This document shows, one piece after another, positions 1 to 64,000 of a DNA stretch of 64,000 nucleotides. The stretch comes from a virus. Every line of letters begins with the position of its first letter. The first letter of the stretch is position 1. The translations under genes were made by a program, and so were the position numbers. The notes beneath the pieces were generated by a model, which was not told the DNA's origin, ran no database searches, and saw only the letters and a program-made list of their open reading frames with translations. The stretch is from positions 1-64,000 of IMG/VR virus record IMGVR_UViG_3300005573_000063, one strand, 5' to 3'.

Positions 1-926
1 GAGCTTATCCACAATATGCAACAGGTGGAGGAGGAGGAGGTTCTAATCTGGCTCCTTCTGGAATCAGCCCTCAATATGGAGCAGTTGGTTTTAATGGTTA
101 TTGTCAAATTACATATCTTTCTCCTTCAGGAGCATCTACCACCCTATATCCTCCAAACCCAGCACAACAAACCTTTGTAGTTCCTCAAAAAGTTACTGAG
201 CTTACCATAGATATGGCAGGAGGAAGTGGCGGAATTATAGGAGGATCAACTGCATGGGATCCTGGTGGAGCTAAGGGAGGAAGAGTACAATTTACACTAG
301 CTGTTACTCCTTCTCAAGTATTAGAGTTAACAGTAGGACAAATGGGGACTAGCTCTGGTGATTTTAACAATGCAATATCTGGTGCGTCAGGGGGTCAATG
401 CAGTATTATCTCATCTAATGGTCAATATATCGCCATAGCCGGGGCTGGAGGTGGTGGAGGAGGATACATAGATGTAAATACGAGTCCTTATTTATTTATC
501 GGTATGAGTTACGGAGGAATAGGTGGGGGGACTCAGGGAGGATATGGGACATCTGAAAATGAAATAGACCTATTTAATAATGCACAATTCTCTTTTGGTA
601 CTGGGGCACCAGGAACACAAAATGCTGCCGGTACTGGAGGTCAGTGTTCGGGAGGATTAGGAATAGGTGGGAATGGTAATCAAATTACAGGTGGATATGG
701 AGGAAGTGGATATGCTGGAGGCTTCTATGGGTACGGTGGAGGGGGTGGAGGAGGCTGGTACGGAGGAGGCGGTGGAGGAGGCTATGCAGCATTTGCATCA
801 GAATCTACCTACTTCCAAGGAGGAGGTGGAGGAGGTGGGGGTTCTTCTTTAGTCCCGCCTGGAGGTACAACTACTGCAGGATATCAAAGTGGCAGTGGCT
901 ATATATCAATCTCATTTAGAATATAA
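1..926 (+). CDS. Glycine-rich virion/tail-associated protein (5' partial)
   Basis: The frame of the 213..926 ORF is open back to the window start (AYPQYATGGGGGSNL...); poly-Gly GGGGGG and GGYG repeats. Confidence 0.65.
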   Translation, partial: AYPQYATGGGGGGSNLAPSGISPQYGAVGFNGYCQITYLSPSGASTTLYPPNPAQQTFVVPQKVTELTIDMAGGSGGIIGGSTAWDPGGAKGGRVQFTLAVTPSQVLELTVGQMGTSSGDFNNAISGASGGQCSIISSNGQYIAIAGAGGGGGGYIDVNTSPYLFIGMSYGGIGGGTQGGYGTSENEIDLFNNAQFSFGTGAPGTQNAAGTGGQCSGGLGIGGNGNQITGGYGGSGYAGGFYGYGGGGGGGWYGGGGGGGYAAFASESTYFQGGGGGGGGSSLVPPGGTTTAGYQSGSGYISISFRI

Positions 927-938
927 GGAAAGAATGCA

Positions 939-1814
939 ATGGCTTTACCTAGACCAATTTCATTATATGCGTCAGAGCCAATAGGGGTAACTATATTTGA
1001 GAATGGTGTCTTAACTGATCCTGATAATCAGATTGTTACCCTATCTATTGAGAATACTCAGAGCAATCTAATTATTCTTCCTGTAGGGACTACAGCTACA
1101 AGGGAGAATGTAGGAACATATGCTTATCAACTTTTGCCAGAAAACACTTCCGTAGAAGGTCCATACACAGTAACTTGGGCGTGGACAATGAATGGCACCG
1201 CTAGATTTATAACAGATGAATATCAAGTTACACCCCAGATGAACTACTGGAATAACCTATTGCTAAATGAAAGACAGGCAGTAGTAGATGTGTATGGCCG
1301 AGTAGAAAACTCTTGGGATTCTTCTAATGGTGGACCTTATCTGGCCGAGCTTACGCAATCATCATTTAACGCATATGAAGTGATAGCTAGATTGTTTCAA
1401 ACAGAAGCAATAACATATTTCAACTTTGAATTTCAGCCACCTTTTGACCCTCCCTATGCAGTAGGGATGGGAGCTACAAACACAGTACCAACTCCCTGGT
1501 ATGGTCTAATTGAATGGGGAATCTATACAGCCCTTCTAAGGCATATCTCCAGGTCTTATATTGAAGAACCTAACCCTCAAAACATAAATGTCCCTCGACT
1601 AGATCGAAGGGACTACAGGGATAGGTGGCGCCAGGAATGGCAAGATGAGAAACTAATGTATGATAAGGCATTGCGTCAGTTCAAGAGAACCCAATTAGTA
1701 GGAAGTCATCGTAGCATGCTTGTGGCTGGTGGAATCATTCCTCGAATGTTAATTCAGCCTACGAGGCCGTCATATATCTATGCATCTTCCATGACTAACG
1801 GTGGTGGATTCTAG
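939..1814 (+). CDS. Hypothetical virion protein (possible head-tail adaptor, Ig-like N-terminus)
   Basis: 291 aa ORF with SD-like AAGGA; beta-rich N-terminus and helical C-terminus; function inferred from context only. Confidence 0.4.
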   Translation: MALPRPISLYASEPIGVTIFENGVLTDPDNQIVTLSIENTQSNLIILPVGTTATRENVGTYAYQLLPENTSVEGPYTVTWAWTMNGTARFITDEYQVTPQMNYWNNLLLNERQAVVDVYGRVENSWDSSNGGPYLAELTQSSFNAYEVIARLFQTEAITYFNFEFQPPFDPPYAVGMGATNTVPTPWYGLIEWGIYTALLRHISRSYIEEPNPQNINVPRLDRRDYRDRWRQEWQDEKLMYDKALRQFKRTQLVGSHRSMLVAGGIIPRMLIQPTRPSYIYASSMTNGGGF

Positions 1815-1820
1815 TCCCAC

Positions 1821-2357
1821 CTACTCAATGAACGAATAAGGTTCATCTACAGTTATACAATGGGTTGAAGCCGCTCCTAATGCTAGGGCGGCTTTTTCCT
1901 TTGGAGAAATAGAAGAATCTTTGCTACTAAACAAAGACCCTAACGCTATCTGACTTCCTGAGCCAATGGCTGTGTATTGATCGTATTCGATAAGAGCTAA
2001 ATTGCTATCTACCACAAATAAACGACTCTTTACTCCAATGAGTAATTCTCCCCCCATTCCTTCAATATCCTCTTTTTTTAGATAAAGATCATTAGTAAAG
2101 AGAGACTGAATAGATGAGGCGAATGTAGTTATGAGATATTCACAAATGGAATCATCGCTTCTTGGGAGTGAGGGAGGTTTCCAAATGTTCTGGAGAAGTT
2201 GCATTCTCCTTATGTCTCCGGCCCATCCAAACAAAAAAGTCTTATCTTTCCAGACTTTAGGTGTAGGACTTTTTTCCTTGGTAGTATCTGAGTACGCTCC
2301 TGAATCTCCTCCTAGGATAAGACTAGACCCTTCTTTTATACCGACTATACACGTCAT
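1821..2357 (-). CDS. HslV/proteasome beta-subunit-like Ntn hydrolase
   Basis: Starts M-T-C-I-V-G (N-terminal Thr nucleophile), then GGDS, a conserved Lys (KVW) and AIGSG. Confidence 0.75.
   Translation of the reverse strand: MTCIVGIKEGSSLILGGDSGAYSDTTKEKSPTPKVWKDKTFLFGWAGDIRRMQLLQNIWKPPSLPRSDDSICEYLITTFASSIQSLFTNDLYLKKEDIEGMGGELLIGVKSRLFVVDSNLALIEYDQYTAIGSGSQIALGSLFSSKDSSISPKEKAALALGAASTHCITVDEPYSFIE
1869..1897 (+). terminator. Putative intrinsic terminator
   Basis: GCCGCTCCTA-ATGC-TAGGGCGGC followed by TTTTT, about 55 nt after the stop of 939..1814. Confidence 0.5.
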
Positions 2358-2368
2358 TTATACTTCTT

Positions 2369-2566
2369 TCATTTTATTTTTTTTACGTTCTTTTCTAATT
2401 CCCAAGAAAATCCATGATCGTGAGATGAGGCACCCTTATTGAGAAGATGAGAGAACCTATGTATAGAAAAGTAATGTTTAGTATCTTGATAAGAACCGTC
2501 ATAACTTCCGTGATGAAACTCGTTGAGGTGTTTAATTACACCTATACCTTTCTTCGGTTTAACCAT
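2369..2566 (-). CDS. Six-His family small protein (member 1)
   Basis: HLNEFH...HRFSH...HDHGFSW. Confidence 0.75.
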   Translation of the reverse strand: MVKPKKGIGVIKHLNEFHHGSYDGSYQDTKHYFSIHRFSHLLNKGASSHDHGFSWELEKNVKKIK

Positions 2567-2756
2567 TTTTCTTCCAGTCTACTCCGTGATTATGAGGTTT
2601 CATTCCTTTAGTTTCGGCTCTATGCATGCGCCTATGGTGCTCGTAGTAACCTAGGGGGTCATAAAGTGAACCGTCAAGCTCCCTTTGGTGAGCTTCATTA
2701 AGGTGACGCACTACAGGACTATTCCTCCATGGAGAGTCTGGTTTCACCTCTCTCAT
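2559..2756 (-). CDS. Six-His family small protein (member 2)
   Basis: HLNEAH...HRRMH...HNHGVDW; start at 2756 overlaps the upstream stop (ATGA). Confidence 0.75.
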   Translation of the reverse strand: MREVKPDSPWRNSPVVRHLNEAHQRELDGSLYDPLGYYEHHRRMHRAETKGMKPHNHGVDWKKNG

Positions 2757-2986
2757 GGATAACTCCAGTATTTTACACCATGATTGTGAGGAACGCAATC
2801 CCTTACTAATCCTCTATCAAATCCCCACAACCCCTTCGGAGGAGGAAAACCCAACCCTATATTCGGCATATATTTCTTATCGTGATATTGTATATGGTAA
2901 TTGAGATACCATAGAGTGTTTTTATCCCCTGCTAGTATACCTCCGTGATGAGTGACCAGATGATCCAATAGCGCATTCTTACTCAT
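2753..2986 (-). CDS. Six-His family small protein (member 3)
   Basis: MSKNALLDHLVTHH...HIQYH...HNHGVKYW; start reassigned to ATG 2986. Confidence 0.75.
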   Translation of the reverse strand: MSKNALLDHLVTHHGGILAGDKNTLWYLNYHIQYHDKKYMPNIGLGFPPPKGLWGFDRGLVRDCVPHNHGVKYWSYP

Positions 2987-2988
2987 TC

Positions 2989-3168
2989 TTATTGCTTCGA
3001 GTCCGGAACTTCGGAGACGCCAATAAAGAGTAAGACCATAAGAATAATGATTGCGATGGCACTTAAAACAACGCCAAATCCTGAGGAAAAGGTTGCTCCC
3101 CAAATAGCGATAAAGATAGCGACCCACAAAATGCGAAGTTGAGATTCCTTGCTTACGTAGGCATACAT
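2989..3168 (-). CDS. Small membrane protein (59 aa, not in ORF track)
   Basis: MYAYVSKESQLRILWVAIFIAIWGATFSSGFGVVLSAIAIIILMVLLFIGVSEVPDSKQ; two hydrophobic segments; fills the gap between neighbours. Confidence 0.6.
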   Translation of the reverse strand: MYAYVSKESQLRILWVAIFIAIWGATFSSGFGVVLSAIAIIILMVLLFIGVSEVPDSKQ

Positions 3169-3171
3169 TTT

Positions 3172-3393
3172 TTACTTCTCCTTGAGAGAGATATGAATAT
3201 GGTCGATAATGTCGGAGTTTGATCTAGTTGTCTTTATCGGAAGATGAGAAAAATCACCGTAATGGAGTGCTCTATGCTCTGTATAGTAGAAGAAAAGTTC
3301 TGAAGTTCCTTCGTAGTGATTAGCAGGGGAGTGATATTGGTTCAAGTGTTTCCACACACTACTCCCCTTCCCTAGCCTTCCACTCATTCCCAC
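3172..3393 (-). CDS. Six-His family small protein (member 4)
   Basis: HLNQYH...HRALH...HIH. Confidence 0.7.
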   Translation of the reverse strand: MGMSGRLGKGSSVWKHLNQYHSPANHYEGTSELFFYYTEHRALHYGDFSHLPIKTTRSNSDIIDHIHISLKEK

Positions 3394-4277
3394 TACTCCC
3401 CTTCCATCTCTCCATAAGAAATTCCCTGGATAAGGTCAGCAGCCTTTTGAGCCAAACCAGCAGCCTTCACCACAAGCTTCTGATCCCCCTTCAGAGCCTT
3501 CAACCAGCTTCCAATATAGGCTGCAGAGTTCTCCACGTTCCAATTAATTCCTGCGACCCCACAGAGCATTGCAGCTCCCATCTCAGCTACCAATTCCTCC
3601 GCAGAGTAAAGCTCATCTCCGAACTTGTGGTTCTCTACAACTCCTTCTCGATTAAGACGAGAAGAATGTCCAGTAGAGTGAGTCATCTCGTGGAAGAGAG
3701 TTCCATAGTAGCTCTCTGTGTTATGAAAGCTAGTACGCACCGGCATCGTAATGCAATCCCTAGATGGGCTATAGGACGCCTCTGTACCCTCCTTAACAAT
3801 CTCTGGATGATTCTTTGAAGAGAGATAGGTCCTCACAATTTCTTGAGCACCCTCGTGAGGAGTCAATTTTGACTCACCCTTAATAGCAGGCACCTCTAGC
3901 TCGTCGCACTGGCTAGCGTTAAAGACGTTGAAGTAGCGCAGCATCATAAAAGAATTGTTTTTGATTGAACCATCATCTCGAACTTCTTCTTTCTCCAGGC
4001 GCTTCCAAAAGATGACCAGAGTAGACTTCTCACCCTTGCGCACCTGACCCCCACGAGCCTCTATCTGCTTGTAGGTCCCCCACCACGGGGACGAGTAGCC
4101 ATTGATCTGAGCTGAGAGCCCAAGAAGGAAGATATTCAGACCACGATATGCCTTCTTCGTGGACAGGGAACGGGGCAGCCCCACTTCGGGATTCCATGGC
4201 TTCTGCCAGGGAACGACACCCTGATTTAGGGACTCGATAATCTTGTCTGTCACAATTTGGTAGATGTCTAGTGCCAC
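3393..4277 (-). CDS. ardC: ArdC-like antirestriction protein (ssDNA-binding plus zincin-like domain)
   Basis: VPWQKPW, YRGLN, WGTYKQ, VRKGEKS, HEMTHSTGH and YSAEELVAE motifs; GTG start after AAGGAGG. Confidence 0.85.
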   Translation of the reverse strand: MALDIYQIVTDKIIESLNQGVVPWQKPWNPEVGLPRSLSTKKAYRGLNIFLLGLSAQINGYSSPWWGTYKQIEARGGQVRKGEKSTLVIFWKRLEKEEVRDDGSIKNNSFMMLRYFNVFNASQCDELEVPAIKGESKLTPHEGAQEIVRTYLSSKNHPEIVKEGTEASYSPSRDCITMPVRTSFHNTESYYGTLFHEMTHSTGHSSRLNREGVVENHKFGDELYSAEELVAEMGAAMLCGVAGINWNVENSAAYIGSWLKALKGDQKLVVKAAGLAQKAADLIQGISYGEMEGE

Positions 4278-4308
4278 GGTGATCCTCCTTGGTCGCTCCA
4301 ATACAAGT

Positions 4309-4337
4309 AGCTTACTACTCCTTCCCTACTGCGTCAA
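4309..4337 (-). promoter_or_regulatory. sigma70/SigA-type promoter
   Basis: TTGACG-N17-TAAGCT upstream of ardC. Confidence 0.6.
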
Positions 4338-4648
4338 GAGGGAATATCAAAGATATCTTTCCTGATCGCTGACCAGAATGGCTCCTGGACCTCATCAACT
4401 TTTTGACCTGTTGTCAACTCTAACTGACGCTTTTCGAAGTCTAGCTGCTCTCGAAGCAATTCATCATGATTACGAGCTTGCTCTACCATTATACGCTTAG
4501 TTACCTCTTCATTGTGCGCTATTTCTACTTTTGAATTAGCCTCGACTATGCGTCGATGTTCAACCATTTTAACACCTATCAGAATAGGTACTGAGATAAG
4601 TAGGCTTACTACTATTAGGGTAAGTGCCCAAATTAAAGCGATTTCCAC
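4334..4648 (-). CDS. Membrane-anchored coiled-coil protein
   Basis: N-terminal TM segment, then a charged helix. Confidence 0.55.
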   Translation of the reverse strand: MEIALIWALTLIVVSLLISVPILIGVKMVEHRRIVEANSKVEIAHNEEVTKRIMVEQARNHDELLREQLDFEKRQLELTTGQKVDEVQEPFWSAIRKDIFDIPS

Positions 4649-4938
4649 TACCTCTCCTTTTCTCCATACTTATCAATCAAATGGGCAAACATATCTAGCA
4701 AATAAAGGCTCAATTTTCTTAGAGTAAGTTTGTGGCATAAAACCATAAAAGTATATACTAAGACTGTAATCGGCCAGAAGAGTCCTGCGACAAACCAGAA
4801 CCCGCCATCATCTTGAAAATCTATGGATGATTTTCTTAAGATTTTTTCTTTGTAGACCGTAGCAATTCCGATAAGAGCAACAAAATATCCGATAATTATG
4901 TATAGAATTATTCCCAATACTATAGGTATTGCAGTCAT
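4648..4938 (-). CDS. Small membrane protein (FWP motif)
   Basis: Two hydrophobic segments; AGLFWPITV. Confidence 0.55.
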   Translation of the reverse strand: MTAIPIVLGIILYIIIGYFVALIGIATVYKEKILRKSSIDFQDDGGFWFVAGLFWPITVLVYTFMVLCHKLTLRKLSLYLLDMFAHLIDKYGEKER

Positions 4939-5285
4939 TACTTTTCCTTTCGATTTTCGAAGAATTTATCAATGAATTCCACCATATAGTGAATGAATTT
5001 ATTGTAATTCCCAATTTTTTTGAATAGTCTACCTATCAGGATCACGAGAAAACCACCGACAATCATCCCCACACAAAGCGGAGGCCAAAATATTGATACA
5101 AGCAGTACGGTCCACCACCCATTGAGCAGGTCACTTCGAGGATGAACAGGAGTTCTAAAGTTACCTTTTAGGACTGTCTTCCATTTATCTTTTCCCCACC
5201 AACCTAGTTTGGTAGTAATTAATGCGATTATAAATCCCAGGACAGAATACACGAATATACTAAGAATTATCGCTAGAGATAGCAT
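4938..5285 (-). CDS. Small membrane protein (FWP motif), likely paralog of 4648..4938
   Basis: Two hydrophobic segments; VSIFWPPLCV. Confidence 0.55.
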   Translation of the reverse strand: MLSLAIILSIFVYSVLGFIIALITTKLGWWGKDKWKTVLKGNFRTPVHPRSDLLNGWWTVLLVSIFWPPLCVGMIVGGFLVILIGRLFKKIGNYNKFIHYMVEFIDKFFENRKEK

Positions 5286-5413
5286 CTGACTTCCATTCTT
5301 GTCTAATGTATTGTATCAATTGAAGGACCACTATAGACACTCCTCCAGCCGTGTGCAGCATGCCTTGATTCGTGAGCCTCTCTATTCTATCCAGATATTC
5401 TGGTGTGATATTT

Positions 5414-5614
5414 CTATTTTTGGTCATTAGACCATTCCTTTACTCCATGGTCGTGAAGATTCGTCTTATCTTTTAGTCGGGCAACTCGCCGGTCATATGA
5501 ATCCCTATGATAACACATATGTGTGAAATAAGGATTGGTCATAAATATGACTGAATCAAGTGGAATCTCATGCCTTTTCCCTAAGTGAATGTATATTCCT
5601 TCAGCGTAACTCAC
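5414..5614 (-). CDS. Six-His family small protein (member 5)
   Basis: HLGKRH...HMCYH...HDHGVKEW. Confidence 0.75.
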   Translation of the reverse strand: MSYAEGIYIHLGKRHEIPLDSVIFMTNPYFTHMCYHRDSYDRRVARLKDKTNLHDHGVKEWSNDQK

Positions 5615-5762
5615 TTGCTATTCCTCCTCCGACGCCTAATCAGAATAGGAGCCACCTTTTCATGCCACAGGAGAGCGGCTGCCCACAGAAACAACCCACA
5701 GGCAAAGATTAAGAACACCCATTCTGGAATGTTTAGGGACCTCTCAAGAGCAAACACCATAT

Positions 5763-6629
5763 CTACTTCTCCTCTCCATTTTCTGCCCGGTGACTGATAG
5801 AAGCCTGCGAGGGAACGGACCAGAATCCGAAAGCCTCGTCATCCTTACTCCTGGTAAGGTTACCAGTAAGGCGCACGAAGTCTCCCACCTTCACCTCATC
5901 CCGGAGGAGAGAAGCAGGTGCGGTGCCGTAGAGCTTGACCACAGTACCATCTGCACGGTTCACTTTCAAGAGCATCTTGGTCTGCCACCCAAAGTCACCT
6001 TTCACATGCTTGAGGGAAAGGACCAGACCGTGAAAGCGCAATTTCGAGCCCTCTGGCACCACACCCTTAATCTCCAAAGCCTCTGCAGCCTCACGCTCAG
6101 CCCTTAGGCGAGCCTTCTCGGGAATCTCTCGTGCCACCTTCAGAGCCTTCTCAACCTGTCCAGGAAAGAGACTCCCGTAGGTGTAAAGGTTGCGCTCCAG
6201 CTTCTTGAACCACTCTACGTTGTAGGTTGCGCCCACCTGAAAAATCTCCTCCAGGTCTGGATTAGCTGCACGAAACGCTGCAGCAGCCTCCTTAATTTTC
6301 TGAGCCTTACGGTCCAACTCAGCAGCTTTACGTAGGCGCTGAAAGTCAATCGTAGCCTGCGAGAATCGGTTGTCCAGGCAAGTCTCTCCGACTGCTAGAT
6401 GGTCACCACTAGGAATGTGCTTCAGAACTGCCACATACTTGAGGTGTGCGCCACAGTGGTCGCACTGGCTGCCGGAGTGATAAGCCGTACCAGTGCTCGA
6501 CACAACGAGCTTGAGTAGCTCCTTGGACCAATCAGAGAACATGCTTCCAGGCCCGTGATAGAAAGACCCAACATACTCGTAATTCTCAGTAACCAAGCGG
6601 ACTGGGCGGTGCTGGTCTGTGCGTGGCAT
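5763..6629 (-). CDS. Hypothetical protein with CxxC site and C-terminal OB-like region
   Basis: CDHCG...VGETC; GC-richer codons; SD AAGGAG. Confidence 0.55.
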   Translation of the reverse strand: MPRTDQHRPVRLVTENYEYVGSFYHGPGSMFSDWSKELLKLVVSSTGTAYHSGSQCDHCGAHLKYVAVLKHIPSGDHLAVGETCLDNRFSQATIDFQRLRKAAELDRKAQKIKEAAAAFRAANPDLEEIFQVGATYNVEWFKKLERNLYTYGSLFPGQVEKALKVAREIPEKARLRAEREAAEALEIKGVVPEGSKLRFHGLVLSLKHVKGDFGWQTKMLLKVNRADGTVVKLYGTAPASLLRDEVKVGDFVRLTGNLTRSKDDEAFGFWSVPSQASISHRAENGEEK

Positions 6630-6659
6630 CTGCTCTCCTTGGCTCGTTCCGATAACACA

Positions 6660-6688
6660 AGTATACCCCAGGTAAGAAGACTATGCAA
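6660..6688 (-). promoter_or_regulatory. sigma70/SigA-type promoter
   Basis: TTGCAT-N17-TATACT. Confidence 0.55.
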
Positions 6689-6712
6689 GTCCTCTCACCT
6701 GGGGTTTTGTAA

Positions 6713-7216
6713 TTAAATCTTGAATGTCTTAGCGCAAACGGGGCCGATGGCAGCCATGACCGACTTGGCTGCAACCAGCTTACGAGAGCAGCGTACACAC
6801 TGTCCGAAGCGCAAGGTGAAGGTCTTAGCCTGTTCCAGGGTCAACCTGTACTCTTCTTTGACCTGACTCTTAAGAGCAGGGCTGTAAGTCCACTGACCAT
6901 GCACAACATCCGAATTCAGGTTCAGACGCTCGCCGTTGATCGACTCCCACACCAGAGCGTATTCACTCGTCTTAGCCTTGTTGGCCTGCACCTTGACTAG
7001 GGAATTGTCCGGAAGAAGGTAGACCCCGACCAGCGAATTAGGTGCGGAGACTTGCTTCTTTGGGCACTCTAGAAGAGACTCGATCAGGTTAGAAGCAGCT
7101 TGACGAGAGAGGGCGCTCACATTCAGGTCCGAACGATTAAATTCCCGAGTTGCAAGAAGAGACTTAATGAAGTCAATTTGCTTAGGAGTTGCGTTCGTGA
7201 TGGGAGTGGAAGTCAT
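6713..7216 (-). CDS. DUF6011-like Zn-ribbon protein
   Basis: C-terminal CVRCSRKL...SVMAAIGPVCAK; N-terminal ATPKQIDFIKSL motif; SD AGGAGG. Confidence 0.65.
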   Translation of the reverse strand: MTSTPITNATPKQIDFIKSLLATREFNRSDLNVSALSRQAASNLIESLLECPKKQVSAPNSLVGVYLLPDNSLVKVQANKAKTSEYALVWESINGERLNLNSDVVHGQWTYSPALKSQVKEEYRLTLEQAKTFTLRFGQCVRCSRKLVAAKSVMAAIGPVCAKTFKI

Positions 7217-7247
7217 TTTTTTCCTCCTGGTCGCTGTTCCTATCTTA

Positions 7248-7276
7248 ATTGTACATAGGCTCGGGGGACTTGTCAA
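7248..7276 (-). promoter_or_regulatory. sigma70/SigA-type promoter
   Basis: TTGACA-N17-TACAAT. Confidence 0.7.
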
Positions 7277-7357
7277 GAAGAAATTTCAACTTATTTAGGG
7301 GCACCTCTCGGTCGTCTGTAGCCCCTGTTGAGCAGCAGCCCTTCGACTGATGCCCAC

Positions 7358-7386
7358 AGGTTAGCACTCCTTTCCTACTCTGTCAA
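7358..7386 (-). promoter_or_regulatory. sigma70/SigA-type promoter preceding a short hairpin RNA
   Basis: TTGACA-N17-TAACCT with TG extension. Confidence 0.55.
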
Positions 7387-7387
7387 C

Positions 7388-8035
7388 TTACAGGTGCCAC
7401 GTAGCTCGTACTGTATTCGATCCCGGTGCCACCACAGTGTATCCTGCATCTGTTATATTCACGTTAGGTCTTATGTTCAGATAAGAAAAATCTCCCTCAT
7501 TCCAGGACAATGTGCTTAAAAAGTCTCTCCCTTCCCAAATTTGTCTCTCTGTTTTAGTTGCTTGTTTGTAAGCTACATGCATCACATGCGCTACTTGTAC
7601 CATCGCCTTTCCTGGGTGATCTTCCAATTTCAACGAGGGATTAATCGTCATAAAAAATCCCTCAGCTGGTGTGGAGTCTGAACCATTCCAAGGAAGGGTC
7701 CAATTAGTCATCTGAAGCTTTAACACCTCCTTAGGAACCTCGGACATTCTTTGAGGAAGAGATGCCAACACAATAGCTTCTCCATAAGAAGCAACCACAG
7801 TATTTGGCAACCCCTCAACTTCTGTCCATTCCACAGGCTTAGCTCTTCGAACAATCTTCCTGATAGGTTGATTATGCCATTCTTTTATGGCTGGGTTGTC
7901 TAGACCGTATTCTTTTAATACCTCCAGACACCCTCTTCCCGCAGCTATACAAGCATCATTAAGATGCGGTAAATCTTCTTTCTCATAAAGGAGAATTATT
8001 TGCATAGCCATTGGGTCTGGAACTTCTTTATACAT
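7388..8035 (-). CDS. Peptidyl-tRNA hydrolase, Pth2-like (actinobacterial type)
   Basis: IRKIVRRA, GKAMVQVAH and ITDAGYTVVAPGSNT motifs. Confidence 0.75.
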   Translation of the reverse strand: MYKEVPDPMAMQIILLYEKEDLPHLNDACIAAGRGCLEVLKEYGLDNPAIKEWHNQPIRKIVRRAKPVEWTEVEGLPNTVVASYGEAIVLASLPQRMSEVPKEVLKLQMTNWTLPWNGSDSTPAEGFFMTINPSLKLEDHPGKAMVQVAHVMHVAYKQATKTERQIWEGRDFLSTLSWNEGDFSYLNIRPNVNITDAGYTVVAPGSNTVRATWHL

Positions 8036-8459
8036 TCAGCTCCTTACCATCATCTATGAAGCGGGTGCAACTATCTGCCCATGCAGCAGCCATAGCAGCT
8101 ACTTGAACTAATTCATCCCGCAGATGTTCTACGGACTCACTATCGCATATTTCCCGAGCTACTTCTCCCACCTCTTCTGTAAGAATTGGGAGCCATTCGC
8201 TATCAAAAAAATTTCGAGTTTCTACGCTTTTTCCGTTAGCTACATGCTTTACATGAGCCCTTTCTCTTTCAGCCCTTATCGCCTCGTATACATTCCACCT
8301 ACTAGAAGTTGGGGGCTCCTCCTCTTTAGGAGTCTCTTTAAGGACTGAATTCTTAGAAAGAGGATATCCCAATCTACGCTCAACGTAATGAGTTAGATTC
8401 TCGATTTCCTGTTCCAATTCCTTCTTGAGTTGATCTAGGAACGTGTCGCTTGCTGTCAT
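8028..8459 (-). CDS. MazG-like nucleotide pyrophosphohydrolase
   Basis: LTEEVGEVARE...LRDELVQVAA. Confidence 0.75.
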   Translation of the reverse strand: MTASDTFLDQLKKELEQEIENLTHYVERRLGYPLSKNSVLKETPKEEEPPTSSRWNVYEAIRAERERAHVKHVANGKSVETRNFFDSEWLPILTEEVGEVAREICDSESVEHLRDELVQVAAMAAAWADSCTRFIDDGKELNV

Positions 8460-9289
8460 TTAGAATTACCTTTCTTTTGGTATATTTCGTTACTCATATA
8501 ACTTCGGAACTGCTCCCACCCATCAAAATTTCCAAAAGGATAAAGAGTAGACCCTAAAGGTCTAGCAATATGCTCTAATGGACTAAGGTGTGGTGGTTGA
8601 GCACTTATGAGCTTTTCAAATAATTGAATGTCTTTTCCTAAGTCTCTCCTTCCATCATGCGTTAGATAGCTAACCCTAGCACACCGGGCAGCACTAATAT
8701 AGCCCAACTCAAACTTAGATGCAGCTTCCTCTCGATCCTTTTGTGTAATATAAGGAAGATGCCATCCTCCATAAAGAACCGGAGAAGGCTTAGAATGATC
8801 TAATGCATTCTGCATGCTATCAGCTAACAGTCTCATTTCGGGTTGAGCTAGCGGAGAATTTCTTTGAGTGAGAAAATTACTCCATTCTGTACTCGATACA
8901 ATAACTGTCTGCCACATAAAAGGCTCTAAAATTCTATTGATAATAGACTTATGGACTCCGAGCTTCGATAGGCGTTCAGCTTGTTCTATTGCAGATTCTA
9001 GCGCTTCTTCCCACGCAGACTGACATGCGAGGATTTTCTCCAGACTTAGGACATCTCCTCCGCTCATTCCTGACTTTTCACTTCTCCATTCTGCCGGAAT
9101 AGCAGGATTCTTAATTATTTTCTCAATTTGTTTTTCTACAGGAATAGCTCTTGAGCTAGCGCTATTCCTACTGAATTTACGGTGCGTATTAAACTCCGGA
9201 AGAATGAACCTATGCATTGTAACTTCTAGAGTTGTAAGACGCACTCCAATAGGAGATAAAGAGTCTTCAATAATTTTTGCAGTAATCAT
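8456..9289 (-). CDS. thyX: FAD-dependent thymidylate synthase
   Basis: EFNTHRKFSRNSASSRAIP, HKSIINRILEPF, SAARCARVSY, HLSPLEH. Confidence 0.9.
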   Translation of the reverse strand: MITAKIIEDSLSPIGVRLTTLEVTMHRFILPEFNTHRKFSRNSASSRAIPVEKQIEKIIKNPAIPAEWRSEKSGMSGGDVLSLEKILACQSAWEEALESAIEQAERLSKLGVHKSIINRILEPFMWQTVIVSSTEWSNFLTQRNSPLAQPEMRLLADSMQNALDHSKPSPVLYGGWHLPYITQKDREEAASKFELGYISAARCARVSYLTHDGRRDLGKDIQLFEKLISAQPPHLSPLEHIARPLGSTLYPFGNFDGWEQFRSYMSNEIYQKKGNSK

Positions 9290-9317
9290 TAACTATTAGC
9301 CGTTCTTAATGCTTGTT

Positions 9318-9539
9318 TTACTTCGTATGATTATGCGGATGTTCTTTCCTGTCTTGGGCATTCTTTACCGAACGCCACGAATCTGCTAAGTGAGAGCAAT
9401 GATGATTTTCTAAGTGAGAGTAATGATGAGAACTCACCTTGTAGAAACTAGGAGCATTCTCCAAAGAAGCCCATATGCGGGGGTGGTAATTAGCCAAATG
9501 GGTCAGTAAACCTTTGGTACCTAAGAATGTTTTACCCAT
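9318..9539 (-). CDS. Six-His family small protein (member 6)
   Basis: HLANYH...HHYSH...HNH. Confidence 0.7.
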   Translation of the reverse strand: MGKTFLGTKGLLTHLANYHPRIWASLENAPSFYKVSSHHYSHLENHHCSHLADSWRSVKNAQDRKEHPHNHTK

Positions 9540-9599
9540 GAATCTTTCCTTGTTTTATTGTATCCCAAAGTGGGCTTTTTGAATAACTACAATATATCC

Positions 9600-10310
9600 C
9601 TAGCTCTCTGCTACGTAGGGGCGAGGAGTGAATGCGTAGGTCACTTCAGTACGCTGGACAGCAGGCGTAAGCTGGTCCAGTGTAATTAGACGCTCTGCGA
9701 GAGCCTTAGTAACTCGATCCTCCTCAAAGACATCCTCCACGGTCTTCCAGGAATCCACGATATTCCCATCGCTGTCCACGGTGCTGCTCGTGGTCGTGAC
9801 TGTCACGAAGAAGGTCTTGAACACCTTGGCTGAGACGTGCTCCTTGAGAATCTCTGGATTGATGTAGGGCTTGTTTCCCCTGATGTCACGCTCAATCTTC
9901 TTACCGTGCACCGCAGAGGAAATGTATGCCCTCTCGTCATCCCCAATCTTGCTTGCCTTGATAGCTCTCTGTGTAGCACCCTTCAGACCGTTCAGACGCC
10001 CCTGCAGAATTGAGATGGCAGTGTGAGCGGTGATGAATTCTCCAATGAGAGCATCCACCTCGTCCTGGTTGAGCACCCGAGATTTCTTAGGCTCAACGAA
10101 GGAAGTCACCACCTCTGGAAGGGTGTTCAGAGTTTCCAGGTCACGCACCTCAAGCTCAGGGTTAACCTCGCCTGCACGAGCCTTGACAGACACCCGAGTC
10201 TCGTGAAGAGGAGAGACTGCGTGCTGAGCAACCGCATCGTAGATGCTGATTTCTCCTTTGACAATCTTCTCAAGAAGTCCCTGCTCAGCAGCCCTAATGT
10301 CCTTTGCCAT
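9600..10310 (-). CDS. Hypothetical protein
   Basis: 236 aa ORF with GC-richer codons, SD AAGGAG and its own promoter. Confidence 0.6.
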   Translation of the reverse strand: MAKDIRAAEQGLLEKIVKGEISIYDAVAQHAVSPLHETRVSVKARAGEVNPELEVRDLETLNTLPEVVTSFVEPKKSRVLNQDEVDALIGEFITAHTAISILQGRLNGLKGATQRAIKASKIGDDERAYISSAVHGKKIERDIRGNKPYINPEILKEHVSAKVFKTFFVTVTTTSSTVDSDGNIVDSWKTVEDVFEEDRVTKALAERLITLDQLTPAVQRTEVTYAFTPRPYVAES

Positions 10311-10339
10311 TTTTTCTCTCCTTTATCGTTGATGCTCTC

Positions 10340-10368
10340 ATCATACTACAAGTTCCGCTCGGTGTCAA
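10340..10368 (-). promoter_or_regulatory. sigma70/SigA-type promoter
   Basis: TTGACA-N17-TATGAT. Confidence 0.7.
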
Positions 10369-10410
10369 GTAGAGATTTTCTCAGCGAGACTCCTTGAACA
10401 TACGATAGCA

Positions 10411-10683
10411 TTATGGAAACAAAGCCAAACATACAAGAGCAAAACCGAACCCTTCAACTACCAGAGGAATAAATACAGGATGAGAGAGAACTCCAATAAC
10501 CCCAATCGCTCCCTGGCCTATAATACCCCAAATAGTAGCCCAAAATGAAAGAGTAGCCCAAAACTTAAATTTCTTATTCGCTTCGTCCAATTCCCTACAA
10601 GCATCTTGATACCTCTCAAGCGAACTTACCCATGGGTCCTGATTTGCCCTTTGGATATTGCCAACATTTCTATCGTCCTTCAT
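10411..10683 (-). CDS. Small membrane protein
   Basis: Two C-terminal hydrophobic segments. Confidence 0.5.
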   Translation of the reverse strand: MKDDRNVGNIQRANQDPWVSSLERYQDACRELDEANKKFKFWATLSFWATIWGIIGQGAIGVIGVLSHPVFIPLVVEGFGFALVCLALFP

Positions 10684-11161
10684 TTATAGACCTATTCTTC
10701 CATAGAAGATATTCACTTGATTCCAATAGTCTTTCTCCATCCATTACTGTGATACCCCTTGTAAGGGCTTGGGCTGTAAGGGCTTGGGTTACCAGATCTG
10801 CTACTATTGGACTAGACCCAAAAGTCAACACAACATCAGGCATAGAAAGCAGCATCCTTTCATTCCGGAATGAACCTGCTGAAGGACATTGGGTCCTAAA
10901 TCCTTTTCTTACTCGATGTTTACTAGGGCACCACGGCGCACAAGGAGCAGTCCAGTGTGCCGGAATCTCGAAAAGATCTACACTGTTATTATTATACAAA
11001 TTAATACTTGTTGTCCAAAGCAAAGCTGCTGCATCTGCTCCTTTTCCCCCTCCGGTGACGATAACCATGGGAGATGTTGTCTTCGTGTAATAATAATCTA
11101 ATGCATCGAAGACATTCCACTCTTTCGTGTAGTCTTCGGCTCCAGTCACTATTAAGTTCAT
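10670..11161 (-). CDS. SLOG/YspA-like (DUF2493-type) protein
   Basis: LIVTG, VTGGGKGAD, AGSFRNERML. Confidence 0.7.
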   Translation of the reverse strand: MNLIVTGAEDYTKEWNVFDALDYYYTKTTSPMVIVTGGGKGADAAALLWTTSINLYNNNSVDLFEIPAHWTAPCAPWCPSKHRVRKGFRTQCPSAGSFRNERMLLSMPDVVLTFGSSPIVADLVTQALTAQALTRGITVMDGERLLESSEYLLWKNRSINEGR

Positions 11162-11183
11162 AGAATTCCTTCTTCACGTTTCC

Positions 11184-11540
11184 TTACGAGTCCCATAAAC
11201 TATCTAGGACTTCGAAGATAAGGTTAATATCTTGTCCACACTCTACAAGCTCACCGATATCTTCATCTGCAGGGAGTCTTCCATGAGTCTCGCCGAATTT
11301 CCTCATCGCTATCAGAATAGCAGTACGGGCTTTTTCTGTAGCAATTTCCCTCTGGAGTCTTTCTCTTTCCATAGCAATTTCTTGCATCGTTCTTTTATGG
11401 ACTTCATCTCCAGATTCATGCCTAAGTCGAACACTCTCATTCTCGTATTCTATTCCCAGAAATTTCCTCAACAGGAAGAATGCTTGAATAGTTGTCCATA
11501 CTCCTAGAAAGATGATTACTTGTAGCTCCAAAAGAGACAT
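11184..11540 (-). CDS. Membrane-anchored coiled-coil protein
   Basis: N-terminal TM segment, then a charged helix; similar layout to 4334..4648. Confidence 0.5.
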   Translation of the reverse strand: MSLLELQVIIFLGVWTTIQAFFLLRKFLGIEYENESVRLRHESGDEVHKRTMQEIAMERERLQREIATEKARTAILIAMRKFGETHGRLPADEDIGELVECGQDINLIFEVLDSLWDS

Positions 11541-11542
11541 GA

Positions 11543-11902
11543 CTACCTGCCTTTCGCTACATCTGGCAAGCGCTCGATACGACGCTTCTCCTCATGCTCA
11601 GCCCAGAAGAGGTCCTGAAGCAATCTGCGCCCTTGCGCTCGTGGGCTAAGTCGTGGGTCCTTGAGAGGGGCCACAGGTGGCTTAGGACGGTCTTCTCGCA
11701 CCTCTGCGCACTGACACGAAATCTTCCCCTCTTCTCCAACCTTGTGGGGGATGCTGAAATGTTCCACGAAAGGAGCAACATCCTCACAGCGAGAGGATGT
11801 ATTGTTTTGGGAACGATTGAAATTACTCATTATTCTCCTTAGAGGTGTCGGGACGGTTCTTACCGATGTATCGCTCAAACTTGTCTCTATGTGCGGGATC
11901 AT
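11543..11902 (-). CDS. Hypothetical protein (start uncertain)
   Basis: ORF in the operon direction; internal MSNFN start preceded by AAGGAG is more likely. Confidence 0.4.
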   Translation of the reverse strand: MIPHIETSLSDTSVRTVPTPLRRIMSNFNRSQNNTSSRCEDVAPFVEHFSIPHKVGEEGKISCQCAEVREDRPKPPVAPLKDPRLSPRAQGRRLLQDLFWAEHEEKRRIERLPDVAKGR

Positions 11903-12005
11903 CTGCTACTGATGTTAGTTCCCCAAATGCCTTCTCTAATTCACTAAAAGGATCTCTCTCCCTCTCTGCTGAACGAGGTTTTCCCATATATTTGTCCTCC
12001 TTGTG

Positions 12006-12479
12006 TTAAGAGGTGAAGCACCTCTTGTGCTGAGTATAGTATAGCGCCTGATCCATAGCAATCCTGATTACAGGTTCCTCGTCGGGGTCAGGCAACCCCT
12101 CCTGAAGGTACTGTATCACACTCTTACCGTGAAGCGCAAGCTGGGGACACAGGAGCCACCCTGTCAGGGTCCACATGTCTACTATCTTATAGTCGAATTC
12201 ACTCAACACCACAGGAAGACCAGTCAGAATATCTGTCTCTACAAAATTCCATTCAGGATAAAACAGCTTATCCTCAGAGGTAACGATTCCGACAATTTGG
12301 TGTGTGTCAGTAATTTTTTTCAGGTCAGTGGGACTGATCCCTAATTGTTCACAAACCTGTCCTGGAGTAAGGACAGGTCCCAGAATATCCTTCCAGTCTT
12401 CATCTTCAAGAAATAATTCAGTAGTCACTGAACTCCTAAATAGTTGGTGGGAAGGAACTCCCGAAGAGCCCCTTCCCAC
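12006..12479 (-). CDS. Putative DNA-binding protein (HTH plus Xre/MbcA-like C-terminus)
   Basis: LTPGQVCEQLGIS HTH, YPEWNF, WL...LHGKSVIQYL; similar to 50708..51139. Confidence 0.5.
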   Translation of the reverse strand: MGRGSSGVPSHQLFRSSVTTELFLEDEDWKDILGPVLTPGQVCEQLGISPTDLKKITDTHQIVGIVTSEDKLFYPEWNFVETDILTGLPVVLSEFDYKIVDMWTLTGWLLCPQLALHGKSVIQYLQEGLPDPDEEPVIRIAMDQALYYTQHKRCFTS

Positions 12480-12507
12480 CTATGCTACCTCTTCTAGACT
12501 ACCAGAG

Positions 12508-12819
12508 TCAAATCGCCTGCGCAACGTCCTCCTGAGAGTCATCCACAGGAGTCTCCACCGGTATCTGAACCTGGACCTTCGAGGCATTCTTGGAACCGAG
12601 CGGACGACCCCTCCGAGGAGGGGTAGCACCAACCTGGACATCCCTCAGGTTGAACTCCTTGCGAGGGCCGAATGCACCCTTCTCACCTCGAAGCTGGACG
12701 ACCACCAGAGTAGTGGGACGACCACGCTTGCCTGTAGGGACGGTCTTAGAGCTGCAGACCCTACCGACGCCAGCAGGGGTCCGAACGACTGTGTTCTTGA
12801 TGATCTGTGTGAGCTTCAT
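12508..12819 (-). CDS. AT-hook DNA-binding protein
   Basis: GKRGRP and PRRGRPLGSKN AT-hooks; two upstream promoters. Confidence 0.6.
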   Translation of the reverse strand: MKLTQIIKNTVVRTPAGVGRVCSSKTVPTGKRGRPTTLVVVQLRGEKGAFGPRKEFNLRDVQVGATPPRRGRPLGSKNASKVQVQIPVETPVDDSQEDVAQAI

Positions 12820-12861
12820 TTCTTTCTCCTTTGGGTGGTAGGGGCTTTCCCTTATGCCTTT

Positions 12862-12890
12862 ACTATATCATATGCTGTCCTGCGTGTCAA
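12862..12890 (-). promoter_or_regulatory. sigma70/SigA-type promoter
   Basis: TTGACA-N17-TATAGT. Confidence 0.7.
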
Positions 12891-12935
12891 GAAGCTTTTT
12901 CTTTTTCTTAGAACCGCTTGCTTCCAACAAGAAGA

Positions 12936-12964
12936 ACATTACTATCTCCCTTCTCGGTTGTCAA
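12936..12964 (-). promoter_or_regulatory. sigma70/SigA-type promoter
   Basis: TTGACA-N17-TAATGT. Confidence 0.55.
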
Positions 12965-13098
12965 GTCCGCACGGGAGATTTTCTGAAAAATCTTCCTGAG
13001 CACGAAGATCGGCAGATCACGGTATGATGAGAAGGTGTAATCTGTGCTCGATGCTACCAAGTGAGCCGAGCAAGTTAACCTAAAAGGAATAATTAATA

Positions 13099-14397
13099 GT
13101 GCTAAAGCTAAAAAATGTAGACTTAGCTCCTGCTCAGCAGCATATTCTGGATGAGATGAGCGAAGATGTCACTGTCTCTACTGCAGAGATTCTCCGTACT
13201 CTCGCATCATGGGGACACGAGGTAAGTTATCACACTGTAGCAGATAAACGACCTGTCACACCCGACCCTCCTGTCTCAGAGCGGAAAAAAGAAACCAACG
13301 CAAAAATTGCTGAGCTGCTAGAACGAAGTGCGATCAGCATAGATCAAGTTGGCAGAGCAGAAAAAATCAAGGTGTACCAGGGATTCTCCAAAAATAAGGA
13401 TGGAGAGCCCGAGGTAGTAGATATGGTGTCCATATCGCTCTCTCCATCATGGGACGAGGGTCCCAAATGGCCCTTAATCCAGCAGAGTGACCCTGTAATA
13501 GTGCGCCAGAACCTTCCTAAGAAGTTCACAAAGCTGGGAGAGAGCTGGAAGACTGCAGTAATCCTGCCAGATATCCAGGCTGGATTTTATTTTGACGGTA
13601 AAAATCAACTAATTCCAACACACGATGAAAGAGCTATAGGAGTAGCGCTCCAAATTGTTGCTGCTGAGGACCCGGACCTTGTAGTAATGGTGGGAGATGG
13701 TCTGGACCTTCCAGAGCTTTCTAAGTTTAGACTGACTCCGGCTTTTCAGAGGACTCTTCAGCCCACTATTGACTGGACCGCTCAGTTCGGCGCCAAGTTA
13801 AGGGCTGCAGCACCTAATGCTAGAATTATTTGGCTAGCAGGTAATCACGAAGAAAGAATGCCTAACTATATTCTGGATAATGCGATAGCGGCTTTCGGAA
13901 TTAAAAGAGGAGAAGCGCCTCAAGAATGGCCCGTTTTCTCTGTTCCTTTTCTCTGCAGGTTTGAAGAAAACGGAATTGAATTTCTTCCTGGCTATCCAGC
14001 CAACGAATTCTATATTAACGACAGGATTAAGGTCATCCACGGACATAAGGTGAATAGCACAGGCTCTACGGTTCACAAATATTTGGACACAGAGCGTGTA
14101 TCTACTATTTCTGGACATGTTCACAGAATAGAAAAGGGACATCGTACTCGTCGTACCAGAAATGGTTCTCGTACAATTATGGCTGCTTCTCCTGGTTGTC
14201 TTGCACGAGTAGATGGTCCTGTTCCATCTACCAAGGGAGCGACTGATCTATCTGGCATTCCGCTGACTTCATATGAAGATTGGCAACAGGGATTGGCAGT
14301 AGTTCGTTATGAAGAAGGAGATGGGAGATTTATCTACACAGATATCCCTATTTTTGATGGATGGGCTATGTGGAGAGATAAAGAATTTGTAGCATAA
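13099..14397 (+). CDS. Calcineurin-like metallophosphoesterase
   Basis: LPDIQ, VGDGLD, GNHE, HGH and SGHVH motifs. Confidence 0.8.
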   Translation: MLKLKNVDLAPAQQHILDEMSEDVTVSTAEILRTLASWGHEVSYHTVADKRPVTPDPPVSERKKETNAKIAELLERSAISIDQVGRAEKIKVYQGFSKNKDGEPEVVDMVSISLSPSWDEGPKWPLIQQSDPVIVRQNLPKKFTKLGESWKTAVILPDIQAGFYFDGKNQLIPTHDERAIGVALQIVAAEDPDLVVMVGDGLDLPELSKFRLTPAFQRTLQPTIDWTAQFGAKLRAAAPNARIIWLAGNHEERMPNYILDNAIAAFGIKRGEAPQEWPVFSVPFLCRFEENGIEFLPGYPANEFYINDRIKVIHGHKVNSTGSTVHKYLDTERVSTISGHVHRIEKGHRTRRTRNGSRTIMAASPGCLARVDGPVPSTKGATDLSGIPLTSYEDWQQGLAVVRYEEGDGRFIYTDIPIFDGWAMWRDKEFVA

Positions 14398-14426
14398 CGA
14401 TACAACAATAAGAGCTGTTTAAAGAG

Positions 14427-14463
14427 TGTCTCCTGTCGAACTATTTGATAGGAGACATTTTTT
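14427..14463 (+). terminator. Hairpin plus U-tract, also covering the SD of the first structural gene
   Basis: TGTCTCCTGTCGAA-CTAT-TTGATAGGAGACA followed by TTTTTT. Confidence 0.5.
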
Positions 14464-15165
14464 ATGATTGTAGTCAAGTCCAATGAATTATTTGCAGACC
14501 AACAGAATAGAAATTTCGTTTCTGAGGCATTGCAATATTGGGGAGAACTCGTGGTTTGTAGACTCAAATGGCGTGTTGAAGATTTTGATGCTGGTTTAGT
14601 TACTCGCTGTACTGAGTGTCAAGCTACTCCTAATCCAACCATCCCTGATTCACAAGTTCAGTCTCGATTGAGTCAAGTCTATAAGCAGTCTGGAGATTGG
14701 TGGTGTCCTGCATGTTTCGGAGTGGGATTCACTGGTGGATTTAAGCCAGTTATCTACCAACTTTTTACATTAGTACAGGATACCTCTGAAAAGAGAAAGA
14801 GAGATAAATACGGTAGGTTTTGGTCTGAGAACCCAGAAGCCTCGTTCTATGCTGTCCCTACCCTAAAGGATGGAGACTTGATAATCCGTATTGAAAAATG
14901 GGATTTGTCTACTCAAACTCCTCTACTTCCAGGAGAACGCTTTGAGCTTCAGACTGTAGCTCCTCAAACCCTAAGAACTGGACCTACAAATTCTATTACA
15001 CGAGGACAGCAGATTTACAATCAGACATGGGAAATCCTCATTGGACAAACAGCAATACTCTCTAATCTGCCAGAAAATCACCCCTTCTACTCTGTAGAAT
15101 ACACCGACCCTTCTATCCAAACCGTAAATAACGAACTAAATCCAGGATTTTATCCAAGTCTATAA
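14464..15165 (+). CDS. Putative head-tail connector/neck protein
   Basis: CTEC...CPACFGVGFTGGF; lies upstream of the tail completion and sheath genes. Confidence 0.55.
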   Translation: MIVVKSNELFADQQNRNFVSEALQYWGELVVCRLKWRVEDFDAGLVTRCTECQATPNPTIPDSQVQSRLSQVYKQSGDWWCPACFGVGFTGGFKPVIYQLFTLVQDTSEKRKRDKYGRFWSENPEASFYAVPTLKDGDLIIRIEKWDLSTQTPLLPGERFELQTVAPQTLRTGPTNSITRGQQIYNQTWEILIGQTAILSNLPENHPFYSVEYTDPSIQTVNNELNPGFYPSL

Positions 15166-15675
15166 ATGCCAGTCTACCCATTACCTGCTCAATTTACTGC
15201 ACAAGTAGCTGCAAAGGCTTCTGTAGTGGCACGTAGACGAGCACCAGTTGCAAGGTTCAATTCAAAAGGAGGGGCCAAGTCTCTTTATCCTATTTCTACT
15301 ACAGGTGTTGTAGGAATAGGTGTTCCTCAATCTCATCATTATATGATGTATCAAGAAAAGGGAACTCGTCCTCACGTAATGTGGGAATTAGCTGGAAAAA
15401 CAATTCCTATTCGAGGCCCATCAGGTGTAATCAGTTTTCGATACGCCAACCCATCTAAGATTGGGAATCTAGTTCCTATTAGAGACAACACTGGCGCAGT
15501 TGTAGGAAGTAAAATTGCATGGTATAACCCAGGAATTAAGGCTAAAGGATTCATGATCTCCTCTCTGGAAGAGGAGATACAAAAATTTTGGATGTCCTTA
15601 ACACCAGAGATTAAAGTTCAGATAGTCAAGAATATTCCCGAACTAGAACCACTTTTGAAAAGAGCTAGAGTTTAA
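15166..15675 (+). CDS. Putative neck/tail completion protein
   Basis: YQEKGTRPH...YNPGIKAKGFM motif of HK97 gp10-like proteins; synteny. Confidence 0.55.
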   Translation: MPVYPLPAQFTAQVAAKASVVARRRAPVARFNSKGGAKSLYPISTTGVVGIGVPQSHHYMMYQEKGTRPHVMWELAGKTIPIRGPSGVISFRYANPSKIGNLVPIRDNTGAVVGSKIAWYNPGIKAKGFMISSLEEEIQKFWMSLTPEIKVQIVKNIPELEPLLKRARV

Positions 15676-16319
15676 TGTATATAACTGCATGCAAAGCGCT
15701 TCTAGTAGAAAGTCTCGCAAGCGGATTCAAGGCAATTAATCCTCTCCCCAACAACAATCCTCCTGGAATAGAGTTGATTCCTCAAAGCATAGGTGTTGAT
15801 TACCCTGAACAAGAAAACTATTGGCCTGGGTGCTTAGTACAATTTCATCCCACAAAAAACCAATACACTGGTTTGTTTCCAGATACTATAGTACAGGTTT
15901 CCAATGAATCTACATTTCAACAACAAAGACAATTATATTTCGAAGGATCGTGGGATATTTCAATCTATTCCACTCTTTCCGAAGAAAGAGATCGTCTATG
16001 GGAATCTCTTATAGATCTTTTTCTTCTTAATTCAGTTTCTCCCGGAGCTACCGCTTTCTGGGACAGCGTAAACAATTATGACTTAGTATCTGCAACATTA
16101 TTGCCTGGAACAGTAGAACCATTGGGAGACACAATTTCTCCTGGAGTACCGTGGAAACCAGAACTATTGATATATGAGGCTTCTATACGTGTGCAGGGAT
16201 GCGGAGTGTTTACCCCCCCTACCCTTGGACAAATCTACAATCCACTCACTCAAGTTCTACTCAATGCAGGTAGCTATCTTAGTCCACAGATAGCTAATTT
16301 CACCATCCCTCCTACTTAA
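15675..16319 (+). CDS. Putative tail terminator
   Basis: Immediately precedes the sheath gene; size typical. Confidence 0.5.
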   Translation: MYITACKALLVESLASGFKAINPLPNNNPPGIELIPQSIGVDYPEQENYWPGCLVQFHPTKNQYTGLFPDTIVQVSNESTFQQQRQLYFEGSWDISIYSTLSEERDRLWESLIDLFLLNSVSPGATAFWDSVNNYDLVSATLLPGTVEPLGDTISPGVPWKPELLIYEASIRVQGCGVFTPPTLGQIYNPLTQVLLNAGSYLSPQIANFTIPPT

Positions 16320-16394
16320 TTGTTTTCTTTTGCGTAATTTTGTTGTAGCACCACAGCATTTATTGAAGCATATCTCTCTCCTAAAGGTTCTAAG

Positions 16395-17894
16395 TTGGCT
16401 ACCTCTTTCAATACCTACTTAACTCCTGGCGTAACCGTACAAGAGATTCCAACACCCAGTGTTCCATCTCCGGTTGGGATTCCTGGTGCCCTTCCATGTC
16501 TTATTGGTGAAAGCGTTAATTACACCACAGGACAGGACACATTTCTACCCACTACAACCGCTCCTTATACGCTTTCTCAGCTAGGAGTGGCAGTCTCTAC
16601 CAATAGCGGTGGAGTAGAAGTTTTCACCAATGGGTCAGTAGTAGATCGTTATACGGGAGTTGTCTTTACCCCAGGAACAGATTACACGATCACTGTCAAT
16701 GCCTCTACCGATGGAAATAGCATAGACACAACTACTATTCTTGCTCCAACTTCAGGATCTAGAATGCTTCCTGCTAACGGGGGCTCTGGCTTTGCATTAA
16801 TCAACTACCAATACACCAACTCTTCATACTTTCAACCATACTTGTTCAGGTCTTTTAATTCAGTTTCAGCATTCTATGGCTCTCCCCTAACTGCAAGCGG
16901 GCAAGTAAATTCTCCTCTTTCATTAGCTGCCTATTTTGCTTTCCAAAATGGCGCTCAAGAAATAATGTGCTTAGCGGTTGAATCATCCTCTTCTACTCCG
17001 TCCAATACGGACTGGTCTAACAGTATAAACCAACTTACGTCTCAGCAGGGAATAGATGTAATCGTTCCTATTACTGGAACTCAAACTGTTCATGATGATC
17101 TGTATAGTTTTATAAACATACAAGCCCTTAACTCAATTTACACTAGAGGATTTGTAGGTCTAGATGGTGTAGCCAACTCTGTAACAACATCTGTTATTCA
17201 AGCAGAGGCTCAGGGATTCAATTCAACAAGGATGACAGTTGTTTCTCCTCCAGTAGTGACATTCAATGCAGGTCTGAATGGACTGCAGAGCCAGTCTATT
17301 ATCTACTTGGGTGGTCAGTATCTTGCTGCAGGATTAGCTGGATTATTTGCTAGTCAGAGCGGGGTTCAAATCCCAATGACTCAAAAGGCTATTGCTGGTT
17401 TTTATTCAATTCCCAATCAGCTTACTAAAACTGATACTGTAACGCTCCAGTCTAATGGAGTATGTTGTCTTTATCAGCACAGAAGTGGAGCCATCTTAGT
17501 TCAGCAAGCTCTTACAACTAATATGACAGATTATCTGAGCAGAGAAATTTCTGTGCAAGCTGCTGAAGATAAGTTGTATCAGGTCCTAGACAATACCCTT
17601 CTTTCACAGGGTTTGATAGGAAACGTTTTGCTACCGAGTACTCCTCTTACGGTAGCAAGTGCAGTAGTAAATGCTCTAGACACTGCGATGCAGTCAGGTC
17701 TTATCCAAGGATACGACACTATCACGTACAGTGTTCCTCCGAATAACCCCACAACTGTTCTAATTACTTTCCTTTATCTACCTACCCTTCCATTGAACTA
17801 CATTCAGGTTCAATATGGAATTGATACCACCTCTGGAGCAACTGGATTTTCATCTACTGTTTCTGGACTAACAGCTTCTTCGACTACGGCATAA
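16395..17894 (+). CDS. Tail sheath protein
   Basis: N-terminal YLTPGVTVQE; C-terminal sheath features (MTQK, LQSNGV, REISV, PTLPLNYI). Confidence 0.85.
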   Translation: MATSFNTYLTPGVTVQEIPTPSVPSPVGIPGALPCLIGESVNYTTGQDTFLPTTTAPYTLSQLGVAVSTNSGGVEVFTNGSVVDRYTGVVFTPGTDYTITVNASTDGNSIDTTTILAPTSGSRMLPANGGSGFALINYQYTNSSYFQPYLFRSFNSVSAFYGSPLTASGQVNSPLSLAAYFAFQNGAQEIMCLAVESSSSTPSNTDWSNSINQLTSQQGIDVIVPITGTQTVHDDLYSFINIQALNSIYTRGFVGLDGVANSVTTSVIQAEAQGFNSTRMTVVSPPVVTFNAGLNGLQSQSIIYLGGQYLAAGLAGLFASQSGVQIPMTQKAIAGFYSIPNQLTKTDTVTLQSNGVCCLYQHRSGAILVQQALTTNMTDYLSREISVQAAEDKLYQVLDNTLLSQGLIGNVLLPSTPLTVASAVVNALDTAMQSGLIQGYDTITYSVPPNNPTTVLITFLYLPTLPLNYIQVQYGIDTTSGATGFSSTVSGLTASSTTA

Positions 17895-17908
17895 GGTAAG
17901 GAAATTTA

Positions 17909-18427
17909 ATGCCAACATTAGGAAATATTCCGTCTACATTTAGAGTAGCAGGTGGTGGGTATACAACCTTCCATTTTAATGGACAACCTCTTCTGTATGT
18001 AGATGTACTTAGGGAGACAGCTCCACAACCTGTAGCTCGCCCTCAGCCTGTTCAGCCTCTTGATTCTCCTTACCCCATAGAAATTGCATTCCCTGCTGCA
18101 TTACAGGCAGGAACTATGGACGTTCAAATCCGAGAAGTCTGGAACGCTGAAGTTTGGGCTCAGCTGCCTACCACCTCAGGAACTTATCCCTACTCCGGTG
18201 CGGAAGACCTATTAGGAGTATTCAAGGCAAATCTTGCTGCGGGTACAATCACTTGTACTAAAATTATTACCTATCCAAATAATTCAGGTCGCAGAGCCAT
18301 TCAGTATTTGAATTGCGTAGTTACCAACGTTCAGGTTGATGAGACTGACGCAATTGATACAATGACTCTCCCGAAGACCATCACCATAATGTATACCCAG
18401 CGTAAGGCGTATAACTACTCTTCCTAA
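17909..18427 (+). CDS. Tail tube protein
   Basis: 172 aa, directly after the sheath gene; YLNCVVT motif. Confidence 0.7.
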   Translation: MPTLGNIPSTFRVAGGGYTTFHFNGQPLLYVDVLRETAPQPVARPQPVQPLDSPYPIEIAFPAALQAGTMDVQIREVWNAEVWAQLPTTSGTYPYSGAEDLLGVFKANLAAGTITCTKIITYPNNSGRRAIQYLNCVVTNVQVDETDAIDTMTLPKTITIMYTQRKAYNYSS

Positions 18428-18455
18428 GAAGACAGACCAAAAAGGATAATTCAAT

Positions 18456-19772
18456 ATGGCTGCAAAGTCTTTTAACGTAATTCTACGCCCAGGCGTAGCA
18501 CAAGCTACTCTTCCAGATCACCGCAAAATGGTCCCTGGCGTAACCTACACCGTAGATCAAGATACCTTTAGGCGCATCTCCACAGGTGCTTTGGAGAAGG
18601 TTATCCTAGTGTCTGAAGTTAACTTCACCGCTCCAACCGTGTGGGGATCAGACAACAACCTATCCATTGTTAATAGCCAAACCCTTCTTACTACTTCTAG
18701 TACAACTGCTACATTACCTCAGGTATCTGGTGTTGCCTTCCAAGGATTCTCGGGTGAATTCTTCAACACTCAGCCAGGAAACACTGTAAGAGGAAGCCAA
18801 GAAGGCGACCGTTACATGTTTGTTGGTAACGGAAGTTCTGCAGACGCTATTGCAGTTGGAGATGTTCTAGTTTGGTCTGATGAAGCAAACCGACTTGTTA
18901 CTAATCAGCGTCCTACGCTTTCAGGAGTAAACGTAGACACCAACGTAGGAAACTTTGCAGGTATTGCTATCTCTGCTATCCCAGCCTCTAATTTTGGTTG
19001 GATTCAGATAGAGGGTGAGTGTGATGCTTGTTCAGTAAGCTCAGCAATCACGGCCGGTCAGCCTCTTGGAGTAGATACCGTAAATGCAGGAAGAGCTACT
19101 TTGGCTGGTTCTCTTGCAGTTCTCTCAACTGCATCTGCCACTTATACTCTTACCACTTCTACTGCAACTGCTGGTACCTTCACACTAGCATGGAATGGCG
19201 TAAGCACAGCGGCAATTCCCTACAATGCAGCTGCCTCTGTTATTCAGAGTGCCTTAACTGCAGTTACACCTTCGGGTATTGGAGCTACCGTTGCAGTAAC
19301 CGGAAGTGGTCCTTTCACCATTACCTTGACAGGTTCTACTATAGATCTAACCCTCAATTCAACTGGTATTACTGGAACTGTTACCTTAGTAGTGGCAACT
19401 GGCAATACTCAGACATTGAGCATTAGCTCTTCGGTTACTGGTGGAGTTATTGGTATAGTCTACGGAAACTACGTATCTGGAGACATTCCTTGGAATGCAG
19501 ATGCAGCCTTAGTTCTATCCTTCCTCCAGGAAATCCCTGAATTTCCTACTGGTGTTAGTGTTACTGGCGGACCGCTTCCAGGAACTATTTCAGTAGTCTT
19601 CCCAACCACAGATACCGTATTCTTGGGAGCTGTCGTAGTAGATGGTCTAAGCTACGGGGAATTTGGCCCTACCTTTGGAACTGCACTTACTTCTTCATCT
19701 TCAACGGTTGAAGTTCTAATTCGTTCCTCTAAAGTGAAGGTCCCTTACTCTAGATTCTACAATAAGAACTAG
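18456..19772 (+). CDS. Virion structural/decoration protein
   Basis: T/G/S-rich; FGWIQIEG motif; two GTFTL...IPYNA modules. Confidence 0.55.
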   Translation: MAAKSFNVILRPGVAQATLPDHRKMVPGVTYTVDQDTFRRISTGALEKVILVSEVNFTAPTVWGSDNNLSIVNSQTLLTTSSTTATLPQVSGVAFQGFSGEFFNTQPGNTVRGSQEGDRYMFVGNGSSADAIAVGDVLVWSDEANRLVTNQRPTLSGVNVDTNVGNFAGIAISAIPASNFGWIQIEGECDACSVSSAITAGQPLGVDTVNAGRATLAGSLAVLSTASATYTLTTSTATAGTFTLAWNGVSTAAIPYNAAASVIQSALTAVTPSGIGATVAVTGSGPFTITLTGSTIDLTLNSTGITGTVTLVVATGNTQTLSISSSVTGGVIGIVYGNYVSGDIPWNADAALVLSFLQEIPEFPTGVSVTGGPLPGTISVVFPTTDTVFLGAVVVDGLSYGEFGPTFGTALTSSSSTVEVLIRSSKVKVPYSRFYNKN

Positions 19773-19849
19773 ACCTATAGGATCAAAGATTAATTAGAGT
19801 TTTTAGCATTACATATAATGCTTGATAGTCGGTTATAGTCGATACACTA

Positions 19850-19882
19850 GATAGGTAGGCATCTTAATGGTGTCTACCTATC
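19850..19882 (+). terminator. Stable hairpin
   Basis: GATAGGTAGGCATC-TTAAT-GGTGTCTACCTATC. Confidence 0.45.
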
Positions 19883-19900
19883 GCTCTATTTAGGAGAATC

Positions 19901-20479
19901 ATGTCTGAAGCTACCGAATTTAAAGGAGTCTTCTTGAGTGACGAAGCTGCTCATTATCAAGAAGAGAAAGAGGAGCTGATTGCCAAAAAGAGTCAGCAAA
20001 AACCAGAAAAGGTAGATGCATTTCCAGATGCATGGAAAGAAGACTTCGAGGGACTTACCTACTTAGGCTATTTAGAAGATGTAGTGGAAATTCCATATCA
20101 TAGTTTTCTGATAAGAACTCTCACGGTAGGTGAAAAAATAGAAATCACCAGAATTACCAAAGAGTTAGTAAACGTTCTAGGGTATAACAGAGCATATAAA
20201 GCTGCTGTTGTAGCTGCTGGTCTTCAGACTGTAGATGGTAAACCTCTTATCGCCGCCAACAAGGCAAAGTCAGTTGTTCGAGAACGCTATGAATATGTAG
20301 TGAATGCATGGTATGACCCTGTGATTGACCTTCTTTATCAGGCTATCAACAACCTGGAACTACGTGCTCTTAAAGTAATGTATGAATGTGGTGTAGTTTC
20401 ATTGCCACCCATTGCAGCTACTCAGCTGAACGAGGCTGTTGAAAAGATTACAGACACAGCTCCAGAATCGGAAGAATAA
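19901..20479 (+). CDS. Tail assembly chaperone
   Basis: Acidic; IRTLTVGE motif; lies between the tube and tape measure genes. Confidence 0.6.
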   Translation: MSEATEFKGVFLSDEAAHYQEEKEELIAKKSQQKPEKVDAFPDAWKEDFEGLTYLGYLEDVVEIPYHSFLIRTLTVGEKIEITRITKELVNVLGYNRAYKAAVVAAGLQTVDGKPLIAANKAKSVVRERYEYVVNAWYDPVIDLLYQAINNLELRALKVMYECGVVSLPPIAATQLNEAVEKITDTAPESEE

Positions 20480-20982
20480 TGCATTTTGACTGTCCAAATG
20501 GTCATATCATCATAGGTTCTTCTTTTTGCACTCTATGCGAGAGTGACCGATCTGAGCGTTGGCTTTATAATCAATATGTCCGATATCATGCAGATATGGC
20601 ATATGAGCTAGGTCTGTTCAAAGGAGTAGATATTTCTCCTCTTCAAGAGTCTCTTCTTGCATCTACCAAGATTAGAGAGACTCACGATGAAGCTGAAGCT
20701 AGGGATGCTAACTTTGAACAACAATTTTGGCTTCATAATCCCGAGGGCTTTCATAAGTGGAAGAAACAACAAGAAGAAGATCGTCTTCTTGGCATAGATC
20801 GAATAGAGTGGAAAACCCCCCAGTCTCTAGAAGAAGCTTCAGAAATCTCCAAAATACTTCAACAAGTAATGAATGGGGAAGGGGAAGAAATAGATTTAGA
20901 TGATGATGAAGATGCTTCTTTCATAAACTTCCCGGCTGAGCAATTTGGTTTTGATACCTCTCTCTTGAAAGATGATGAATAA
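20479..20982 (+). CDS. Second tail assembly chaperone-like protein
   Basis: Directly upstream of the tape measure gene. Confidence 0.45.
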   Translation: MHFDCPNGHIIIGSSFCTLCESDRSERWLYNQYVRYHADMAYELGLFKGVDISPLQESLLASTKIRETHDEAEARDANFEQQFWLHNPEGFHKWKKQQEEDRLLGIDRIEWKTPQSLEEASEISKILQQVMNGEGEEIDLDDDEDASFINFPAEQFGFDTSLLKDDE

Positions 20983-20984
20983 AA

Positions 20985-23237
20985 ATGGCTGATAATGTCA
21001 TGGGTGGAGATAATCAAGTTTCATTACCTATGAATATTGATTTCCGTCTAGATGACGCTGCCTCCAATGCAGGAGCATTAGCTAATCAGTTGGACGAAGT
21101 TATCAAGGACATGGAGACGATCAACTCCTTAACTTCAGATACTTCGGACAGATTAAAAGAGATTGTTCAGGGAACTGAGCAAGAAGGAACTCTTCTTCAG
21201 CAGCTTATTGGCTACGAACAAGAGTTGCGCAGTATCTCTGAACAAAGATTAATGACTTTACAGCAGAGTGTTCTAGAGTATGAGAAGATGGAGCAGATTG
21301 TAGGTCGTATATCAGAAATGGCAGGAGGTTCTCCTAATGCCATGAATGATTACCGAACCTCCTACAGCACTATAGGCTCTCAAATGAGTATGGGTCCTAC
21401 CTCAGGGACAGCGGGAGCACCCCTTGAGTTAGCTTCTGCGGTAGCTGCAGGGACCCTAGCGAGCGGGAGAATATCAAATGCTAACATCTCCGCTCCTAAT
21501 TATAATATCCCACAGGGAGGGGGTGTAGCCCCCATAGTTCTTCCAGAAATTCCCAACGAAGATAACCTAAAAGGTTCTTCTCCAGGAGCCAATGCTCATG
21601 AAGGACCTGTAAAGAAGATGATGGAGGGAAATGGGAATGCTATGGAAGAGGAATTCCTTCCAACTCTGTTAGGTAATCTAGCAGGGCGCCTCCCTCAGGG
21701 AGGGATGTTGGGAAGACTTAGAGAATTAGGATTGAGTGGGAAAACCTCAATAGGAGGTATTCCAATTTCTATGGGAGAAGTAGCAGGAGGATTAGAAGGA
21801 GCTGGAGTATTAGGAGCGGGATATGCTGCATATCAAGGCATAGGAGATTTGCTAAGACAGGGCCAGCAATACACAGCTCTTACTGGTGGAACAGGAGTAA
21901 TGGGGGCTATGGGATATAATGCTCAAGCTTTCCTGTCAGGTCTTAATCCACTCTTAGGATTTGGTCAAGCAAAACAAATTATTCAGACTGGTCTACAACA
22001 GGGTTATGGTGGAACTGCGTTGCAGGGTCAATATACTAATTTTGCCATGGGAGCTGCAGAAAATTATGGTATATCTCCTCAAGAATCTATGGGAATGTTT
22101 CAGTCTGCTGTGGTACAAGCTGGTGCTTCTCTTCAATCTCTTTCATCTGGATTAAGTTCATTAGCTTCTGCAGCTCAAGGACATGCTGGATCATTCCAAC
22201 AAATGACGCAAGCCTATGGCACTAACCTTCAAGCTCTTGCTGGAGTGGGTGCAGGAGCAGAAGCTCCAACTGTAGCCTCTGAGCTTTCTCAGATGTTTCA
22301 GAAAAATCCAGCTACTCGTGGGATTAATCTTGGAACTCTGCTTAATAGTCCTCAAGGGCAACAGCTTTTAGCTACTCAATTACATACTAGTGTTACAGGT
22401 TTGTATTCCACATTACAAGGAATGAATAATAAAGGATTAGGAGGAGCTGCTACAGAAAGTAATGCATTTACCGGAGCGATCCGAAGCCTCCTTTCTCCTA
22501 CATTGACTCATGGACATACACGTCAAGATATTAATAATGCAGCGTGGCCTATCTGGAAAATGCTTCAAGGTTATGGATTCAATATAAGTGAAAATCAAGC
22601 TGCCCTTATGGCTAATCAGTTGTTTAATGGACAGCCTGCTATAGCTCCGGAACAGAGAGTATTAAATGCTGCATTAGGAAAACCGCTTACTAACCCAATG
22701 GGGGGTGTCGGAAATGAACTAAATCCTCATTCCGGAGTTTCTCATCAAAACCTACTCAATCAACAATATGGACTTCTTGAAAGAGAAGCTATGCGGAAAT
22801 CTCCTGAGTTGAACACTTTCATACATAGACAAAATGCTCACTATGGGGGACTTCAGGATGCGTATGTAAAAACTGCAGGGGGGCAAGAAACTTCTCTGAA
22901 TAAATTATTGATGTCGAATGGTGCCACACCTCTGAATACGTGGAACGCATTGGAACAAAATAGACTTCAAGTTTCAGATAGGACAATGAAAAATGGACAT
23001 GCTACATATGGACCATGGCAATCTCTTAGTGCATCTCAAGGACTTTATGCAGGAGTAGCTAATCCGGCTCAGCAATTTGGCTCTCCTCAACAAGTTCAAG
23101 TGAATATCAAATTTATTGGGAAAGCGGCTCAACTTCTTACTACTGAAAATGGTATGACCAATCACCAAATAGGAGCAGGTGCTAATAGGGGATCTGCTAG
23201 GGCTAACCAGAAAATCAAAGCAGCTCAAGTAGGATAA
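20985..23237 (+). CDS. Tape measure protein
   Basis: 750 aa, G/A/Q-rich and helical with an N-terminal coiled coil; synteny. Confidence 0.7.
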   Translation: MADNVMGGDNQVSLPMNIDFRLDDAASNAGALANQLDEVIKDMETINSLTSDTSDRLKEIVQGTEQEGTLLQQLIGYEQELRSISEQRLMTLQQSVLEYEKMEQIVGRISEMAGGSPNAMNDYRTSYSTIGSQMSMGPTSGTAGAPLELASAVAAGTLASGRISNANISAPNYNIPQGGGVAPIVLPEIPNEDNLKGSSPGANAHEGPVKKMMEGNGNAMEEEFLPTLLGNLAGRLPQGGMLGRLRELGLSGKTSIGGIPISMGEVAGGLEGAGVLGAGYAAYQGIGDLLRQGQQYTALTGGTGVMGAMGYNAQAFLSGLNPLLGFGQAKQIIQTGLQQGYGGTALQGQYTNFAMGAAENYGISPQESMGMFQSAVVQAGASLQSLSSGLSSLASAAQGHAGSFQQMTQAYGTNLQALAGVGAGAEAPTVASELSQMFQKNPATRGINLGTLLNSPQGQQLLATQLHTSVTGLYSTLQGMNNKGLGGAATESNAFTGAIRSLLSPTLTHGHTRQDINNAAWPIWKMLQGYGFNISENQAALMANQLFNGQPAIAPEQRVLNAALGKPLTNPMGGVGNELNPHSGVSHQNLLNQQYGLLEREAMRKSPELNTFIHRQNAHYGGLQDAYVKTAGGQETSLNKLLMSNGATPLNTWNALEQNRLQVSDRTMKNGHATYGPWQSLSASQGLYAGVANPAQQFGSPQQVQVNIKFIGKAAQLLTTENGMTNHQIGAGANRGSARANQKIKAAQVG

Positions 23238-23238
23238 T

Positions 23239-23865
23239 GTGGATCTCTTTAATGATGGAGTAACAAACAATAGATTCTCTAATGAGCAAAATACTGCCTA
23301 TATTGTCTATGGAAATACAACATTCTTTCTTCCATATAATCCAAACTCATTGACCTTCAGTTATACCCTAAATACAGCGGCATTTGACACACTAGGAGGA
23401 AGAGTCCTTCAGATTCTATCTGCTAAAATAGACACTATTGATTTTGAAGGAGAAGCAGCATCTCGTACAAAATTGCTAAAGCTCTACCAGAACATAAAAA
23501 ATGTGCAGGACTGGCAAGTTTCTTACTGGAATGCTGCTGAGTTGTATATACCAACAAAGGGATGGCATTTTTCCATATGGGTTCAAGGATTTCCAGCATT
23601 AGGTTGGACATACGAGACGGTTACATACCCATACAGTATCCAATTTCTAGTTAACGAAGATTATGGCAATATCATTGAAAAAATCACTAGCCATGCCTTA
23701 GATCATCTAACTGCAAATGTGGGATTCAGTTCTACTTACACCGGAGTAGTATCGAGCAATATAGTAGCACCGCCTATTAATAGAACTACAAGTCAAGTTA
23801 AGAATCCGGCTAATAACACGTCGGGAGCTAAACATCAACGTTCTTATCATCCACGAGGAGGGTAA
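23239..23865 (+). CDS. Baseplate/tail tube initiator-like protein
   Basis: LPYNPNSLTFSY motif following the tape measure gene. Confidence 0.55.
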   Translation: MDLFNDGVTNNRFSNEQNTAYIVYGNTTFFLPYNPNSLTFSYTLNTAAFDTLGGRVLQILSAKIDTIDFEGEAASRTKLLKLYQNIKNVQDWQVSYWNAAELYIPTKGWHFSIWVQGFPALGWTYETVTYPYSIQFLVNEDYGNIIEKITSHALDHLTANVGFSSTYTGVVSSNIVAPPINRTTSQVKNPANNTSGAKHQRSYHPRGG

Positions 23866-24036
23866 ATGTCTTCAGGTCCGTCCAAGGAGGCTGTTTTTAC
23901 TACACTTCCATCATCTCCTGTTCTTTCTCAAGAAATTGAGCTAGTTAGTATGGGAGGTTTTACTTGGACATCTCAAGGGATGAGAGTAGAAACCAACAAA
24001 TCTCCAGATAAAACGATAGAAGAATTTTTCAGTTAA
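23866..24036 (+). CDS. Small hypothetical protein (56 aa, not in ORF track)
   Basis: GAGGAGG SD; MSSGPSKEAVF...EEFFS; coupled to both neighbours. Confidence 0.5.
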   Translation: MSSGPSKEAVFTTLPSSPVLSQEIELVSMGGFTWTSQGMRVETNKSPDKTIEEFFS

Positions 24037-24692
24037 TGGCTAATTACATCACTCCAGGCGCAATAGATTTTGGGACTGGTCAATACAAATCTATTCAAGA
24101 CAACACTGGTAATGCAGCTCTCATAACGGCATATTCTTCTAACTCTAGTTTAGCTAGCAATAGCTCTAATAGAATCCTAACAAAAACAACTCCTCTTTGG
24201 CTACAATCCGTACAAACTTCTTCTACTCTTCAGTTTGATGAAACACAATTGAAAAGTGGAGTGTCATATATTCCTATCCGTAGAAATGAGCAATTCTTAA
24301 TCTTTAGCGTAGTATGGCCGTTGCGTAGATTTAATGAGATGGAAGACTTCTCTTTCTCAATCAGACAACATTACAATGCCAATCTAAATCAATCTCAATT
24401 AGTCCCAATGACATTGATCTACTATAAGAACAATCTTACATTTCGGGGATGGATTAGGCAGGCTCAAAGAGGAGCTATACGATTTCAAGATTTATACACT
24501 AGAACTTTCCAAATGGAATTGATTATGCCCACCAACGGGCAAGCAGCATCTACTCAAACCCAATCCTACTCTTCTTTCGCTCCTACCAATAAAGTACAAG
24601 AAGAATATGGAACTGGCTGGTACAACATCAGTAATTCTCAAAAAAACAAATCCACTCCTATAGTAAATCTCCCTACAAAGAATAAGAAATAA
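24036..24692 (+). CDS. Baseplate/minor tail protein
   Basis: Synteny in the baseplate operon. Confidence 0.5.
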   Translation: MANYITPGAIDFGTGQYKSIQDNTGNAALITAYSSNSSLASNSSNRILTKTTPLWLQSVQTSSTLQFDETQLKSGVSYIPIRRNEQFLIFSVVWPLRRFNEMEDFSFSIRQHYNANLNQSQLVPMTLIYYKNNLTFRGWIRQAQRGAIRFQDLYTRTFQMELIMPTNGQAASTQTQSYSSFAPTNKVQEEYGTGWYNISNSQKNKSTPIVNLPTKNKK

Positions 24693-27600
24693 TGACTCAG
24701 CCACTTCAATCGGGATTTGGACTCTCAGGTACTCTTTCATATACTCCTGACATGCGTGCATATGTATCGTCGGATACTTATGGGAATCTGGACATTTCTA
24801 GTGATCTAGTCGAAATTCAAGTAACTCGTGCCATAAATTCTTTATCAACTGCACAGTTAACTGTTCAAAATAAATACAAGAAGTACGATAGACGTATTCA
24901 GGTAATGGATAGAATTACCATCTTCCTAAAAAGATTCAACTGGATGCAAGTATTTTCTGGATATGTAACAGTAGCTCCATTTGAAACTGGTACTCCGGGA
25001 GCTATTGAAATCCAAGCAACCTGTTCCTTGAAAAAAATACAAGATACATTTTGGGATGTAGGAGCAGAAGTCGCACAAACTATTTTACCTGGAGTGCTTG
25101 ACACAACACAAGCAAGCGCATTTTCCGATACTAGAATTATAGATTCTATATTCAATATGTTGACTAAGGTAGCTAACTGGCCAAGTAACAATATTCACAT
25201 ACAAGCAATTCCTCTTGCGTTCATAGAACAAGCAATTAATGCAACTAAAGCCATTTCTCAACAAACCGCCCTAGAAAATCTTCAAGCACTTGTAAGTAGT
25301 GTAGGAGCACACTCAATGACAAGTGGAAAGAGTAGTGGAAATCCTTCTACTTATGGACTTACTCAAAATCAATCCCAAAATATAAGTTATGGACCTCAAT
25401 TAAACTCTATCACTCCATGGCGTGCAGGTATCATTGGGACTAACGATAAACTTCTCTTCTTGAAGAATGAACCCACATACTCTCAATATGAAGGAGGTTC
25501 CGGTCATCGCCATCCATATGTATGCACTGGACCCTTTTCCGGATCAGCTACATTTCAGGACACAAAAGATTACTGGAAAAATCAACGTCTTCTCATAACG
25601 AGTCAGAAGAATCCGAACAAAGGAATTGTTGTTGTTCCCGTTGGATATGCCCCAATTAATCAATTCAATATAAGTCACGAAGCTGCTAATATTCTAGGAA
25701 TCAGCGCCGGAGATGGTATAGAAGTTATTTGGGTAGATCCTTCTTCTCCTTTAGGAAAAGTAAGTCCTAATCAGAATGCACAAGCTGCCTTTCAATCGGA
25801 CAGTCAATACTCTAATCAGAGCACACTTCCTTCTAGTTATCAAGCATCTGCACAGGCTAATAAAATAGTTGCAATTGCTAGACAACAAGTCAATATGCCA
25901 TATATAGGGGGAGGTGGTCATACTTCCCTAGGGGTTCTTTCCGGCCAAAAACCTAAGGGATTTGACTGCAGTGGACTTGTAATCTTTTGTCTAAGACAAG
26001 CTGGCATTCAAATTGGCAATCTCACTGCTGAGGAAATTTATCAAGAAGGTCCATTAGTTCCTTCGACTGATCCCCTACAGCCAGGAGATTTAGTGTTCTT
26101 TAGCTCTCAACCCTACTCTCCCCCAACTCCAACTGGAACTGCTTTGACAATTCCTGAATTAGTATGGGTGGCAATGACATACGGTAATTTAAGTCGAGCA
26201 AATGCTAACATTGCAGCCGGAGTAGCCGTCGTAGAAAGTGGTAACGTGGCAGGAGCTAATTACAACCCCTCTACACCTACTTCAAGTGCAAGTTTTGATA
26301 GAGGAATTTGGCAAATCAATACAATTCATCCATTCTCCAACAATAGTGTATTCACGATTAGAGGCAATGCGCAGGCTATGGCAAGTGTTTCTGGAGGAGG
26401 AGTTAATTGGGATGGAAGTGCCTTTTGGGGATCGGATCGAAGTACAGCTACTTATACATCTGCATATAACACAGCCGTGTCATGTATCCCAACTCCACCT
26501 TCATTAAACCCAGATCAAATATACATTCCATTTACATGTAGTAATTGGTCCAGCGGCTTCCTACCTTCATTGGAAAACCTAGGAGGAGTCTTTAGCTCTG
26601 CAGCTATACGAGGAGGAGATACTACGGCTACTCAAAGTGGATCTTCTACCACACAAGCAGAACACGTAGAAATTTTTGTGGGAAGCGATAAAAGTGGATC
26701 GGGGAATGATTATCTTATCGGAGCAGAAGCCCCCGGCTTAGGAGTCCAATATAGTCAGTTGAGCAATCAGACTATTGGTTCTTTATGGGGAACAAATCCT
26801 CCTCTTTACTACATGGGAGCAACTAGACCAACTGTGGGTAGCCTCCCTGGAGCTACAGATATCTCTAGCAGCATTCCCAACTCAGGAGTGGGTCCTTACT
26901 ACAGCCAGGACACTTCTAACTCTCAGAACTCTATCCCATCTAACTCGGGTGGTATTATCACCCTTTACGGCCTTTCTACGCAAGGTGCAATTAGCTCCTC
27001 TAATGCTTTTAATATTCAATTTACAGTACCACAATTCGATACTAATTCTCAGCAATTCTATAATTCTCCACGAGGTTTTATCACAGACGATACATTATTG
27101 AATTCAATTCAACAAGTATGTGGCGCATCAATGCGACATTTTATGTCAGCTCCGAATGGAGATTTTGTTGCATGGTTTCCAGACTATTTTGGAATGTATG
27201 GTACTACTCCGGCTGTACAGATTAGAGATATTGAGATAACAGACTTTAGAATTTATCGTAGTGATGATTTGGTCACTACACATGTAGGAATTTCTGGAGA
27301 CTCTACTGGAGGAGGGTTAGGACAGTCTGTTACTCTAGCAGACTGGATGGCAACTACAGGTATTGTCACCTTACAACAATCCGAAATTATGCAAATGCTG
27401 TGGGGAACAAGCTATACAGCAGCTCAATTTGACGCCAATAACTTTTTAACTCGCTATGGATTACGTCCATATGTAACTGAAGTACCAACGATTCGCAGTC
27501 ATACTCTAGAATTCACTTTTGCACTTCTAACTTTTATGCAGAAATGGTGTGACCAATATGAATCTACAATTGCCACCACATTTCTTCCAGAAGTTTATCC

Positions 27601-27793
27601 TGGTATGAGAGTAGATTTTGTAGACAGGAAAATAGAGGCATATGTAGAAGGGGTAACCCATACATGCTCTAGAGTAGTAGGTTTTACTACTGAATTGACC
27701 ATAACTGCTCCTACGCATTTGGGTAAGATTATGGAGCTTACTTCTCCTGAAGCTCTAGATGTTAACAATGTCAAGGTAATTACCGAACCATAA
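24692..27793 (+). CDS. Baseplate hub/tail lysin with NlpC/P60 and lysozyme-like domains
   Basis: Hub-like N- and C-termini; GFDCSGLV...PGDLVFF...HVEIFVG (NlpC/P60); VESG...GIWQIN (lytic transglycosylase-like). Confidence 0.8.
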   Translation: MTQPLQSGFGLSGTLSYTPDMRAYVSSDTYGNLDISSDLVEIQVTRAINSLSTAQLTVQNKYKKYDRRIQVMDRITIFLKRFNWMQVFSGYVTVAPFETGTPGAIEIQATCSLKKIQDTFWDVGAEVAQTILPGVLDTTQASAFSDTRIIDSIFNMLTKVANWPSNNIHIQAIPLAFIEQAINATKAISQQTALENLQALVSSVGAHSMTSGKSSGNPSTYGLTQNQSQNISYGPQLNSITPWRAGIIGTNDKLLFLKNEPTYSQYEGGSGHRHPYVCTGPFSGSATFQDTKDYWKNQRLLITSQKNPNKGIVVVPVGYAPINQFNISHEAANILGISAGDGIEVIWVDPSSPLGKVSPNQNAQAAFQSDSQYSNQSTLPSSYQASAQANKIVAIARQQVNMPYIGGGGHTSLGVLSGQKPKGFDCSGLVIFCLRQAGIQIGNLTAEEIYQEGPLVPSTDPLQPGDLVFFSSQPYSPPTPTGTALTIPELVWVAMTYGNLSRANANIAAGVAVVESGNVAGANYNPSTPTSSASFDRGIWQINTIHPFSNNSVFTIRGNAQAMASVSGGGVNWDGSAFWGSDRSTATYTSAYNTAVSCIPTPPSLNPDQIYIPFTCSNWSSGFLPSLENLGGVFSSAAIRGGDTTATQSGSSTTQAEHVEIFVGSDKSGSGNDYLIGAEAPGLGVQYSQLSNQTIGSLWGTNPPLYYMGATRPTVGSLPGATDISSSIPNSGVGPYYSQDTSNSQNSIPSNSGGIITLYGLSTQGAISSSNAFNIQFTVPQFDTNSQQFYNSPRGFITDDTLLNSIQQVCGASMRHFMSAPNGDFVAWFPDYFGMYGTTPAVQIRDIEITDFRIYRSDDLVTTHVGISGDSTGGGLGQSVTLADWMATTGIVTLQQSEIMQMLWGTSYTAAQFDANNFLTRYGLRPYVTEVPTIRSHTLEFTFALLTFMQKWCDQYESTIATTFLPEVYPGMRVDFVDRKIEAYVEGVTHTCSRVVGFTTELTITAPTHLGKIMELTSPEALDVNNVKVITEP

Positions 27794-28356
27794 TGTATAA
27801 TATAGGAAAGCCTCATCCAACAATATACAAACGGGTTACTCTAGTTTCAGAAGTACAAGATCCTACCGTTAATCCGAATTATCCCTTTTACTGGGTATTG
27901 GCTGCAGATGCAACCGGAAGTACAGGAGGGTTTACATATCATGTGAATCTTTCCTATTTACCATCTGGAGTTAATTTAAGTCTAATTCGATCAGGGCAAG
28001 AATGGCTTATCTACAATCCGACTACTCCCTATATTTGGTGCTTAGATAAATCAGTAGGAGGGTTTCTAGATACTGGATGGTCTTCAACTACTCCATCTGA
28101 TCCAGCATATAGACAAATAGACAATATAGTTTATTTTAGAGGACTCTCCAGTGGAGGAACAACTTCTTGGAATCCATTCACACTTCCATTAGCTCAATGC
28201 CCTCCTAGTACTGTTGGTGTGGCTACTGCCGTAGAAATAAGTACAGGGTATGTAGGAGGAATTGTAATAATAGGCACTGACGGTGTTGTAACTGGATATT
28301 ATGGTGGCACTTGGACATCTTTTTGGTTGACAGGCATCTCTTTTCCGATAAACTAG
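27793..28356 (+). CDS. Baseplate/minor tail protein
   Basis: DTGW...YRQIDNIVYFRG...FTLP module common in tail proteins. Confidence 0.5.
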   Translation: MYNIGKPHPTIYKRVTLVSEVQDPTVNPNYPFYWVLAADATGSTGGFTYHVNLSYLPSGVNLSLIRSGQEWLIYNPTTPYIWCLDKSVGGFLDTGWSSTTPSDPAYRQIDNIVYFRGLSSGGTTSWNPFTLPLAQCPPSTVGVATAVEISTGYVGGIVIIGTDGVVTGYYGGTWTSFWLTGISFPIN

Positions 28357-28364
28357 GATCACAT

Positions 28365-28814
28365 ATGAAATGTTTTAAAGTTGAAAATGGAGATTTAGTC
28401 TTAGGAGCGGGGAATAGACTTCTCTTTGCAGACTTCAAATCTAAGCTAATCCAAGATCTTACTATCTGGATGCTCGAAACTTATGGAATTGGATTTAGTA
28501 CTCCTAATTTTGGGTCTAACTTAGATACTTTCATTGGGCAAGCAAGTCCACAATTGTTAGCTGCTCAAGTTCAAACTGAAGTTGCACGTATAGTGGGACT
28601 ATATCAAACACAGCAACAGTTGATGCTTCAACAATCTGCTTCTACCAATCAACTTTCTAATTGGTCTAAATCTCAAATTATTCAACAAATCAACTCTATT
28701 CAGGCAATTGTTCAAGGTGTTCAAATTGCAGTTCAGGTGACTCTTACGACATTGGCTGGAGTTGCAACTTCATTACAAGCAACAATTTCTTCCGCTGGCA
28801 TCACCGTTTCTTAA
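28365..28814 (+). CDS. Baseplate wedge subunit (gp25/W-like)
   Basis: NGDLV...KLIQDL...PNFGSNL; start reassigned to ATG 28365. Confidence 0.7.
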   Translation: MKCFKVENGDLVLGAGNRLLFADFKSKLIQDLTIWMLETYGIGFSTPNFGSNLDTFIGQASPQLLAAQVQTEVARIVGLYQTQQQLMLQQSASTNQLSNWSKSQIIQQINSIQAIVQGVQIAVQVTLTTLAGVATSLQATISSAGITVS

Positions 28815-28822
28815 AGGAAATT

Positions 28823-31141
28823 ATGGCAAGTCTTACTAGCATTATTACACGAATTGTAACAGCACTCCAACTATATGCTCCAGACTGGGATATTAGTCCA
28901 GGTACCCCGGAGTTTACAATGATAGAGGCGTTTGCTAATGAACTTTCAGGACAGGCTAATAATTCTGTTTTGCAGACATACTCACTAGATCCCAATAGTA
29001 TGTCTGGATCTCTTCTAGACAACTTTTGTGCTATCTTCGGTATATATAGGCTACAAGGTACACGTTCAGTAGGATCGGTGGCATTTGCAACAGGCGCTAT
29101 TAGTACATCTAATATCTATATTCCTCTAGGGACACAAGTTTATTACCCCAATTCCAATACAAATGGAAGTAGTGTAAACACAGCTTTTCAAACCACGACA
29201 CCTGCAATTCTTATTGCCGGTACTTTGAGTGTTACGGTTCCAGTAGTTGCAACTCTTACTGGAACTAATGGGAATGTTCCTGCCGGAGCTATCAGTGGTC
29301 TTTCAACAGCCATAGCTGGTATTACCAGTGTAAATAATACATATCAAACTCTCGGAGGATCAAGCCCCGAAAGTGATGCACAACTTAGAAGCAGATTTGA
29401 AGCCACTGTCTTTCGTAATCTAGCTGGTACTTCTCAGCAATTCCTTGCAACTGTGTTGGATAATGCACCAATTACTCAAGCTACTGTGGTAGGACCTGTT
29501 TCTACTTATTTAGAATTGTTGCAGATTTATCAAAATCTAACTATAACTGCTACTGGTGGAACTTATACTTTCACTTACAATGGCGTAACTGGAGCTGCTT
29601 TAGCATATAATGCGACGGCAGCTGAAATTCAATCTAATTTAGAAGCAATTACTGGCATAGGAACTGTTGCAATTGGAGGAACAGGTCCAGGTTATACCAT
29701 CCAGTATTCTAATGCTCTTGTAGAAAATGTAACAATCGGTACAGGTTCTTTAACTGGAGGAAGCGCTACTCTCGTAAGTCAAGTTGCATCTAATATTCCG
29801 GATACTAAATATACATATCCTCAAGGTTCAGAAATTATTTCAAGTCCTAGTAGCGGAGTAGGAGCAGTTTTTGGAGTAGATTACTCTTACATCTGGAATT
29901 CAGGAACACCCCCTCTAGTAATCCAATTTACAGAAAATTCAAATTCTTCTAATTACTCTTGGCTTACTCCTGGCAGTACAGTTCAATTACAGTCTCAATA
30001 TATGGCTATTTCATCTAGAAATACTCCTACCACTAACCCTCCAGTGATGAATAAGGTAGATGTATTTGCACAAGGAACTATTCCTCAACCTATTTCTACA
30101 CAAACGATATTTAATACCGCCAACACTTTCGGAAGCAATAACTCAAACTGGAAAACAATGGCCGGGACTGCCCCCAATAGTGTAGACATCTTTACAGTTC
30201 TTCCCGTAACTCCCCTTATTCCGAATGGCCTTCCCAGTAGCATTACAGTAGGATCATCTACTTATTCATTAGGAATTCCAGGAGTGCAACAATATAACTG
30301 CACTATCACTGGAGCTACAGGAGGTACCTTTACGATAACCATAGGTTCTCAAACAACCGCTCCTATTCCATATAACGCTACTGCTTCTCAAATCGCAGAT
30401 GCTTTCCTCGGACTGCCAACATCCTTACTTGCCAATGTGACGGGAGGGCCTCTGAATACGTCTGCAGTGAATATCCAATATCCTTCGTCTACGAGTGCCA
30501 CTTTTAGTTTCACAGGGCTTACAGGAGGTTCCGGAACCGCCTCAAGTGTTCTCATGAGCTATTATCAGGTAACGGACACTACAACTCTTCATGGCTCTCC
30601 AAGTGCTCAAGATGGAATTGCTTGGGTTGTAACCTCTCCTCCGATAGCTCTTCCTGCCAGCGGAACTCTTCTTTTACTCTCAGGCGCTAATACATATACC
30701 TATAACAGCATTGTGACATCTAACAATGATTTACTCCAACAGGTTCAACTTGTAGGCTCTGATGTATTGATGCACCAAACCCCACTATTACCCTTCATTG
30801 TTAATCTGGTAGTAACTTACACTCAAGGTTCATCATTTTCGGGTGTTAACTCAGGAATTCAAAGTGCTATGGCGCAATACTTCAGCTCCGCTACATTTGG
30901 AAACTTTATTTCACTGGCTGATATTTACACTACAGCTATGGGAGTATCCGGAGTGGGGAATGTGCGTATTGCTAATTCGAGTGATAATGCATATTATTAT
31001 GGATTGCAAGTTCTTGCAGATGACCAAGTACATGTACTGACCACTACCCTATATGACTACCCATTAGCTAGCAATGAATTACCTACTCTTGCGTATGTAA
31101 ATGTTTATCCTCGTTCTCAAAGCACCTTCTTCAGTAGTTAA
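28823..31141 (+). CDS. Baseplate J-like protein
   Basis: GTNGNVPAGAI...GGSSPESDAQLRSRF. Confidence 0.85.
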   Translation: MASLTSIITRIVTALQLYAPDWDISPGTPEFTMIEAFANELSGQANNSVLQTYSLDPNSMSGSLLDNFCAIFGIYRLQGTRSVGSVAFATGAISTSNIYIPLGTQVYYPNSNTNGSSVNTAFQTTTPAILIAGTLSVTVPVVATLTGTNGNVPAGAISGLSTAIAGITSVNNTYQTLGGSSPESDAQLRSRFEATVFRNLAGTSQQFLATVLDNAPITQATVVGPVSTYLELLQIYQNLTITATGGTYTFTYNGVTGAALAYNATAAEIQSNLEAITGIGTVAIGGTGPGYTIQYSNALVENVTIGTGSLTGGSATLVSQVASNIPDTKYTYPQGSEIISSPSSGVGAVFGVDYSYIWNSGTPPLVIQFTENSNSSNYSWLTPGSTVQLQSQYMAISSRNTPTTNPPVMNKVDVFAQGTIPQPISTQTIFNTANTFGSNNSNWKTMAGTAPNSVDIFTVLPVTPLIPNGLPSSITVGSSTYSLGIPGVQQYNCTITGATGGTFTITIGSQTTAPIPYNATASQIADAFLGLPTSLLANVTGGPLNTSAVNIQYPSSTSATFSFTGLTGGSGTASSVLMSYYQVTDTTTLHGSPSAQDGIAWVVTSPPIALPASGTLLLLSGANTYTYNSIVTSNNDLLQQVQLVGSDVLMHQTPLLPFIVNLVVTYTQGSSFSGVNSGIQSAMAQYFSSATFGNFISLADIYTTAMGVSGVGNVRIANSSDNAYYYGLQVLADDQVHVLTTTLYDYPLASNELPTLAYVNVYPRSQSTFFSS

Positions 31142-31158
31142 TCAAATCTAGGATATAT

Positions 31159-32871
31159 ATGCCTAATACCTTTCCGCTAACACCAGATCAAAATCTTCTT
31201 TCAAAGTTAACCAACTTTCCGGAGTCGGTCTATAGTCTTTTGCCTTCGGACTACCTTTATAAGTTCATGTTGGCAATCTTAGGACCAGCTGGAGCGGGAC
31301 AATTTGCATTAGTACAGGATACAGCTCGAAATACTCAAACTCTTAATGAGACTTTGTATTCAGATTTAGATTCTATATTTGGAGAATCTTTTTCGATTCC
31401 TCGTTTAACAAGTGAAGAATACGCACAGAGTGTAAATCCATTTGTAGACATGTTAACTACATCTCAATGGGAGAATGTAAACTATCAAGATTCTCTTTAT
31501 CGGGAAAGAATCAAGTATGTTCTTCAAGCTATTCAAAAGGGAGGCACCCTCCTCGGAATGGGATTGTTAGCTGAAGCATTAACAGGTTATAATTTCATTG
31601 CTATTCCTGGATGGAAACTTTCCTCAACTAACTTAATGAATTTCCCAGATGCTACTTTTAGTGGTGCTACAGGTACAAATTGGACATCTCTAGGACTAAC
31701 CTCCTTTTATCCTACTACTAAATTTTTTCTTAGTGGTGGATATTCTCTCCTAATGGAATCTGTGAATGGGACCTCATGTGGTGTAGTTTCTCCCTATTAT
31801 CCCATCACTGCTGGAGATACTTACAGTTTTATGATTTATGTTTCTCCTGAAGGATCTCCTTTAAGAAATGTCACCCTAACTGCAACATGGTTTTCTTCAG
31901 GAGGAGTAACAACCGGAACGCCTGCTACTATTACTACAGCAGAAATATCTAGTTTTGGTTGGACGCAACTTTTAATACAAGGGATTGCAGCACCCACGGG
32001 TGCAACCCTAGTTAACCTAACTGTATCAGTTGCAGGTATACCAACAGGCGAAACTCATTATGCTGCACAAGCTGGCATATTTAGCGGATCTGTAAGTCAA
32101 TGGACACTTCCTAATCTTGCACGTTTTCCCTCATTGACTAATGAATTCATTTTACTTCCCCTACTTCCCGGTGGGATGCCCGGTCTTCCAGTCTCTTCAT
32201 TGCAAGCACTATATAGTGGGGTAATTACTACTATCAAACCTGCTTCTACAATTCCCACAATTGCCACTGGAGTTATTAATTCAAGTATTCTCCCTATTAG
32301 AGATGCGTGTGCGGATTCGGAATGGTTTTCTCTGGAGCGTTCAGTAACAGCTCCATCTTCAGTATTAGCATCTTCTAATAGCAGTAATTCAAGGAACTGG
32401 TTACAGCCAGACATCCCGACAAATGCTCCCACATTTTCTCACTTGAATATACAACATTCGAACCTGAACCTCAATAATAATATTGGCTCAATAAATGTAA
32501 GTATTTACGATAACTCAATTGCTCACTCTGTTACTCCTATAACTACTCCGGTACAAAATACTCAATGGTCAGCATGGACATCTTTTGGATTGGCGGACTC
32601 ACCCGATAACTACCCTAGCGGTAAGTATCCTGGAGATGCCTCTAAATATACATTGACAGTTCCTCCTGTCTATATTTACGCATGGCCTTCTCAAAGTGCC
32701 TATATTTCTTATTTGACTAACTGGATTTTAAGTCAAGGTGGACAGGTTTCGGGCTCTCTTTACCGACTTCCTATACTGGATAATTATCAACCTCAATCTA
32801 ATAGTCAAAATACCGATATGTTGATGCCGTCTTCTACTGTACTCTATGCAACTATTTTTGGTGGATTATAA
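31159..32871 (+). CDS. Baseplate wedge/tail protein with carbohydrate-binding-like insert
   Basis: DSLYRERI...KGGT motif after baseplate J; beta-sandwich insert. Confidence 0.6.
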   Translation: MPNTFPLTPDQNLLSKLTNFPESVYSLLPSDYLYKFMLAILGPAGAGQFALVQDTARNTQTLNETLYSDLDSIFGESFSIPRLTSEEYAQSVNPFVDMLTTSQWENVNYQDSLYRERIKYVLQAIQKGGTLLGMGLLAEALTGYNFIAIPGWKLSSTNLMNFPDATFSGATGTNWTSLGLTSFYPTTKFFLSGGYSLLMESVNGTSCGVVSPYYPITAGDTYSFMIYVSPEGSPLRNVTLTATWFSSGGVTTGTPATITTAEISSFGWTQLLIQGIAAPTGATLVNLTVSVAGIPTGETHYAAQAGIFSGSVSQWTLPNLARFPSLTNEFILLPLLPGGMPGLPVSSLQALYSGVITTIKPASTIPTIATGVINSSILPIRDACADSEWFSLERSVTAPSSVLASSNSSNSRNWLQPDIPTNAPTFSHLNIQHSNLNLNNNIGSINVSIYDNSIAHSVTPITTPVQNTQWSAWTSFGLADSPDNYPSGKYPGDASKYTLTVPPVYIYAWPSQSAYISYLTNWILSQGGQVSGSLYRLPILDNYQPQSNSQNTDMLMPSSTVLYATIFGGL

Positions 32872-35800
32872 TGCCCCTTGTAGCTAACAATACTAACCCA
32901 ATAAATGACTTTACTCAACAGGGAATAACTCCTTCCTTTTCCATAGATGGCCTTGTGGCTGAAGGCATATACCCCCTTACTGGAGTTATAGATCAACTAA
33001 AAAATACAAATGTATTAACTCCCTACAATGCTCCGGAAATTGGAATAGTTAACTCTACTATGGGATTAGGAATTCCTAATCCATTTATTCCCAATAACAA
33101 TGGATGGTATTCTCCTATAGATTATGGAGGAAGTTCTTCAGAAACATGGGTACAATTCAATCTTTCTTCAAGTACATGGCTGAACAACATTGTATTTTCT
33201 ATCTACAATGTGCCTTGTAATTGGTCTTTGTGGTATGTGGATGGAGAAAGCGGAATTACCCTGCAAGCTACTGATACCAATGGGAATGCTATAGGCGGTG
33301 TCATTTCGGGTTCTTCTCAGATTCTTTCTACGTACAGCTCTCAAGCTACTGGCACTCCGCTAAATGCAACATGGGTAAACTTCAACTACTCCTTATTCCC
33401 AATAGAAACATCTGCGCTTCAGTTGAGAATTGATAGAAATGTCTCCCTTTCCCTTATTCCACTAGATATTCAACCTTCTTTTTCTATTACTCAGTACCCA
33501 GTAGGAATTAGTAATTTCGCTATAAATCTAGCCACAAATAATTGGGAAGATGCCTTCCCCGTGGATTCTCAAGAATCTCGTCAATCCGTATGGGGATTCA
33601 CTGAAGAGATAGCGATAGACCAGCATCCTGGGGGAGATGTTCTAACAACTTCAGGATTTTGGAAGTCCGAACCTCAGCCAGTTAAAGATGCAGTAGTTTG
33701 TTTCTATCTGGATGTAAGATCTACTGAGGAGACTTCTCAAGTTCTAGACACCCTGTACATTGAACCTCTCTACTCTGGCTGTAGAATGAATGTTTATTAC
33801 TCAACTGATACTCCTAATCCTGCAGTTTTCCACCTGTCCCGTAATCAAAGTGCTTTTGATGTAACTGGTACTCCGACTATGGAGCCGTCTTCATCTTCTA
33901 TTCAAGGAACTTTGCTCGGAAACGGCAGTTATTTATCTCTTCCTAACTCCAAAATTTCTCTCTCTCTTCAGAATCCTTTTTCTATTGGGTTGAATTTTTC
34001 GTTACCCTATTCTTTTGAGTCATTTACCAGTGAACAAATGACCTTATGGAGCATTGAAGGTGTCAATACTGATTCACTAGACTTGTCTATTATCTCCAAT
34101 ACTCTTGAGTTGAGATACTATACTTCTTCTACTAACTACACCTCGATTTTGACATGGGTAATCCCTTCCACAGTTGCAGAACCGCTTTCTTTGATAGTTG
34201 GGTATGATGGCACCTCTTTTTACCTATATGCCAATGGAATACTGGAGGACTCTTACTCTAGTAATATACTAACTGGCGCAGTAGCACAAACCCTTTTTAT
34301 TGGCACAAATCCATCTACTTCATTACAGCCAGGAAGCGGGGCTATTTCTAACTTTTTCATAAGGCAAGATTCACCAGAAGCCTCTTTGATAGCCACCTAT
34401 CAGAATAATCCTTCTAGGTTCATAGACGCTAAAGGGGTCTTCGATATTACACGAGGAGATTATAAGGGACTCTTGAATGCTCGGCTAACTCAAGACCTAA
34501 ATTGCCTTTCAGGTCCAGGGTCGGACTACTATTCATCTCTAGTTTGGACACCAGTTCAACAAGATTTTTCTCTTCAAAAGGGCTTCTACCATATCCCTCC
34601 ATGCATAGCTTCATATTTAAAATTAGAAATAACTAATTTATCAGCAAGTCCTTATCCTATGGCTGAGGATTCCATTCCTCAAATTGCACAGGTGTTCCCG
34701 GATTGGATTACATCTTATTTCCAAGATCTTCAAAGTCAATTTGAGAGCAATACCACTCAGATTCAATCTTTCTCTCAAACAGGGTCAGCTCCTATTACTT
34801 TCTACAATGCCATTCCAACAGCTACTCTGTATGGAGAAGCCAACTCATTCCTAGGAACTGGCTCTCCGTGGCCTTCTCAAAATGCTCTAACTCAAAACCA
34901 AATGGGTTCTAGTTCATGGATTATGCCTAATCAGGCTGCATATGTAATAGATCCTACAAGTAGTATCAACACTTTAGATTTGAGCAATAGTTCTGGGAAT
35001 CTACTCAATTCAGAAAATACGCTGACTACATGGATTACTCCACGTTTCTATACAGTAGGTCAACATCAATACAAATATGTAAATATTGAACAAACATGGA
35101 AAGAAGCATATTTTGCCGGTATTTCCAATATTGGAATTTTCCGTTCTCTTCCATTTGTCTACAATGACACTCCTGAATATAATGAATTGTGTCTTTACAA
35201 TGATCCTGGATCTATTGTAAGTCAAGAAGAAACTACTATGCTTCCAGTGGGAGTATTAAACGCCGGAGGGTATGTAGCACAGAATACAAATGACGTGTTG
35301 ATAACACACAATTTATCTTCATTCTCAGAGTGTGATACAGTGCAGTTGGCAGGCATGACATCTGACTGGACATCCGCCCTTACTGATGAAGAGATTCTTC
35401 TTCAAAATACTAATAATGTTATTTTGGAAAATTCAATTTCTTCAACCTTTCAAACCTCTACTGGTCTAGGAATTAGTCCGTCTATTGCATATCGGGACGG
35501 GTCTTACTGGCCGCTGACAGATCCCATTGGTAGCACCAGCGCAGTTGATCTTCTTTCAAATAATTCTCTAGATGTAGAATCTATAGATTCTGCTACTGGG
35601 GTGGTTACATTTCAAAGTACAGGTATTTGGCCTGTGGAAGAACAAAAGAGTGTTGCTATTTCAGGGAGCGGCTATTTAAGTGCACCGATAGCTTACAACC
35701 CATCTTATAATTTTAGCATTTTGGGATCAATTCAAACGACTACCGCAGGTGGTTGTATTTTTAGTATGTCTAGTGCCAGTACCGGCGATACCGATGTAGC

Positions 35801-37409
35801 CTATATCGCATTGTACATGGACACAACAGGACTTCTTCATTTTTATGGAGGAAATTCCCTACTAACAGTTCCAAGTTTGGCAGCTGTGAATGATGGCAAG
35901 ACCCATAGGATTGCAGCTACCCTACAATATCTTCCATCTATAGGAACTACAATCAATTTATATGTTGATGGAATTCTTAATGGATCTATTTCAAATGTGG
36001 CTAATGGTGTTCCTCCAGCTACCTTCTATATCAAATTAGGAGTAGGGAATGTCAGTACTCTCTTAGACCCTCCCACTAATAATTGGTATACTGGATCTCT
36101 TTCTGAATTTATCTTTCTGGACGCATTGGTTAATTCTCAACAAATTACTAAAGATGCGGTTGGGATAATTCCATTTTCCAATTATGGATTGTGTACTTCA
36201 CCTAGTTCTAGTAATGCTGAAAATCTTCTTTCAGAATCGGACTCAAACTTTGACCTAGGAACTTCAGGAAATTGGATCCCAATAACTAACTGTACGGGGT
36301 CCGGCTCTCTTCCAGTTTCTACGGCGTATGCTGAAGGCGGAAGTGGTTACTCTGGAGAATTGACTGCTATAGCATCTGGGAATATAGTAGCTGGAATAGG
36401 AACCTCCACATCTTCTCCATATGCAGTTCCCAACTCAATAGAAAACTTCTTAACTACCTATGGACAAATTCCATATGGAGCTGGAGATTTTGGAGGAGCA
36501 TTATCACCACTTTCCACAACGCAGACATGGACATGGATTGTGGATATTTTAGCTTCTTCGGTAGCTAGAACATGTTATCTGACTGTCAATTATTGGGATG
36601 TTCAAGGAACTCTTTTATCTTCATCTAACGGACCCTCTATAACTGAAACTGTAGGCGCTTGGACTCAAATGTTTGTAACGTCTACCGCACCTGCCAATAC
36701 ATATTCTATTGGTATTGAAGTAACTGTAGAAAATGCAGCATTAGGAGAAAATCACTATATTGCTGAAAATGGATTATTCTCTGGAACCAATACCATATGG
36801 TCCACACCTATCAACTATCAAGGCATGAGAATTTCAGCAGTTGCTAGAGTTTTTCTCCCTGCCAGTTCTCAAGGCACCTACCAGATTAGATTAAAGTCTA
36901 ATGGTCAAATTGTATCAAGCCAATCTTATCAGGGTATACTGAATACGTGGATGGATTTGGAAACTATATATCTCAGTCCATTTACAGGGAGTTCACCGGG
37001 TAGTCTACAGGCAGAAGTAGTACAGATTAACCCAGGTGTTAATGAGTCTTTTATTGTAGGAATGCTTAGTTATTTTTACCATCCAGTAAGATGGGAAATA
37101 TCCACAGATACGGGAAATACATATACACCAATAGTGGTTCCTATTAATAACCCTAATGGATATATGACCATTTCACCATCCAATGAGCTTAAATTGAGAC
37201 TCACTGCACTAACTCCCAATACGTATATCAACGCATTTATGATTCAACCTATTTATGAGCAATCCCCGATTACACCTATTACTCCTATTAATTCTTATCC
37301 CAGTCCTCTGGTGAATGAAAATTTTGCTACTAAAGCTCCCATACTGAAGTCTATGTTTCAGCTTTCAGAGAAGTTTTATCCTGCAAGATTTCTTGGATTA
37401 TTTAGTTAA
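32871..37409 (+). CDS. Large minor tail/receptor-binding protein with LamG-like and CBM-like domains
   Basis: YWPLTD...VNDGKTHRIA...LYVDG (LamG/ConA-like); NLL...NFD (CBM-like). Confidence 0.65.
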   Translation: MPLVANNTNPINDFTQQGITPSFSIDGLVAEGIYPLTGVIDQLKNTNVLTPYNAPEIGIVNSTMGLGIPNPFIPNNNGWYSPIDYGGSSSETWVQFNLSSSTWLNNIVFSIYNVPCNWSLWYVDGESGITLQATDTNGNAIGGVISGSSQILSTYSSQATGTPLNATWVNFNYSLFPIETSALQLRIDRNVSLSLIPLDIQPSFSITQYPVGISNFAINLATNNWEDAFPVDSQESRQSVWGFTEEIAIDQHPGGDVLTTSGFWKSEPQPVKDAVVCFYLDVRSTEETSQVLDTLYIEPLYSGCRMNVYYSTDTPNPAVFHLSRNQSAFDVTGTPTMEPSSSSIQGTLLGNGSYLSLPNSKISLSLQNPFSIGLNFSLPYSFESFTSEQMTLWSIEGVNTDSLDLSIISNTLELRYYTSSTNYTSILTWVIPSTVAEPLSLIVGYDGTSFYLYANGILEDSYSSNILTGAVAQTLFIGTNPSTSLQPGSGAISNFFIRQDSPEASLIATYQNNPSRFIDAKGVFDITRGDYKGLLNARLTQDLNCLSGPGSDYYSSLVWTPVQQDFSLQKGFYHIPPCIASYLKLEITNLSASPYPMAEDSIPQIAQVFPDWITSYFQDLQSQFESNTTQIQSFSQTGSAPITFYNAIPTATLYGEANSFLGTGSPWPSQNALTQNQMGSSSWIMPNQAAYVIDPTSSINTLDLSNSSGNLLNSENTLTTWITPRFYTVGQHQYKYVNIEQTWKEAYFAGISNIGIFRSLPFVYNDTPEYNELCLYNDPGSIVSQEETTMLPVGVLNAGGYVAQNTNDVLITHNLSSFSECDTVQLAGMTSDWTSALTDEEILLQNTNNVILENSISSTFQTSTGLGISPSIAYRDGSYWPLTDPIGSTSAVDLLSNNSLDVESIDSATGVVTFQSTGIWPVEEQKSVAISGSGYLSAPIAYNPSYNFSILGSIQTTTAGGCIFSMSSASTGDTDVAYIALYMDTTGLLHFYGGNSLLTVPSLAAVNDGKTHRIAATLQYLPSIGTTINLYVDGILNGSISNVANGVPPATFYIKLGVGNVSTLLDPPTNNWYTGSLSEFIFLDALVNSQQITKDAVGIIPFSNYGLCTSPSSSNAENLLSESDSNFDLGTSGNWIPITNCTGSGSLPVSTAYAEGGSGYSGELTAIASGNIVAGIGTSTSSPYAVPNSIENFLTTYGQIPYGAGDFGGALSPLSTTQTWTWIVDILASSVARTCYLTVNYWDVQGTLLSSSNGPSITETVGAWTQMFVTSTAPANTYSIGIEVTVENAALGENHYIAENGLFSGTNTIWSTPINYQGMRISAVARVFLPASSQGTYQIRLKSNGQIVSSQSYQGILNTWMDLETIYLSPFTGSSPGSLQAEVVQINPGVNESFIVGMLSYFYHPVRWEISTDTGNTYTPIVVPINNPNGYMTISPSNELKLRLTALTPNTYINAFMIQPIYEQSPITPITPINSYPSPLVNENFATKAPILKSMFQLSEKFYPARFLGLFS

Positions 37410-37417
37410 GGAATTAA

Positions 37418-39307
37418 ATGACTGTTGATCTAAGTGAGATAAAAACAAAAGAAGATCTTGAAAGTTCTATTTTAGTTACCTCTTCTCAAAACTTGAATGG
37501 AGTTTTGAAAATACAAGGGGCTGGAGAGAATTTTAAGAAATTGAGTGATGAATATTTAGATCATCTTGGAACCTTTAGAGATTGGTCCCGTATTCCTTCA
37601 TTTAAGAAGGAAGTTGAATCAGCTAATTATTCTCTATATTGGGACATTTCTAGCAATATCTGGTGGGAAAATTATCTTAGATTCTCCACGGAAAATTTCG
37701 AAGTCAAATCTCCCTTTCTAGACAATCACACCCTTTTCCCTTTTCAACATATAGGAATGAATTTTTGTTATTATGTTCTAACTAATGACTTTAATCCTCG
37801 TGTATTAGTAGAATGGGGGGCCGGAACCGGCAAAACGATTCTTTCCTTATTGATGGCACAAAGATTATTCGAAGAGGGTCGAATAGACAATGTACTGATC
37901 TTCTGCAAAAGAGTAAAACAACCCTCCTGGAAGAAGCATTTTGAAACTGAGACTACTCTTTCAGTACAACAATTAGAAGGAGAGCGAGCAAAGAGACATC
38001 AAGTTTTGAGAGAAACTGATGCACAGGTGTTAATTCTTAATTACGAGAAGGCACGCTTTCCATCTAAGAAACGAAGAAGTAAAGATTTTGACTGGAGTAG
38101 GACCGACCTCAAAGAGTTATTAGAGTTTGTAGACAATAAGAGAGTCTTAATTATTTGCGATGAAGCACAAAAATTCAATAATTCTTTTTCTCAAATTTCT
38201 CAAGGACTAGATGCTCTTTTCAATACTCGAATTGAGGGATATCGTCCTCAATGGGTGGGGGGACTGGCGCTGACAGCTACTCCTTATACTGTGAGTCCTC
38301 TTAATATACATGACATTTATTCAGTACTGGTCCCCAACTTATCAAATGTTTCCGAAGGGAAGAGACAGTTTCAGAATGAATATATGGACCATGCTCATGG
38401 TTTTGATATCTTTGGAGAAGTAGTCCGATGGGATAAAGAGAAGCTATATGTTCTAGGGAAAAGACATGAGAGATATTCCCATATTGTCTCTAAAATGAAC
38501 CCAGACATTGCATCTCAATTCCCTCCCCAACTAGAGCTAGATCCTATCGAAATATCTCTATCCGACGCAGATGCAAAAAAATACAACGAGTTGTATGATT
38601 ATGTACTAGAGTTGAACAACAACAATTGGGATTTTCTGTCACTTAAAAGTGTCGTAAATCTTCTTAGGTCATTCTGCAACACTCCAGTTTCTCTAAACTT
38701 CTCGTCTTCTGATATTGTGTCGAAGTTCAAAACTGAACAAGACGATACAGCTGCATCATCTAAATTTCAATATATTGCAGACTTAGTACAAAATTGCGTT
38801 AATCAGAATGAAAAAGTGGTGTTGTTTTCATACTGGACACATGGCACTCTCTTCCCCTACGCAAATGCCCTCAAGAAGGTGCTGGGATCGTCTGTGTTGC
38901 AAAAAACAATTTGGGGTGTAGGGATGAAAGACTCAGAATTTCAAAGCGCTGTAGACGAATTCAATGGCGTGTCAGGAGGAGCGGTATTATTATCTAGTGA
39001 TGCAGGACAGGACGGAATAGACCTCTATGCTCACAACATAATCCACATTGAAACTCCTACCACATATTCTACATTTAGACAAAGATCAGATCGTATTTCT
39101 CGCTCGGACTCCAGGACTCATGGGATTGAACATAATACGATATATAGATTCAAAACTTCTTCAACAATTGAGGAAGGTGTTGAAAATAAGATGCAACGCA
39201 GAAAACAAGAATCCAGCCTTACTTCTCGATCAAATGAGAGCTTCGAAGATTTGAGGGATCTTCTACTCTTTTCAAAGAGAGAATTAAGACTGGATTCTGG
39301 TTGTTAA
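37418..39307 (+). CDS. SNF2-family DNA helicase
   Basis: LFPFQ, GAGTGKT, DEAQ, LTATP, AGQDGIDL, QRSDRISR. Confidence 0.85.
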   Translation: MTVDLSEIKTKEDLESSILVTSSQNLNGVLKIQGAGENFKKLSDEYLDHLGTFRDWSRIPSFKKEVESANYSLYWDISSNIWWENYLRFSTENFEVKSPFLDNHTLFPFQHIGMNFCYYVLTNDFNPRVLVEWGAGTGKTILSLLMAQRLFEEGRIDNVLIFCKRVKQPSWKKHFETETTLSVQQLEGERAKRHQVLRETDAQVLILNYEKARFPSKKRRSKDFDWSRTDLKELLEFVDNKRVLIICDEAQKFNNSFSQISQGLDALFNTRIEGYRPQWVGGLALTATPYTVSPLNIHDIYSVLVPNLSNVSEGKRQFQNEYMDHAHGFDIFGEVVRWDKEKLYVLGKRHERYSHIVSKMNPDIASQFPPQLELDPIEISLSDADAKKYNELYDYVLELNNNNWDFLSLKSVVNLLRSFCNTPVSLNFSSSDIVSKFKTEQDDTAASSKFQYIADLVQNCVNQNEKVVLFSYWTHGTLFPYANALKKVLGSSVLQKTIWGVGMKDSEFQSAVDEFNGVSGGAVLLSSDAGQDGIDLYAHNIIHIETPTTYSTFRQRSDRISRSDSRTHGIEHNTIYRFKTSSTIEEGVENKMQRRKQESSLTSRSNESFEDLRDLLLFSKRELRLDSGC

Positions 39308-39316
39308 TTATTTGAG

Positions 39317-39817
39317 TTAGGCAGCCTGTGGTAGATACTGCTCCCATTCCGGGAAGTCTTTCACGTACTGACGAGCTACTAGAAGACCCCTAGTGCCCTT
39401 AGGCTGCTTTGGAGTAATGAGAAGCTTGTACCCCATCTCTGAGTTTAGCTTGTTGCCCTTTTTGAAGTTACAGCGCTTACAAGAAGCCACACAATTATCC
39501 CATGAGTGAGAACCCCCTCGACTCTTCGGAATAACATGGTCAATTGTCTCGGCCTTTTCGCCACAATATGCACACCTATGACCATCTCGGGCTAAGACTG
39601 CATTCTTGCAAAGAGCTACCTTAGTTTTTCTAGGTACATTCACATACTTGTGAAGTCGAATAACCGAAGGAACTTCAATCTCGAAGGAAGAAGCGTGCCA
39701 GACTTTCCCAGTTTCTTCAATAACAGTTACTTTGTCATCGTAAATTAGCTGTATTCCTCTTCGAACTGTACATACATGTAAGGGCTCAAAGGTGGAGTTT
39801 AATAAAAGAACTGGCAT
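39317..39817 (-). CDS. HNH endonuclease (McrA-like)
   Basis: VLLLN...RDGHRCAYCG...TIDHVIPKSRGG...CKRCN. Confidence 0.9.
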   Translation of the reverse strand: MPVLLLNSTFEPLHVCTVRRGIQLIYDDKVTVIEETGKVWHASSFEIEVPSVIRLHKYVNVPRKTKVALCKNAVLARDGHRCAYCGEKAETIDHVIPKSRGGSHSWDNCVASCKRCNFKKGNKLNSEMGYKLLITPKQPKGTRGLLVARQYVKDFPEWEQYLPQAA

Positions 39818-39831
39818 CTTAAAATCTCTTT

Positions 39832-40134
39832 CTAGGGCTTATAATTTTTAAGTCTCTGATATTTCTCAGCAGTAGTATGACCATCCCAATGATTTTCTTG
39901 GTAATTTAAATGGGAAAATAAGGATAGTTCCGTATCATGAATGTGCCAAGTCGCTTGACCGACTGGAGTATGAATACATACAATATTGCGCCATTCATCT
40001 TCCCATTCTATTCCTGTATGTTTAGCAAGATGAGCAGGCCATATCTTACTTAAGACACAGACTAGCATATCACGTTCTTCATATGCAAGATCTTTAGAGG
40101 ATTTTTCATTTTGACAATTTTCACAATTTACCAT
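39832..40134 (-). CDS. WDGH-motif protein
   Basis: PVGQATWH...WDGHTTAEKYQRL. Confidence 0.7.
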   Translation of the reverse strand: MVNCENCQNEKSSKDLAYEERDMLVCVLSKIWPAHLAKHTGIEWEDEWRNIVCIHTPVGQATWHIHDTELSLFSHLNYQENHWDGHTTAEKYQRLKNYKP

Positions 40135-40136
40135 AG

Positions 40137-40203
40137 AGCCGAAAGAGGGACTTGAACCCTCCAGAGAACTTTACGAAAGTTCTATGTACCCTGTACTTCC
40201 GGC
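40137..40203 (-). tRNA. tRNA-Thr(CGT), very short D-arm
   Basis: GCCGGAA/TTTCGGC acceptor; GAACT-TTCGTAA-AGTTC; GAGGG-TTCAAGT-CCCTC. Confidence 0.7.
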
Positions 40204-40210
40204 GTATTAG

Positions 40211-40289
40211 TGACAAAGCTAGATGTCGAATCTAGATCAATACTACCGTGTTTGTGGTAGCCAAGGTCGCCGTCCCTTTACCCTTTGCC
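40211..40289 (-). tRNA. tRNA-like gene with 8-nt anticodon loop (undetermined or pseudo)
   Basis: GGCAAAG/CTTTGTC acceptor; CTAGA-TTCGACA-TCTAG; CTACC-ACAAACAC-GGTAG. Confidence 0.5.
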
Positions 40290-40290
40290 A

Positions 40291-40366
40291 TGGTCCGAAT
40301 CCTGAGAATTGAACTCAGATTAGGGTGCGTATGAAACACCTGTGGTCGCCGTCCCACCCGACTCGG
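40291..40366 (-). tRNA. tRNA-Met/Ile2(CAT)
   Basis: GGTGT-TTCATAC-GCACC; encoded CCA. Confidence 0.75.
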
Positions 40367-40501
40367 ATAAGGAACAATAATTAGGACTCAATTTTGCCGA
40401 AACCTTAACAGGTTTCAACGTCCTTAGGAACTCATAGAATCCCGAAAAATCGTAATTACCACCCTGAATACCCTTCATTTATTTCCTTCCTACTGTTTGA
40501 G

Positions 40502-40579
40502 TACCGGATATCAGAATCGAACTGATCTACGAACAAGAGTTATAAGCTCCCCGGCTGCCAACCAGGCGCCTCATCCGGC
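40502..40579 (-). tRNA. tRNA-Ile(TAT)
   Basis: GCCGGAT/ATCCGGT; GGGAG-CTTATAA-CTCTT; ATCAG-TTCGATT-CTGAT. Confidence 0.75.
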
Positions 40580-40921
40580 ATTGTTATTGGGCTTACCCCT
40601 ATCATCAAATTCAGGGTGTTCCTTCATGAACCGTAGTATAGCAAGTGCATGGAATGCAACAGCAGCCATATGAGGAGAACCTGTCTCCGGATCGAAATCC
40701 TCACCACTCATGAACAAGGCTAGATGACGCCCTAAAGCTCCCAAAGACAATGACCACTCATAGCCCTTTTCCCAATTTCTGTCGTCGTATTTGAGGGCTC
40801 CCTTTCCATATAATTCAGCTACTTCCCACAGAGCATCCCAAGGTATCAAATCAAATCTTGCTAGTTTCTGACCTTTTTGTCCACCAGTTACAGACGTTTT
40901 TCTGACTTCTTCTTTAGACAT
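40571..40921 (-). CDS. dATP/dGTP diphosphohydrolase-like (DUF5664-type) protein
   Basis: RFDLIP...GALKYDDRNWEKG...RH...DPETGSPHMA. Confidence 0.8.
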   Translation of the reverse strand: MSKEEVRKTSVTGGQKGQKLARFDLIPWDALWEVAELYGKGALKYDDRNWEKGYEWSLSLGALGRHLALFMSGEDFDPETGSPHMAAVAFHALAILRFMKEHPEFDDRGKPNNNAG

Positions 40922-41501
40922 GAATTTTTGAGTTATCCTCCTCCTGAATGATCTTCAAGAAATCTGCCCAACTATCAATTAGATAAGGATGGCCCGCTTG
41001 ATCTTTTCGTGGATAGTCTGCTCCCGGAGGAGATTTAAGAAGAAATGCCTTAGTCCCTACTGCTCTCAAGGCATCTACATTTTTAGGACGATCATCTATA
41101 AAATAATCGGTAGGAGCTGATGTTTTGTCCGATGAAATAATCAATCCTGCATGAGGAATGTCCCAATTGGAGAGCCATTCTTTAGTTGAATCTGTAACTA
41201 TCTCAGGATCACCAACTCCACGATCTGTAATAATATATAGACTATGACCCATATCGGCTAAGATATCCAGTGTCTCCACTGAATCAGGGAAGGGCTCTCC
41301 TGTCCTAAAAACTTCTCCCGCATTCACACCATCCTCAAACCACTTAAGATATTCGTCTAATTCCATCCCCCAATCCGTCTTGTAGAACTCCCAGCAGGAG
41401 GGGACTGCAGACAAAGCTAATCCACTTTTAGTGTAGATATAGTTGGCTAATGCTTCTGTGAAATTGTATACACACCCATCTAAATCAACCCCTATTCTCA
41501 T
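40914..41501 (-). CDS. HAD-family 5'(3')-deoxyribonucleotidase
   Basis: IGVDLDG, ITDR, K...FIDD. Confidence 0.8.
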   Translation of the reverse strand: MRIGVDLDGCVYNFTEALANYIYTKSGLALSAVPSCWEFYKTDWGMELDEYLKWFEDGVNAGEVFRTGEPFPDSVETLDILADMGHSLYIITDRGVGDPEIVTDSTKEWLSNWDIPHAGLIISSDKTSAPTDYFIDDRPKNVDALRAVGTKAFLLKSPPGADYPRKDQAGHPYLIDSWADFLKIIQEEDNSKIHV

Positions 41502-41509
41502 CTTCTTCC

Positions 41510-42127
41510 TTAATCTCGTGGTAATGCAGCTAGCTCGTCATCGTTTCGCACAAAGTCCACAAAATCGTAAGACCTCTTATTCATGACTCTAGCAACCTCT
41601 TCAAATGAAACAGGTCGATACCCTACAAAATCTATCGTATTATCCACTCCAACATCTACTCTGGTATTTCCTTTGTTGTTGAGGTTGTTGTGGCAGTGAC
41701 CATGCAGCATCCAAGAGCCCTTTCCCGCTCCATTCCACGAAAGAATAGGATAGTGGCATAAGACAATTTTCTGTCCATCTACCTTAATCTCGGCATACTG
41801 CCCATAGAACTCGAACAGTTTTTTGCCTTCTTCACTCTTAGCAATTTGGTCGGTTACCTTCTTATCATGGTTTCCGGAAATAAAGTGCTTTTTCCCATTC
41901 AACTGACGAAGAACTGAAAAAGTCTTTTCCTGATTCATAAAGGAGAAATCTCCTAGGTGCCATACTGTATCATCAGGCTGAACCATGCTGTTCCAATTAG
42001 CAATTAACTTCCAGTTCATTTCATCTGCATTGGCATATGGACGAAAGCAGATACGTCTCACAAATTCATGTCCGAAATGTAGTTAAAGATCTGAAGTAAA
42101 CCAAGTCATTGGTTTTCTATCAGACAT
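41510..42127 (-). CDS. Calcineurin-like phosphoesterase with in-frame TAA in motif I (recoded or pseudogene)
   Basis: MSDRKPMTWFTSDL*LHFGH, then intact HLGD, GNHD, CHYP and HGHCH motifs. Confidence 0.75.
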
Positions 42128-42232
42128 AATTCATCACTCTTCCTTTCTTTTTATTTTTAGTATTTTTCCCAGTAACAGACGTAAAATCAAGTGCCCTAAA
42201 TGAGTATCGCTAGTGAAGAATGTGCTTATACA

Positions 42233-42679
42233 TTATCCTCCTTGACAGGCTGTATCCTTTATAATTCCAGGTACCTTAGATGCTACAGCAATTTCACAGA
42301 TCAGTCTTCTATTAACTGCATCTGTCGCAATGATATGAGATATATCTTGCTGCAGAATACTCTCTGCTGTTTTAACAAGAGCAGCTTCTTTTACGGCTGC
42401 CTGCGCTGCAGTACTAGCTGAAGCTGCTGCACTTTGTTTGTCATGCGTTAGTAGTGCTTCGATGTCCTTAGAGAGTCGCAAGCGAGTTTGGCTGTTGGCA
42501 TTATTAGATAGCTCCAGTGTTTTGATATCTTTTACAATACTGTGGGTGCTATTGCTAATCGCATTTTGTCTGTTAGTTGTTTGGACTGTTTGGTAAAATG
42601 CCTGAAAAACTGCTCCCAATACAGCAAGAGTAAAAAGTAACACTGCAATTCCAATAAACCATTTTCTTAGTCTGGACAT
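42233..42679 (-). CDS. Membrane-anchored coiled-coil protein
   Basis: N-terminal TM segment, long helix, C-terminal Cys pair. Confidence 0.5.
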   Translation of the reverse strand: MSRLRKWFIGIAVLLFTLAVLGAVFQAFYQTVQTTNRQNAISNSTHSIVKDIKTLELSNNANSQTRLRLSKDIEALLTHDKQSAAASASTAAQAAVKEAALVKTAESILQQDISHIIATDAVNRRLICEIAVASKVPGIIKDTACQGG

Positions 42680-42765
42680 TTATCTTTCCTTAAGTATTTC
42701 TTTCGATACTAAATAATGCTCTCATGTCCAGATATTACATAAATGCTACTTATGATCTGTGCCGG

Positions 42766-42854
42766 TGGACGCACTGGGATTCGAACCCAGGATGGGCTTT
42801 TAAGCACTCCAGATTAAAAGTCTGGCTCAATCGACCTAGCTCTGTCATACGTCC
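42766..42854 (-). tRNA. tRNA-Lys(TTT) with long variable arm
   Basis: CCAGA-CTTTTAA-TCTGG; CTGGG-TTCGAAT-CCCAG. Confidence 0.8.
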
Positions 42855-43068
42855 ATGTTTACTTCACTCTACATCTTATTGATAATGATTGCAACCTCCT
42901 CTTCAAGATCTTCTAGTCTTTGCTCTAGATTAGCTACTCTATTTTTTAGAGCCTCAACTTCTGAAAAATCCTCTTGAGGTGTAGGAATTGACATTGGACT
43001 TGCGGGGAGATCCCACAAGCTATAGTTACTAACTCCGCTAGTTTTCATAGTAAATTCCTTTCTTTTAG

Positions 43069-43139
43069 TAGACGCACTCAGAATCAAACTGAGGAAGAGG
43101 CCGTGTAAAAGCCTTATTTTATCACTAAATTATGCGTCC
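43069..43139 (-). tRNA. tRNA-Val(TAC)
   Basis: AGGCT-TTTACAC-GGCCT; atypical T-loop TTTGATT. Confidence 0.7.
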
Positions 43140-43140
43140 A

Positions 43141-43229
43141 TGGGGTGAATAACCGGATTTGAACCGGCACGAGCATTATGCTCAATAGGGTCACAACCTA
43201 TCGCGTCTACCAATTTCGCCATATCCACC
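43141..43229 (-). tRNA. tRNA-His(GTG) with long variable arm
   Basis: G-1; ATAGG-TTGTGAC-CCTAT; GAGCA-TAA-TGCTC variable stem; CCA. Confidence 0.85.
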
Positions 43230-43234
43230 ATGTT

Positions 43235-44011
43235 TTACTTCTCCTCCAGAGTACCAGCTTCCACTGGCAGTGTCAAGAGGTACGTTGCATTATCTATATT
43301 CCCCCAAGGAATATTAGCACCCATGCCGTGCACCTTAGTAAGGTGACCATCTGGAGATACATAATCCTTGTCGTAGCGTACATGATGATGTCCGTGGAAC
43401 ATCTCATCTGGCTCACAATAATTTACAATTGCACCAATGCTTCTTCTTTGCTGCCTACTATCTAGGCTTATTTCTGGAGGCAGCCACCTATCATTGTAGC
43501 GTGGGTCTATATCAGAAATTTCTGTGAAGGGGCATTCATGTGACACGAAATAATCTACTTTTCCTGCAGACATAGAACGCTCTACATCCCCCAAAGAAAT
43601 CATTTCTTGAGGCCACCAGCTCTTACCCATAATACGACTCTCCCGATCAATAGAGACAGCTCCTCCACAAGAGAGAAATTTCTTATTACTCCAGTCCCAA
43701 GTATATCCTCGTGGCAAGTAGAACACACCAGGAGCTATCTCGAAGGTACCGTCTTCTTGAGGTGCCAATGTCCCCACAGCATCATAATTTTCGTGATTAC
43801 CCCCTAACCAATAGAGGGGAATTCCATAATTTTGTACACACTTAGACACCCATTTATGGTATGCGCCCATATGAGGCCAGTATCCAAAATCTCCTAGTTG
43901 AAGAATTACTTCAGCTTTTCTCTCGCTCGCACGCTTAAACACACGAGAGGTAAAAGAGTCGTCTCCGTGAAGATCCCCAACCATTAGGATTTTTGAATAA
44001 TTGCCTTCCAT
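43235..44011 (-). CDS. Metallophosphoesterase
   Basis: GDLHG, LGDFG, GNHE, GGAVSID, HGHHH. Confidence 0.85.
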   Translation of the reverse strand: MEGNYSKILMVGDLHGDDSFTSRVFKRASERKAEVILQLGDFGYWPHMGAYHKWVSKCVQNYGIPLYWLGGNHENYDAVGTLAPQEDGTFEIAPGVFYLPRGYTWDWSNKKFLSCGGAVSIDRESRIMGKSWWPQEMISLGDVERSMSAGKVDYFVSHECPFTEISDIDPRYNDRWLPPEISLDSRQQRRSIGAIVNYCEPDEMFHGHHHVRYDKDYVSPDGHLTKVHGMGANIPWGNIDNATYLLTLPVEAGTLEEK

Positions 44012-45321
44012 TATTCCCTTTCTCTGTGAAGAATTGCGTGGAGCCCATCAGACATATTGTCCAAGTGCTGCTTACACAGTTCTAGTATATCACTTGGAGC
44101 GCATCCTACGCAAGTCAGGGCTGCCTTTTTTAAGAGAGCCCCAGAGGCATCTGGGTAAAACCACTGTATAAGAGAAGTTGCCTGCTCCGCATCCAGGTTA
44201 GAAATCTGAAGAATCCGATCTACACGTCCAGGTCGAATCAAAGCTGGGTCTAGTGCTCCTATGTTATTCGTTGTCATGATAGTAATCATGCCATGAGGAG
44301 TGTTAATCCCATCCAGAGCGTTGAGGAGGCCCGATAGAGAAACTTTATTTCCATCATCGTCCCTTTCTGTAGCTGCATGAAAGACATCAATATCTTCCAA
44401 CAGCAGAATAGAACGAGGCTCAACATCTCCTATTAGCTTGAGAAGATCGTTGTCCTTCCCTAGATCGGCCAGTGAGAGAGCCCACAAGTCCAGATCATAT
44501 TCATGAGCTAGTCCCCAAGCCACACTGGTTTTACCTGTTCCTGGAGGACCACTGAGAAGGTAACCTCTATGCCATGGAATTGCTCGACTCACATACTTCT
44601 TCTCTTGAGAGAGAAAATGCTCTAGGTCTGTACGAATTTCGGCAAGTTGGTCTTTCTTCAAGATAACAGAGGAAAGAGGACGAGGGGGAAGGTCCGAACG
44701 AGTTTCCCACCTTCCCCACCCATCTGGAACATTTATACGAGGTCCTTTACGTGTTACATCCAAGGTCTTAGCCATTTCGAATAAAAACTCCCGAACAGCG
44801 TTCTGTCCTTCCAGAGAGGTCGTAGAGAACTTGAGCTTTTCAAAAGTTCTTTGCTTAACATCTCCCAAATTAGTGGAAGTAGATAGACCTCCTCCGATAA
44901 GGTCTTCCTTTTCGATGACTACTTGGACACTGTAACCTCCAATAGTTAGATCGAATTCTCGGTCCGAGTCGAAAAAGAATTCGACTGTGGTTTTCTTTTG
45001 ATATTCCTCTAGTCCCCACTCCTCTGGAATTTCAAGGCCAGGTGCCCGAGTCCTTTTGGAATCCGCTATCAGGTGACGAGTCTCAGATGGATTAGACTGC
45101 TTCATTAACCATGCAGCAATCGGTGGAAAGATTTCGTCATTAGTAGGAATGGAGATGGAGAACATTTTCTTCTCAGCCATACTGCTTAGGTAGGACTTCA
45201 TAATATTATATGCACCCACTCCTGCAGTAGCGTAAGTCATCCATCGAGCAATTCGAGTATTGTCCTTAACTATTCCTGAATTCCTAATTAAATTCCATGA
45301 TTGATTTATCTCTTTGTCCAT
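44011..45321 (-). CDS. BCS1-like AAA ATPase
   Basis: IPWHRGYLLSGPPGTGKTS, LLEDID, SGLLNALDG, LDPALIRPGRVD. Confidence 0.85.
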   Translation of the reverse strand: MDKEINQSWNLIRNSGIVKDNTRIARWMTYATAGVGAYNIMKSYLSSMAEKKMFSISIPTNDEIFPPIAAWLMKQSNPSETRHLIADSKRTRAPGLEIPEEWGLEEYQKKTTVEFFFDSDREFDLTIGGYSVQVVIEKEDLIGGGLSTSTNLGDVKQRTFEKLKFSTTSLEGQNAVREFLFEMAKTLDVTRKGPRINVPDGWGRWETRSDLPPRPLSSVILKKDQLAEIRTDLEHFLSQEKKYVSRAIPWHRGYLLSGPPGTGKTSVAWGLAHEYDLDLWALSLADLGKDNDLLKLIGDVEPRSILLLEDIDVFHAATERDDDGNKVSLSGLLNALDGINTPHGMITIMTTNNIGALDPALIRPGRVDRILQISNLDAEQATSLIQWFYPDASGALLKKAALTCVGCAPSDILELCKQHLDNMSDGLHAILHRERE

Positions 45322-45351
45322 TCGTATTTTCTCCTTTATCTTGTCTAACAG

Positions 45352-45428
45352 AGCCGCAAGGGGGAGTCGAACCCAAACCTTCCTCTGACTTACAGGGCCA
45401 GCGCTACATCCATATGAGCTTTTACGGC
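45352..45428 (-). tRNA. tRNA-Thr(TGT), C33 and weak T-stem
   Basis: GCCGTAA/TTGCGGC; CTGGC-CCTGTAA-GTCAG. Confidence 0.6.
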
Positions 45429-45438
45429 AGGTAGCACC

Positions 45439-45672
45439 CTACACCTCTATTGCATCCTTGTCAACCTCACTAGAAAATCGGTGAGATAATTTGCCAGCAG
45501 TTTCACGGTTAATTACAGAATGCAATAAGGGAAACATTGTTTCCATTTGCTCCTCACTTACAGTGAGTGTTTTGGCAATCATATTAGAGGGGACAACTAT
45601 CTTCGCTAACGCTTTCTGTACATTCGCTACCTCTTCACTTGAGCACTTGATTCCCAATACAGAATATCTCAT
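45439..45672 (-). CDS. Hypothetical protein
   Basis: Coupled (ATGA) to the upstream HNH gene. Confidence 0.45.
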   Translation of the reverse strand: MRYSVLGIKCSSEEVANVQKALAKIVVPSNMIAKTLTVSEEQMETMFPLLHSVINRETAGKLSHRFSSEVDKDAIEV

Positions 45673-46019
45673 TTTTCACCTTCTGTTCGTTGAATAGTGG
45701 GAACTACAATTTTGTTTTTCCCTTTATTAGGAGCGGAGTTTTCTTTTACCCACTCTATTCTTTCTTTGAGAAAATCGCTTTCGAGAAATTCTTGAAGACT
45801 TTTTGCTCCCTTTGCTGAGTTGCAAGGATGGCACGCCATCACAATATGATCCCTTAGTTCGGCTCTTTGTTCTTTAGTAAGAGTCTTACGTAAGACCGTG
45901 CGAGGGATAATATGATCTCGTGTTCTATCTTCATACCGTTCTATATATAAGTTACAATAGAAACAGTGGTCATTATTTGTTCGAATGCGAGGGTGGTAAT
46001 ATTTGTTAGAAGATGTCAT
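45669..46019 (-). CDS. HNH endonuclease
   Basis: CFYC...TRDHIIP...ACHPCNSAKG. Confidence 0.8.
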   Translation of the reverse strand: MTSSNKYYHPRIRTNNDHCFYCNLYIERYEDRTRDHIIPRTVLRKTLTKEQRAELRDHIVMACHPCNSAKGAKSLQEFLESDFLKERIEWVKENSAPNKGKNKIVVPTIQRTEGEK

Positions 46020-46021
46020 TA

Positions 46022-46210
46022 TTAGAATTTCTGAGGTATATGAGTATGAATTACTCCCGGTACAGGCTCACCTTCTGAAGCCCTTCTGTGATAATCAGAA
46101 TGTAAAACAAGTAAATGAAGTTGAGTGTTTCCGAAAGGCCAACGTGGATCGGTATTAATTACATTTCTATGCATAGAAGATAAATGCTCTCTTACTTTTT
46201 CAACCGACAT
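46022..46210 (-). CDS. Six-His family small protein (member 7)
   Basis: HLSSMH...HSDYH...HTH. Confidence 0.75.
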   Translation of the reverse strand: MSVEKVREHLSSMHRNVINTDPRWPFGNTQLHLLVLHSDYHRRASEGEPVPGVIHTHIPQKF

Positions 46211-46212
46211 CT

Positions 46213-46401
46213 CTATCTTTTCTTCTCTGGACCATGAGTATGTGCTATTACAGGTTGCACTTCTTTGTAATGTGGATTTTTATGATACTCAGTGTGTACT
46301 TTAATTAAATTGGCCAACTCACCATAAATAGGCCATTGAGGAGAAGTAGTTGGGTACCTATGAAATAAATTAAGATGCTGTTTTACACCTCTTACAGACA
46401 T
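46213..46401 (-). CDS. Six-His family small protein (member 8)
   Basis: HLNLFH...HTEYH...HTHG. Confidence 0.75.
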   Translation of the reverse strand: MSVRGVKQHLNLFHRYPTTSPQWPIYGELANLIKVHTEYHKNPHYKEVQPVIAHTHGPEKKR

Positions 46402-46607
46402 TCCCTCTCCCATTTTTTTAATCCATGTGTATGAAAGACAACCGGCTGAACAAGTGAAGGATCAAAATTCCGATTTGTTTGATTATGGTAACGACAGTGT
46501 AGAGTTATTAACTTTGTGAAAGTATAGTCGATTCCAGGCCAACCACTTTCACTCTTGGCATATCTATGGAAATCATGAAGGTGGTTTTTTATTGCCTTCA
46601 TACTCAT
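46392..46607 (-). CDS. Six-His family small protein (member 9)
   Basis: HLHDFH...HCRYH...HTHGLKKW. Confidence 0.75.
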   Translation of the reverse strand: MSMKAIKNHLHDFHRYAKSESGWPGIDYTFTKLITLHCRYHNQTNRNFDPSLVQPVVFHTHGLKKWERECL

Positions 46608-46626
46608 TTACTTCTCCTTTTCTAGA

Positions 46627-46705
46627 TGGTATGGGTGGTGGGATTCGAACCCACATCAATCCAATTATGCGCTAACACTTTAGAAGAGTGTGCCAATACA
46701 CCCAC
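46627..46705 (-). tRNA. tRNA-Arg(TCT), no D-arm, extended variable region
   Basis: GTGGGTG-TATTGGC-ACACT-CTTCTAA-AGTGT-N20-GTGGG-TTCGAAT-CCCAC-CACCCAT-ACCA. Confidence 0.7.
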
Positions 46706-46738
46706 ATGCGATACTTCTCTCACTCTACCACAGTTTCG

Positions 46739-46814
46739 AGAGTAGGACAAGATTTGAACTTGCGATTTTAACAGTTTTGCAAACTGTCCCTTTAGGCCAC
46801 TCAGGCACCTACTC
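46739..46814 (-). tRNA. tRNA-Cys(GCA)
   Basis: ACAGT-TTGCAAA-ACTGT; U73. Confidence 0.85.
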
Positions 46815-46826
46815 GTGATTTTAGTT

Positions 46827-47027
46827 TTATATTCTCCAATCTTCTCGACCATGAAAATGGGGAATTGTACCTTCTTCTTTAAAGTGATTTTGACGATTAA
46901 AAATATCATCATGGTAAAACATATGAATACGTATTAAACCCTCTACCGAGAATCTATCTGCCCAGGTAAAGGACTCTTCTTTTGTAAAAGTATGTTGGCT
47001 ATAAAGATGCCGCTTAATTTCTTTCAT
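46827..47027 (-). CDS. Six-His family small protein (member 10)
   Basis: HLYSQH...HMFYH...HFHGREDW. Confidence 0.75.
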   Translation of the reverse strand: MKEIKRHLYSQHTFTKEESFTWADRFSVEGLIRIHMFYHDDIFNRQNHFKEEGTIPHFHGREDWRI

Positions 47028-47032
47028 GCTTA

Positions 47033-47248
47033 TTAACTATTTATCTTCCACCGATCCTGTCCATGGTCATGTATGACTAGATCGCAAGAATATTTTTTCT
47101 CCCATGCTAAAGAACAATGATAGGAGATATGAAGCTTTAGCATCTTCAGACCCTCGTCATCCCCATACCTGTCACACCAATGACTATTATTATCTTTATT
47201 GAAAGTATGACACTCCTCTAAATGACGCCTTAAACCTTTCTGTCTCAT
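47033..47248 (-). CDS. Six-His family small protein (member 11)
   Basis: HLEECH...HISYH...HDHGQDRW. Confidence 0.75.
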   Translation of the reverse strand: MRQKGLRRHLEECHTFNKDNNSHWCDRYGDDEGLKMLKLHISYHCSLAWEKKYSCDLVIHDHGQDRWKINS

Positions 47249-47469
47249 CGCTTCCTCCAATTCCATAATCCATGGTCATGTAGAACTAAGTCAGGATAAA
47301 GATCAACCATCTTTATATCTAGTTGTGCATGATAAATGCAATGTTTCCTAATTAGGAAAGAATGAGCATATTCTAAAGACGCTCCATTCATCTTTGTCCA
47401 TCCCGAGGACATACTTTTTGAGTAAGTATGACAATTCTCTAAATGATCTTGCAGAGACTTCAGGCTCAC
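47245..47469 (-). CDS. Six-His family small protein (member 12)
   Basis: HLENCH...HCIYH...HDHGLWNW. Confidence 0.75.
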   Translation of the reverse strand: MSLKSLQDHLENCHTYSKSMSSGWTKMNGASLEYAHSFLIRKHCIYHAQLDIKMVDLYPDLVLHDHGLWNWRKR

Positions 47470-47654
47470 TCTATTCTCCATCTCCTTAACCCATGGTCGT
47501 GTGGTATCAAATTGGGATATATATTCCTGTTATGATAATCTCGATGCACTTCATACAACATTATAGGAGACTTACATTTCTCTATCCACTCCCAAAAGCC
47601 CGCACCATAGACATGACATCTGTAAAAATGGTTCCTAAGTCCTTCTGTACTCAC
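47466..47654 (-). CDS. Six-His family small protein (member 13)
   Basis: HFYRCH...HRDYH...HDHGLRRW. Confidence 0.75.
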   Translation of the reverse strand: MSTEGLRNHFYRCHVYGAGFWEWIEKCKSPIMLYEVHRDYHNRNIYPNLIPHDHGLRRWRIE

Positions 47655-47866
47655 TTTATCTTCCAAGTTATCTTGCCGTGGTCATGCCTCATTAGATTAG
47701 GATATTTTATATAATCTTTATTGCCAGTATGAATATGGAGATCAGCATGTAAACGACGTAGCCTATCTCCATGCCTATCATCGGCATACCCATCTAACCA
47801 ATGAATATCTTGAACAGTATAACTATGACTACTGTAAATATGCCTAATTATCCCCTTAGCACTCAC
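47651..47866 (-). CDS. Six-His family small protein (member 14)
   Basis: HIYSSH...HADLH...HDHGKITW. Confidence 0.75.
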   Translation of the reverse strand: MSAKGIIRHIYSSHSYTVQDIHWLDGYADDRHGDRLRRLHADLHIHTGNKDYIKYPNLMRHDHGKITWKIK

Positions 47867-48065
47867 TCATCCTCCACTCAATCACCCCATGATCGTGTCT
47901 GACTAAATGTGGATATTGTTGATAAACACTCTCATCTGCCATAATGTGATATTGCCGGTGGCGTTGGATCAATCTCACCAAATCCGATCCTCTTGTCCAT
48001 CCATGATTATTCCGATAGTAACTATGACAATCTTCTAAATGACTTTGAACTCCCTCTATACTCAT
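47856..48065 (-). CDS. Six-His family small protein (member 15)
   Basis: HLEDCH...HRQYH...HDHGVIEW. Confidence 0.75.
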   Translation of the reverse strand: MSIEGVQSHLEDCHSYYRNNHGWTRGSDLVRLIQRHRQYHIMADESVYQQYPHLVRHDHGVIEWRMSEC

Positions 48066-48386
48066 TTAATTCTCCATTATTGCTCTTTTACTTTTTAGTA
48101 GATGGCATCCTTACAAGAGATAAAGACCATGTTTTCCCTCCCACTATTTGGATAACCTGAGCTGCCTTTTTGTTTAAAGACATACGTGCCTTGTGTGGCA
48201 AATAAGTTTTCCAACTCATACTTTCTATACCTCCCGAATGGTGCGAGGGGAAAGAGAAACTGATCGAATGTCCGAAGGGGCTCCAAGCTCCACTCCCGTG
48301 AAAGGAGTGCGAGAATATTCTCCGTGTTTAAAAGCTACGTAAATTGCCTCAACGATCTTCTTCATATTGTCCTTTTCTGATATAGA

Positions 48387-48530
48387 GTACAGTTCTTACA
48401 CGCCTCCAGACTGTCTCTGGAGTCCCTTGGGTTAGTATGTCTACCAGAACCCTCCCCGCACCAGCTCCAGCTTAGCACAAGAGCATCCTCTTGGCAAGCG
48501 TGTTGGAGCCTACATACCTGGGAACTGTAC
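48387..48530 (-). ncRNA. Candidate structured ncRNA (~144 nt)
   Basis: Closing stem GTACAGTTC/GAACTGTAC with several nested helices; begins 3 nt after tRNA-Ser(TGA). Confidence 0.55.
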
Positions 48531-48533
48531 AAG

Positions 48534-48621
48534 CGGATGGACAGAGAGTTGAACTCTGAATCCGGGTCTTAACCGGACAACTGTTTTCAGGACAGCATAC
48601 CTTGCCAATAGCGACCCATCC
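48534..48621 (-). tRNA. tRNA-Ser(TGA), C33
   Basis: GCTGT-CCTGAAA-ACAGT; long variable arm; G73. Confidence 0.75.
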
Positions 48622-48634
48622 AAGATTTAATCAG

Positions 48635-48717
48635 CGGAATGCAGAATACTCGAAATCCATACCTAACGGTACAATTCGCTTAGCAAGCGATTCTGGTGCC
48701 TGACCAGTTTACATTCC
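48635..48717 (-). tRNA. tRNA-Ser(GCT), 8/4 fold
   Basis: 8-bp acceptor GGAATGTA/TGCATTCC; 4-bp T-stem; TCGC-TTGCTAA-GCGA. Confidence 0.75.
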
Positions 48718-48739
48718 GTGTTCTTTTAAAGAACTATTA

Positions 48740-48904
48740 CTATACTCTTTTCCCAAATACGGGAAGAAAACTCAGGGCGAACACAGCTAGACCGAAGCAA
48801 ACAAATGCTAGTACATTCAGTCCTGCGATTGTTCCTATGGCTCCAAGGCCAGCTACTACGAATAGCACTACACTTACTATAATGAGTAAATCTCTGATTG
48901 TCAT
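48740..48904 (-). CDS. Small membrane protein (54 aa, not in ORF track)
   Basis: MTIRDLLIIVSVVLFVVAGLGAIGTIAGLNVLAFVCFGLAVFALSFLPVFGKRV. Confidence 0.5.
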   Translation of the reverse strand: MTIRDLLIIVSVVLFVVAGLGAIGTIAGLNVLAFVCFGLAVFALSFLPVFGKRV

Positions 48905-48963
48905 GATTATATTTCTTTAGGTGGTAGACTCAGCAGCTTTCTTACTGATTTACAATTTCAAAA

Positions 48964-49054
48964 TGGTGGCAGGGGGGAAGACTCGAACTTCCCATTGGTC
49001 TTTCGACCTTCTGATTATGAGTCAGAAAAGCCCCCGCGGCTCTATGTCCCTGCA
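48964..49054 (-). tRNA. tRNA-Met(CAT) with long variable arm and 1:72 mismatch
   Basis: TCTGA-CTCATAA-TCAGA; GGTC-GAAA-GACC variable stem; CCA. Confidence 0.7.
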
Positions 49055-49131
49055 TGGTGACACTGGAAGGACTCGAACCTTCCTAATCCATCTACAGTAT
49101 CCAGTTTAGGAAACTGGGCTGATACAGTGCC
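49055..49131 (-). tRNA. tRNA-Arg(CCT), no D-arm, extended variable region
   Basis: GGCACTG-TATCAGC-CCAGT-TTCCTAA-ACTGG-N18-GAAGG-TTCGAGT-CCTTC-CAGTGTC-ACCA. Confidence 0.7.
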
Positions 49132-49138
49132 TTGTGTG

Positions 49139-49210
49139 AGCCTTCTAGCAGAATCGAACTGCTGATACTTCTATACCAAAGAAGTATGTTCCCACTAGCA
49201 TTAAGAAGGC
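49139..49210 (-). tRNA. tRNA-Thr(GGT)
   Basis: CTTCT-TTGGTAT-AGAAG. Confidence 0.8.
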
Positions 49211-49218
49211 ATAGTGCG

Positions 49219-49292
49219 TATTCCTGGAGGAACTTGAATCCCCGACCTCTTCGTCCGTAGCGAAGCGCTCTAGTCCACTGAGCTACAGGAAC
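49219..49292 (-). tRNA. tRNA-Arg(ACG)
   Basis: CTTCG-CTACGGA-CGAAG; canonical D-arm. Confidence 0.85.
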
Positions 49293-49409
49293 TTGTAGGT
49301 CCCCTGGGAGGCAGGAAAGGAGGAGGGGAAACCACCCCCCAGGGGACGATCTTTTCTCTTTAATCTTCAAAGAGATTACTCATTAAATGAGTACGACTTG
49401 GATTGTATT

Positions 49410-49667
49410 TTACAGGAATGATTCCCCTACCTCTTTATTGAGGAGAACTACTGCTATCAGTGTAGCGTAGTTTCCAGCAAGCGGTGACAAAATAGCTTGA
49501 GCTTCCTCCTCCGAAATAATCTTTTTCTCTACAAGATCATCAGCCGTACTACGCAGACTTCCATATTCACTTGTCAAGAGCTGCGTACTACCTAACCATT
49601 TATTTGTTAGCTCTATTCCTCCTAGGAATAGGGGAGGGTCATTAATCTCTAGACTTCTATCTATCAT
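49410..49667 (-). CDS. Hypothetical protein
   Basis: Coupled (ATGA) to the upstream gene. Confidence 0.45.
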   Translation of the reverse strand: MIDRSLEINDPPLFLGGIELTNKWLGSTQLLTSEYGSLRSTADDLVEKKIISEEEAQAILSPLAGNYATLIAVVLLNKEVGESFL

Positions 49668-49879
49668 TCAGGATACCTCTTGTGCGGTGAGTCGTTTGAA
49701 TTGTATTCACTCTGCAATTCCTTTAAACGTTCTTGGTTTGTGGACAGAGCGAGAACTATAAATATACCAATAAAAGGAATAAGTGTTGGAAGTAGAATGC
49801 CTGCTCCAGGGCGTCCCTTACTTAGTCCTACAACATATCCACCTACAATAGTAATACCCCACAACAATAATAGGACCAT
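49664..49879 (-). CDS. Small membrane protein
   Basis: Two TM segments around a SKGR motif; SD AAGGAG. Confidence 0.55.
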   Translation of the reverse strand: MVLLLLWGITIVGGYVVGLSKGRPGAGILLPTLIPFIGIFIVLALSTNQERLKELQSEYNSNDSPHKRYPE

Positions 49880-49909
49880 CTCTTTCTCCTTTTCTTATCT
49901 TCTCTATAT

Positions 49910-49938
49910 ATTATAGCATGATCTAGGTACGATGTCAA
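49910..49938 (-). promoter_or_regulatory. Consensus sigma70/SigA promoter
   Basis: TTGACA-N17-TATAAT with extended TG. Confidence 0.8.
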
Positions 49939-49955
49939 GCATCTTTTTTCTAAAG

Positions 49956-50064
49956 TGGAGTGAGGAAGAATCGAACTTCCCAGGAACTTATCAGCTCAGA
50001 TTACGTCATCTGCTTGCAAACAGAGAGTGATAATCAGATTATGCCACCGATAAGCACCACACCC
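49956..50064 (-). ncRNA. tRNA-like RNA (acceptor plus T-arm plus long irregular hairpin)
   Basis: GGGTG/CACTC-CA ends; GGAAG-TTCGATT-CTTCC; GCTTATCGGT/GCTGATAAGT stem. Confidence 0.55.
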
Positions 50065-50096
50065 AAATACCTCCTACAACCAGGCACTCCATGGCT

Positions 50097-50351
50097 TTAC
50101 TTACATTTCAAACTATGCTGATATAACTTATCTTTTGCTTCTTTACGAGACTTGAATTGCCAAGTGGATCCCATGACGGAATAACCAAGGCTGTGCACAA
50201 CACTAGAACACTGTGGACAAATTGCTATCCAGCCTCCTCCCGTTCTCACTCCAAAGGTAGTGGGAATATCTTTTAGATAAGTAAGAATGCCTTTCTTGAA
50301 AGAGGCACTTACCTTAATGTCTTTTATCTTGAAGATTGGATTAGGTTTCAT
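50097..50351 (-). CDS. Hypothetical Zn-finger-like protein
   Basis: CPQC...HSLKC. Confidence 0.45.
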   Translation of the reverse strand: MKPNPIFKIKDIKVSASFKKGILTYLKDIPTTFGVRTGGGWIAICPQCSSVVHSLGYSVMGSTWQFKSRKEAKDKLYQHSLKCK

Positions 50352-50354
50352 CTC

Positions 50355-50591
50355 CTATACGACTACCTTTTCAAAATTGACTAGGTAGTCTGCGCCTACC
50401 TCAAATTGGTCAAAGGCTGCAGGATTGGTAATGGTTAGCTCTACGTAGCCTGCAGGAGTCCACTTAGACCACTCCTTATTTTCCTTTCCGTCTCCATAAA
50501 CGGGAGTTAGGCGCACTACCCTCGTAGGGTCTGCAACATTATACTCTGGAGCGGATACTGTATTGCAGTGAAGCTTAGCTTGAACTGTCAT
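50355..50591 (-). CDS. Conserved-looking small phage protein
   Basis: ENKEWSKWTPAGYVELTITNP; SD AAGGAG. Confidence 0.6.
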   Translation of the reverse strand: MTVQAKLHCNTVSAPEYNVADPTRVVRLTPVYGDGKENKEWSKWTPAGYVELTITNPAAFDQFEVGADYLVNFEKVVV

Positions 50592-50707
50592 TTATTTCTC
50601 CTTCTTCTTTTATTTCACGCCAGTCTATCGGGGACCAGCACAGCGTTGGATCATAAAGATGAGGAACATGCGTATTGATATGTGTTTTACATATTTAGTA
50701 TTGCAAC

Positions 50708-51139
50708 CTAATAATCCTGAATATCTTGCATTAGCTCACGTAAGATGCGTACATTTCCACCTGTTTGTAGCCACAGAACAGGAGTGAGTCCCTGTAAATC
50801 ACTAGACTTTGTTGTCATCCAATGAGTAAATACCATGGGGTGTACGGAGGGAGAAAGTTTAACGAGAATATACTTTAAATTCCGCAAGAGCTTGGTCCCT
50901 GCAAATTGAAAATTAGGGAAAAGAAGATCATCATTTTCGCCTCTAAATGCATAGATCATTTTGCGATCTACAAGATCCAGAACATCCTTACATGGTCTGT
51001 TTAAGACCACAGAGGCCGCTCCCACAGACAGGCAATTTAACTCAAATGTTCTTATTGGGAGAGAAGGGGGTGGAAACTTTGCGCTGTTTGCTCCCACACT
51101 CTCCCAAATTTGCCTTTCCTTATGTTCGAGATTCCCCAT
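50708..51139 (-). CDS. Putative DNA-binding protein, paralog of 12006..12479
   Basis: HTH-like N-terminus, FPNFQF, WM...LQGLTPVLWL. Confidence 0.5.
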   Translation of the reverse strand: MGNLEHKERQIWESVGANSAKFPPPSLPIRTFELNCLSVGAASVVLNRPCKDVLDLVDRKMIYAFRGENDDLLFPNFQFAGTKLLRNLKYILVKLSPSVHPMVFTHWMTTKSSDLQGLTPVLWLQTGGNVRILRELMQDIQDY

Positions 51140-51380
51140 GATGCACTTTCTTATTTCTTGTGGTGCCCACCAAATAAATAGTGAATAATATTTGAAATAC
51201 CAAGAAGTAGTCCGCCGATACTAAGAGCGACAATATCCGCATGCATTATTTCTATGCCTCCCTTTTCTCGATCCTATCGCAACAGTGTCATCGTAGCCTA
51301 CCTGACGATGACATGCCACCACCTTACCCATGTTGGGTGGCTCCCCTAATAAACCCAAGCAACAGCTTGGGGATAAAGTC

Positions 51381-51725
51381 CTACCGATTCTGCCATGCCT
51401 TGATGATATCAGGGTGCAGCCGCCCACGCTTCCCCACCTTGAGGCCCTGCTTGATCGCCCATGCTCTCACGTCTCCCACCTTCACCTCTTCACCAGAGGT
51501 GACCACAGGTACGCTCAGACCATCCTCATCATGCAGCACGAGAGCAGGACTGGACTTCTGGTTCCACTCCGCAAAACGCTCATGAGCCCTACGCTGGGCA
51601 TCTGAGAGCCTCCAGTAGTTCTCCTGCACCGTCTCACAGTTCAGGATTGCGAACAGCTCCCGGTAGCGAGCATCCACCGCTTCTGGTGTGTCGCAGTCTG
51701 AAAAGTCAATAAGATCGTCAGCCAT
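51381..51725 (-). CDS. Lsr2-like DNA-binding domain protein
   Basis: DVRAWAIKQGLKVGKRGRLHPDIIKAW matches the Lsr2 C-terminal domain. Confidence 0.8.
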   Translation of the reverse strand: MADDLIDFSDCDTPEAVDARYRELFAILNCETVQENYWRLSDAQRRAHERFAEWNQKSSPALVLHDEDGLSVPVVTSGEEVKVGDVRAWAIKQGLKVGKRGRLHPDIIKAWQNR

Positions 51726-51767
51726 GAGTAGCTCCTTTAGGTAGTAGTGAATTGCTTTAACACCTGT

Positions 51768-51796
51768 AGATTACCACACCACACTCAAGCTGTCAA
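51768..51796 (-). promoter_or_regulatory. sigma70/SigA-type promoter
   Basis: TTGACA-N17-TAATCT. Confidence 0.65.
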
Positions 51797-52011
51797 GTAC
51801 CGTACGTCAGAATTCCTGTGTAAAAAATGTGAAAAATTAGACCATCCTCCACAAACTGTACTGTACTAATGTATCTACCTGGATCTTTATCCAGGATGGT
51901 TCCTGTAGGGACAACGGTAAATGTGATATTTTCTGTCTCTCCCGCAGCAATCTGCTGAGGATCTACGGTAATCCACACACACACTTTATTCCCTTGAGCC
52001 TGCGCTGTCAA
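51793..52011 (-). CDS. Hypothetical protein (possibly N-truncated)
   Basis: VCVWITVDP...VPTG...YISTVQ...FHIF. Confidence 0.4.
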   Translation of the reverse strand: MTAQAQGNKVCVWITVDPQQIAAGETENITFTVVPTGTILDKDPGRYISTVQFVEDGLIFHIFYTGILTYGT

Positions 52012-52053
52012 GACTTGGTGATATCGGGATACACAAATTTCACCATAGGGGCG

Positions 52054-52131
52054 TGGTACCTAGTAAAGGATTTAAACCTTTGACCTTCGCTTCATCAGAG
52101 CGACGCTCTAATCAGACTGAGCTAACCAGGC
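52054..52131 (-). tRNA. tRNA-Ile(GAT)
   Basis: TCGCT-CTGATGA-AGCGA; CCA. Confidence 0.8.
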
Positions 52132-52171
52132 TTGTTGATATTGATGTTTTTAACGCCATTAAACTAATTAC

Positions 52172-52241
52172 CTAAAGGTATCAGACTCGAACTGATATTT
52201 ACGCCGTGCCGGCGCCGAGCTGCCATTACTCCAACCTCACC
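52172..52241 (-). pseudogene. Degenerate tRNA-like sequence
   Basis: Good T-arm ATCAG-TTCGAGT-CTGAT and D-arm, but a 5-nt anticodon loop and weak acceptor. Confidence 0.4.
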
Positions 52242-52563
52242 GTACAAGACGGTGGTATAGGATTCTCGAAGTCCTATCTTCAATATCAAACACTTAAAAG
52301 AATGCGACGATCTTCGCCATTGATCTATTCTACTCAGGAAGGAGGGTGGCGTAAGGTGCATCATCCTTCCTTGTCGTCATACAAAGAGCTTGTGCATACA
52401 AAGTATGAGGCTCTTGGGAGGGGCAAGCTTAAAGGGCTCACCTAGACGACGAGCAAATACATGTAGGTCTTGGATTTAATGACCTAACGACTTATTCTCC
52501 ACAGAATAAATTGTAAATTGCTTTAATGTAGAAGAAGAGTTTGAATCTTCATCTTCGCATTCT

Positions 52564-52638
52564 TGGCGATCCGTACCAGAGTTGAACTGGTCTGTTTGGC
52601 TTGACAAGCCAACATAATTCCCGATATATGAACGGACC
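52564..52638 (-). tRNA. tRNA-Asp(GTC)
   Basis: TTGGC-TTGTCAA-GCCAA; G73-CCA. Confidence 0.85.
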
Positions 52639-52667
52639 TAGATTTTTCAAAGAACCACTATTGTATA

Positions 52668-52982
52668 TTAAGACCAGCTTCTATGAACTTCATGAACAGA
52701 TTCCATTCCATCCTCGTCCCATATTTCTGCCTTAACATCGTCAGGAATTTCTACTACTTTGAGGGATGAAAATCTACTATTAGCCTCTACGCCTAGTTCT
52801 TCAACTACTCTCACTAAAGCGGGATCACAACGAAAATGAAAATCATTGCGCCCTGTCTCCCATGAGTTAAATGCTTTGCTTCTAGTAGTAGTAGGGGAAA
52901 AACCCCCATACTCTATGTACTTATGATGAGCAGCTTCACTTAGTCCAAAACCCCCATGTTTTTTATTGATAACTACTTTCAT
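52668..52982 (-). CDS. Conserved-looking phage hypothetical protein
   Basis: KVVINKKHGGFGLS...RCDPALVRVVEELG...VHEVHRSW. Confidence 0.65.
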   Translation of the reverse strand: MKVVINKKHGGFGLSEAAHHKYIEYGGFSPTTTRSKAFNSWETGRNDFHFRCDPALVRVVEELGVEANSRFSSLKVVEIPDDVKAEIWDEDGMESVHEVHRSWS

Positions 52983-53022
52983 ATATGCGATATTCTCCTT
53001 TCTTTTATAGCTATCAACACGG

Positions 53023-53097
53023 CCCCAGTCCGAGGATTCGGACCCCGCATATCTTCTTTAACAGAGAAGCGCCTTCGCCTAGCTGGCTCGACTGGGA
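53023..53097 (-). tRNA. tRNA-Asn(GTT)
   Basis: CTTCT-CTGTTAA-AGAAG. Confidence 0.8.
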
Positions 53098-53111
53098 TGC
53101 TTATATTGTAG

Positions 53112-53196
53112 TGACCCGTGCGAGGTTCGAACTCGCAATGCTCTATGTCCCTTCAGATTGAAAGTCTGACGTGCTAACCAATTACACCAACGGGCC
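53112..53196 (-). tRNA. tRNA-Glu(TTC), extended variable region
   Basis: TCAGA-CTTTCAA-TCTGA. Confidence 0.8.
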
Positions 53197-53203
53197 AAAC
53201 TTA

Positions 53204-53437
53204 TTACCTAAGACTTGTGATCTTAGCAGGGTTGCGAGCAGCTTTGACCACTACCCGACTCTGGCCGAAGAGGACAGTACCCTCCTTCTTTTTAGCTCCC
53301 TTTACTTGAATAACAAGGTGACCTGGCTTGCCTCCATAAGTATTTACAACCTTATAGAATTTTCCTTCCTTGCTACCGCCCAAGAGAACCTTATCTCCTA
53401 CGTGAATGTTCTTTGCTCTGATTATAGACTTAGCCAT
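53204..53437 (-). CDS. Small basic protein
   Basis: IHVGDKV (KOW/SH3-like), Lys-rich. Confidence 0.5.
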   Translation of the reverse strand: MAKSIIRAKNIHVGDKVLLGGSKEGKFYKVVNTYGGKPGHLVIQVKGAKKKEGTVLFGQSRVVVKAARNPAKITSLR

Positions 53438-53451
53438 TTCTTTCCTTTCTC

Positions 53452-53646
53452 CTATAGAGTTTCTTGCAGCATATAATATGTATAAAGCTTTTTGAGAGCC
53501 TCTCTCATTCTATCAGATGCATGCACCCACTGTTCGGCTCGTGAGACAGATTCAAATCCACATGTACAGTGAACTTTAGTATCCCAATTAGGTAGGTCTT
53601 TTCTCTCTTCATGTAGCTCAAAGAGAGTCTTTTCTTCCTCTATCAT
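53452..53646 (-). CDS. Small Zn-finger-like protein
   Basis: H...CTCG...H; start reassigned downstream of the promoter at 53667..53695 (TTGACA-N17-TAAGGT). Confidence 0.45.
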   Translation of the reverse strand: MIEEEKTLFELHEERKDLPNWDTKVHCTCGFESVSRAEQWVHASDRMREALKKLYTYYMLQETL

Positions 53647-53703
53647 AGAAATCTCTTTCTGAAAGGACCTTACCATGCTTTTATTCTCCTGTCAAGGAGA
53701 TTG

Positions 53704-53774
53704 CTCCGGGCCGAGGTAACGATCCCCGCTCTAGTGGGCCAAAACCACCCGTGTATCCTATACACCTGCCCGGA
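53704..53774 (-). tRNA. tRNA-Gln(TTG)
   Basis: GGTGG-TTTTGGC-CCACT. Confidence 0.75.
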
Positions 53775-53778
53775 ATGT

Positions 53779-54507
53779 TTAGCTAGAAGTATGGGTTTCT
53801 ATATCAGGATTGTGACTTGTTGTAGTATACGACCCTTCGTAATTTCTTACCCATTTCCTTATGGAATTATCGGTTACCCCATACCTTCTACCTGTTCCTA
53901 CATATCCCAAATCTCGTATTTCTTGAAGCAATTGCTCGTAGGGGGGTCGCTCTATTTTCCGAGTAGTCAATATTGGCTTGTGGTTTCCTATCCTTTTATC
54001 TATTCTTTCTGATTCTGGTTTCACCCATCCCACGGGGTGTTTTCTTCCGCAGTGAGTTGGAAGTCCAGCGTTACAATTAGGACAAACTATTCTAAGATTT
54101 TCTAATCTATGGTCATTTCTTACTCCATTGATATGATCTAAAATAAGAGCTATCTTTACTCCTTTCCAATTTTCGTCTTGTCCACAAATCTCACATATTG
54201 GAGTTTTCAAACCTTCCTTGTAAAGTCGAGCTTTTAATGCTCCTCGGCTATATGTAGAGGCTTCAGTCATTACTTCACTTAAAGGAAGGGCAGGAGCCCC
54301 AATTAAAAAATGTCCCTTTTCATCTCTAAAAGAGCGATAACGGTCAAAATGAGAAACTGACATACCCAGGCGCTCGATTTCTAATTTTATAGCGATATGA
54401 GCACTACCGGAGGGAGATTTTTTCAGTTTGCGTAAAACCTCAGTATAGGAATAAGATTGTGAAACAGCTGCTACAATTTCTTCTTTAGTTCGATTAATAG
54501 GCATCAT
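53779..54507 (-). CDS. HNH homing endonuclease
   Basis: CEICG...LDHINGVRNDHRLENLRIVCPNC; C-terminal HTH-like YGVTDNSIRKW. Confidence 0.85.
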   Translation of the reverse strand: MMPINRTKEEIVAAVSQSYSYTEVLRKLKKSPSGSAHIAIKLEIERLGMSVSHFDRYRSFRDEKGHFLIGAPALPLSEVMTEASTYSRGALKARLYKEGLKTPICEICGQDENWKGVKIALILDHINGVRNDHRLENLRIVCPNCNAGLPTHCGRKHPVGWVKPESERIDKRIGNHKPILTTRKIERPPYEQLLQEIRDLGYVGTGRRYGVTDNSIRKWVRNYEGSYTTTSHNPDIETHTSS

Positions 54508-54589
54508 TGAACCTCTAATCCCTTTCTTACTTTATAAGATGATTGAGGTTCAATTTTACTTACCACTAAACTATTAGGCCATTGCTAAG

Positions 54590-54665
54590 TCGGGGTGATG
54601 GGACTCGAACCCATGAAGATGTCCTGCTCCCAAAGCAGGCGGCCTAGCCACTGGCCCACACCCCG
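54590..54665 (-). tRNA. tRNA-Pro(TGG)
   Basis: CCTGC-TTTGGGA-GCAGG. Confidence 0.85.
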
Positions 54666-54674
54666 GTTATTACG

Positions 54675-54747
54675 TGCCCTCGGAGAATTTCAAAATCTCG
54701 ACTTCCTCGTTAAGAGCGAGGCACTCTAGTCTCTGAGTTACGAAGGC
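54675..54747 (-). tRNA. tRNA-Lys(CTT)
   Basis: CCTCG-CTCTTAA-CGAGG. Confidence 0.75.
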
Positions 54748-54762
54748 GTGTTTATTGCAAAA

Positions 54763-54860
54763 GTAGGGATGACCCCCTCAACTGGCCTGCGAGGAGGGTC
54801 TAATTATGCTGGAGAACTGCCAGTCGGGTCCAGCATGGAGGGTCCCTAAGCTCCTCCTAC
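54763..54860 (-). ncRNA. Candidate kissing-loop ncRNA (98 nt)
   Basis: Closing GTAGG/CCTAC; two hairpins whose loops GACTGGC and GCCAGTT are complementary. Confidence 0.6.
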
Positions 54861-54861
54861 G

Positions 54862-54942
54862 TGTCCATGGAGAGACTTGAACTCTCACGCTTGCGCATAT
54901 GTTCCTAAGACATACGTGTCTACCAAATTCCACCACACGGAC
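54862..54942 (-). tRNA. tRNA-Leu(TAG)
   Basis: TATGT-CTTAGGA-ACATA; class II variable arm. Confidence 0.85.
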
Positions 54943-54964
54943 TTGAACTTTGAATTATCTACTT

Positions 54965-55007
54965 TGTGTCTGCCATTAAAACTGTGTCTGCCATTAAAAC
55001 TGTGTCT
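54965..55007. repeat. 18-bp tandem repeat (about 2.4 copies)
   Basis: TGTGTCTGCCATTAAAAC x2 plus TGTGTCT. Confidence 0.7.
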
Positions 55008-55032
55008 AACCTATACTATATACTGGTTGCAG

Positions 55033-55121
55033 TGGTAGGGGCACCGGGGCTCGAACCCGGATGAGATATTATTCTCGCCACTTTTTAGGAGTGGAGTGTC
55101 TGCCGATTTCACCATACCCCC
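55033..55121 (-). tRNA. tRNA-Leu(TAA), C33
   Basis: CCACT-CCTAAAA-AGTGG; long variable arm; CCA. Confidence 0.8.
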
Positions 55122-55137
55122 ATGGTCTAATACTACG

Positions 55138-55211
55138 TGGTCCCTGTCAGTATCGAACTGACCCTATAAGTATTTCAAGCTTATGTGCAAATCCAATTAC
55201 ACTAAAGGACC
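55138..55211 (-). tRNA. tRNA-Phe(GAA)
   Basis: TAAGC-TTGAAAT-ACTTA. Confidence 0.75.
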
Positions 55212-55217
55212 ATATAT

Positions 55218-55433
55218 TTACTCCAGAACTTCTACAATTTGGTCTGGATCTACGTACCGATTAATTTGGTGTAGATAACCATCCTTCGAGGTGAGACGAG
55301 CTAAGCGTACCTTATTGCTTCGTGCTGTCTCACACGAGTACAACACAGATTCATAGACGGTGTGTCCGCCAGGTAGACGGAAAGCGCCAAGCTCCCCTAT
55401 GAGATCCCATGCGATGACTTCTTTAACTGGCAT
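55218..55433 (-). CDS. Hypothetical protein
   Basis: ORF coupled to the upstream gene. Confidence 0.45.
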   Translation of the reverse strand: MPVKEVIAWDLIGELGAFRLPGGHTVYESVLYSCETARSNKVRLARLTSKDGYLHQINRYVDPDQIVEVLE

Positions 55434-55638
55434 ACCGATCCCCTATCTCCTTTATGTAGACGAAGGCTCTCTGGGCGCTACGAGCCAATCGTACACCACC
55501 CTGAGGCTCTCCGTCCACTATGTTACCTATAAGGTAGTGACCCGAGACAGTGCGGTGTACCCACACCGTCGAAGTCTGAAAGGATGATTCCCGAACCATC
55601 TGATCGAGAAACTCTGAGGTAATCTCTGTCCTTGGCAT
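55423..55638 (-). CDS. Hypothetical protein, probably leaderless
   Basis: Start lies 6-7 nt after the -10 box of promoter TTGACA-N17-TACACT (55645..55673). Confidence 0.5.
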   Translation of the reverse strand: MPRTEITSEFLDQMVRESSFQTSTVWVHRTVSGHYLIGNIVDGEPQGGVRLARSAQRAFVYIKEIGDRYAS

Positions 55639-55674
55639 ATGTCAAGTGTACCACACCCTGCATCAGGTGTCAAG

Positions 55675-55748
55675 TGGAGACAACGAGAATCGAACTCGTC
55701 ACATTTTCCTTGCAAAGGAAATTCGCCAGCCTTGGTACATGTGTCCCC
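55675..55748 (-). tRNA. tRNA-Ala(TGC)
   Basis: G3:U70; TTTCC-TTTGCAA-GGAAA. Confidence 0.85.
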
Positions 55749-55816
55749 ATATTAAATTACCTTCCCCTCAGGTGGAAGTAATAGTTGTGTTAACAGAGCC
55801 ATTCCTGAGAGGTTCG

Positions 55817-55887
55817 AGTCCCGTATCGGTGCTGCCCCGACGTACATAGTTTGGAAGACTATTTCTCTACTGTTGAGATAACGAGAC
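55817..55887 (-). tRNA. tRNA-Gly(TCC), atypical T-loop
   Basis: ATAGT-CTTCCAA-ACTAT; T-loop GGCAGCA; U73. Confidence 0.7.
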
Positions 55888-55924
55888 GTGTGAACACTTG
55901 ATGTTCTTTGCCATTGAACTAATT

Positions 55925-55996
55925 CCAAATAGACTTAGGAATCGAACCTATACCCCCGGTTGTGTGACCGGAATGCAACCATACACTAATTTTAGA
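55925..55996 (-). pseudogene. Degenerate tRNA (Val-like)
   Basis: T-arm TAGG-TTCGATT-CCTA and CCGGT/ACCGG stem, but a 6-nt loop and poor acceptor. Confidence 0.4.
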
Positions 55997-56061
55997 CTAA
56001 GATACTCGATCTTAGAGATGTTGGGAATGAGAGTATTAAAATCTCATCTTCAAGTGTTCCG

Positions 56062-56142
56062 TGGGCCGGACAGGTAACGCTCCTGTACAGGATTAACCGG
56101 GAATTTTACAGATTCTTGAACTCACTTATGTTCAGCCGACCC
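56062..56142 (-). tRNA. tRNA-Tyr(GTA)
   Basis: GAAT-CTGTAAA-ATTC; variable arm; A73. Confidence 0.75.
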
Positions 56143-56356
56143 ATGGTAGGAGAGATCAGGGCTTGCCTCCTAGTGTAAGGATTCTAGACTAGATAATAGA
56201 CATTCACTAAAAGATTATCTGTATTGTCTTAGCATTCCACATCCTTACAGGGAGACTTAAAGTCCTTATAAGGACGTACCTTACTCTTTTTGATGATAAA
56301 TTATGAAATTGTCAAGCTGCTGTTCTGCTCAACTTCTTCTTCCCTGCTGAGAGCAC

Positions 56357-56385
56357 ACTCTAGCACACTGGTGAAGAGGTGTCAA
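56357..56385 (-). promoter_or_regulatory. sigma70/SigA-type promoter for the tRNA array
   Basis: TTGACA-N17-TAGAGT with TG extension. Confidence 0.6.
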
Positions 56386-56397
56386 GAGAGAAGTTGA

Positions 56398-56472
56398 ATG
56401 GCACGCCCACTGAGAGTCGAACTCAGGCTTAAGGTTTTGGAGACCTTTGTGCTACCGTAACACCTTGGGCGA
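56398..56472 (-). tRNA. tRNA-Trp(CCA)
   Basis: AAGGT-CTCCAAA-ACCTT; G73-CCA. Confidence 0.85.
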
Positions 56473-56689
56473 ATGTATTTAGTAAGGCAAATGTATTTAG
56501 TAACTAGAAAAGCTACCCGAAGGTAGCCTGTAGGATTTTCTCTAATTCGTTGTATTAATTAGATAATCCTACATAGCTGTTCCCCAGGCATAGAGATTCC
56601 CTGGCTGAGGAGTATTATTCGGTTGAATAAGTTGATGCTTAAACATAATAAACTCTTGACGGTTCTGAATGTACAGGGTGAGTAATATA

Positions 56690-56800
56690 CTGTATCTATC
56701 TAATACTATTAGATAGTAATTATTTTACATACTCTATATTATTTATATATATATAGTAATTATTTTATATACTATATATATATTACATATGTTCTATTCC
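56690..56800. repeat. Very AT-rich tract with direct repeats at a divergent strand switch
   Basis: TAGTAATTATTTTA(C/T)ATACT x2 and (TA)n runs. Confidence 0.55.
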
Positions 56801-56915
56801 GTAACACTCTTAACTACTAGGTTAGTTAGGTGAATGAGTAGGTTCTTAAAATCTCTTTTACTTAGAACCGAGGAGAAAATGTTCTTATTCCCGACTTTCT
56901 CAGATTTTTTCTGAT

Positions 56916-56944
56916 TTGACAGATTTTTTGTTCTGTGGTAGGAT
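56916..56944 (+). promoter_or_regulatory. sigma70/SigA-type promoter
   Basis: TTGACA-N17-TAGGAT. Confidence 0.65.
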
Positions 56945-57002
56945 GTTCCCTTCATCTTACAGGAATCACCTCAGGTTGAAACCACAGCTGAAAGGACTTC
57001 TT

Positions 57003-57464
57003 ATGAAGAAGAAAATATGCACTGGCTTGTACGTACTTTCTCTGGGAGTAGCTTATCATTTCCCAGTTCTGATGGTCAAGCATCTTCCTAAAGTAAATTT
57101 TGTTCCGGTACCAGTTTATTATTATAAGCCAGTAATTCATACTCCCTGGTGGAAATTACCTCGGACTGGCGTAGCAAAAATTAACGAAGAAATTAGTCTT
57201 CAGAAAGACTTACACTGCATTAAGTATTACGAATCTCGTGGAGAATATTCCATTGATACTGGAAATGGATACTATGGAGCATATCAGTTTGATCCTGTTA
57301 CCTGGGATTATGTAGTTAATAAGATAGGATTTTCTCAGTACGCTAATGGGAATGCAAATCTAGCTCCTCGTGTTGTACAGAACAAGGCTGCTCTCTACCT
57401 CCATAAGATTAGGGGGTGGAGTCCTTGGCCCGTATCAAGTGTTAAATGTCATTTAAATTCATGA
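57003..57464 (+). CDS. Rpf-like (resuscitation-promoting factor) transglycosylase
   Basis: CIKYYESRG...TGNGYYGAYQF...TW...Q...GWSPWP...C; start MKKKIC after AAAGGA. Confidence 0.85.
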   Translation: MKKKICTGLYVLSLGVAYHFPVLMVKHLPKVNFVPVPVYYYKPVIHTPWWKLPRTGVAKINEEISLQKDLHCIKYYESRGEYSIDTGNGYYGAYQFDPVTWDYVVNKIGFSQYANGNANLAPRVVQNKAALYLHKIRGWSPWPVSSVKCHLNS

Positions 57465-57519
57465 TGTAGGAACAATTTTAGACAGCTGTATGCTATGAGC
57501 ATCGTAGAGGAGTGAAAAT

Positions 57520-58218
57520 ATGACACAAGGATTATTTGATGGAGCCACCTGGAAGGGACCAGTTCCAAATATGGTAGTAGGAGGGATGGGGAAGATTCAG
57601 GGAATTGTTTTGCATATTATGCAAGGAACTCTTGCCGGATGTGATTCATGGTTCCACAATCCCTCATCTCAGGTAAGTGCTCATTTTGGTAATGGTAAGA
57701 CTGGCCTGCTGTACCAGTGGGTGAATGCAGATAATGTTGCGTGGGCTGAGGCGGGAGGAAATCCTTATTGGCTCTCAATCGAACATGAGGGGGTTACAGG
57801 GCAATCCCTGACCCCTGAGCAGATCCTCAATGACGCTAAGATATTAGTATGGGCACATGAAAATTATGGGGTACCGTTTACTCTAGCTAATGATCCATCT
57901 CAGTCCGGTTTAGGGTATCATGCTATGGGAGGTGTTCCATGGGGTAATCATCCAGACTGCCCAGGCCCTCCCATTATTGCTCAAAGAACACAAATTATCG
58001 AACAAGCACTAACCCTTACGAGAAAGGATATTAATAATATGCAGTTTATGGCAAAATCTCCGGATGGTCCTGCAACATGTATGTTTGATGTAGGAACTAA
58101 AACTTACTGGGGCCTTGGCTCCGCAGAACAAGTACTTTTCTACGAATCTCTAGGTATCAAGAATATTACAGGAGTAGTTCCTGCTGCAGTGTATGCTCAG
58201 TACACAAGGACTGGTTAA
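57520..58218 (+). CDS. N-acetylmuramoyl-L-alanine amidase (endolysin-like)
   Basis: IVLH, SAHF, AWAE, SIEHEG, YH...CPG. Confidence 0.85.
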   Translation: MTQGLFDGATWKGPVPNMVVGGMGKIQGIVLHIMQGTLAGCDSWFHNPSSQVSAHFGNGKTGLLYQWVNADNVAWAEAGGNPYWLSIEHEGVTGQSLTPEQILNDAKILVWAHENYGVPFTLANDPSQSGLGYHAMGGVPWGNHPDCPGPPIIAQRTQIIEQALTLTRKDINNMQFMAKSPDGPATCMFDVGTKTYWGLGSAEQVLFYESLGIKNITGVVPAAVYAQYTRTG

Positions 58219-58220
58219 GT

Positions 58221-58712
58221 ATGCAAATTGAAAAAAAGGTTCCTATTGCATGCCCTATTTGTGGCGGGGAGGGATGTAAGCCTTGTAATCAAAAGGGAAT
58301 TGTTTATGAGGTGACGAGTGAGATTTACTCTGAAGAAGAGTCAAATGCAATTCTTGTAGCTGATATAAATTCTATTAAAATGCTTCTTCAAGATCTTCAA
58401 TCTAGACTACAGAAGCTTGAAAGTGAACAAGGATATTCTTTTCCTAAGGGTGCCTCTCCTGGAATCTACAATCCTACATATCCTTATGTAACTTATGGTA
58501 CTACTTATAGTAGTACACCAGTAACTCCAAGGCAAACTTATTCTACTACCACCTTTGCGGTATGTGAAGATGGATCGGGGAAGTTTTATAATATTGGAGA
58601 CAGTACTCAAGACTATACTCTATATTCTTCAAGTGATATAAATAAATGGGACGGCGACAAAAAGAGTCAAATACTAAGAGATAAAAAGAAAATGCTAAAA
58701 TCTGTAGCCTAG
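58221..58712 (+). CDS. Hypothetical protein with DnaJ-like Zn finger and coiled coil
   Basis: CPICGGEGCKPCNQKG. Confidence 0.5.
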   Translation: MQIEKKVPIACPICGGEGCKPCNQKGIVYEVTSEIYSEEESNAILVADINSIKMLLQDLQSRLQKLESEQGYSFPKGASPGIYNPTYPYVTYGTTYSSTPVTPRQTYSTTTFAVCEDGSGKFYNIGDSTQDYTLYSSSDINKWDGDKKSQILRDKKKMLKSVA

Positions 58713-58739
58713 TAACTTAAGCAAAATAGAATAATTTAT

Positions 58740-58770
58740 AACAACCACCTCTCCTATAGGGGTGGTTGTT
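58740..58770 (+). terminator. Hairpin between operons
   Basis: AACAACCACCTCT-CCTAT-AGGGGTGGTTGTT. Confidence 0.45.
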
Positions 58771-58794
58771 CCAATCTAAGGGTAAAATATAAAA

Positions 58795-61044
58795 ATGATT
58801 GATATTGACACATCTGTAGATGTAGAAGAGAATGTAGTTCGAGCTGGGGGAAAGGCTAGTTATACACGCAGGCCAGATCGTAAAAATCCAGAGAAGACAT
58901 TCTTACCCGGAATTCACTTGTTTGCTGAGGAGCGTTATGAGGCTGGTGAAATCATAGAACGAGATGATGAATTTTATTTTCTTTCTTTTAGACTTTCGGA
59001 TAATTTTATAAAACCCTATAAAACAAAAACTCCCTCCTTTGGCTTTCCTATAGGAGGAGGAAATACTCTTGGAGAGTATGTATGGTTTACCAAATACTCT
59101 CGTAAGAAGCTAGATGGAACTAAGGAAAGATTTTGGGAGGGATGTCGGCGTGTGATCGAAGGTATGTATTCCATTCAAAAAGATCATGCCTTTTACTATC
59201 GTCTTCCATGGGATGAGAAGAAAGCTATTGTATCTGCTCAAGAAGCGTATGATCGTCTTTTCTCTTTCAAGTGGACGCCTCCTGGAAGAGGATTTTGGAT
59301 GATGGGAACATTCTTAGTTAACGGCCTTAAGACATCTGCTCCTCTACAGAATTGTGCTATGTTATCCACTAAGATAAAAGACCCTCTAGATCCCGCTTTC
59401 CCATTTTATCGTTTAATGGAAATGGCTACCCTAGGTGTAGGAGTAGGATTTGATACATTAGGAGCAGGTCAAGTTACTTTGCATGCACCTTTAGAAGGAG
59501 AACATCAGAAAGTAGTGATTGATGATTCTCGTGAGGGATGGGCTGATTCCACTCGACTTTTATTGGAAAGTTATTTTTTGCCAGATAAGCCAGTTATAGA
59601 TTTTGATTACTCCGAGATTCGTCCGGCAGGTGCTCCTATCAAAAGATTTGGAGGTACTGCAGCTGGCCCAGAACCTTTGATTCAATTTCATGAAAGAGTG
59701 AGGAATCTTTTTAAAGACCGTAAGGGGGATCTACTTAGCACGTCAGATATTGTCGATATTCAAAATATGATTGGCAAATGTGTAGTAGCAGCAAATGTGC
59801 GTAGTTCAGCTGAGATTGCGCTAGGAGATATCTCTGACTCAGAATTTCTTCACTTAAAGGATCCTTATTTGCACCCAGTACGCATGGGTTTTCAAGAAGG
59901 ACCAAATGGAGGTCCCTTAACTGATGCGGATGGAAATTGGATTCCTACTGAACAAGGAGGCTGGGGTTATACGTCCAATAATTCCGTATTCGTAAATGTG
60001 GGAGATGATTATTCAGCTCTTTCTGAAGGAATTGTTCTGAATGGAGAGCCTGGACTTGTCTGGCTTGATGTATCCAGAAAATATGGAAGATTAATTGACC
60101 CTCCTGATGGTCGAGACTATCGAGTAGCAGGTGTTAACCCTTGCGCAGAGATGCTACTCGAAAGTAGCGAATGTTGTACCTTAAGTGAAACCTATCCCAC
60201 TAAGTGTGAAGATTTAGATGACTATTTGCGTACCCTTAAGTTTGCCTATTTGTATGGTAAAACTGTCACTCTTCTCCCTACTCACTGGCCTGAAACTAAT
60301 GAGGTTATGATTCGTAATAGACGTATTGGCCTATCTATGACTGGACTCGCTGAGTTTGTTGAGAATAAGGGATGGCATGAGCTGAAGAAATGGCAAGATG
60401 CGGGATATAGAGAAGTACGTAGGTGGGATAAAATATACTCAGAATGGTTAGGAATTAGAGAGTCCATCAAGGTAACAACTACAAAGCCGTCCGGAAGTGT
60501 AAGCTTGCTAGCTGGTGTCACACCAGGGTGTCATTGGCCGAAAGAAAGAGGATTTTATCTGCGTAGGGTAAGAGAGTCGGTTAATAATCCCATAGCCAAA
60601 GCTATGGAAGAAGCCGGGTACCATGTAGAGCCTAATCTTCAAAATCCTCAATTTGGAGTAGTTGTGACGTGTCCTACTGAGGGACCAGATATTCGCCCAG
60701 AGGCCGATGTATCTCTATGGGAGAAGGTGTCTCTAGCTGCTCAGACCCAAGAATGGTGGTCAGACAATTCAGTCTCGGTGACGGCTACATTTGACATCGG
60801 AAAAGAGAGTGACCAGATAGGAGCAGTATTGCGCTCCTTTGATGGAAGGCTAAAGTCAATCTCTTTTCTAGGGACTTCAGGAGGAAATTATGCTCAGTTG
60901 CCTTATGAGAAGGTTCCTGTAGAAGAATGGAGTGCTCTCAGAAGCAGAGTACGTCCCCTCAACTGGGACCTCTTATATGCTAGTGATGCAGCAGATGCAG
61001 AGGGGGAACGCTACTGTTCGAATGACTCTTGCACTTTGGAGTAG
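58795..61044 (+). CDS. nrdJ: Class II (B12-dependent) ribonucleotide reductase, monomeric type
   Basis: PPGRG, LQNC, GVGVGF, GVNPCAE, RRIGL, TTKPSGSVS; C-terminal CSNDSC. Confidence 0.9.
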   Translation: MIDIDTSVDVEENVVRAGGKASYTRRPDRKNPEKTFLPGIHLFAEERYEAGEIIERDDEFYFLSFRLSDNFIKPYKTKTPSFGFPIGGGNTLGEYVWFTKYSRKKLDGTKERFWEGCRRVIEGMYSIQKDHAFYYRLPWDEKKAIVSAQEAYDRLFSFKWTPPGRGFWMMGTFLVNGLKTSAPLQNCAMLSTKIKDPLDPAFPFYRLMEMATLGVGVGFDTLGAGQVTLHAPLEGEHQKVVIDDSREGWADSTRLLLESYFLPDKPVIDFDYSEIRPAGAPIKRFGGTAAGPEPLIQFHERVRNLFKDRKGDLLSTSDIVDIQNMIGKCVVAANVRSSAEIALGDISDSEFLHLKDPYLHPVRMGFQEGPNGGPLTDADGNWIPTEQGGWGYTSNNSVFVNVGDDYSALSEGIVLNGEPGLVWLDVSRKYGRLIDPPDGRDYRVAGVNPCAEMLLESSECCTLSETYPTKCEDLDDYLRTLKFAYLYGKTVTLLPTHWPETNEVMIRNRRIGLSMTGLAEFVENKGWHELKKWQDAGYREVRRWDKIYSEWLGIRESIKVTTTKPSGSVSLLAGVTPGCHWPKERGFYLRRVRESVNNPIAKAMEEAGYHVEPNLQNPQFGVVVTCPTEGPDIRPEADVSLWEKVSLAAQTQEWWSDNSVSVTATFDIGKESDQIGAVLRSFDGRLKSISFLGTSGGNYAQLPYEKVPVEEWSALRSRVRPLNWDLLYASDAADAEGERYCSNDSCTLE

Positions 61045-61063
61045 AGTGTGGTAAGGTGAAGGG

Positions 61064-61240
61064 ATGGCGAAGAAGAGAAAAACCTTCAAACTAAAGATTT
61101 CAACCCAGCGGGACCAGTGGATCGCCAACACTGGACACCCGTGGCCCAGAGCTGTTACAATACCCAACAAGCGTCTAAAAGCTCTTCGAGAGCTAGGACG
61201 TAAGAAGGTCAGCGAAAAAGAAATTTTGGACCTGACTTGA
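61064..61240 (+). CDS. Small basic protein (58 aa, not in ORF track)
   Basis: MAKKRKTFKLK...PNKRLKALRELGRKK. Confidence 0.4.
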   Translation: MAKKRKTFKLKISTQRDQWIANTGHPWPRAVTIPNKRLKALRELGRKKVSEKEILDLT

Positions 61241-61265
61241 CACCTACAGGAGACTGTGATAAGGT
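61237..61265 (+). promoter_or_regulatory. sigma70/SigA-type promoter
   Basis: TTGACA-N17-TAAGGT. Confidence 0.65.
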
Positions 61266-61319
61266 GTTGGAGAAGTGAAGAGCGGTTACCTACCAGACAA
61301 ATAACAAGGAGAAATAATA

Positions 61320-62429
61320 ATGGCGAATACGTTGCTGCCCAAGGCTGGGGAATACTGGAAGAATGGGTTCAATGTTCTTCTGATCGGTCCTCATGGAGTT
61401 GGCAAGACAGTGCTGGTGAAGGACCTTGCCAATGAGCAGGGTATCAATGTCAAGTATTTCAGCTGCTCGACACTTGAGCCTTTCACTCACTTCGTTGGAG
61501 TTCCTCACCCCTCAATTGATACTCTGGGGCGTGATACGATCAAGCTTCTACGTCCTCGTGACGTGGATGATGCCGAGATGCTATTCTTCGATGAGCTGAA
61601 CCGTGCAGATGACACGGTGCTCAACGCTGTTCTGGAGATTGTCCAGTTCGGGACGATCAACGGAGAGCCTCTGCCTAAGCTGAGGTGTGTGTGGGCTGCT
61701 ATCAACCCTCCTGAGGGCGAGTATCACGTTCACGAGCTGGACCCTGCTCTCGTAGACCGCTTCGATATTTACGAGGAGCTGAAGCCTAAGCCGAATGCCA
61801 AGTACCTGGAGGGAAAGATTTGGGAGGCAGTTCAGAAGTCCGACTCTTCTACCACCTATGTCAGCACACAGGCAATTGCCAAGGCTCTGGTGCAGTGGTT
61901 CAATGAGCATGACTTTCCGAAGGATTCTCCTGAGAACTACGTTTCTCCTCGTAGGTTGGAAAAGATTGGGACAGTTATTGCTGTTCTACATAGTGCCGCT
62001 CAGGTGCGTAAGCTTTTGCCTCCTGGCAGTCAGCTCGATGCAGCTAAGCTGCAGGACATGCTCACCAAGGCTCTCAAGACCGAGGATGCGGTCCGAATTG
62101 TCAATAATGAGGGGGCTGCAGTCTTTGGTCCCAACTCGACCATCACTTACAAGCCAGACTGGATCTTCAAGAACTTGGATACTGTGGTGGAGGCATTCCA
62201 GAGCCCTGACTGTGCGGAAGAGACTCGCCAGCAAGTCGTGGACGCCATGGCTGGCGCTGGTGCTGAGCGTTGGTGTATCGTCATGGACCGCCTTCTGAGG
62301 GAGGGTTTGGACCCCAAGACTGTGGCTGCAGCCTACTTCAGCTTTCCTGACACAAAGCAGGATGAGGTTGGTCGCCTGGATATCGCCAAGGCTGATAGTC
62401 CTCTGGACCAGGCCATCTGGAGCCTCTAA
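61320..62429 (+). CDS. MoxR-like AAA+ ATPase
   Basis: GPHGVGKT, FFDELNRA, AAINP, LDPALVDRF, SPRR. Confidence 0.85.
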   Translation: MANTLLPKAGEYWKNGFNVLLIGPHGVGKTVLVKDLANEQGINVKYFSCSTLEPFTHFVGVPHPSIDTLGRDTIKLLRPRDVDDAEMLFFDELNRADDTVLNAVLEIVQFGTINGEPLPKLRCVWAAINPPEGEYHVHELDPALVDRFDIYEELKPKPNAKYLEGKIWEAVQKSDSSTTYVSTQAIAKALVQWFNEHDFPKDSPENYVSPRRLEKIGTVIAVLHSAAQVRKLLPPGSQLDAAKLQDMLTKALKTEDAVRIVNNEGAAVFGPNSTITYKPDWIFKNLDTVVEAFQSPDCAEETRQQVVDAMAGAGAERWCIVMDRLLREGLDPKTVAAAYFSFPDTKQDEVGRLDIAKADSPLDQAIWSL

Positions 62430-62573
62430 AATTTAACCTATGTAATTCATCTCAGGGTCAGAAAAGTAAACGGAGAATGGGAAAGTCTGCAGTCCGAGCA
62501 GACCAGATACCTCACCCGCCCTCAAATGTGCTATACTGAACGTGACGAGTTATCCGGAGAATAAGGAGAGAAA

Positions 62574-64000
62574 ATGGCTGATACTGACACCCACAGCAAG
62601 ACCTGGGTTCTAACAGGTGAGGCGGTCCTTGGCTACCCATCCTACGGGATGACGGTGGCTGAGGTATTTTACTCTTTGCCTGAGAACTTCATGGACGGGT
62701 CCTCCTCGCAGGGAGATGTCACCTTTGAAGAGGTGCAGAAGCAGATTGAGAAGCAGCTGGCGGCTATGCTTGAGGAAAATCCTGCAGAGCCTCCTCTCAA
62801 GTCTGTAGCTCAGGCATATAGAGAAGCGATTGACTGGCTCGATGAGAACTATGCGTACTTTCTTACGCACGTTCTTAATCTTGGAATACCCGTATCTAAT
62901 CCTCATATGCCGACTGCTGCTGTCTTTTTCAACGACTTGACAAAGAAGTTGGAGTTTCATATCAACCCCGAGCTGACTCGGTTGGAGACGGAGGAGTTTG
63001 CATTCGTTTTGGCTCACGAGACGATGCATGTTAGGTTGCGTCACCTCGACGTGCTCAAGAGGTTTTATTCTCGGATTACGGATGAGGAAGAGAAGATTAA
63101 GGAAGCAAATAAGGCCAACTGTGCAGCAGATGTCGTAATCAATGATTATCTGGAGGCTCGTGGCTTTACTCTTCCGGTTACCCCTCCCTCATCCAGTAGT
63201 GCAAATAGCGGTACATGCTCTATTTCTTTCCCGAGCCAGGAGGCTATGGAGAAGTTTCTTTCAGAGCATCCTGAGCTGTTCCAGCCTGGTGGAAAGCCTC
63301 GTGATGGTCAGGGCCAGGATGGTCAGGATCGAGCCAACAAGGCAGGCGGGGAGGCAACTAGTAAGTTTCCTTCTGACGCTGACAGCCTTGGTGGTCCCAC
63401 CCAAACCTCTATCAGTTCTGGTGTGAGCTACGGATTCGGAACTACCAACGAGATTAGTGCCTGGAGTAAGGACACTGGGACTAGCTTGGAATGGGGTAAG
63501 CTTATGGCTCGTGTTAATCCCGAACTATTCTCTAAGTTCGGAATTGGAAAGCATCCTCGTAAGGACTTCCACACTCCTCACCGTGGGACTGCTTTCTTTC
63601 CGGAGGTTAATCTGCCTGTGAAGGCAGTCACTCACTCAGATAAGCTGCGTGAGACGGACAAGATTCCGTTCATCGTGTTGGCTCTGGATACCTCAGGTAG
63701 TTGTTCTCACCTAGTGGATAAGTTCATCACTCTTGCTAAGAGCATTCCCAAGAAGCGGGTTAAGCTGTGGGTATGTACCTTCTCTACTAATTACATGGAG
63801 CTGGATTTGGACAATCCTCACTATCAGTGTGCTGGTACAGATTTTAGTGCCATTGAAAACTACATTCAATTCAAGATGACTTCTGAAAAGCGCAAGAAGT
63901 ACCCGGACACTGTAGTGGTGGTCACGGATGGTGTCGGAGTTTTCTCCTCTTCTGCTCCTCCTGAGCAGCACTGGGGAAACTGGCACTGGCTCTTGGATGA
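62574..64000 (+). CDS. Metallopeptidase (HEXXH) plus VWA domain protein, DUF2201-like (3' partial)
   Basis: ATG after AAGGAGAG; AHETMH, NCAADVVIN, LALDTSGS and VVTDG motifs; runs off the window end. Confidence 0.8.
   Translation, partial: MADTDTHSKTWVLTGEAVLGYPSYGMTVAEVFYSLPENFMDGSSSQGDVTFEEVQKQIEKQLAAMLEENPAEPPLKSVAQAYREAIDWLDENYAYFLTHVLNLGIPVSNPHMPTAAVFFNDLTKKLEFHINPELTRLETEEFAFVLAHETMHVRLRHLDVLKRFYSRITDEEEKIKEANKANCAADVVINDYLEARGFTLPVTPPSSSSANSGTCSISFPSQEAMEKFLSEHPELFQPGGKPRDGQGQDGQDRANKAGGEATSKFPSDADSLGGPTQTSISSGVSYGFGTTNEISAWSKDTGTSLEWGKLMARVNPELFSKFGIGKHPRKDFHTPHRGTAFFPEVNLPVKAVTHSDKLRETDKIPFIVLALDTSGSCSHLVDKFITLAKSIPKKRVKLWVCTFSTNYMELDLDNPHYQCAGTDFSAIENYIQFKMTSEKRKKYPDTVVVVTDGVGVFSSSAPPEQHWGNWHWLLD

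What the first reader, a model, noticed from the sequence alone, without database searches (positions are those of the whole stretch)
42080..42088. CUU-UAA-CUA stop-hop signature inside a phosphoesterase catalytic motif
Seen: the gene reads WFTSD-CTT-TAA-CTA-HFGH. The calcineurin-like motif I is D-x-H (SDLHFGH), and all downstream motifs are intact. Reading Leu-stop-Leu as a single Leu restores the motif exactly; simple readthrough would not. Established: tRNA hopping over a stop flanked by matched Leu codons (CUU UAG CUA) occurs at low efficiency in E. coli reporter constructs. The phage encodes tRNA-Leu(UAG), which could pair with both codons. Inference: this is natural programmed bypassing. 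Alternatives are a 6-bp mobile-element footprint, pseudogenisation or an assembly error.
Basis: partly seen in the sequence, partly recalled or inferred. Interest (0 to 1): 0.75.

Follow-up and report, generated by a model that had tools for sequence, protein, structure and literature searches.

The report
Ribosome stop-hop cassette in phage phosphoesterase
A hot-spring phage enzyme gene is cut inside its metal-binding motif by six extra bases (a stop codon plus a repeated leucine codon) placed right behind an RNA hairpin, and the same arrangement in many unrelated phages suggests that ribosomes hop over the stop, something so far reported only from laboratory constructs.

Summary
The minus-strand phosphoesterase gene (42127..41510) reads Asp-CTT-TAA-CTA-His, whereas 26 of 26 aligned homologues have Asp-x-His. 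Contigs assembled from two other sequencing runs carry the same six bases, and all 4 SNPs in the gene are synonymous.

The site is not a one-off. Three pattern scans of viral contigs found Asp-Leu-stop-Leu-His in homologues on 19 contigs (14 distinct sequences). All three stop codons occur, and the Leu codons are always CTN. The cassette lies scattered on the family tree.

All 15 distinct sequences, the window included, have a hairpin whose 3' arm (the Thr-Ser-Asp codons) ends 0 to 3 nt before the take-off Leu codon. The stem changes in step with synonymous codon changes. Only 6 of 71 intact homologues have a comparable hairpin.

Three further relatives carry ACT-TA-ACT (+5), ATC-TAG-N5-ATC (+11) and CAT-TAG-CAT (+6). 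Read-through cannot rescue the first two. Genes in one cassette-bearing clade show dN/dS of 0.09 to 0.18. Homing-endonuclease genes lie upstream in 5 of 14 cassette loci against 2 of 58 intact loci, but not in the window.

Best reading: a programmed +6 translational hop. There is no RNA or protein evidence. A 2016 review states that no natural stop-hop is known. This scan has noted the same cassette before on other DNA (three earlier notes).

The parts
41510..42127 (-). Calcineurin-like metallophosphoesterase gene, interrupted in frame after codon 14 (ORF1 of 14 codons, a stop, then ORF2 of 190 codons counted from the landing Leu; stop TAA at 41512-41510)
42137..42145 (-). Shine-Dalgarno-like AAGGAAGAG, 9-17 nt upstream of the ATG
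   Evidence: Read from the sequence; inference only
42089..42125 (-). 5' hairpin of 37 nt and 15 bp with two small interruptions, predicted dG -12.9 kcal/mol. It runs from the G of the start codon to the last base of the Asp codon, so its 3' arm ends directly before the take-off codon.
   Evidence: Centroid fold. Same position in 15 of 15 distinct cassette sequences, with covariation
42086..42088 (-). Take-off codon CTT (Leu14)
42083..42085 (-). In-frame TAA followed by C (TAA-C); proposed to sit in the A site at take-off
   Evidence: The stop is followed by C in all 18 distinct cassette and variant sequences
42080..42082 (-). Landing codon CTA (Leu); decoding would resume at CAT (His) 42079-42077
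54861..54942 (-). Phage tRNA-Leu(UAG), which could pair with both CUU and CUA. Its involvement is untested.
   Evidence: ARAGORN; Rfam tRNA, 53.3 bits

Best explanation
The six bases are a programmed translational bypass ('stop-hop') cassette. Ribosomes start at ATG 42127 and translate 14 codons. They pause with peptidyl-tRNA-Leu on CUU in the P site and UAA-C in the A site. The peptidyl-tRNA lets go of CUU, the mRNA moves by six bases, and the tRNA re-pairs with CUA. Decoding resumes at the His codon, so nine bases give one Leu and the Asp-Leu-His metal-binding motif is restored. The hairpin has been unwound by the ribosome. Its 3' arm fills the E site and the mRNA exit channel at that moment. 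As it re-forms behind the ribosome it most likely supplies the forward pull. Shown here: the sequence arrangement, its recurrence in other phages, the conservation and covariation of the hairpin, and purifying selection on cassette-bearing genes. Inferred: the hop itself, its efficiency, the role of the hairpin, and any role of the phage tRNA-Leu(UAG). The cassette probably began as a scar that makes the conserved Asp-x-His coding DNA immune to a neighbouring homing endonuclease, as argued for T4 gene 60 and MobA. In the window that endonuclease is absent.
For: (1) One Leu restores the motif: 26 of 26 homologues have D-x-H, as do 77 of 80 viral loci fetched by homology. No locus encodes a two-residue insertion with sense codons (0 of the 6 homologues, 0 of 80). 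(2) Recurrence: D-L-stop-L-H lies on 19 viral contigs, 14 distinct sequences. Among the 15 distinct sequences including the window the stops are TAA 4, TAG 7 and TGA 4. The patterns also allowed TGG and TTN, and neither occurred in the 24 rows. (3) Matched codons in variants found by homology alone: ATC-TAG-N5-ATC (+11), ACT-TA-ACT (+5), CAT-TAG-CAT (+6). The first two change frame, so read-through cannot rescue them. (4) Hairpin: 15 of 15 distinct sequences have a helix of 9 bp or more ending 0 to +3 nt from the Asp codon. Mean MFE of the upstream 66 nt is -21.1 against -7.8 kcal/mol in 71 intact controls (Mann-Whitney p 2e-9). A helix of dG -7.7 or better at that place occurs in 15 of 15 against 6 of 71. 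Only 1 of the 71 controls beats the window's -12.9. (5) Covariation: at the Ser wobble the pairs are C-G 6, G-C 5, A-U 3, U-A 1 (15 of 15 paired). At the Thr wobble they are C-G 5, A-U 4, G-C 3, U-A 2 (14 of 15 paired). Three G-U pairs fit pairing in the sense-strand RNA. (6) Selection: dN/dS is 0.10, 0.09 and 0.18 within a clade whose members all carry the cassette with different stops. Twelve of 14 non-window sequences keep an open frame of 169-215 codons. In the window 4 of 4 SNPs between three assemblies are synonymous third-position changes. (7) The cassette is scattered on the tree: 9 changes, at least 4 forced by well-supported branches, and the window's nearest row is an intact gene. 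(8) No tRNA with a stop anticodon among 24 tRNA genes. (9) In the whole 122-kb record this is the only clear case of matched codons around a stop with a long downstream frame and a hairpin ending at the take-off codon. (10) Literature: synthetic stop-hops with matched codons flanking a stop are established, and the T4 gene 60 cassette protects against MobA nicking (passages of PMC5009743; Discussion of 10.1101/2022.08.31.505936).
Against: No RNA or protein data exist for this or any relative, so the hop is inferred from comparison alone. I recall the hop efficiency in synthetic constructs as low, about 1%; I did not verify this figure here. UAA is read by both release factors. The window's hairpin (-12.9 kcal/mol) is among the weakest of the 15, and a fold of the wider 131 nt is not unusual (z -0.42). 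The nascent chain is only 14 residues, so a gene-60-like nascent-peptide signal is unlikely. Two of the 14 distinct relatives (4 of 19 contigs: the L021/L029/L030 type and L025) are truncated or degraded downstream, so some cassette-bearing copies are dying. The window's lineage has no relative above 55% identity, so within-lineage evidence rests on 4 SNPs. The phage has a second, uninterrupted Metallophos gene (43235-44011), which could make this one dispensable. No homing endonuclease lies next to the window's gene. Helices ending at this position with no energy threshold occur in 24 of 71 intact controls, though they are weak (mean -5.1).
Confidence: 0.77

Rival explanations
1. Dead gene: the 6-nt insertion simply inactivates the phosphoesterase, and the phage relies on its second Metallophos gene.
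For: A second, intact Metallophos gene lies 1.1 kb away. Two of 14 distinct cassette-bearing relatives are truncated downstream. There is no expression data.
Against: 190 codons stay open with every catalytic residue kept. 4 of 4 SNPs are synonymous. dN/dS is 0.09-0.18 in a cassette-bearing clade. A dead gene explains neither the matched codons nor a covarying hairpin at a fixed position in 15 of 15 sequences.
Confidence: 0.07
2. RNA-level removal: the nascent hairpin makes RNA polymerase re-align from the first CTN to the second, so part of the mRNA lacks the six bases and is translated normally.
For: A hairpin ending 0-3 nt from a short direct repeat is also the geometry expected for hybrid shearing (inference). 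Matched codons are direct repeats at the nucleic-acid level.
Against: It does not explain why the codon after take-off is a stop in all 18 distinct sequences, always followed by C. I know of no precedent for a 5-11 nt polymerase jump on a 3-nt repeat (recalled). The DNA contigs show no shortened form, but contigs drop rare variants.
Confidence: 0.05
3. Stop-codon read-through or local suppression, giving an enzyme with Asp-Leu-X-Leu-His.
For: The frame is kept across the stop. The phage carries 24 tRNA genes.
Against: None of the 24 tRNAs has a stop anticodon. TAA also ends this very gene. Relatives use all three stops. The +5 and +11 variants change frame. No homologue encodes a two-residue insertion with sense codons, so the spacing appears not to be tolerated.
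Confidence: 0.04
4. Termination followed by re-initiation: a 14-residue leader peptide plus an N-terminally truncated protein starting at GTG 42061 or further on.
For: An ORF of 183 codons starts at GTG 42061 and is what gene callers report.
Against: That product lacks the invariant Asp and two His residues of motif I. The upstream frame conserves F-T-S-D in phase in every relative. Matched codons would have no role.
Confidence: 0.04
5. Sequencing or assembly artefact.
For: The record is a metagenome assembly with a suspicious 69% GC tail at 112-122 kb.
Against: Contigs of two other runs from two studies carry the same six bases while differing by SNPs elsewhere. 19 other viral contigs from 16 different metagenome datasets (by IMG/VR record prefix) carry the same arrangement.
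Confidence: 0.01

Closest known systems
Synthetic 'stop-hops' in E. coli reporters (Weiss, Dunn, Atkins and Gesteland 1987; described in PMC5009743, passages read)
   Same: [quoted passage not shown] The +5 and +6 step sizes of that paper's title reappear in the natural variants.
   Different: Those were engineered, and I recall them as low-efficiency and without a dedicated stimulator. Here the site is natural, recurrent, under selection and always preceded by a covarying 5' hairpin. The review states that no natural in-frame stop hop is known.
Phage T4 gene 60 50-nt bypass with the MobA homing-endonuclease element (10.1101/2022.08.31.505936; abstract and whole Discussion read)
   Same: Matched take-off and landing codons; a stop in the A site at take-off; insertion inside an invariant metal-binding motif with an Asp codon just before take-off; linkage to homing endonucleases of changing type; repeated independent insertion at one site; retention of the cassette after loss of the endonuclease.
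   Different: The gap is 3 nt (the stop alone) instead of 47 nt. There is no room for a take-off stem-loop or a mini-SD, and no long nascent-peptide signal (14 residues). The conserved structure here is the 5' hairpin, which the preprint reports as not conserved among gene 60 clades. The host gene is a different one.
Streptomyces phage Hau3 terminase, proposed bypass of 10-nt blocks after UUA (PMC10732093; passages read)
   Same: Short-distance bypass in a phage gene with a 5' stem-loop proposed as stimulator. A junction peptide was found by mass spectrometry in E. coli.
   Different: There a rare sense codon (UUA) rather than a stop triggers the event, the event changes frame, and only three genes were found.
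Magnusiomyces capitatus mitochondrial 'byp' elements (as summarised in PMC5009743 and PMC10732093; passages only)
   Same: Many short inserts are rendered harmless by translational bypass with matched codons.
   Different: These are mitochondrial, have an unused sense codon in the A site, and span 27-55 nt (sizes recalled). They have no homing-endonuclease context.

Membership tests
Programmed translational bypassing (hopping) | Take-off and landing codons that the same peptidyl-tRNA can pair with | tested here: met
   CTT/CTA in the window. The pairs in all 14 relatives are both Leu CTN, and the 3 variants have identical codons ATC/ATC, ACT/ACT and CAT/CAT.
Programmed translational bypassing (hopping) | A slow-to-decode codon (a stop or a rare codon) in the A site at take-off | tested here: met
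   TAA directly follows the take-off codon. A stop followed by C is present in 18 of 18 distinct sequences.
Programmed translational bypassing (hopping) | A single polypeptide is made that lacks the residues of the gap | not testable with these tools
   No proteomic or ribosome-profiling data.
Programmed translational bypassing (hopping) | A cis-acting stimulatory signal in the mRNA | tested here: met
   5' hairpin at a fixed position in 15 of 15 sequences, with compensatory changes. A comparable hairpin occurs in 6 of 71 intact controls. That it stimulates the hop is inferred.
T4 gene 60 type bypass cassette | Take-off stem-loop formed by the gap, a mini-SD 6 nt before landing, and a nascent-peptide signal | tested here: not met
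   The gap is 3 nt. The 48 nt downstream are weakly structured (mean -5.9 kcal/mol). The nascent chain is 14 residues. The cassette works like gene 60 in principle but is not a member of that element family.
T4 gene 60 type bypass cassette | Linkage to a homing-endonuclease gene | tested here: inconclusive
   Relatives by Pfam: 5 of 14 cassette loci plus 1 of 3 variants, against 2 of 58 intact loci (p 0.002). L016 is an HNH endonuclease by PHROGs. Window: the upstream 148-aa ORF has no Pfam or PHROG hit, and the downstream gene is NT5C.
Calcineurin-like metallophosphoesterase (Pfam PF12850 Metallophos_2) | Profile match above the curated cut-off, and motifs D-x-H, GD, GNH(D/E), H, GH-H | tested here: met
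   34.6 bits against 27. All motifs align in A1. Motif I has the family spacing only if the nine bases give one Leu.
Stop-codon reassignment or suppressor-tRNA read-through | A tRNA with a stop anticodon, or the stop codon not used as a terminator | tested here: not met
   24 tRNA genes, none with a stop anticodon. TAA ends this gene and its neighbours.

The most novel reading that the evidence does not exclude
Phages carry a modular, repeatedly acquired 'mini-bypass' cassette: a 5' hairpin abutting the take-off codon, a stop followed by C, and a matched landing codon 5-11 nt on. It lets them place a homing-endonuclease immunity scar inside an invariant catalytic motif without losing the enzyme. 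The hop is efficient because the re-forming hairpin pulls the mRNA through the ribosome. This would be the first natural family of stop-hops and a minimal system for studying how ribosomes slide. Earlier notes of this scan suggest that other phage genes, such as a flap endonuclease, use the same device.
Probability: 0.55. Interest if true: 0.92.

Novelty: new variant of a known kind. Interest (0 to 1): 0.85.

Why it matters
Translational bypassing is well documented in very few natural systems: T4 gene 60 and its relatives, and yeast mitochondrial byps. Phage Hau3 is a candidate. The 2016 review by Atkins and colleagues says that shorter counterparts of gene 60 have 'long been presumed' and that for in-frame stop hopping 'no occurrences are known' (passages). 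My three literature searches found no report of bypassing in a phosphoesterase.

Here is a natural, widespread cassette with independent lineages, natural variants of step size (+5, +6, +11), natural variants of stop and codon pair, and a covarying hairpin. It fits in about 50 nt and is therefore easy to test in a reporter.

It also matters for annotation. Gene callers truncate these genes; the window's own product is on record as a 183-residue fragment. Split-looking genes next to homing endonucleases may in fact be functional.

Tried and rejected
- Close relatives of the window's gene were not found. The best hit in the 5.8-billion-protein collection is 55% identical. A single-protein search of viral contigs gave one locus at 48%. 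The one metagenome scan gave three loci at 44-50%. Conservation in this lineage therefore could not be tested beyond strain variants.
- A DNA search of GenBank phages with 901 bases gave only a 79-base match to Cellulophaga phages.
- I looked for a cultured phage with the cassette. tblastn with the window's ORF and with five... correction: four cassette-bearing ORFs plus the L013 ORF gave no hit above 60% identity. The three records I opened (Limnohabitans phage DC31, crAss-like cr55_1, Curvibacter phage P26059A) have CDS annotated from about 20 nt upstream of the match, which suggests uninterrupted genes; I did not read their sequence. The roughly 1,450 other records were not inspected, so absence is not shown.
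- A fold of 131 nt around the site is not unusual (z -0.42). The signal is the local hairpin only.
- No structure stands out in the 48 nt after the landing codon.
- A scan of the whole record for a second cassette gave no other clear case in the low-GC part.
- Prokaryote genomes gave 22 pattern matches, none read as a phosphoesterase homologue from its translation.
- The run search listed only DNA runs kept as contigs. They cannot show rare variants or transcripts.
- Supplements of the papers were not seen. The clade tables of the gene 60 preprint could hold short-gap cases that I could not check.

Full report
**Observation.** The window comes from a 122,096-base virus record. Runs labelled hot-springs metagenome hold the same sequence. 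On the minus strand a gene starts at ATG 42127 behind an AAGGAAGAG Shine-Dalgarno-like stretch. It encodes 13 residues ending Trp-Phe-Thr-Ser-Asp, then CTT, TAA, CTA, then His-Phe-Gly-His, and runs on for 186 more codons to TAA at 41512-41510. With the stop read as X, the product matches Pfam Metallophos_2 at 34.6 bits against a cut-off of 27. In an alignment with 26 homologues, every homologue has exactly one residue between the invariant Asp and His of motif I. The window's gene alone fills two extra columns, and all other invariant residues are in place.

**Is it real DNA?** Logan contigs of two runs (two samples, two studies) cover window 41000-43200. They differ from the window at 8 and 5 positions, and X1 has one extra base at 41499. 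Neither shows a difference at 42077-42127. The six bases are therefore present in three slightly different genomes. Four of the differences fall in the phosphoesterase gene, and all four are synonymous third-position changes. This is a small sample, but it is not what a decaying gene would show.

**Is it a one-off?** The nearest protein in the 5.8-billion-protein collection is 55% identical, so close relatives could not be used. I instead scanned viral contigs for the protein context with any nine bases between the Asp and His codons (F-T-[ST]-D, 9 nt, H-F-G-H).
- Seven loci matched. One is unrelated. The other six are phosphoesterase homologues, and all six read Asp-Leu-stop-Leu-His.
- Two further scans fixed YTN-TRR-YTN but relaxed the flanks. 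They gave 8 and 16 loci, all of them phosphoesterase homologues.
- Together this makes 19 contigs from 16 metagenome datasets (by IMG/VR record prefix) and 14 distinct sequences.
- Among the 15 distinct sequences including the window, the stop is TAA in 4, TAG in 7 and TGA in 4.
- TGG and TTN, which these patterns also allowed, never occur.
- The Leu pairs are CTG/CTG, CTT/CTC, CTA/CTC, CTT/CTT, CTT/CTA and CTG/CTA.
- The same unbiased pattern in 596 Gb of bacterial and archaeal genomes gave 22 matches. None showed a phosphoesterase continuation and none read Leu-stop-Leu.

**A conserved RNA hairpin.** I folded the 60 nt upstream plus the Asp and take-off codons of each sequence.
- All 15 distinct sequences have a helix of 9 to 19 base pairs whose 3' arm is the Thr-Ser-Asp coding stretch. 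It ends 0 to 3 nt after the last base of the Asp codon, right at the take-off codon.
- In the window it runs from 42125 (the G of the start codon) to 42089. It has 15 base pairs with two small interruptions and a predicted dG of -12.9 kcal/mol. It also appears as the centroid structure.
- As a control I fetched 80 family members from viral contigs by homology. 77 have an intact motif, giving 71 distinct upstream sequences.
- Mean MFE of the same 66 nt is -7.8 kcal/mol in the controls against -21.1 for the cassette genes (Mann-Whitney p 2e-9).
- A helix of dG -7.7 or better ending at that place occurs in 6 of 71 controls against 15 of 15 (p 2e-12). Only one control beats the window's value.
- The stem covaries with synonymous codon choice. 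At the Ser wobble position the pairs are C-G 6, G-C 5, A-U 3 and U-A 1. At the Thr wobble position they are C-G 5, A-U 4, G-C 3 and U-A 2, with one unpaired. Three G-U pairs fit pairing in the sense-strand RNA.
- The 5' arm lies in a short N-terminal extension that typical intact genes lack.

**Variants that exclude read-through.** Three of the 80 loci fetched by homology lack an intact motif.
- L063 reads Asp-ATC-TAG-CGAGG-ATC-His, a move of 11 nt.
- L066 reads Asp-ACT-TA-ACT-His, a move of 5 nt with TAA in the A site.
- L092 reads His(CAT)-TAG-His(CAT), a move of 6 nt.
- Each has identical take-off and landing codons, a stop followed by C, and a 5' hairpin.
- The first two change frame, so only a bypass that lands on the matched codon restores the enzyme.
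- No locus in any search encodes a two-residue insertion with sense codons.

**Selection and phylogeny.**
- From the His codon onward, 12 of the 14 non-window sequences keep 169 to 215 open codons. Two types are truncated or degraded: L021, seen on three contigs, and L025.
- Within the clade L013/L015/L020, whose members all carry the cassette but with TAA or TGA, dN/dS is 0.10, 0.09 and 0.18, with dS above 1. Two other pairs were saturated.
- I built a quick maximum-likelihood tree of 89 rows: 73 intact, 13 Leu-stop-Leu and 3 variants. The two short sequences were left out.
- On that tree the Leu-stop-Leu state needs 9 changes, at least 4 of them across well-supported branches.
- Several cassette genes are sisters of intact genes. 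The window's nearest row is an intact gene at 47% identity.
- The cassette has therefore been gained, transferred or lost many times at one site.

**Link to homing endonucleases.** A lead from earlier notes of this scan was tested here.
- The ORF directly upstream of cassette genes has a Pfam endonuclease domain at E up to 0.001 in 5 of 14 distinct loci: LAGLIDADG in L013, L015 and L025, NUMOD3 in L023, and HNH in L036. The L025 hit lies under Pfam's own cut-off.
- One of the 3 variants also has such a domain (LAGLIDADG in L066).
- L016 is an HNH endonuclease by PHROGs (E 7.5e-41).
- L033 and L063 share an unnamed PHROG family.
- Among intact loci, 58 of 70 had an upstream same-strand ORF of 100 residues or more, and 2 of these 58 carry HNH domains. 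Fisher p is 0.002. PHROGs was not run on the controls.
- The window has no such neighbour. Upstream lies a 148-residue ORF with no Pfam or PHROG match, and downstream an NT5C nucleotidase.
- This parallels what the gene 60 preprint describes: a bypass insert that protects against nicking by MobA, endonucleases of changing type, and cassettes that outlive the endonuclease.

**Mechanism.** The simplest reading joins these facts. With CUU in the P site and UAA-C in the A site, termination competes with dissociation of peptidyl-tRNA-Leu. The hairpin's 3' arm then lies in the E site and the exit channel. Its re-pairing with the 5' arm, which has already emerged, favours forward movement of the mRNA. 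The tRNA re-pairs six bases on at CUA, and decoding resumes at His.
- The constant C after the stop is, from memory, the weakest termination context in E. coli. I did not verify this here.
- The phage's tRNA-Leu(UAG) could read both codons, but relatives with other codon pairs show that such a tRNA is not a general requirement.
- None of the 24 tRNA genes has a stop anticodon.
- A scan of the whole record found no clear second site of this kind.

**What is missing.** No transcript or protein was seen. I recall the efficiency of synthetic stop-hops as low. The window's hairpin is one of the weaker ones. Some relatives are decaying, and the phage has a second phosphoesterase gene. An RNA-level realignment by the polymerase at the same hairpin and repeat cannot be excluded with these tools, although it would not explain why the skipped codon is always a stop.

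**Comparison and novelty.** The arrangement is what the 2016 review calls a 'stop-hop', known from synthetic constructs. The review adds that no natural in-frame case is known and that shorter counterparts of gene 60 had long been presumed (passages). Searches for bypassing together with phosphoesterase, and for stop-hop terms, found no report. Supplements were not available. The system works like T4 gene 60, but it is not a member of that element family: it has no take-off stem-loop, no mini-SD and no long nascent-peptide signal. Its conserved stimulator is a 5' hairpin, which the preprint reports as not conserved among gene 60 clades. Three earlier notes of this scan describe the same cassette in other genomes. 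I treated them as leads and re-derived the hairpin, the variants and the endonuclease link independently.

Noticed in passing
window 42764-42854 (-): ARAGORN calls this tRNA Lys(UUU). It is 91 nt long with a long variable arm, the shape of Leu, Ser or Tyr tRNAs, and Rfam scores it as tRNA at 48.4 bits. A type-II body with a Lys anticodon is unusual and could be charged with another amino acid.
   Followed up: partly
window 54675-54747, 55675-55746, 45352-45428 (-): Rfam finds three tRNA genes that ARAGORN missed at default settings: Lys(CUU), Ala(UGC) and Thr(UGU). The window thus has 24 tRNA genes, and several are over-long (His 88 nt, Met 85 nt, Glu 86 nt).
   Followed up: partly
G000 record 112000-122096 (outside the window): The last ~10 kb of the record has about 69% GC against about 41% elsewhere. 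Long frames are open on all strands. This points to a chimeric assembly or a junction with foreign DNA.
   Followed up: partly
window 43235-44011 (-): A second, uninterrupted calcineurin-like phosphoesterase gene (Pfam Metallophos, E 2.7e-12) lies 1.1 kb upstream of the interrupted one.
   Followed up: partly
window 40571-41501 (-): A dATP/dGTP diphosphohydrolase N-terminal domain protein (E 4.5e-33) and an NT5C deoxynucleotidase lie directly downstream. Together with the phosphoesterases they form a nucleotide-pool module.
   Followed up: no
window 41499-41501: The contig of run X1 has an extra A inside the ATG of the NT5C gene. A TTG one base further on would keep the frame. This is either a start-codon variant or a contig error.
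   Followed up: partly
L039, L075, L059, L086, L089, L100, L105, L107, L108 (upstream ORFs): Intact homologues of this phosphoesterase often sit behind RtcB, RNA ligase or AAA_33 kinase genes. This suggests that the family acts in RNA end-healing or repair.
   Followed up: no
L021, L029, L030, L025: Cassette-bearing copies with a degraded body. The L021 type has lost the Gly of the GD motif and most of the middle of the gene. L025 stops after 33 codons and lies next to a LAGLIDADG gene.
   Followed up: partly
L076 (intact homologue): An uninterrupted gene with a strong hairpin (-15.2 kcal/mol) at the cassette position. It may be a lineage that lost the six bases or is primed to gain them.
   Followed up: no
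L033:341-859 and L063:138-968: Two different cassette types (+6 Leu and +11 Ile) have upstream ORFs of the same unnamed family, phrog_23051. One has a weak NUMOD3 hit. This may be an unrecognised homing-endonuclease family.
   Followed up: partly

Follow-up and report, generated by a model that had tools for sequence, protein, structure and literature searches.

Over its 122 kb, the virus record IMGVR_UViG_3300005573_000063, a hot-spring phage, holds 49 members of a family of small proteins built around six histidines (His6): 48 free-standing genes, and one further copy fused at the N-terminal end of a polyvalent protein of 2,636 aa with several kinase domains. Nine of the genes form a single array in the window, the stretch of 64,000 nucleotides that was analysed (positions 1 to 64,000 of the record). 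To judge from their Shine-Dalgarno (SD) motifs and overlaps, the His6 ORFs are real genes and, as far as sequence comparison reaches, the family is uncharacterised and without known relative. The reading that we favour, tentatively, is that of a metal-stabilised mini-scaffold that would have been diversified into a repertoire of binders for host takeover or counter-defence.

The array and the extent of the family

The original prediction described nine ORFs of 62-74 aa with a shared six-histidine motif. All nine are true paralogs, present at 46022-48065 on the minus strand, alignable with one another and mutually recovered by an HMM. These lengths hold when the start nearest the conserved MS-x-x-G N-terminus is chosen, and become 62-78 aa with the first possible start. 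Identity to the first array member is 18-38% (alignment A1, nine sequences), and the columns invariant in this alignment are H9, H14, W24, H37, H41, H55 and H57, where the histidines make up H-x4-H, H-x3-H and H-x-H. A G-x3-W tail had been said usually to follow H-x-H, and it does so in seven of the nine; at least in part, the SD sequence of the next gene imposes it. An HMM made from the nine members recovers every one of them (9/9, E 1e-21 to 3e-29) among the 583 stop-to-stop ORFs of the window, and a regular expression for the motif matches 15 of the 583, all of them genes already claimed for the family, whereas composition-preserving shuffles give 0.07 matches on average and never more than 2. 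Two interposed tRNA genes had also been announced. The tRNA-Cys is solid, but the element at 46630-46706 is only tRNA-like: ARAGORN makes no tRNA call there, and the Rfam tRNA-Sec score (26.4 bits) is below the gathering score of 47.

Six further copies, expected at 2.4-9.5 kb, were all found, again on the minus strand (Table 1). For the one at 9318..9539 the HMM gives no match at E<=1. A family of 15 is thus the right count for the window, but too low for the whole record, where 47 of the 49 members are reached by an iterated HMM at E<=1 and two are included on motif alone; a match of the regular expression at genome positions 113477-114472, where GC is 70%, was discarded, being a false positive in His-rich sequence. 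Members are 49-87 aa long, and the 48 free-standing genes total 10,245 nt, or about 9% of the low-GC part of the genome. In the alignment of all 49 (A2), H9, H14, H36, H40 and H59 are invariant, while H57 is kept in at least 90% and missing in three; no scaffold histidine is exchanged for cysteine in any sequence. Between these columns lie loops of differing length and sequence, just as had been foreseen.

An SD-like 4-mer precedes 33 of the 48 free-standing genes, against a background of 14%, and 26 of them overlap the preceding member. A scan for promoters and terminators gave counts equal to those of shuffled sequence. The array had been seen as embedded in the tRNA region, with a functional link implied. 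That link is not supported: the region at 40-56.5 kb holds every tRNA of the record but only nine of the 49 copies, the other 40 being elsewhere, and the tie between family and region is incidental.

Table 1. Members of the His6 family and neighbouring genes in the window
Feature	Coordinates	Strand	Remarks
His6 miniprotein, 65 aa	2369..2566	-	Motif regular expression, HMM
His6 miniprotein, 62 aa	2559..2747	-	Motif regular expression, HMM
His6 miniprotein, 77 aa	2753..2986	-	Motif regular expression, HMM
His6 miniprotein, 71 aa	3172..3387	-	Regular expression; HMM E 0.005; 5 nt downstream of ArdC/MPTase gene
ArdC-N + zincin-like MPTase-PolyVal, anti-restriction type	3393..4301	-	Pfam ArdcN 1.7e-38, MPTase-PolyVal 3e-38
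His6 miniprotein, 66 aa	5414..5614	-	Regular expression; nine-member HMM 5e-5
His6 miniprotein, 73 aa	9318..9539	-	Regular expression and A2 alignment only; invariant His columns kept
HNH endonuclease (context)	45669..46019	-	Directly downstream of array; Pfam HNH 22.2 bits, cut-off 21.4
His6 miniprotein, 62 aa	46022..46210	-	HLSSMH / HSDYH / HTH; in A1 and A2; HMM E 1e-21
His6 miniprotein, 62 aa	46213..46401	-	ATG at 46413 would give 66 aa; T18N in a strain variant
His6 miniprotein, 71 aa	46392..46607	-	In A1, found by HMM; 10-nt overlap with next member
tRNA-like element	46630..46706	-	UCU anticodon loop by alignment; weak; interrupts array
tRNA-Cys (GCA)	46738..46814	-	ARAGORN; Rfam tRNA 55 bits; interrupts array
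His6 miniprotein, 66 aa	46827..47027	-	In A1; E3G variant in run X1
His6 miniprotein, 71 aa	47033..47248	-	In A1; ATG at 47266 would give 77 aa
His6 miniprotein, 74 aa	47245..47469	-	In A1; GTG start; 4-nt overlap with neighbour
His6 miniprotein, 62 aa	47466..47654	-	In A1; GTG start; 4-nt overlap
His6 miniprotein, 71 aa	47651..47866	-	Variation hot spot; of all paralogs nearest to the N-terminal domain of the polyvalent protein
His6 miniprotein, 69 aa	47856..48065	-	First gene of array; in A1; sequence modelled by AF2

Relatives, predicted fold and likeness to zinc fingers

It had been suggested that the pattern is not a named family, and HMM and profile searches bear this out: no family of Pfam, PHROGs, NCBIfam or the PDB sequences matches any His6 member, and no PHROGs family is matched by more than one of 52 members. 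Among 1.84 billion representative proteins 43 matches were found, 36 from the phage itself or its strains, six foreign and one a spurious BED-finger. Foreign homologs (P0003, P0041, P0042) carry two or three copies of the domain per chain, and these multi-copy chains indicate that the domain is a self-contained one. Elsewhere the harvest was meagre. Megablast of 45000-49000 and tblastn of one member (E<=1) returned nothing from GenBank phages, and single-protein scans of IMG/VR, for which P0042, P0003, P0020, P0019 and the tail sheath served as queries, brought no usable result; locus L005 proved a false lead with 0 matches to A2. A protein search with A2, bounded by its word index, yielded four own-type proteins. 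The ESM Atlas offered leads only (best score 0.86, TM <=0.46), a contig scan for the host, which used the high-GC methylase as query, did not lead to an informative organism, and literature searches of limited coverage found no paper describing such an all-His family.

Two members were modelled with AF2. The product of 47856..48065 (pLDDT 81.9) is predicted to have helices at 3-13, 29-42 and 45-50; the second model (pLDDT 82.7) has an extra helix in a variable insert, and helix 1, the central helix and the tail are common to both. These predictions have 3-5 short helices, with no strands. Foldseek searches of the PDB and of BFVD were empty at E<=0.001, and the best hits of a wide search for structural neighbours (Z 3.8 and 4.6) are common helical arrangements to which no fold was assigned. 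A shared fold, proposed as a check on the family, is borne out for the two members, as a confident helical prediction, but without a structural neighbour. The six histidines may hold one or more metal ions; a complex prediction of a homodimer with two Zn scored 0.02, which counts neither for nor against binding.

The only sequence likeness found outside the family is to the His-pair helices of C2H2 and BED zinc fingers, and it feeds an alternative that we consider unlikely, namely that these are nucleic-acid-binding, zinc-finger-like regulators. The His-pair helices would be recognition helices, and the paralogs would read different DNA or RNA sites, in phage promoters or in host transcripts and tRNAs, and so programme gene expression. 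In a eukaryotic BED-finger protein (P0032), the His-pair helices are matched eight times by the family profile (query positions 6-45), and weak C2H2 matches exist (PDB 5yj3, E=3; 2dlq, E=9.7; one Pfam C2H2 model, E 0.041, for 1/52 members). As in C2H2 and BED fingers, a His pair with a spacing of 3-5 residues sits on a helix after a hydrophobic residue or Leu ('L-x-x-H-L-x-x-x-H'). However, the zinc-finger matches are all non-significant and involve one helix only. Unlike those fingers, the family has three His pairs rather than one and no Cys pair, and its predicted fold is all-helical, the AF2 models having no beta-hairpin. No Cys column is conserved in the 49 sequences (Cys averages 0.9 per protein), and only 8 residues precede the first His, so that the Cys-x2-4-Cys knuckle has no counterpart; membership in C2H2/BED fingers was rejected, on this ground and for want of a significant profile match. 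A ParB-like 'DGYHR' stretch, read by eye in the giant ORF, and a median pI of 8.6 would suit a regulator. Yet pI values span 5.6 to 10.3 and net charges -5 to +7, with 17 of 48 proteins neutral or acidic, which does not resemble a uniform nucleic-acid binder, and 48 regulators far exceed the plausible need of a genome of ~110 kb. Hemerythrin/HHE (PF01814) was rejected as well: one of 52 members reaches 15.1 bits (E 0.033), against a gathering cut-off of 25.3 bits, and a four-helix bundle of ~130 aa with His and carboxylate di-iron ligands finds no conserved Asp/Glu column in proteins of 49-87 aa.

A giant polyvalent protein with the same domain

The fused copy belongs to the stop-to-stop ORF 93452-101425, where the His6 HMM matches aa 42-116. 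This ORF codes for four PI3_PI4_kinase/HipA_2 domains, and its enzymatic domains number about eight. For its ART-like and ParB-like parts, names that reflect motifs read by eye, there were weak matches only (ADPrib_exo_Tox, E 0.028; PHROG RNAP ADP-ribosylase, E 0.32), and phmmer against the PDB returned nothing. Its N-terminus is 32% identical to the product of 47651..47866 (E 4e-6), and the two are sisters in a tree (support 99/80). The domain is found inside a multi-domain phage conflict protein, as are the domains of polyvalent proteins, a class of effectors in conflict for which packaging and injection have been proposed (PMC5512222). As in that class, a giant multi-enzyme ORF is accompanied by clustered small ORFs that share homology with a single domain of it. 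The kinases here are, in contrast, of the PI3/4K-HipA type and not the truncated Ser/Thr kinase of the survey, the 48 cassettes are far more numerous, and 12 of its 43 passages on histidine, zinc and related terms deal with MPTase, BECR and kinases only, the His6 domain not being among them (PMC5512222).

Neighbours of the arrays with Pfam matches are HNH, AAA, phosphoesterases, ArdC and DUF7178, and an ArdC/MPTase gene stands directly upstream of the four-copy cluster (3393..4301). This conflict-type context, with the kinase fusion, points to counter-defence through guilt by association only. A RiPP precursor array was considered and rejected: conserved positions span the full length, and no maturase family occurs among the Pfam-matched neighbours.

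Packaging in the capsid is an improbable alternative. The small proteins would then be internal or ejection proteins, loaded into the head with the giant effector and injected with the DNA; docking or packaging would be the task of the His domain, a module comparable to the T4 capsid-targeting sequence or MuF. Internal proteins of T4 are small, variable anti-restriction cargo, which counts in favour of this. So does an N-terminus (MS-x-E/K-G-L-L-x-H) strongly conserved across arrays, and the domain heads a polyvalent-type effector, of a class predicted to be packaged (PMC5512222). But the small proteins comprise little beyond the supposed docking module, hence no cargo, the arrays sit in non-structural arms by early-type genes (nucleotide enzymes, HNH, ArdC) instead of head genes, and in the giant ORF about 28 residues precede the motif, which is not at the extreme N-terminus.

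We think it quite improbable that the family supplies antidote or regulator modules silencing the kinase or ART-like domains of the giant effector, or those of competing phages, after the model of tandem immunity-gene arrays beside polymorphic toxins. Position speaks for it in part: the giant ORF is followed, after 65 nt, by an array of 26 genes and preceded, at 1.5 kb, by one of seven. Cassette-like small ORFs also accompany polyvalent kinase proteins (PMC5512222), and tandem immunity arrays are known in toxin systems (PMC3113570). Against this, 15 copies lie 45-90 kb from the effector, about eight enzymatic domains would face 48 small proteins, and an immunity protein whose domain also occurs inside the effector would be unusual.

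Divergence and what the family may do

The closest pair of paralogs is 46% identical and blastn among copies finds five short matches, almost no repeat similarity at the DNA level. Because even the closest paralogs have diverged so far, the expansion must be old. Of the expanding and diversifying repertoire first proposed, diversification agrees with the charge range, the nonsynonymous-only polymorphism and the ArdC-adjoining cluster; that it is still expanding is doubtful.

Strain variation is concentrated in one place: 15 of the 36 nucleotide differences to L006 fall in 47651..47866, where all 12 changed codons are nonsynonymous. Coding variants in family genes, among those listed for runs X1 and X2, are likewise nonsynonymous (6/6; C51S and C61S in 47033..47248 occur at partial depth in both runs), against 0/6 in the enzyme genes at 42233-46019, where the six variants listed are synonymous. 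Pooled, the family shows 15 nonsynonymous and 0 synonymous changes, and the other genes at 42-52 kb 13 and 14 (Fisher p=4.6e-4), figures in which 12 of the 15 family codons belong to a single allele of a single gene and L006, X1 and X2 may be non-independent samples. The excess over strict neutrality is marginal (15/15 nonsynonymous against 81% expected, p=0.04). Scaffold histidines are spared: among 41 substitutions counted in 11 orthologs from strain variants, none falls on them, while three fall on other histidines. The L006 allele of 47651..47866 is a natural one that carries H14N, and the scaffold is therefore not absolutely required. Between strains, 25 of 36 own-type representatives are 100% identical, which argues against rapid turnover of the repertoire.

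A sponge or metallochaperone, binding Ni, Zn, Fe or Mn through the six histidines and starving or supplying metalloenzymes of host or phage, had been entertained from the start, and is now very improbable. Histidine does make up 10.4% of residues, and NCBIfam gives a weak HypB-prefix match (E 0.009, 1/52 members). The layout of the motif mirrors the His6 site of calprotectin, formed by H91, H95, H103 and H105 of A9 with H17 and H27 of A8: in this site 2, too, a helix bears an H-x3-H, a flexible C-terminal tail bears an H-x-H, and two more histidines complete the set (PMC5361872). This is resemblance of motif, not homology. Calprotectin (S100A8/A9) is an EF-hand heterodimer that withholds metal in eukaryotic innate immunity, with no kinship in sequence or fold to the His6 family (no S100 or EF-hand Pfam match in 52 members); its site, with octahedral coordination of Mn, Fe, Ni or Zn by six histidines, spans two chains, whereas all six histidines here lie in one 65-aa chain and their coordination is hypothetical. 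Dosage would favour identical copies, not paralogs at most 46% identical with divergent surfaces. Conservation is limited to the six histidines, there are no His-rich tracts, and nonsynonymous-only surface variation has no role in a sponge, an idea which fails to explain 49 divergent surfaces.

Selfish or decaying amplified DNA devoid of present function is scarcely credible: nonsynonymous-only variation could mean relaxed constraint and one allele has lost a scaffold histidine, but all 48 frames are open (48/48), start codons and SD motifs persist, the scaffold His columns show no change at <=46% identity and are untouched by the 41 strain substitutions, and the copies have almost no similarity as DNA repeats.

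To return to the binder scaffold, the family is a lineage-specific one of predicted helical mini-domains of ~65-75 aa, the nine-gene array being one cluster. Three His pairs would make up its scaffold: H-x4-H, which sits on helix 1 or follows it, H-x3-H, borne by the central helix, and H-x-H, part of the C-terminal tail. Metal held by the histidines might stabilise a protein whose small size would otherwise hinder good folding in the heat of a hot spring, while the loops and helix surfaces between them would be free to vary. The 48 free-standing versions, in translationally coupled operons within the non-structural arms, may each bind a different host protein or nucleic-acid target in takeover or counter-defence, and the fused copy may be the targeting or docking head of the 2,636-aa effector. 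Metal binding, binder function, targets and timing of expression are what we infer. A comparable case is the counter-defence gene tifA of T4, a small accessory gene multiplied in tandem while host defence acted against the phage (PMC9391042). Those copies arose recently, do not differ from one another and owe their selection to dosage, in contrast to the old and diversified His6 copies, at most 46% identical.

A bolder version, doubtful as it stands, would place a hexahistidine metal centre like that of calprotectin, or another all-His centre, as an ultra-stable core in one 65-aa helical domain, framing a positively selected library of 48 minibinders against targets of host immunity or takeover, and serving besides as targeting head of an injected multi-kinase effector. 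To our knowledge, hexahistidine coordination has so far been regarded as nearly unique. If the scaffold reading holds, the family would be a metalloprotein fold of a new kind, its ligands all histidines, and, with 49 copies on ~9% of the genome, one of the largest paralog expansions seen in phages. Phages would then be able, as poxviruses and giant viruses are, to diversify a single scaffold into a large repertoire of binders. A natural frame for minibinders that is also thermostable would be of practical interest, and the proteins would open a route to defence and takeover targets in an uncultured hot-spring host. Whatever the function, the internal signal is strong because a single genome holds 49 natural variants of one fold, and the family makes a clean, testable case of "viral dark matter".

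Extent and gene order of the six-histidine family

The original prediction placed nine consecutive ORFs of 62-74 aa with a shared histidine pattern in one array and six further copies at 2.4-9.5 kb, and both observations hold. The ORF listing gives nine ORFs in a row, of that length when the start nearest the conserved N-terminus is used, and their alignment shows 18-38% identity to the first member, with H9, H14, W24, H37, H41, H55 and H57 as invariant columns (H-x4-H ... H-x3-H ... H-x-H). Counted from stop to stop, the window has 583 ORFs. Among them an HMM trained on the nine recovers every one of the nine (E 1e-21 to 3e-29), the copy at 5414-5614 being the next best match (E 5e-5). A regular-expression search with the three His pairs selects 15 of the 583 ORFs, exactly the nine and the six; when each ORF is shuffled, it matches 0.07 times on average and twice at most. 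Two tRNA genes had also been placed within the array. The gap at 46608-46826 does contain a tRNA-Cys, but the second element is weak, stays below the Rfam gathering threshold and is not called by ARAGORN. In some contigs of one hot-spring DNA run (X2), 46654-46769/46771 is swapped for 4 or 22 other letters, so that this tRNA-like spot varies between strains.

A family of 15 is correct for the window, but the record-wide count is 49. The virus record (IMG/VR; 122,096 b, linear, completeness estimate 78%), whose first 64 kb are the window, was searched in all six frames by motif scan and iterated HMM, which gave 46-47 members, with two more found by motif only. When all 49 are aligned, H9, H14, H36, H40 and H59 are invariant, while H57 is kept in at least 90% and replaced by W or F in three related members. 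The 48 free-standing genes amount to 10,245 nt, or 9.2% of the ~111.5-kb low-GC part of the record. Since the tRNAs are confined to 40-56.5 kb, 40 of the 49 copies are unconnected with the tRNA region, in which the family had been thought to be embedded.

More than half of the free-standing genes (26 of 48) begin before the preceding member ends, the overlap being typically 4 nt or 1 nt. An SD-like 4-mer precedes 33 of the 48, where the background rate is 14%. Dual coding is found family-wide, the SD of the next gene (GGAG) often lying within the H-x-H-G-E/G codons of the upstream gene. In the window array, it sits in the W-R/K codons near the upstream gene's C-terminus. The G-x3-W tail reported to follow H-x-H is therefore real, but at least partly imposed at the nucleotide level by the SD of the next gene.

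Features of the virus record (window coordinates are genome coordinates; L001 and L004 are further stretches of the same record; substitution counts are among the variants listed)
Feature	Position	Strand	Remark
Family copies, 4	2369-3387	-	
ArdC-N + MPTase-PolyVal gene	3393-4301	-	anti-restriction type; directly upstream of four family members
Family copy, 1	5414-5614	-	
Family copy, 1	9318-9539	-	
Enzyme genes	42233-46019		0 nonsynonymous, 6 synonymous
Family copies, 9	46022-48065	-	
Family genes			6 nonsynonymous, 0 synonymous
tRNA-like element	46630-46706	-	UCU anticodon loop, no normal D arm; Rfam tRNA-Sec 26.4 bits
Dual-coding junctions (examples)	47245-47266; 47651-47670; L001:13670-19160		
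Small ORFs	49410-51725		13 nonsynonymous, 8 synonymous
Small ORF, no Pfam family	50097-50351	-	variation hot spot: 3 nonsynonymous, 1 synonymous
Small ORF, no Pfam family	50708-51139	-	variation hot spot: 9 nonsynonymous, 3 synonymous
Lsr2-domain protein, 114 aa	51381-51725	-	Lsr2 DNA-binding domain, 2.4e-8
Family copies, 7	90433-92004	+	
Giant ORF, 2,636 aa	93515-101425 (L001:5515-13425)	+	ATG at 93515; one family copy as N-terminal His domain; Pro/Lys-rich tail
Family copies, 26	101490-107367	+	unbroken run
817-aa ORF	108015-110468 (L004:15-2468)	+	opens with intein splicing domain, Pfam 3.1e-10
High-GC end	~111.1-122.1 kb (L004:3100-14096)		GC ~0.42 to ~0.70 within roughly 1 kb, high to record end

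The high-GC end of the record has a single Pfam match, a DNA methylase right at its terminus, and a search for the source organism of this segment gave none; the segment may reflect chimeric assembly, an insertion of foreign DNA or flanking sequence.

Relatives and predicted fold

As had been anticipated, no named family accounts for these proteins. With 52 sequences, three of them foreign, a Pfam, PHROGs or NCBIfam family was hit by a single member at most and never above its curated cut-off, and a profile search of PDB sequences reached E 0.29 at best. Hemerythrin came up as a hint in a single member (E 0.033) and was rejected. Neither curated libraries nor solved structures contain a detectable relative. 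AF2, given the family alignment, modelled two distant members confidently, and the helical elements that they share predict a common fold: helices at 3-13, 29-42 and 45-50 followed by an extended tail in 47856-48065 (pLDDT 81.9), and the same elements with an additional helix in the variable insert in 103419-103643 (pLDDT 82.7). Foldseek returned nothing from PDB and BFVD at E<=0.001, and the best Z of an exhaustive VIA search (3.8 and 4.6) lay below the usual level for unrelated helical models. Zinc-finger-like regulators are one alternative: both His-pair helices look like those of zinc fingers, a local resemblance and the sole one to anything known, but the family has neither Cys knuckle nor hairpin.

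Of 1.84 billion representative proteins, only 43 match the family profile at E<=0.001. Thirty-six are own proteins of the phage or strain variants (identity at least 84%); six foreign homologs lie on metagenome contigs no longer than 3.7 kb, three of these proteins having two or three domains per chain; the last, a eukaryotic BED-finger protein, aligned only along the His-pair helix and was rejected. By tail sheath (27-29% identity), the cultured phages that come nearest are myoviruses of Gordonia, Mycobacterium and Rhodococcus; none of the five nearest has a family copy. In the genome of the phage itself, the same model finds 16.

Divergence and strain variation

No pair of paralogs exceeds 46% identity and DNA-level similarity between copies is almost nil; by the sequences, the paralogs are old. 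Their surfaces vary widely, with pI from 5.6 to 10.3 and net charge from -5 to +7. A metagenome contig of a related strain (L006) is 99% identical to 47589-51292, with 36 substitutions, 15 of which fall within one 216-nt gene (47651-47866), altering 12 codons, all nonsynonymously, H14N included. Contigs of two hot-spring DNA runs, compared over 42000-52000, gave 40 listed variants and 19 more beyond them; the assemblies break repeatedly within the nine-gene array, and the alternative 47651-47866 allele is present alongside at about half depth. When strain contig and runs are pooled, the variants listed comprise 15 changed family codons, none of them synonymous, against 13 nonsynonymous and 14 synonymous changes in other genes (Fisher's p 4.6e-4; p 0.04 against a neutral 81% nonsynonymous), in samples that are perhaps not independent and with one gene supplying most of the signal. 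The proteins of 11 orthologs from strain variants differ by 41 substitutions in all: none is at the six scaffold His, and three are at other His.

Genomic company and a possible function

The surroundings of the nine-gene array are a minus-strand block of accessory genes, with HNH endonucleases, an AAA/BCS1-type ATPase, two calcineurin-like phosphoesterases, a 5'-nucleotidase, a dATP/dGTP diphosphohydrolase, a WDGH protein, an Lsr2-domain protein and 21 tRNAs. That the host of this hot-spring phage, itself of 42% GC, might be actinobacterial is hinted at only by the Lsr2 domain and the tail-sheath similarity. The four-copy cluster starts 5 nt downstream of the ArdC-N + MPTase-PolyVal gene. The giant ORF has the architecture of the polyvalent proteins, which Iyer et al. 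(PMC5512222) describe as conflict effectors that are packaged and injected and that have small, cassette-like ORFs in their vicinity. It carries four PI3_PI4_kinase/HipA_2 stretches and, by eye, three R-S-E ART-like modules and a ParB-like 'DGYHR', the modules and the 'DGYHR' having weak profile support. The closest paralog of its His domain is 47651-47866 (32% identity, E 4e-6), and the two are sisters in the family tree (support 99/80). Genomic neighbours tend to group in this tree (12 label changes vs 21.6 shuffled); most of its deep forks lack resolution.

We tentatively propose, giving it slightly less than an even chance, that a metal-locked six-His core carries a repertoire of 48 binders, with the fused copy as targeting head. 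Metal bound by the six His would clamp helix 1, the central helix and the tail together, giving a compact core that withstands heat; binding specificity would come from the variable insert and the helix surfaces. As a repertoire, the 48 versions would act on targets in host takeover or defence; the copy fused to the giant ORF would direct that protein. A lead to a possible His6 coordination is the site of calprotectin (PMC5361872), where likewise a helix bears H-x3-H, a tail bears H-x-H and two further His take part. His-to-Cys exchange is strictly absent (0 in 55 sequences), which suggests either that the site is non-Zn or octahedral or that oxidisable Cys is selected against where the habitat is hot and oxic. 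In the laboratory, T4 has multiplied a counter-defence gene, tifA, in tandem (PMC9391042); the tifA copies are recent and identical, unlike the old, divergent copies of the family. Beside zinc-finger-like regulators, the alternatives to a binder repertoire are packaging modules, effector antidotes, a metal sponge and junk DNA.

The original observation thus stands, enlarged from 15 to 49 copies, and its interpretation is borne out in part. The biochemistry is wholly inferred. As far as the searches reach, the family occurs almost exclusively in a single phage lineage, where it is extraordinarily amplified.
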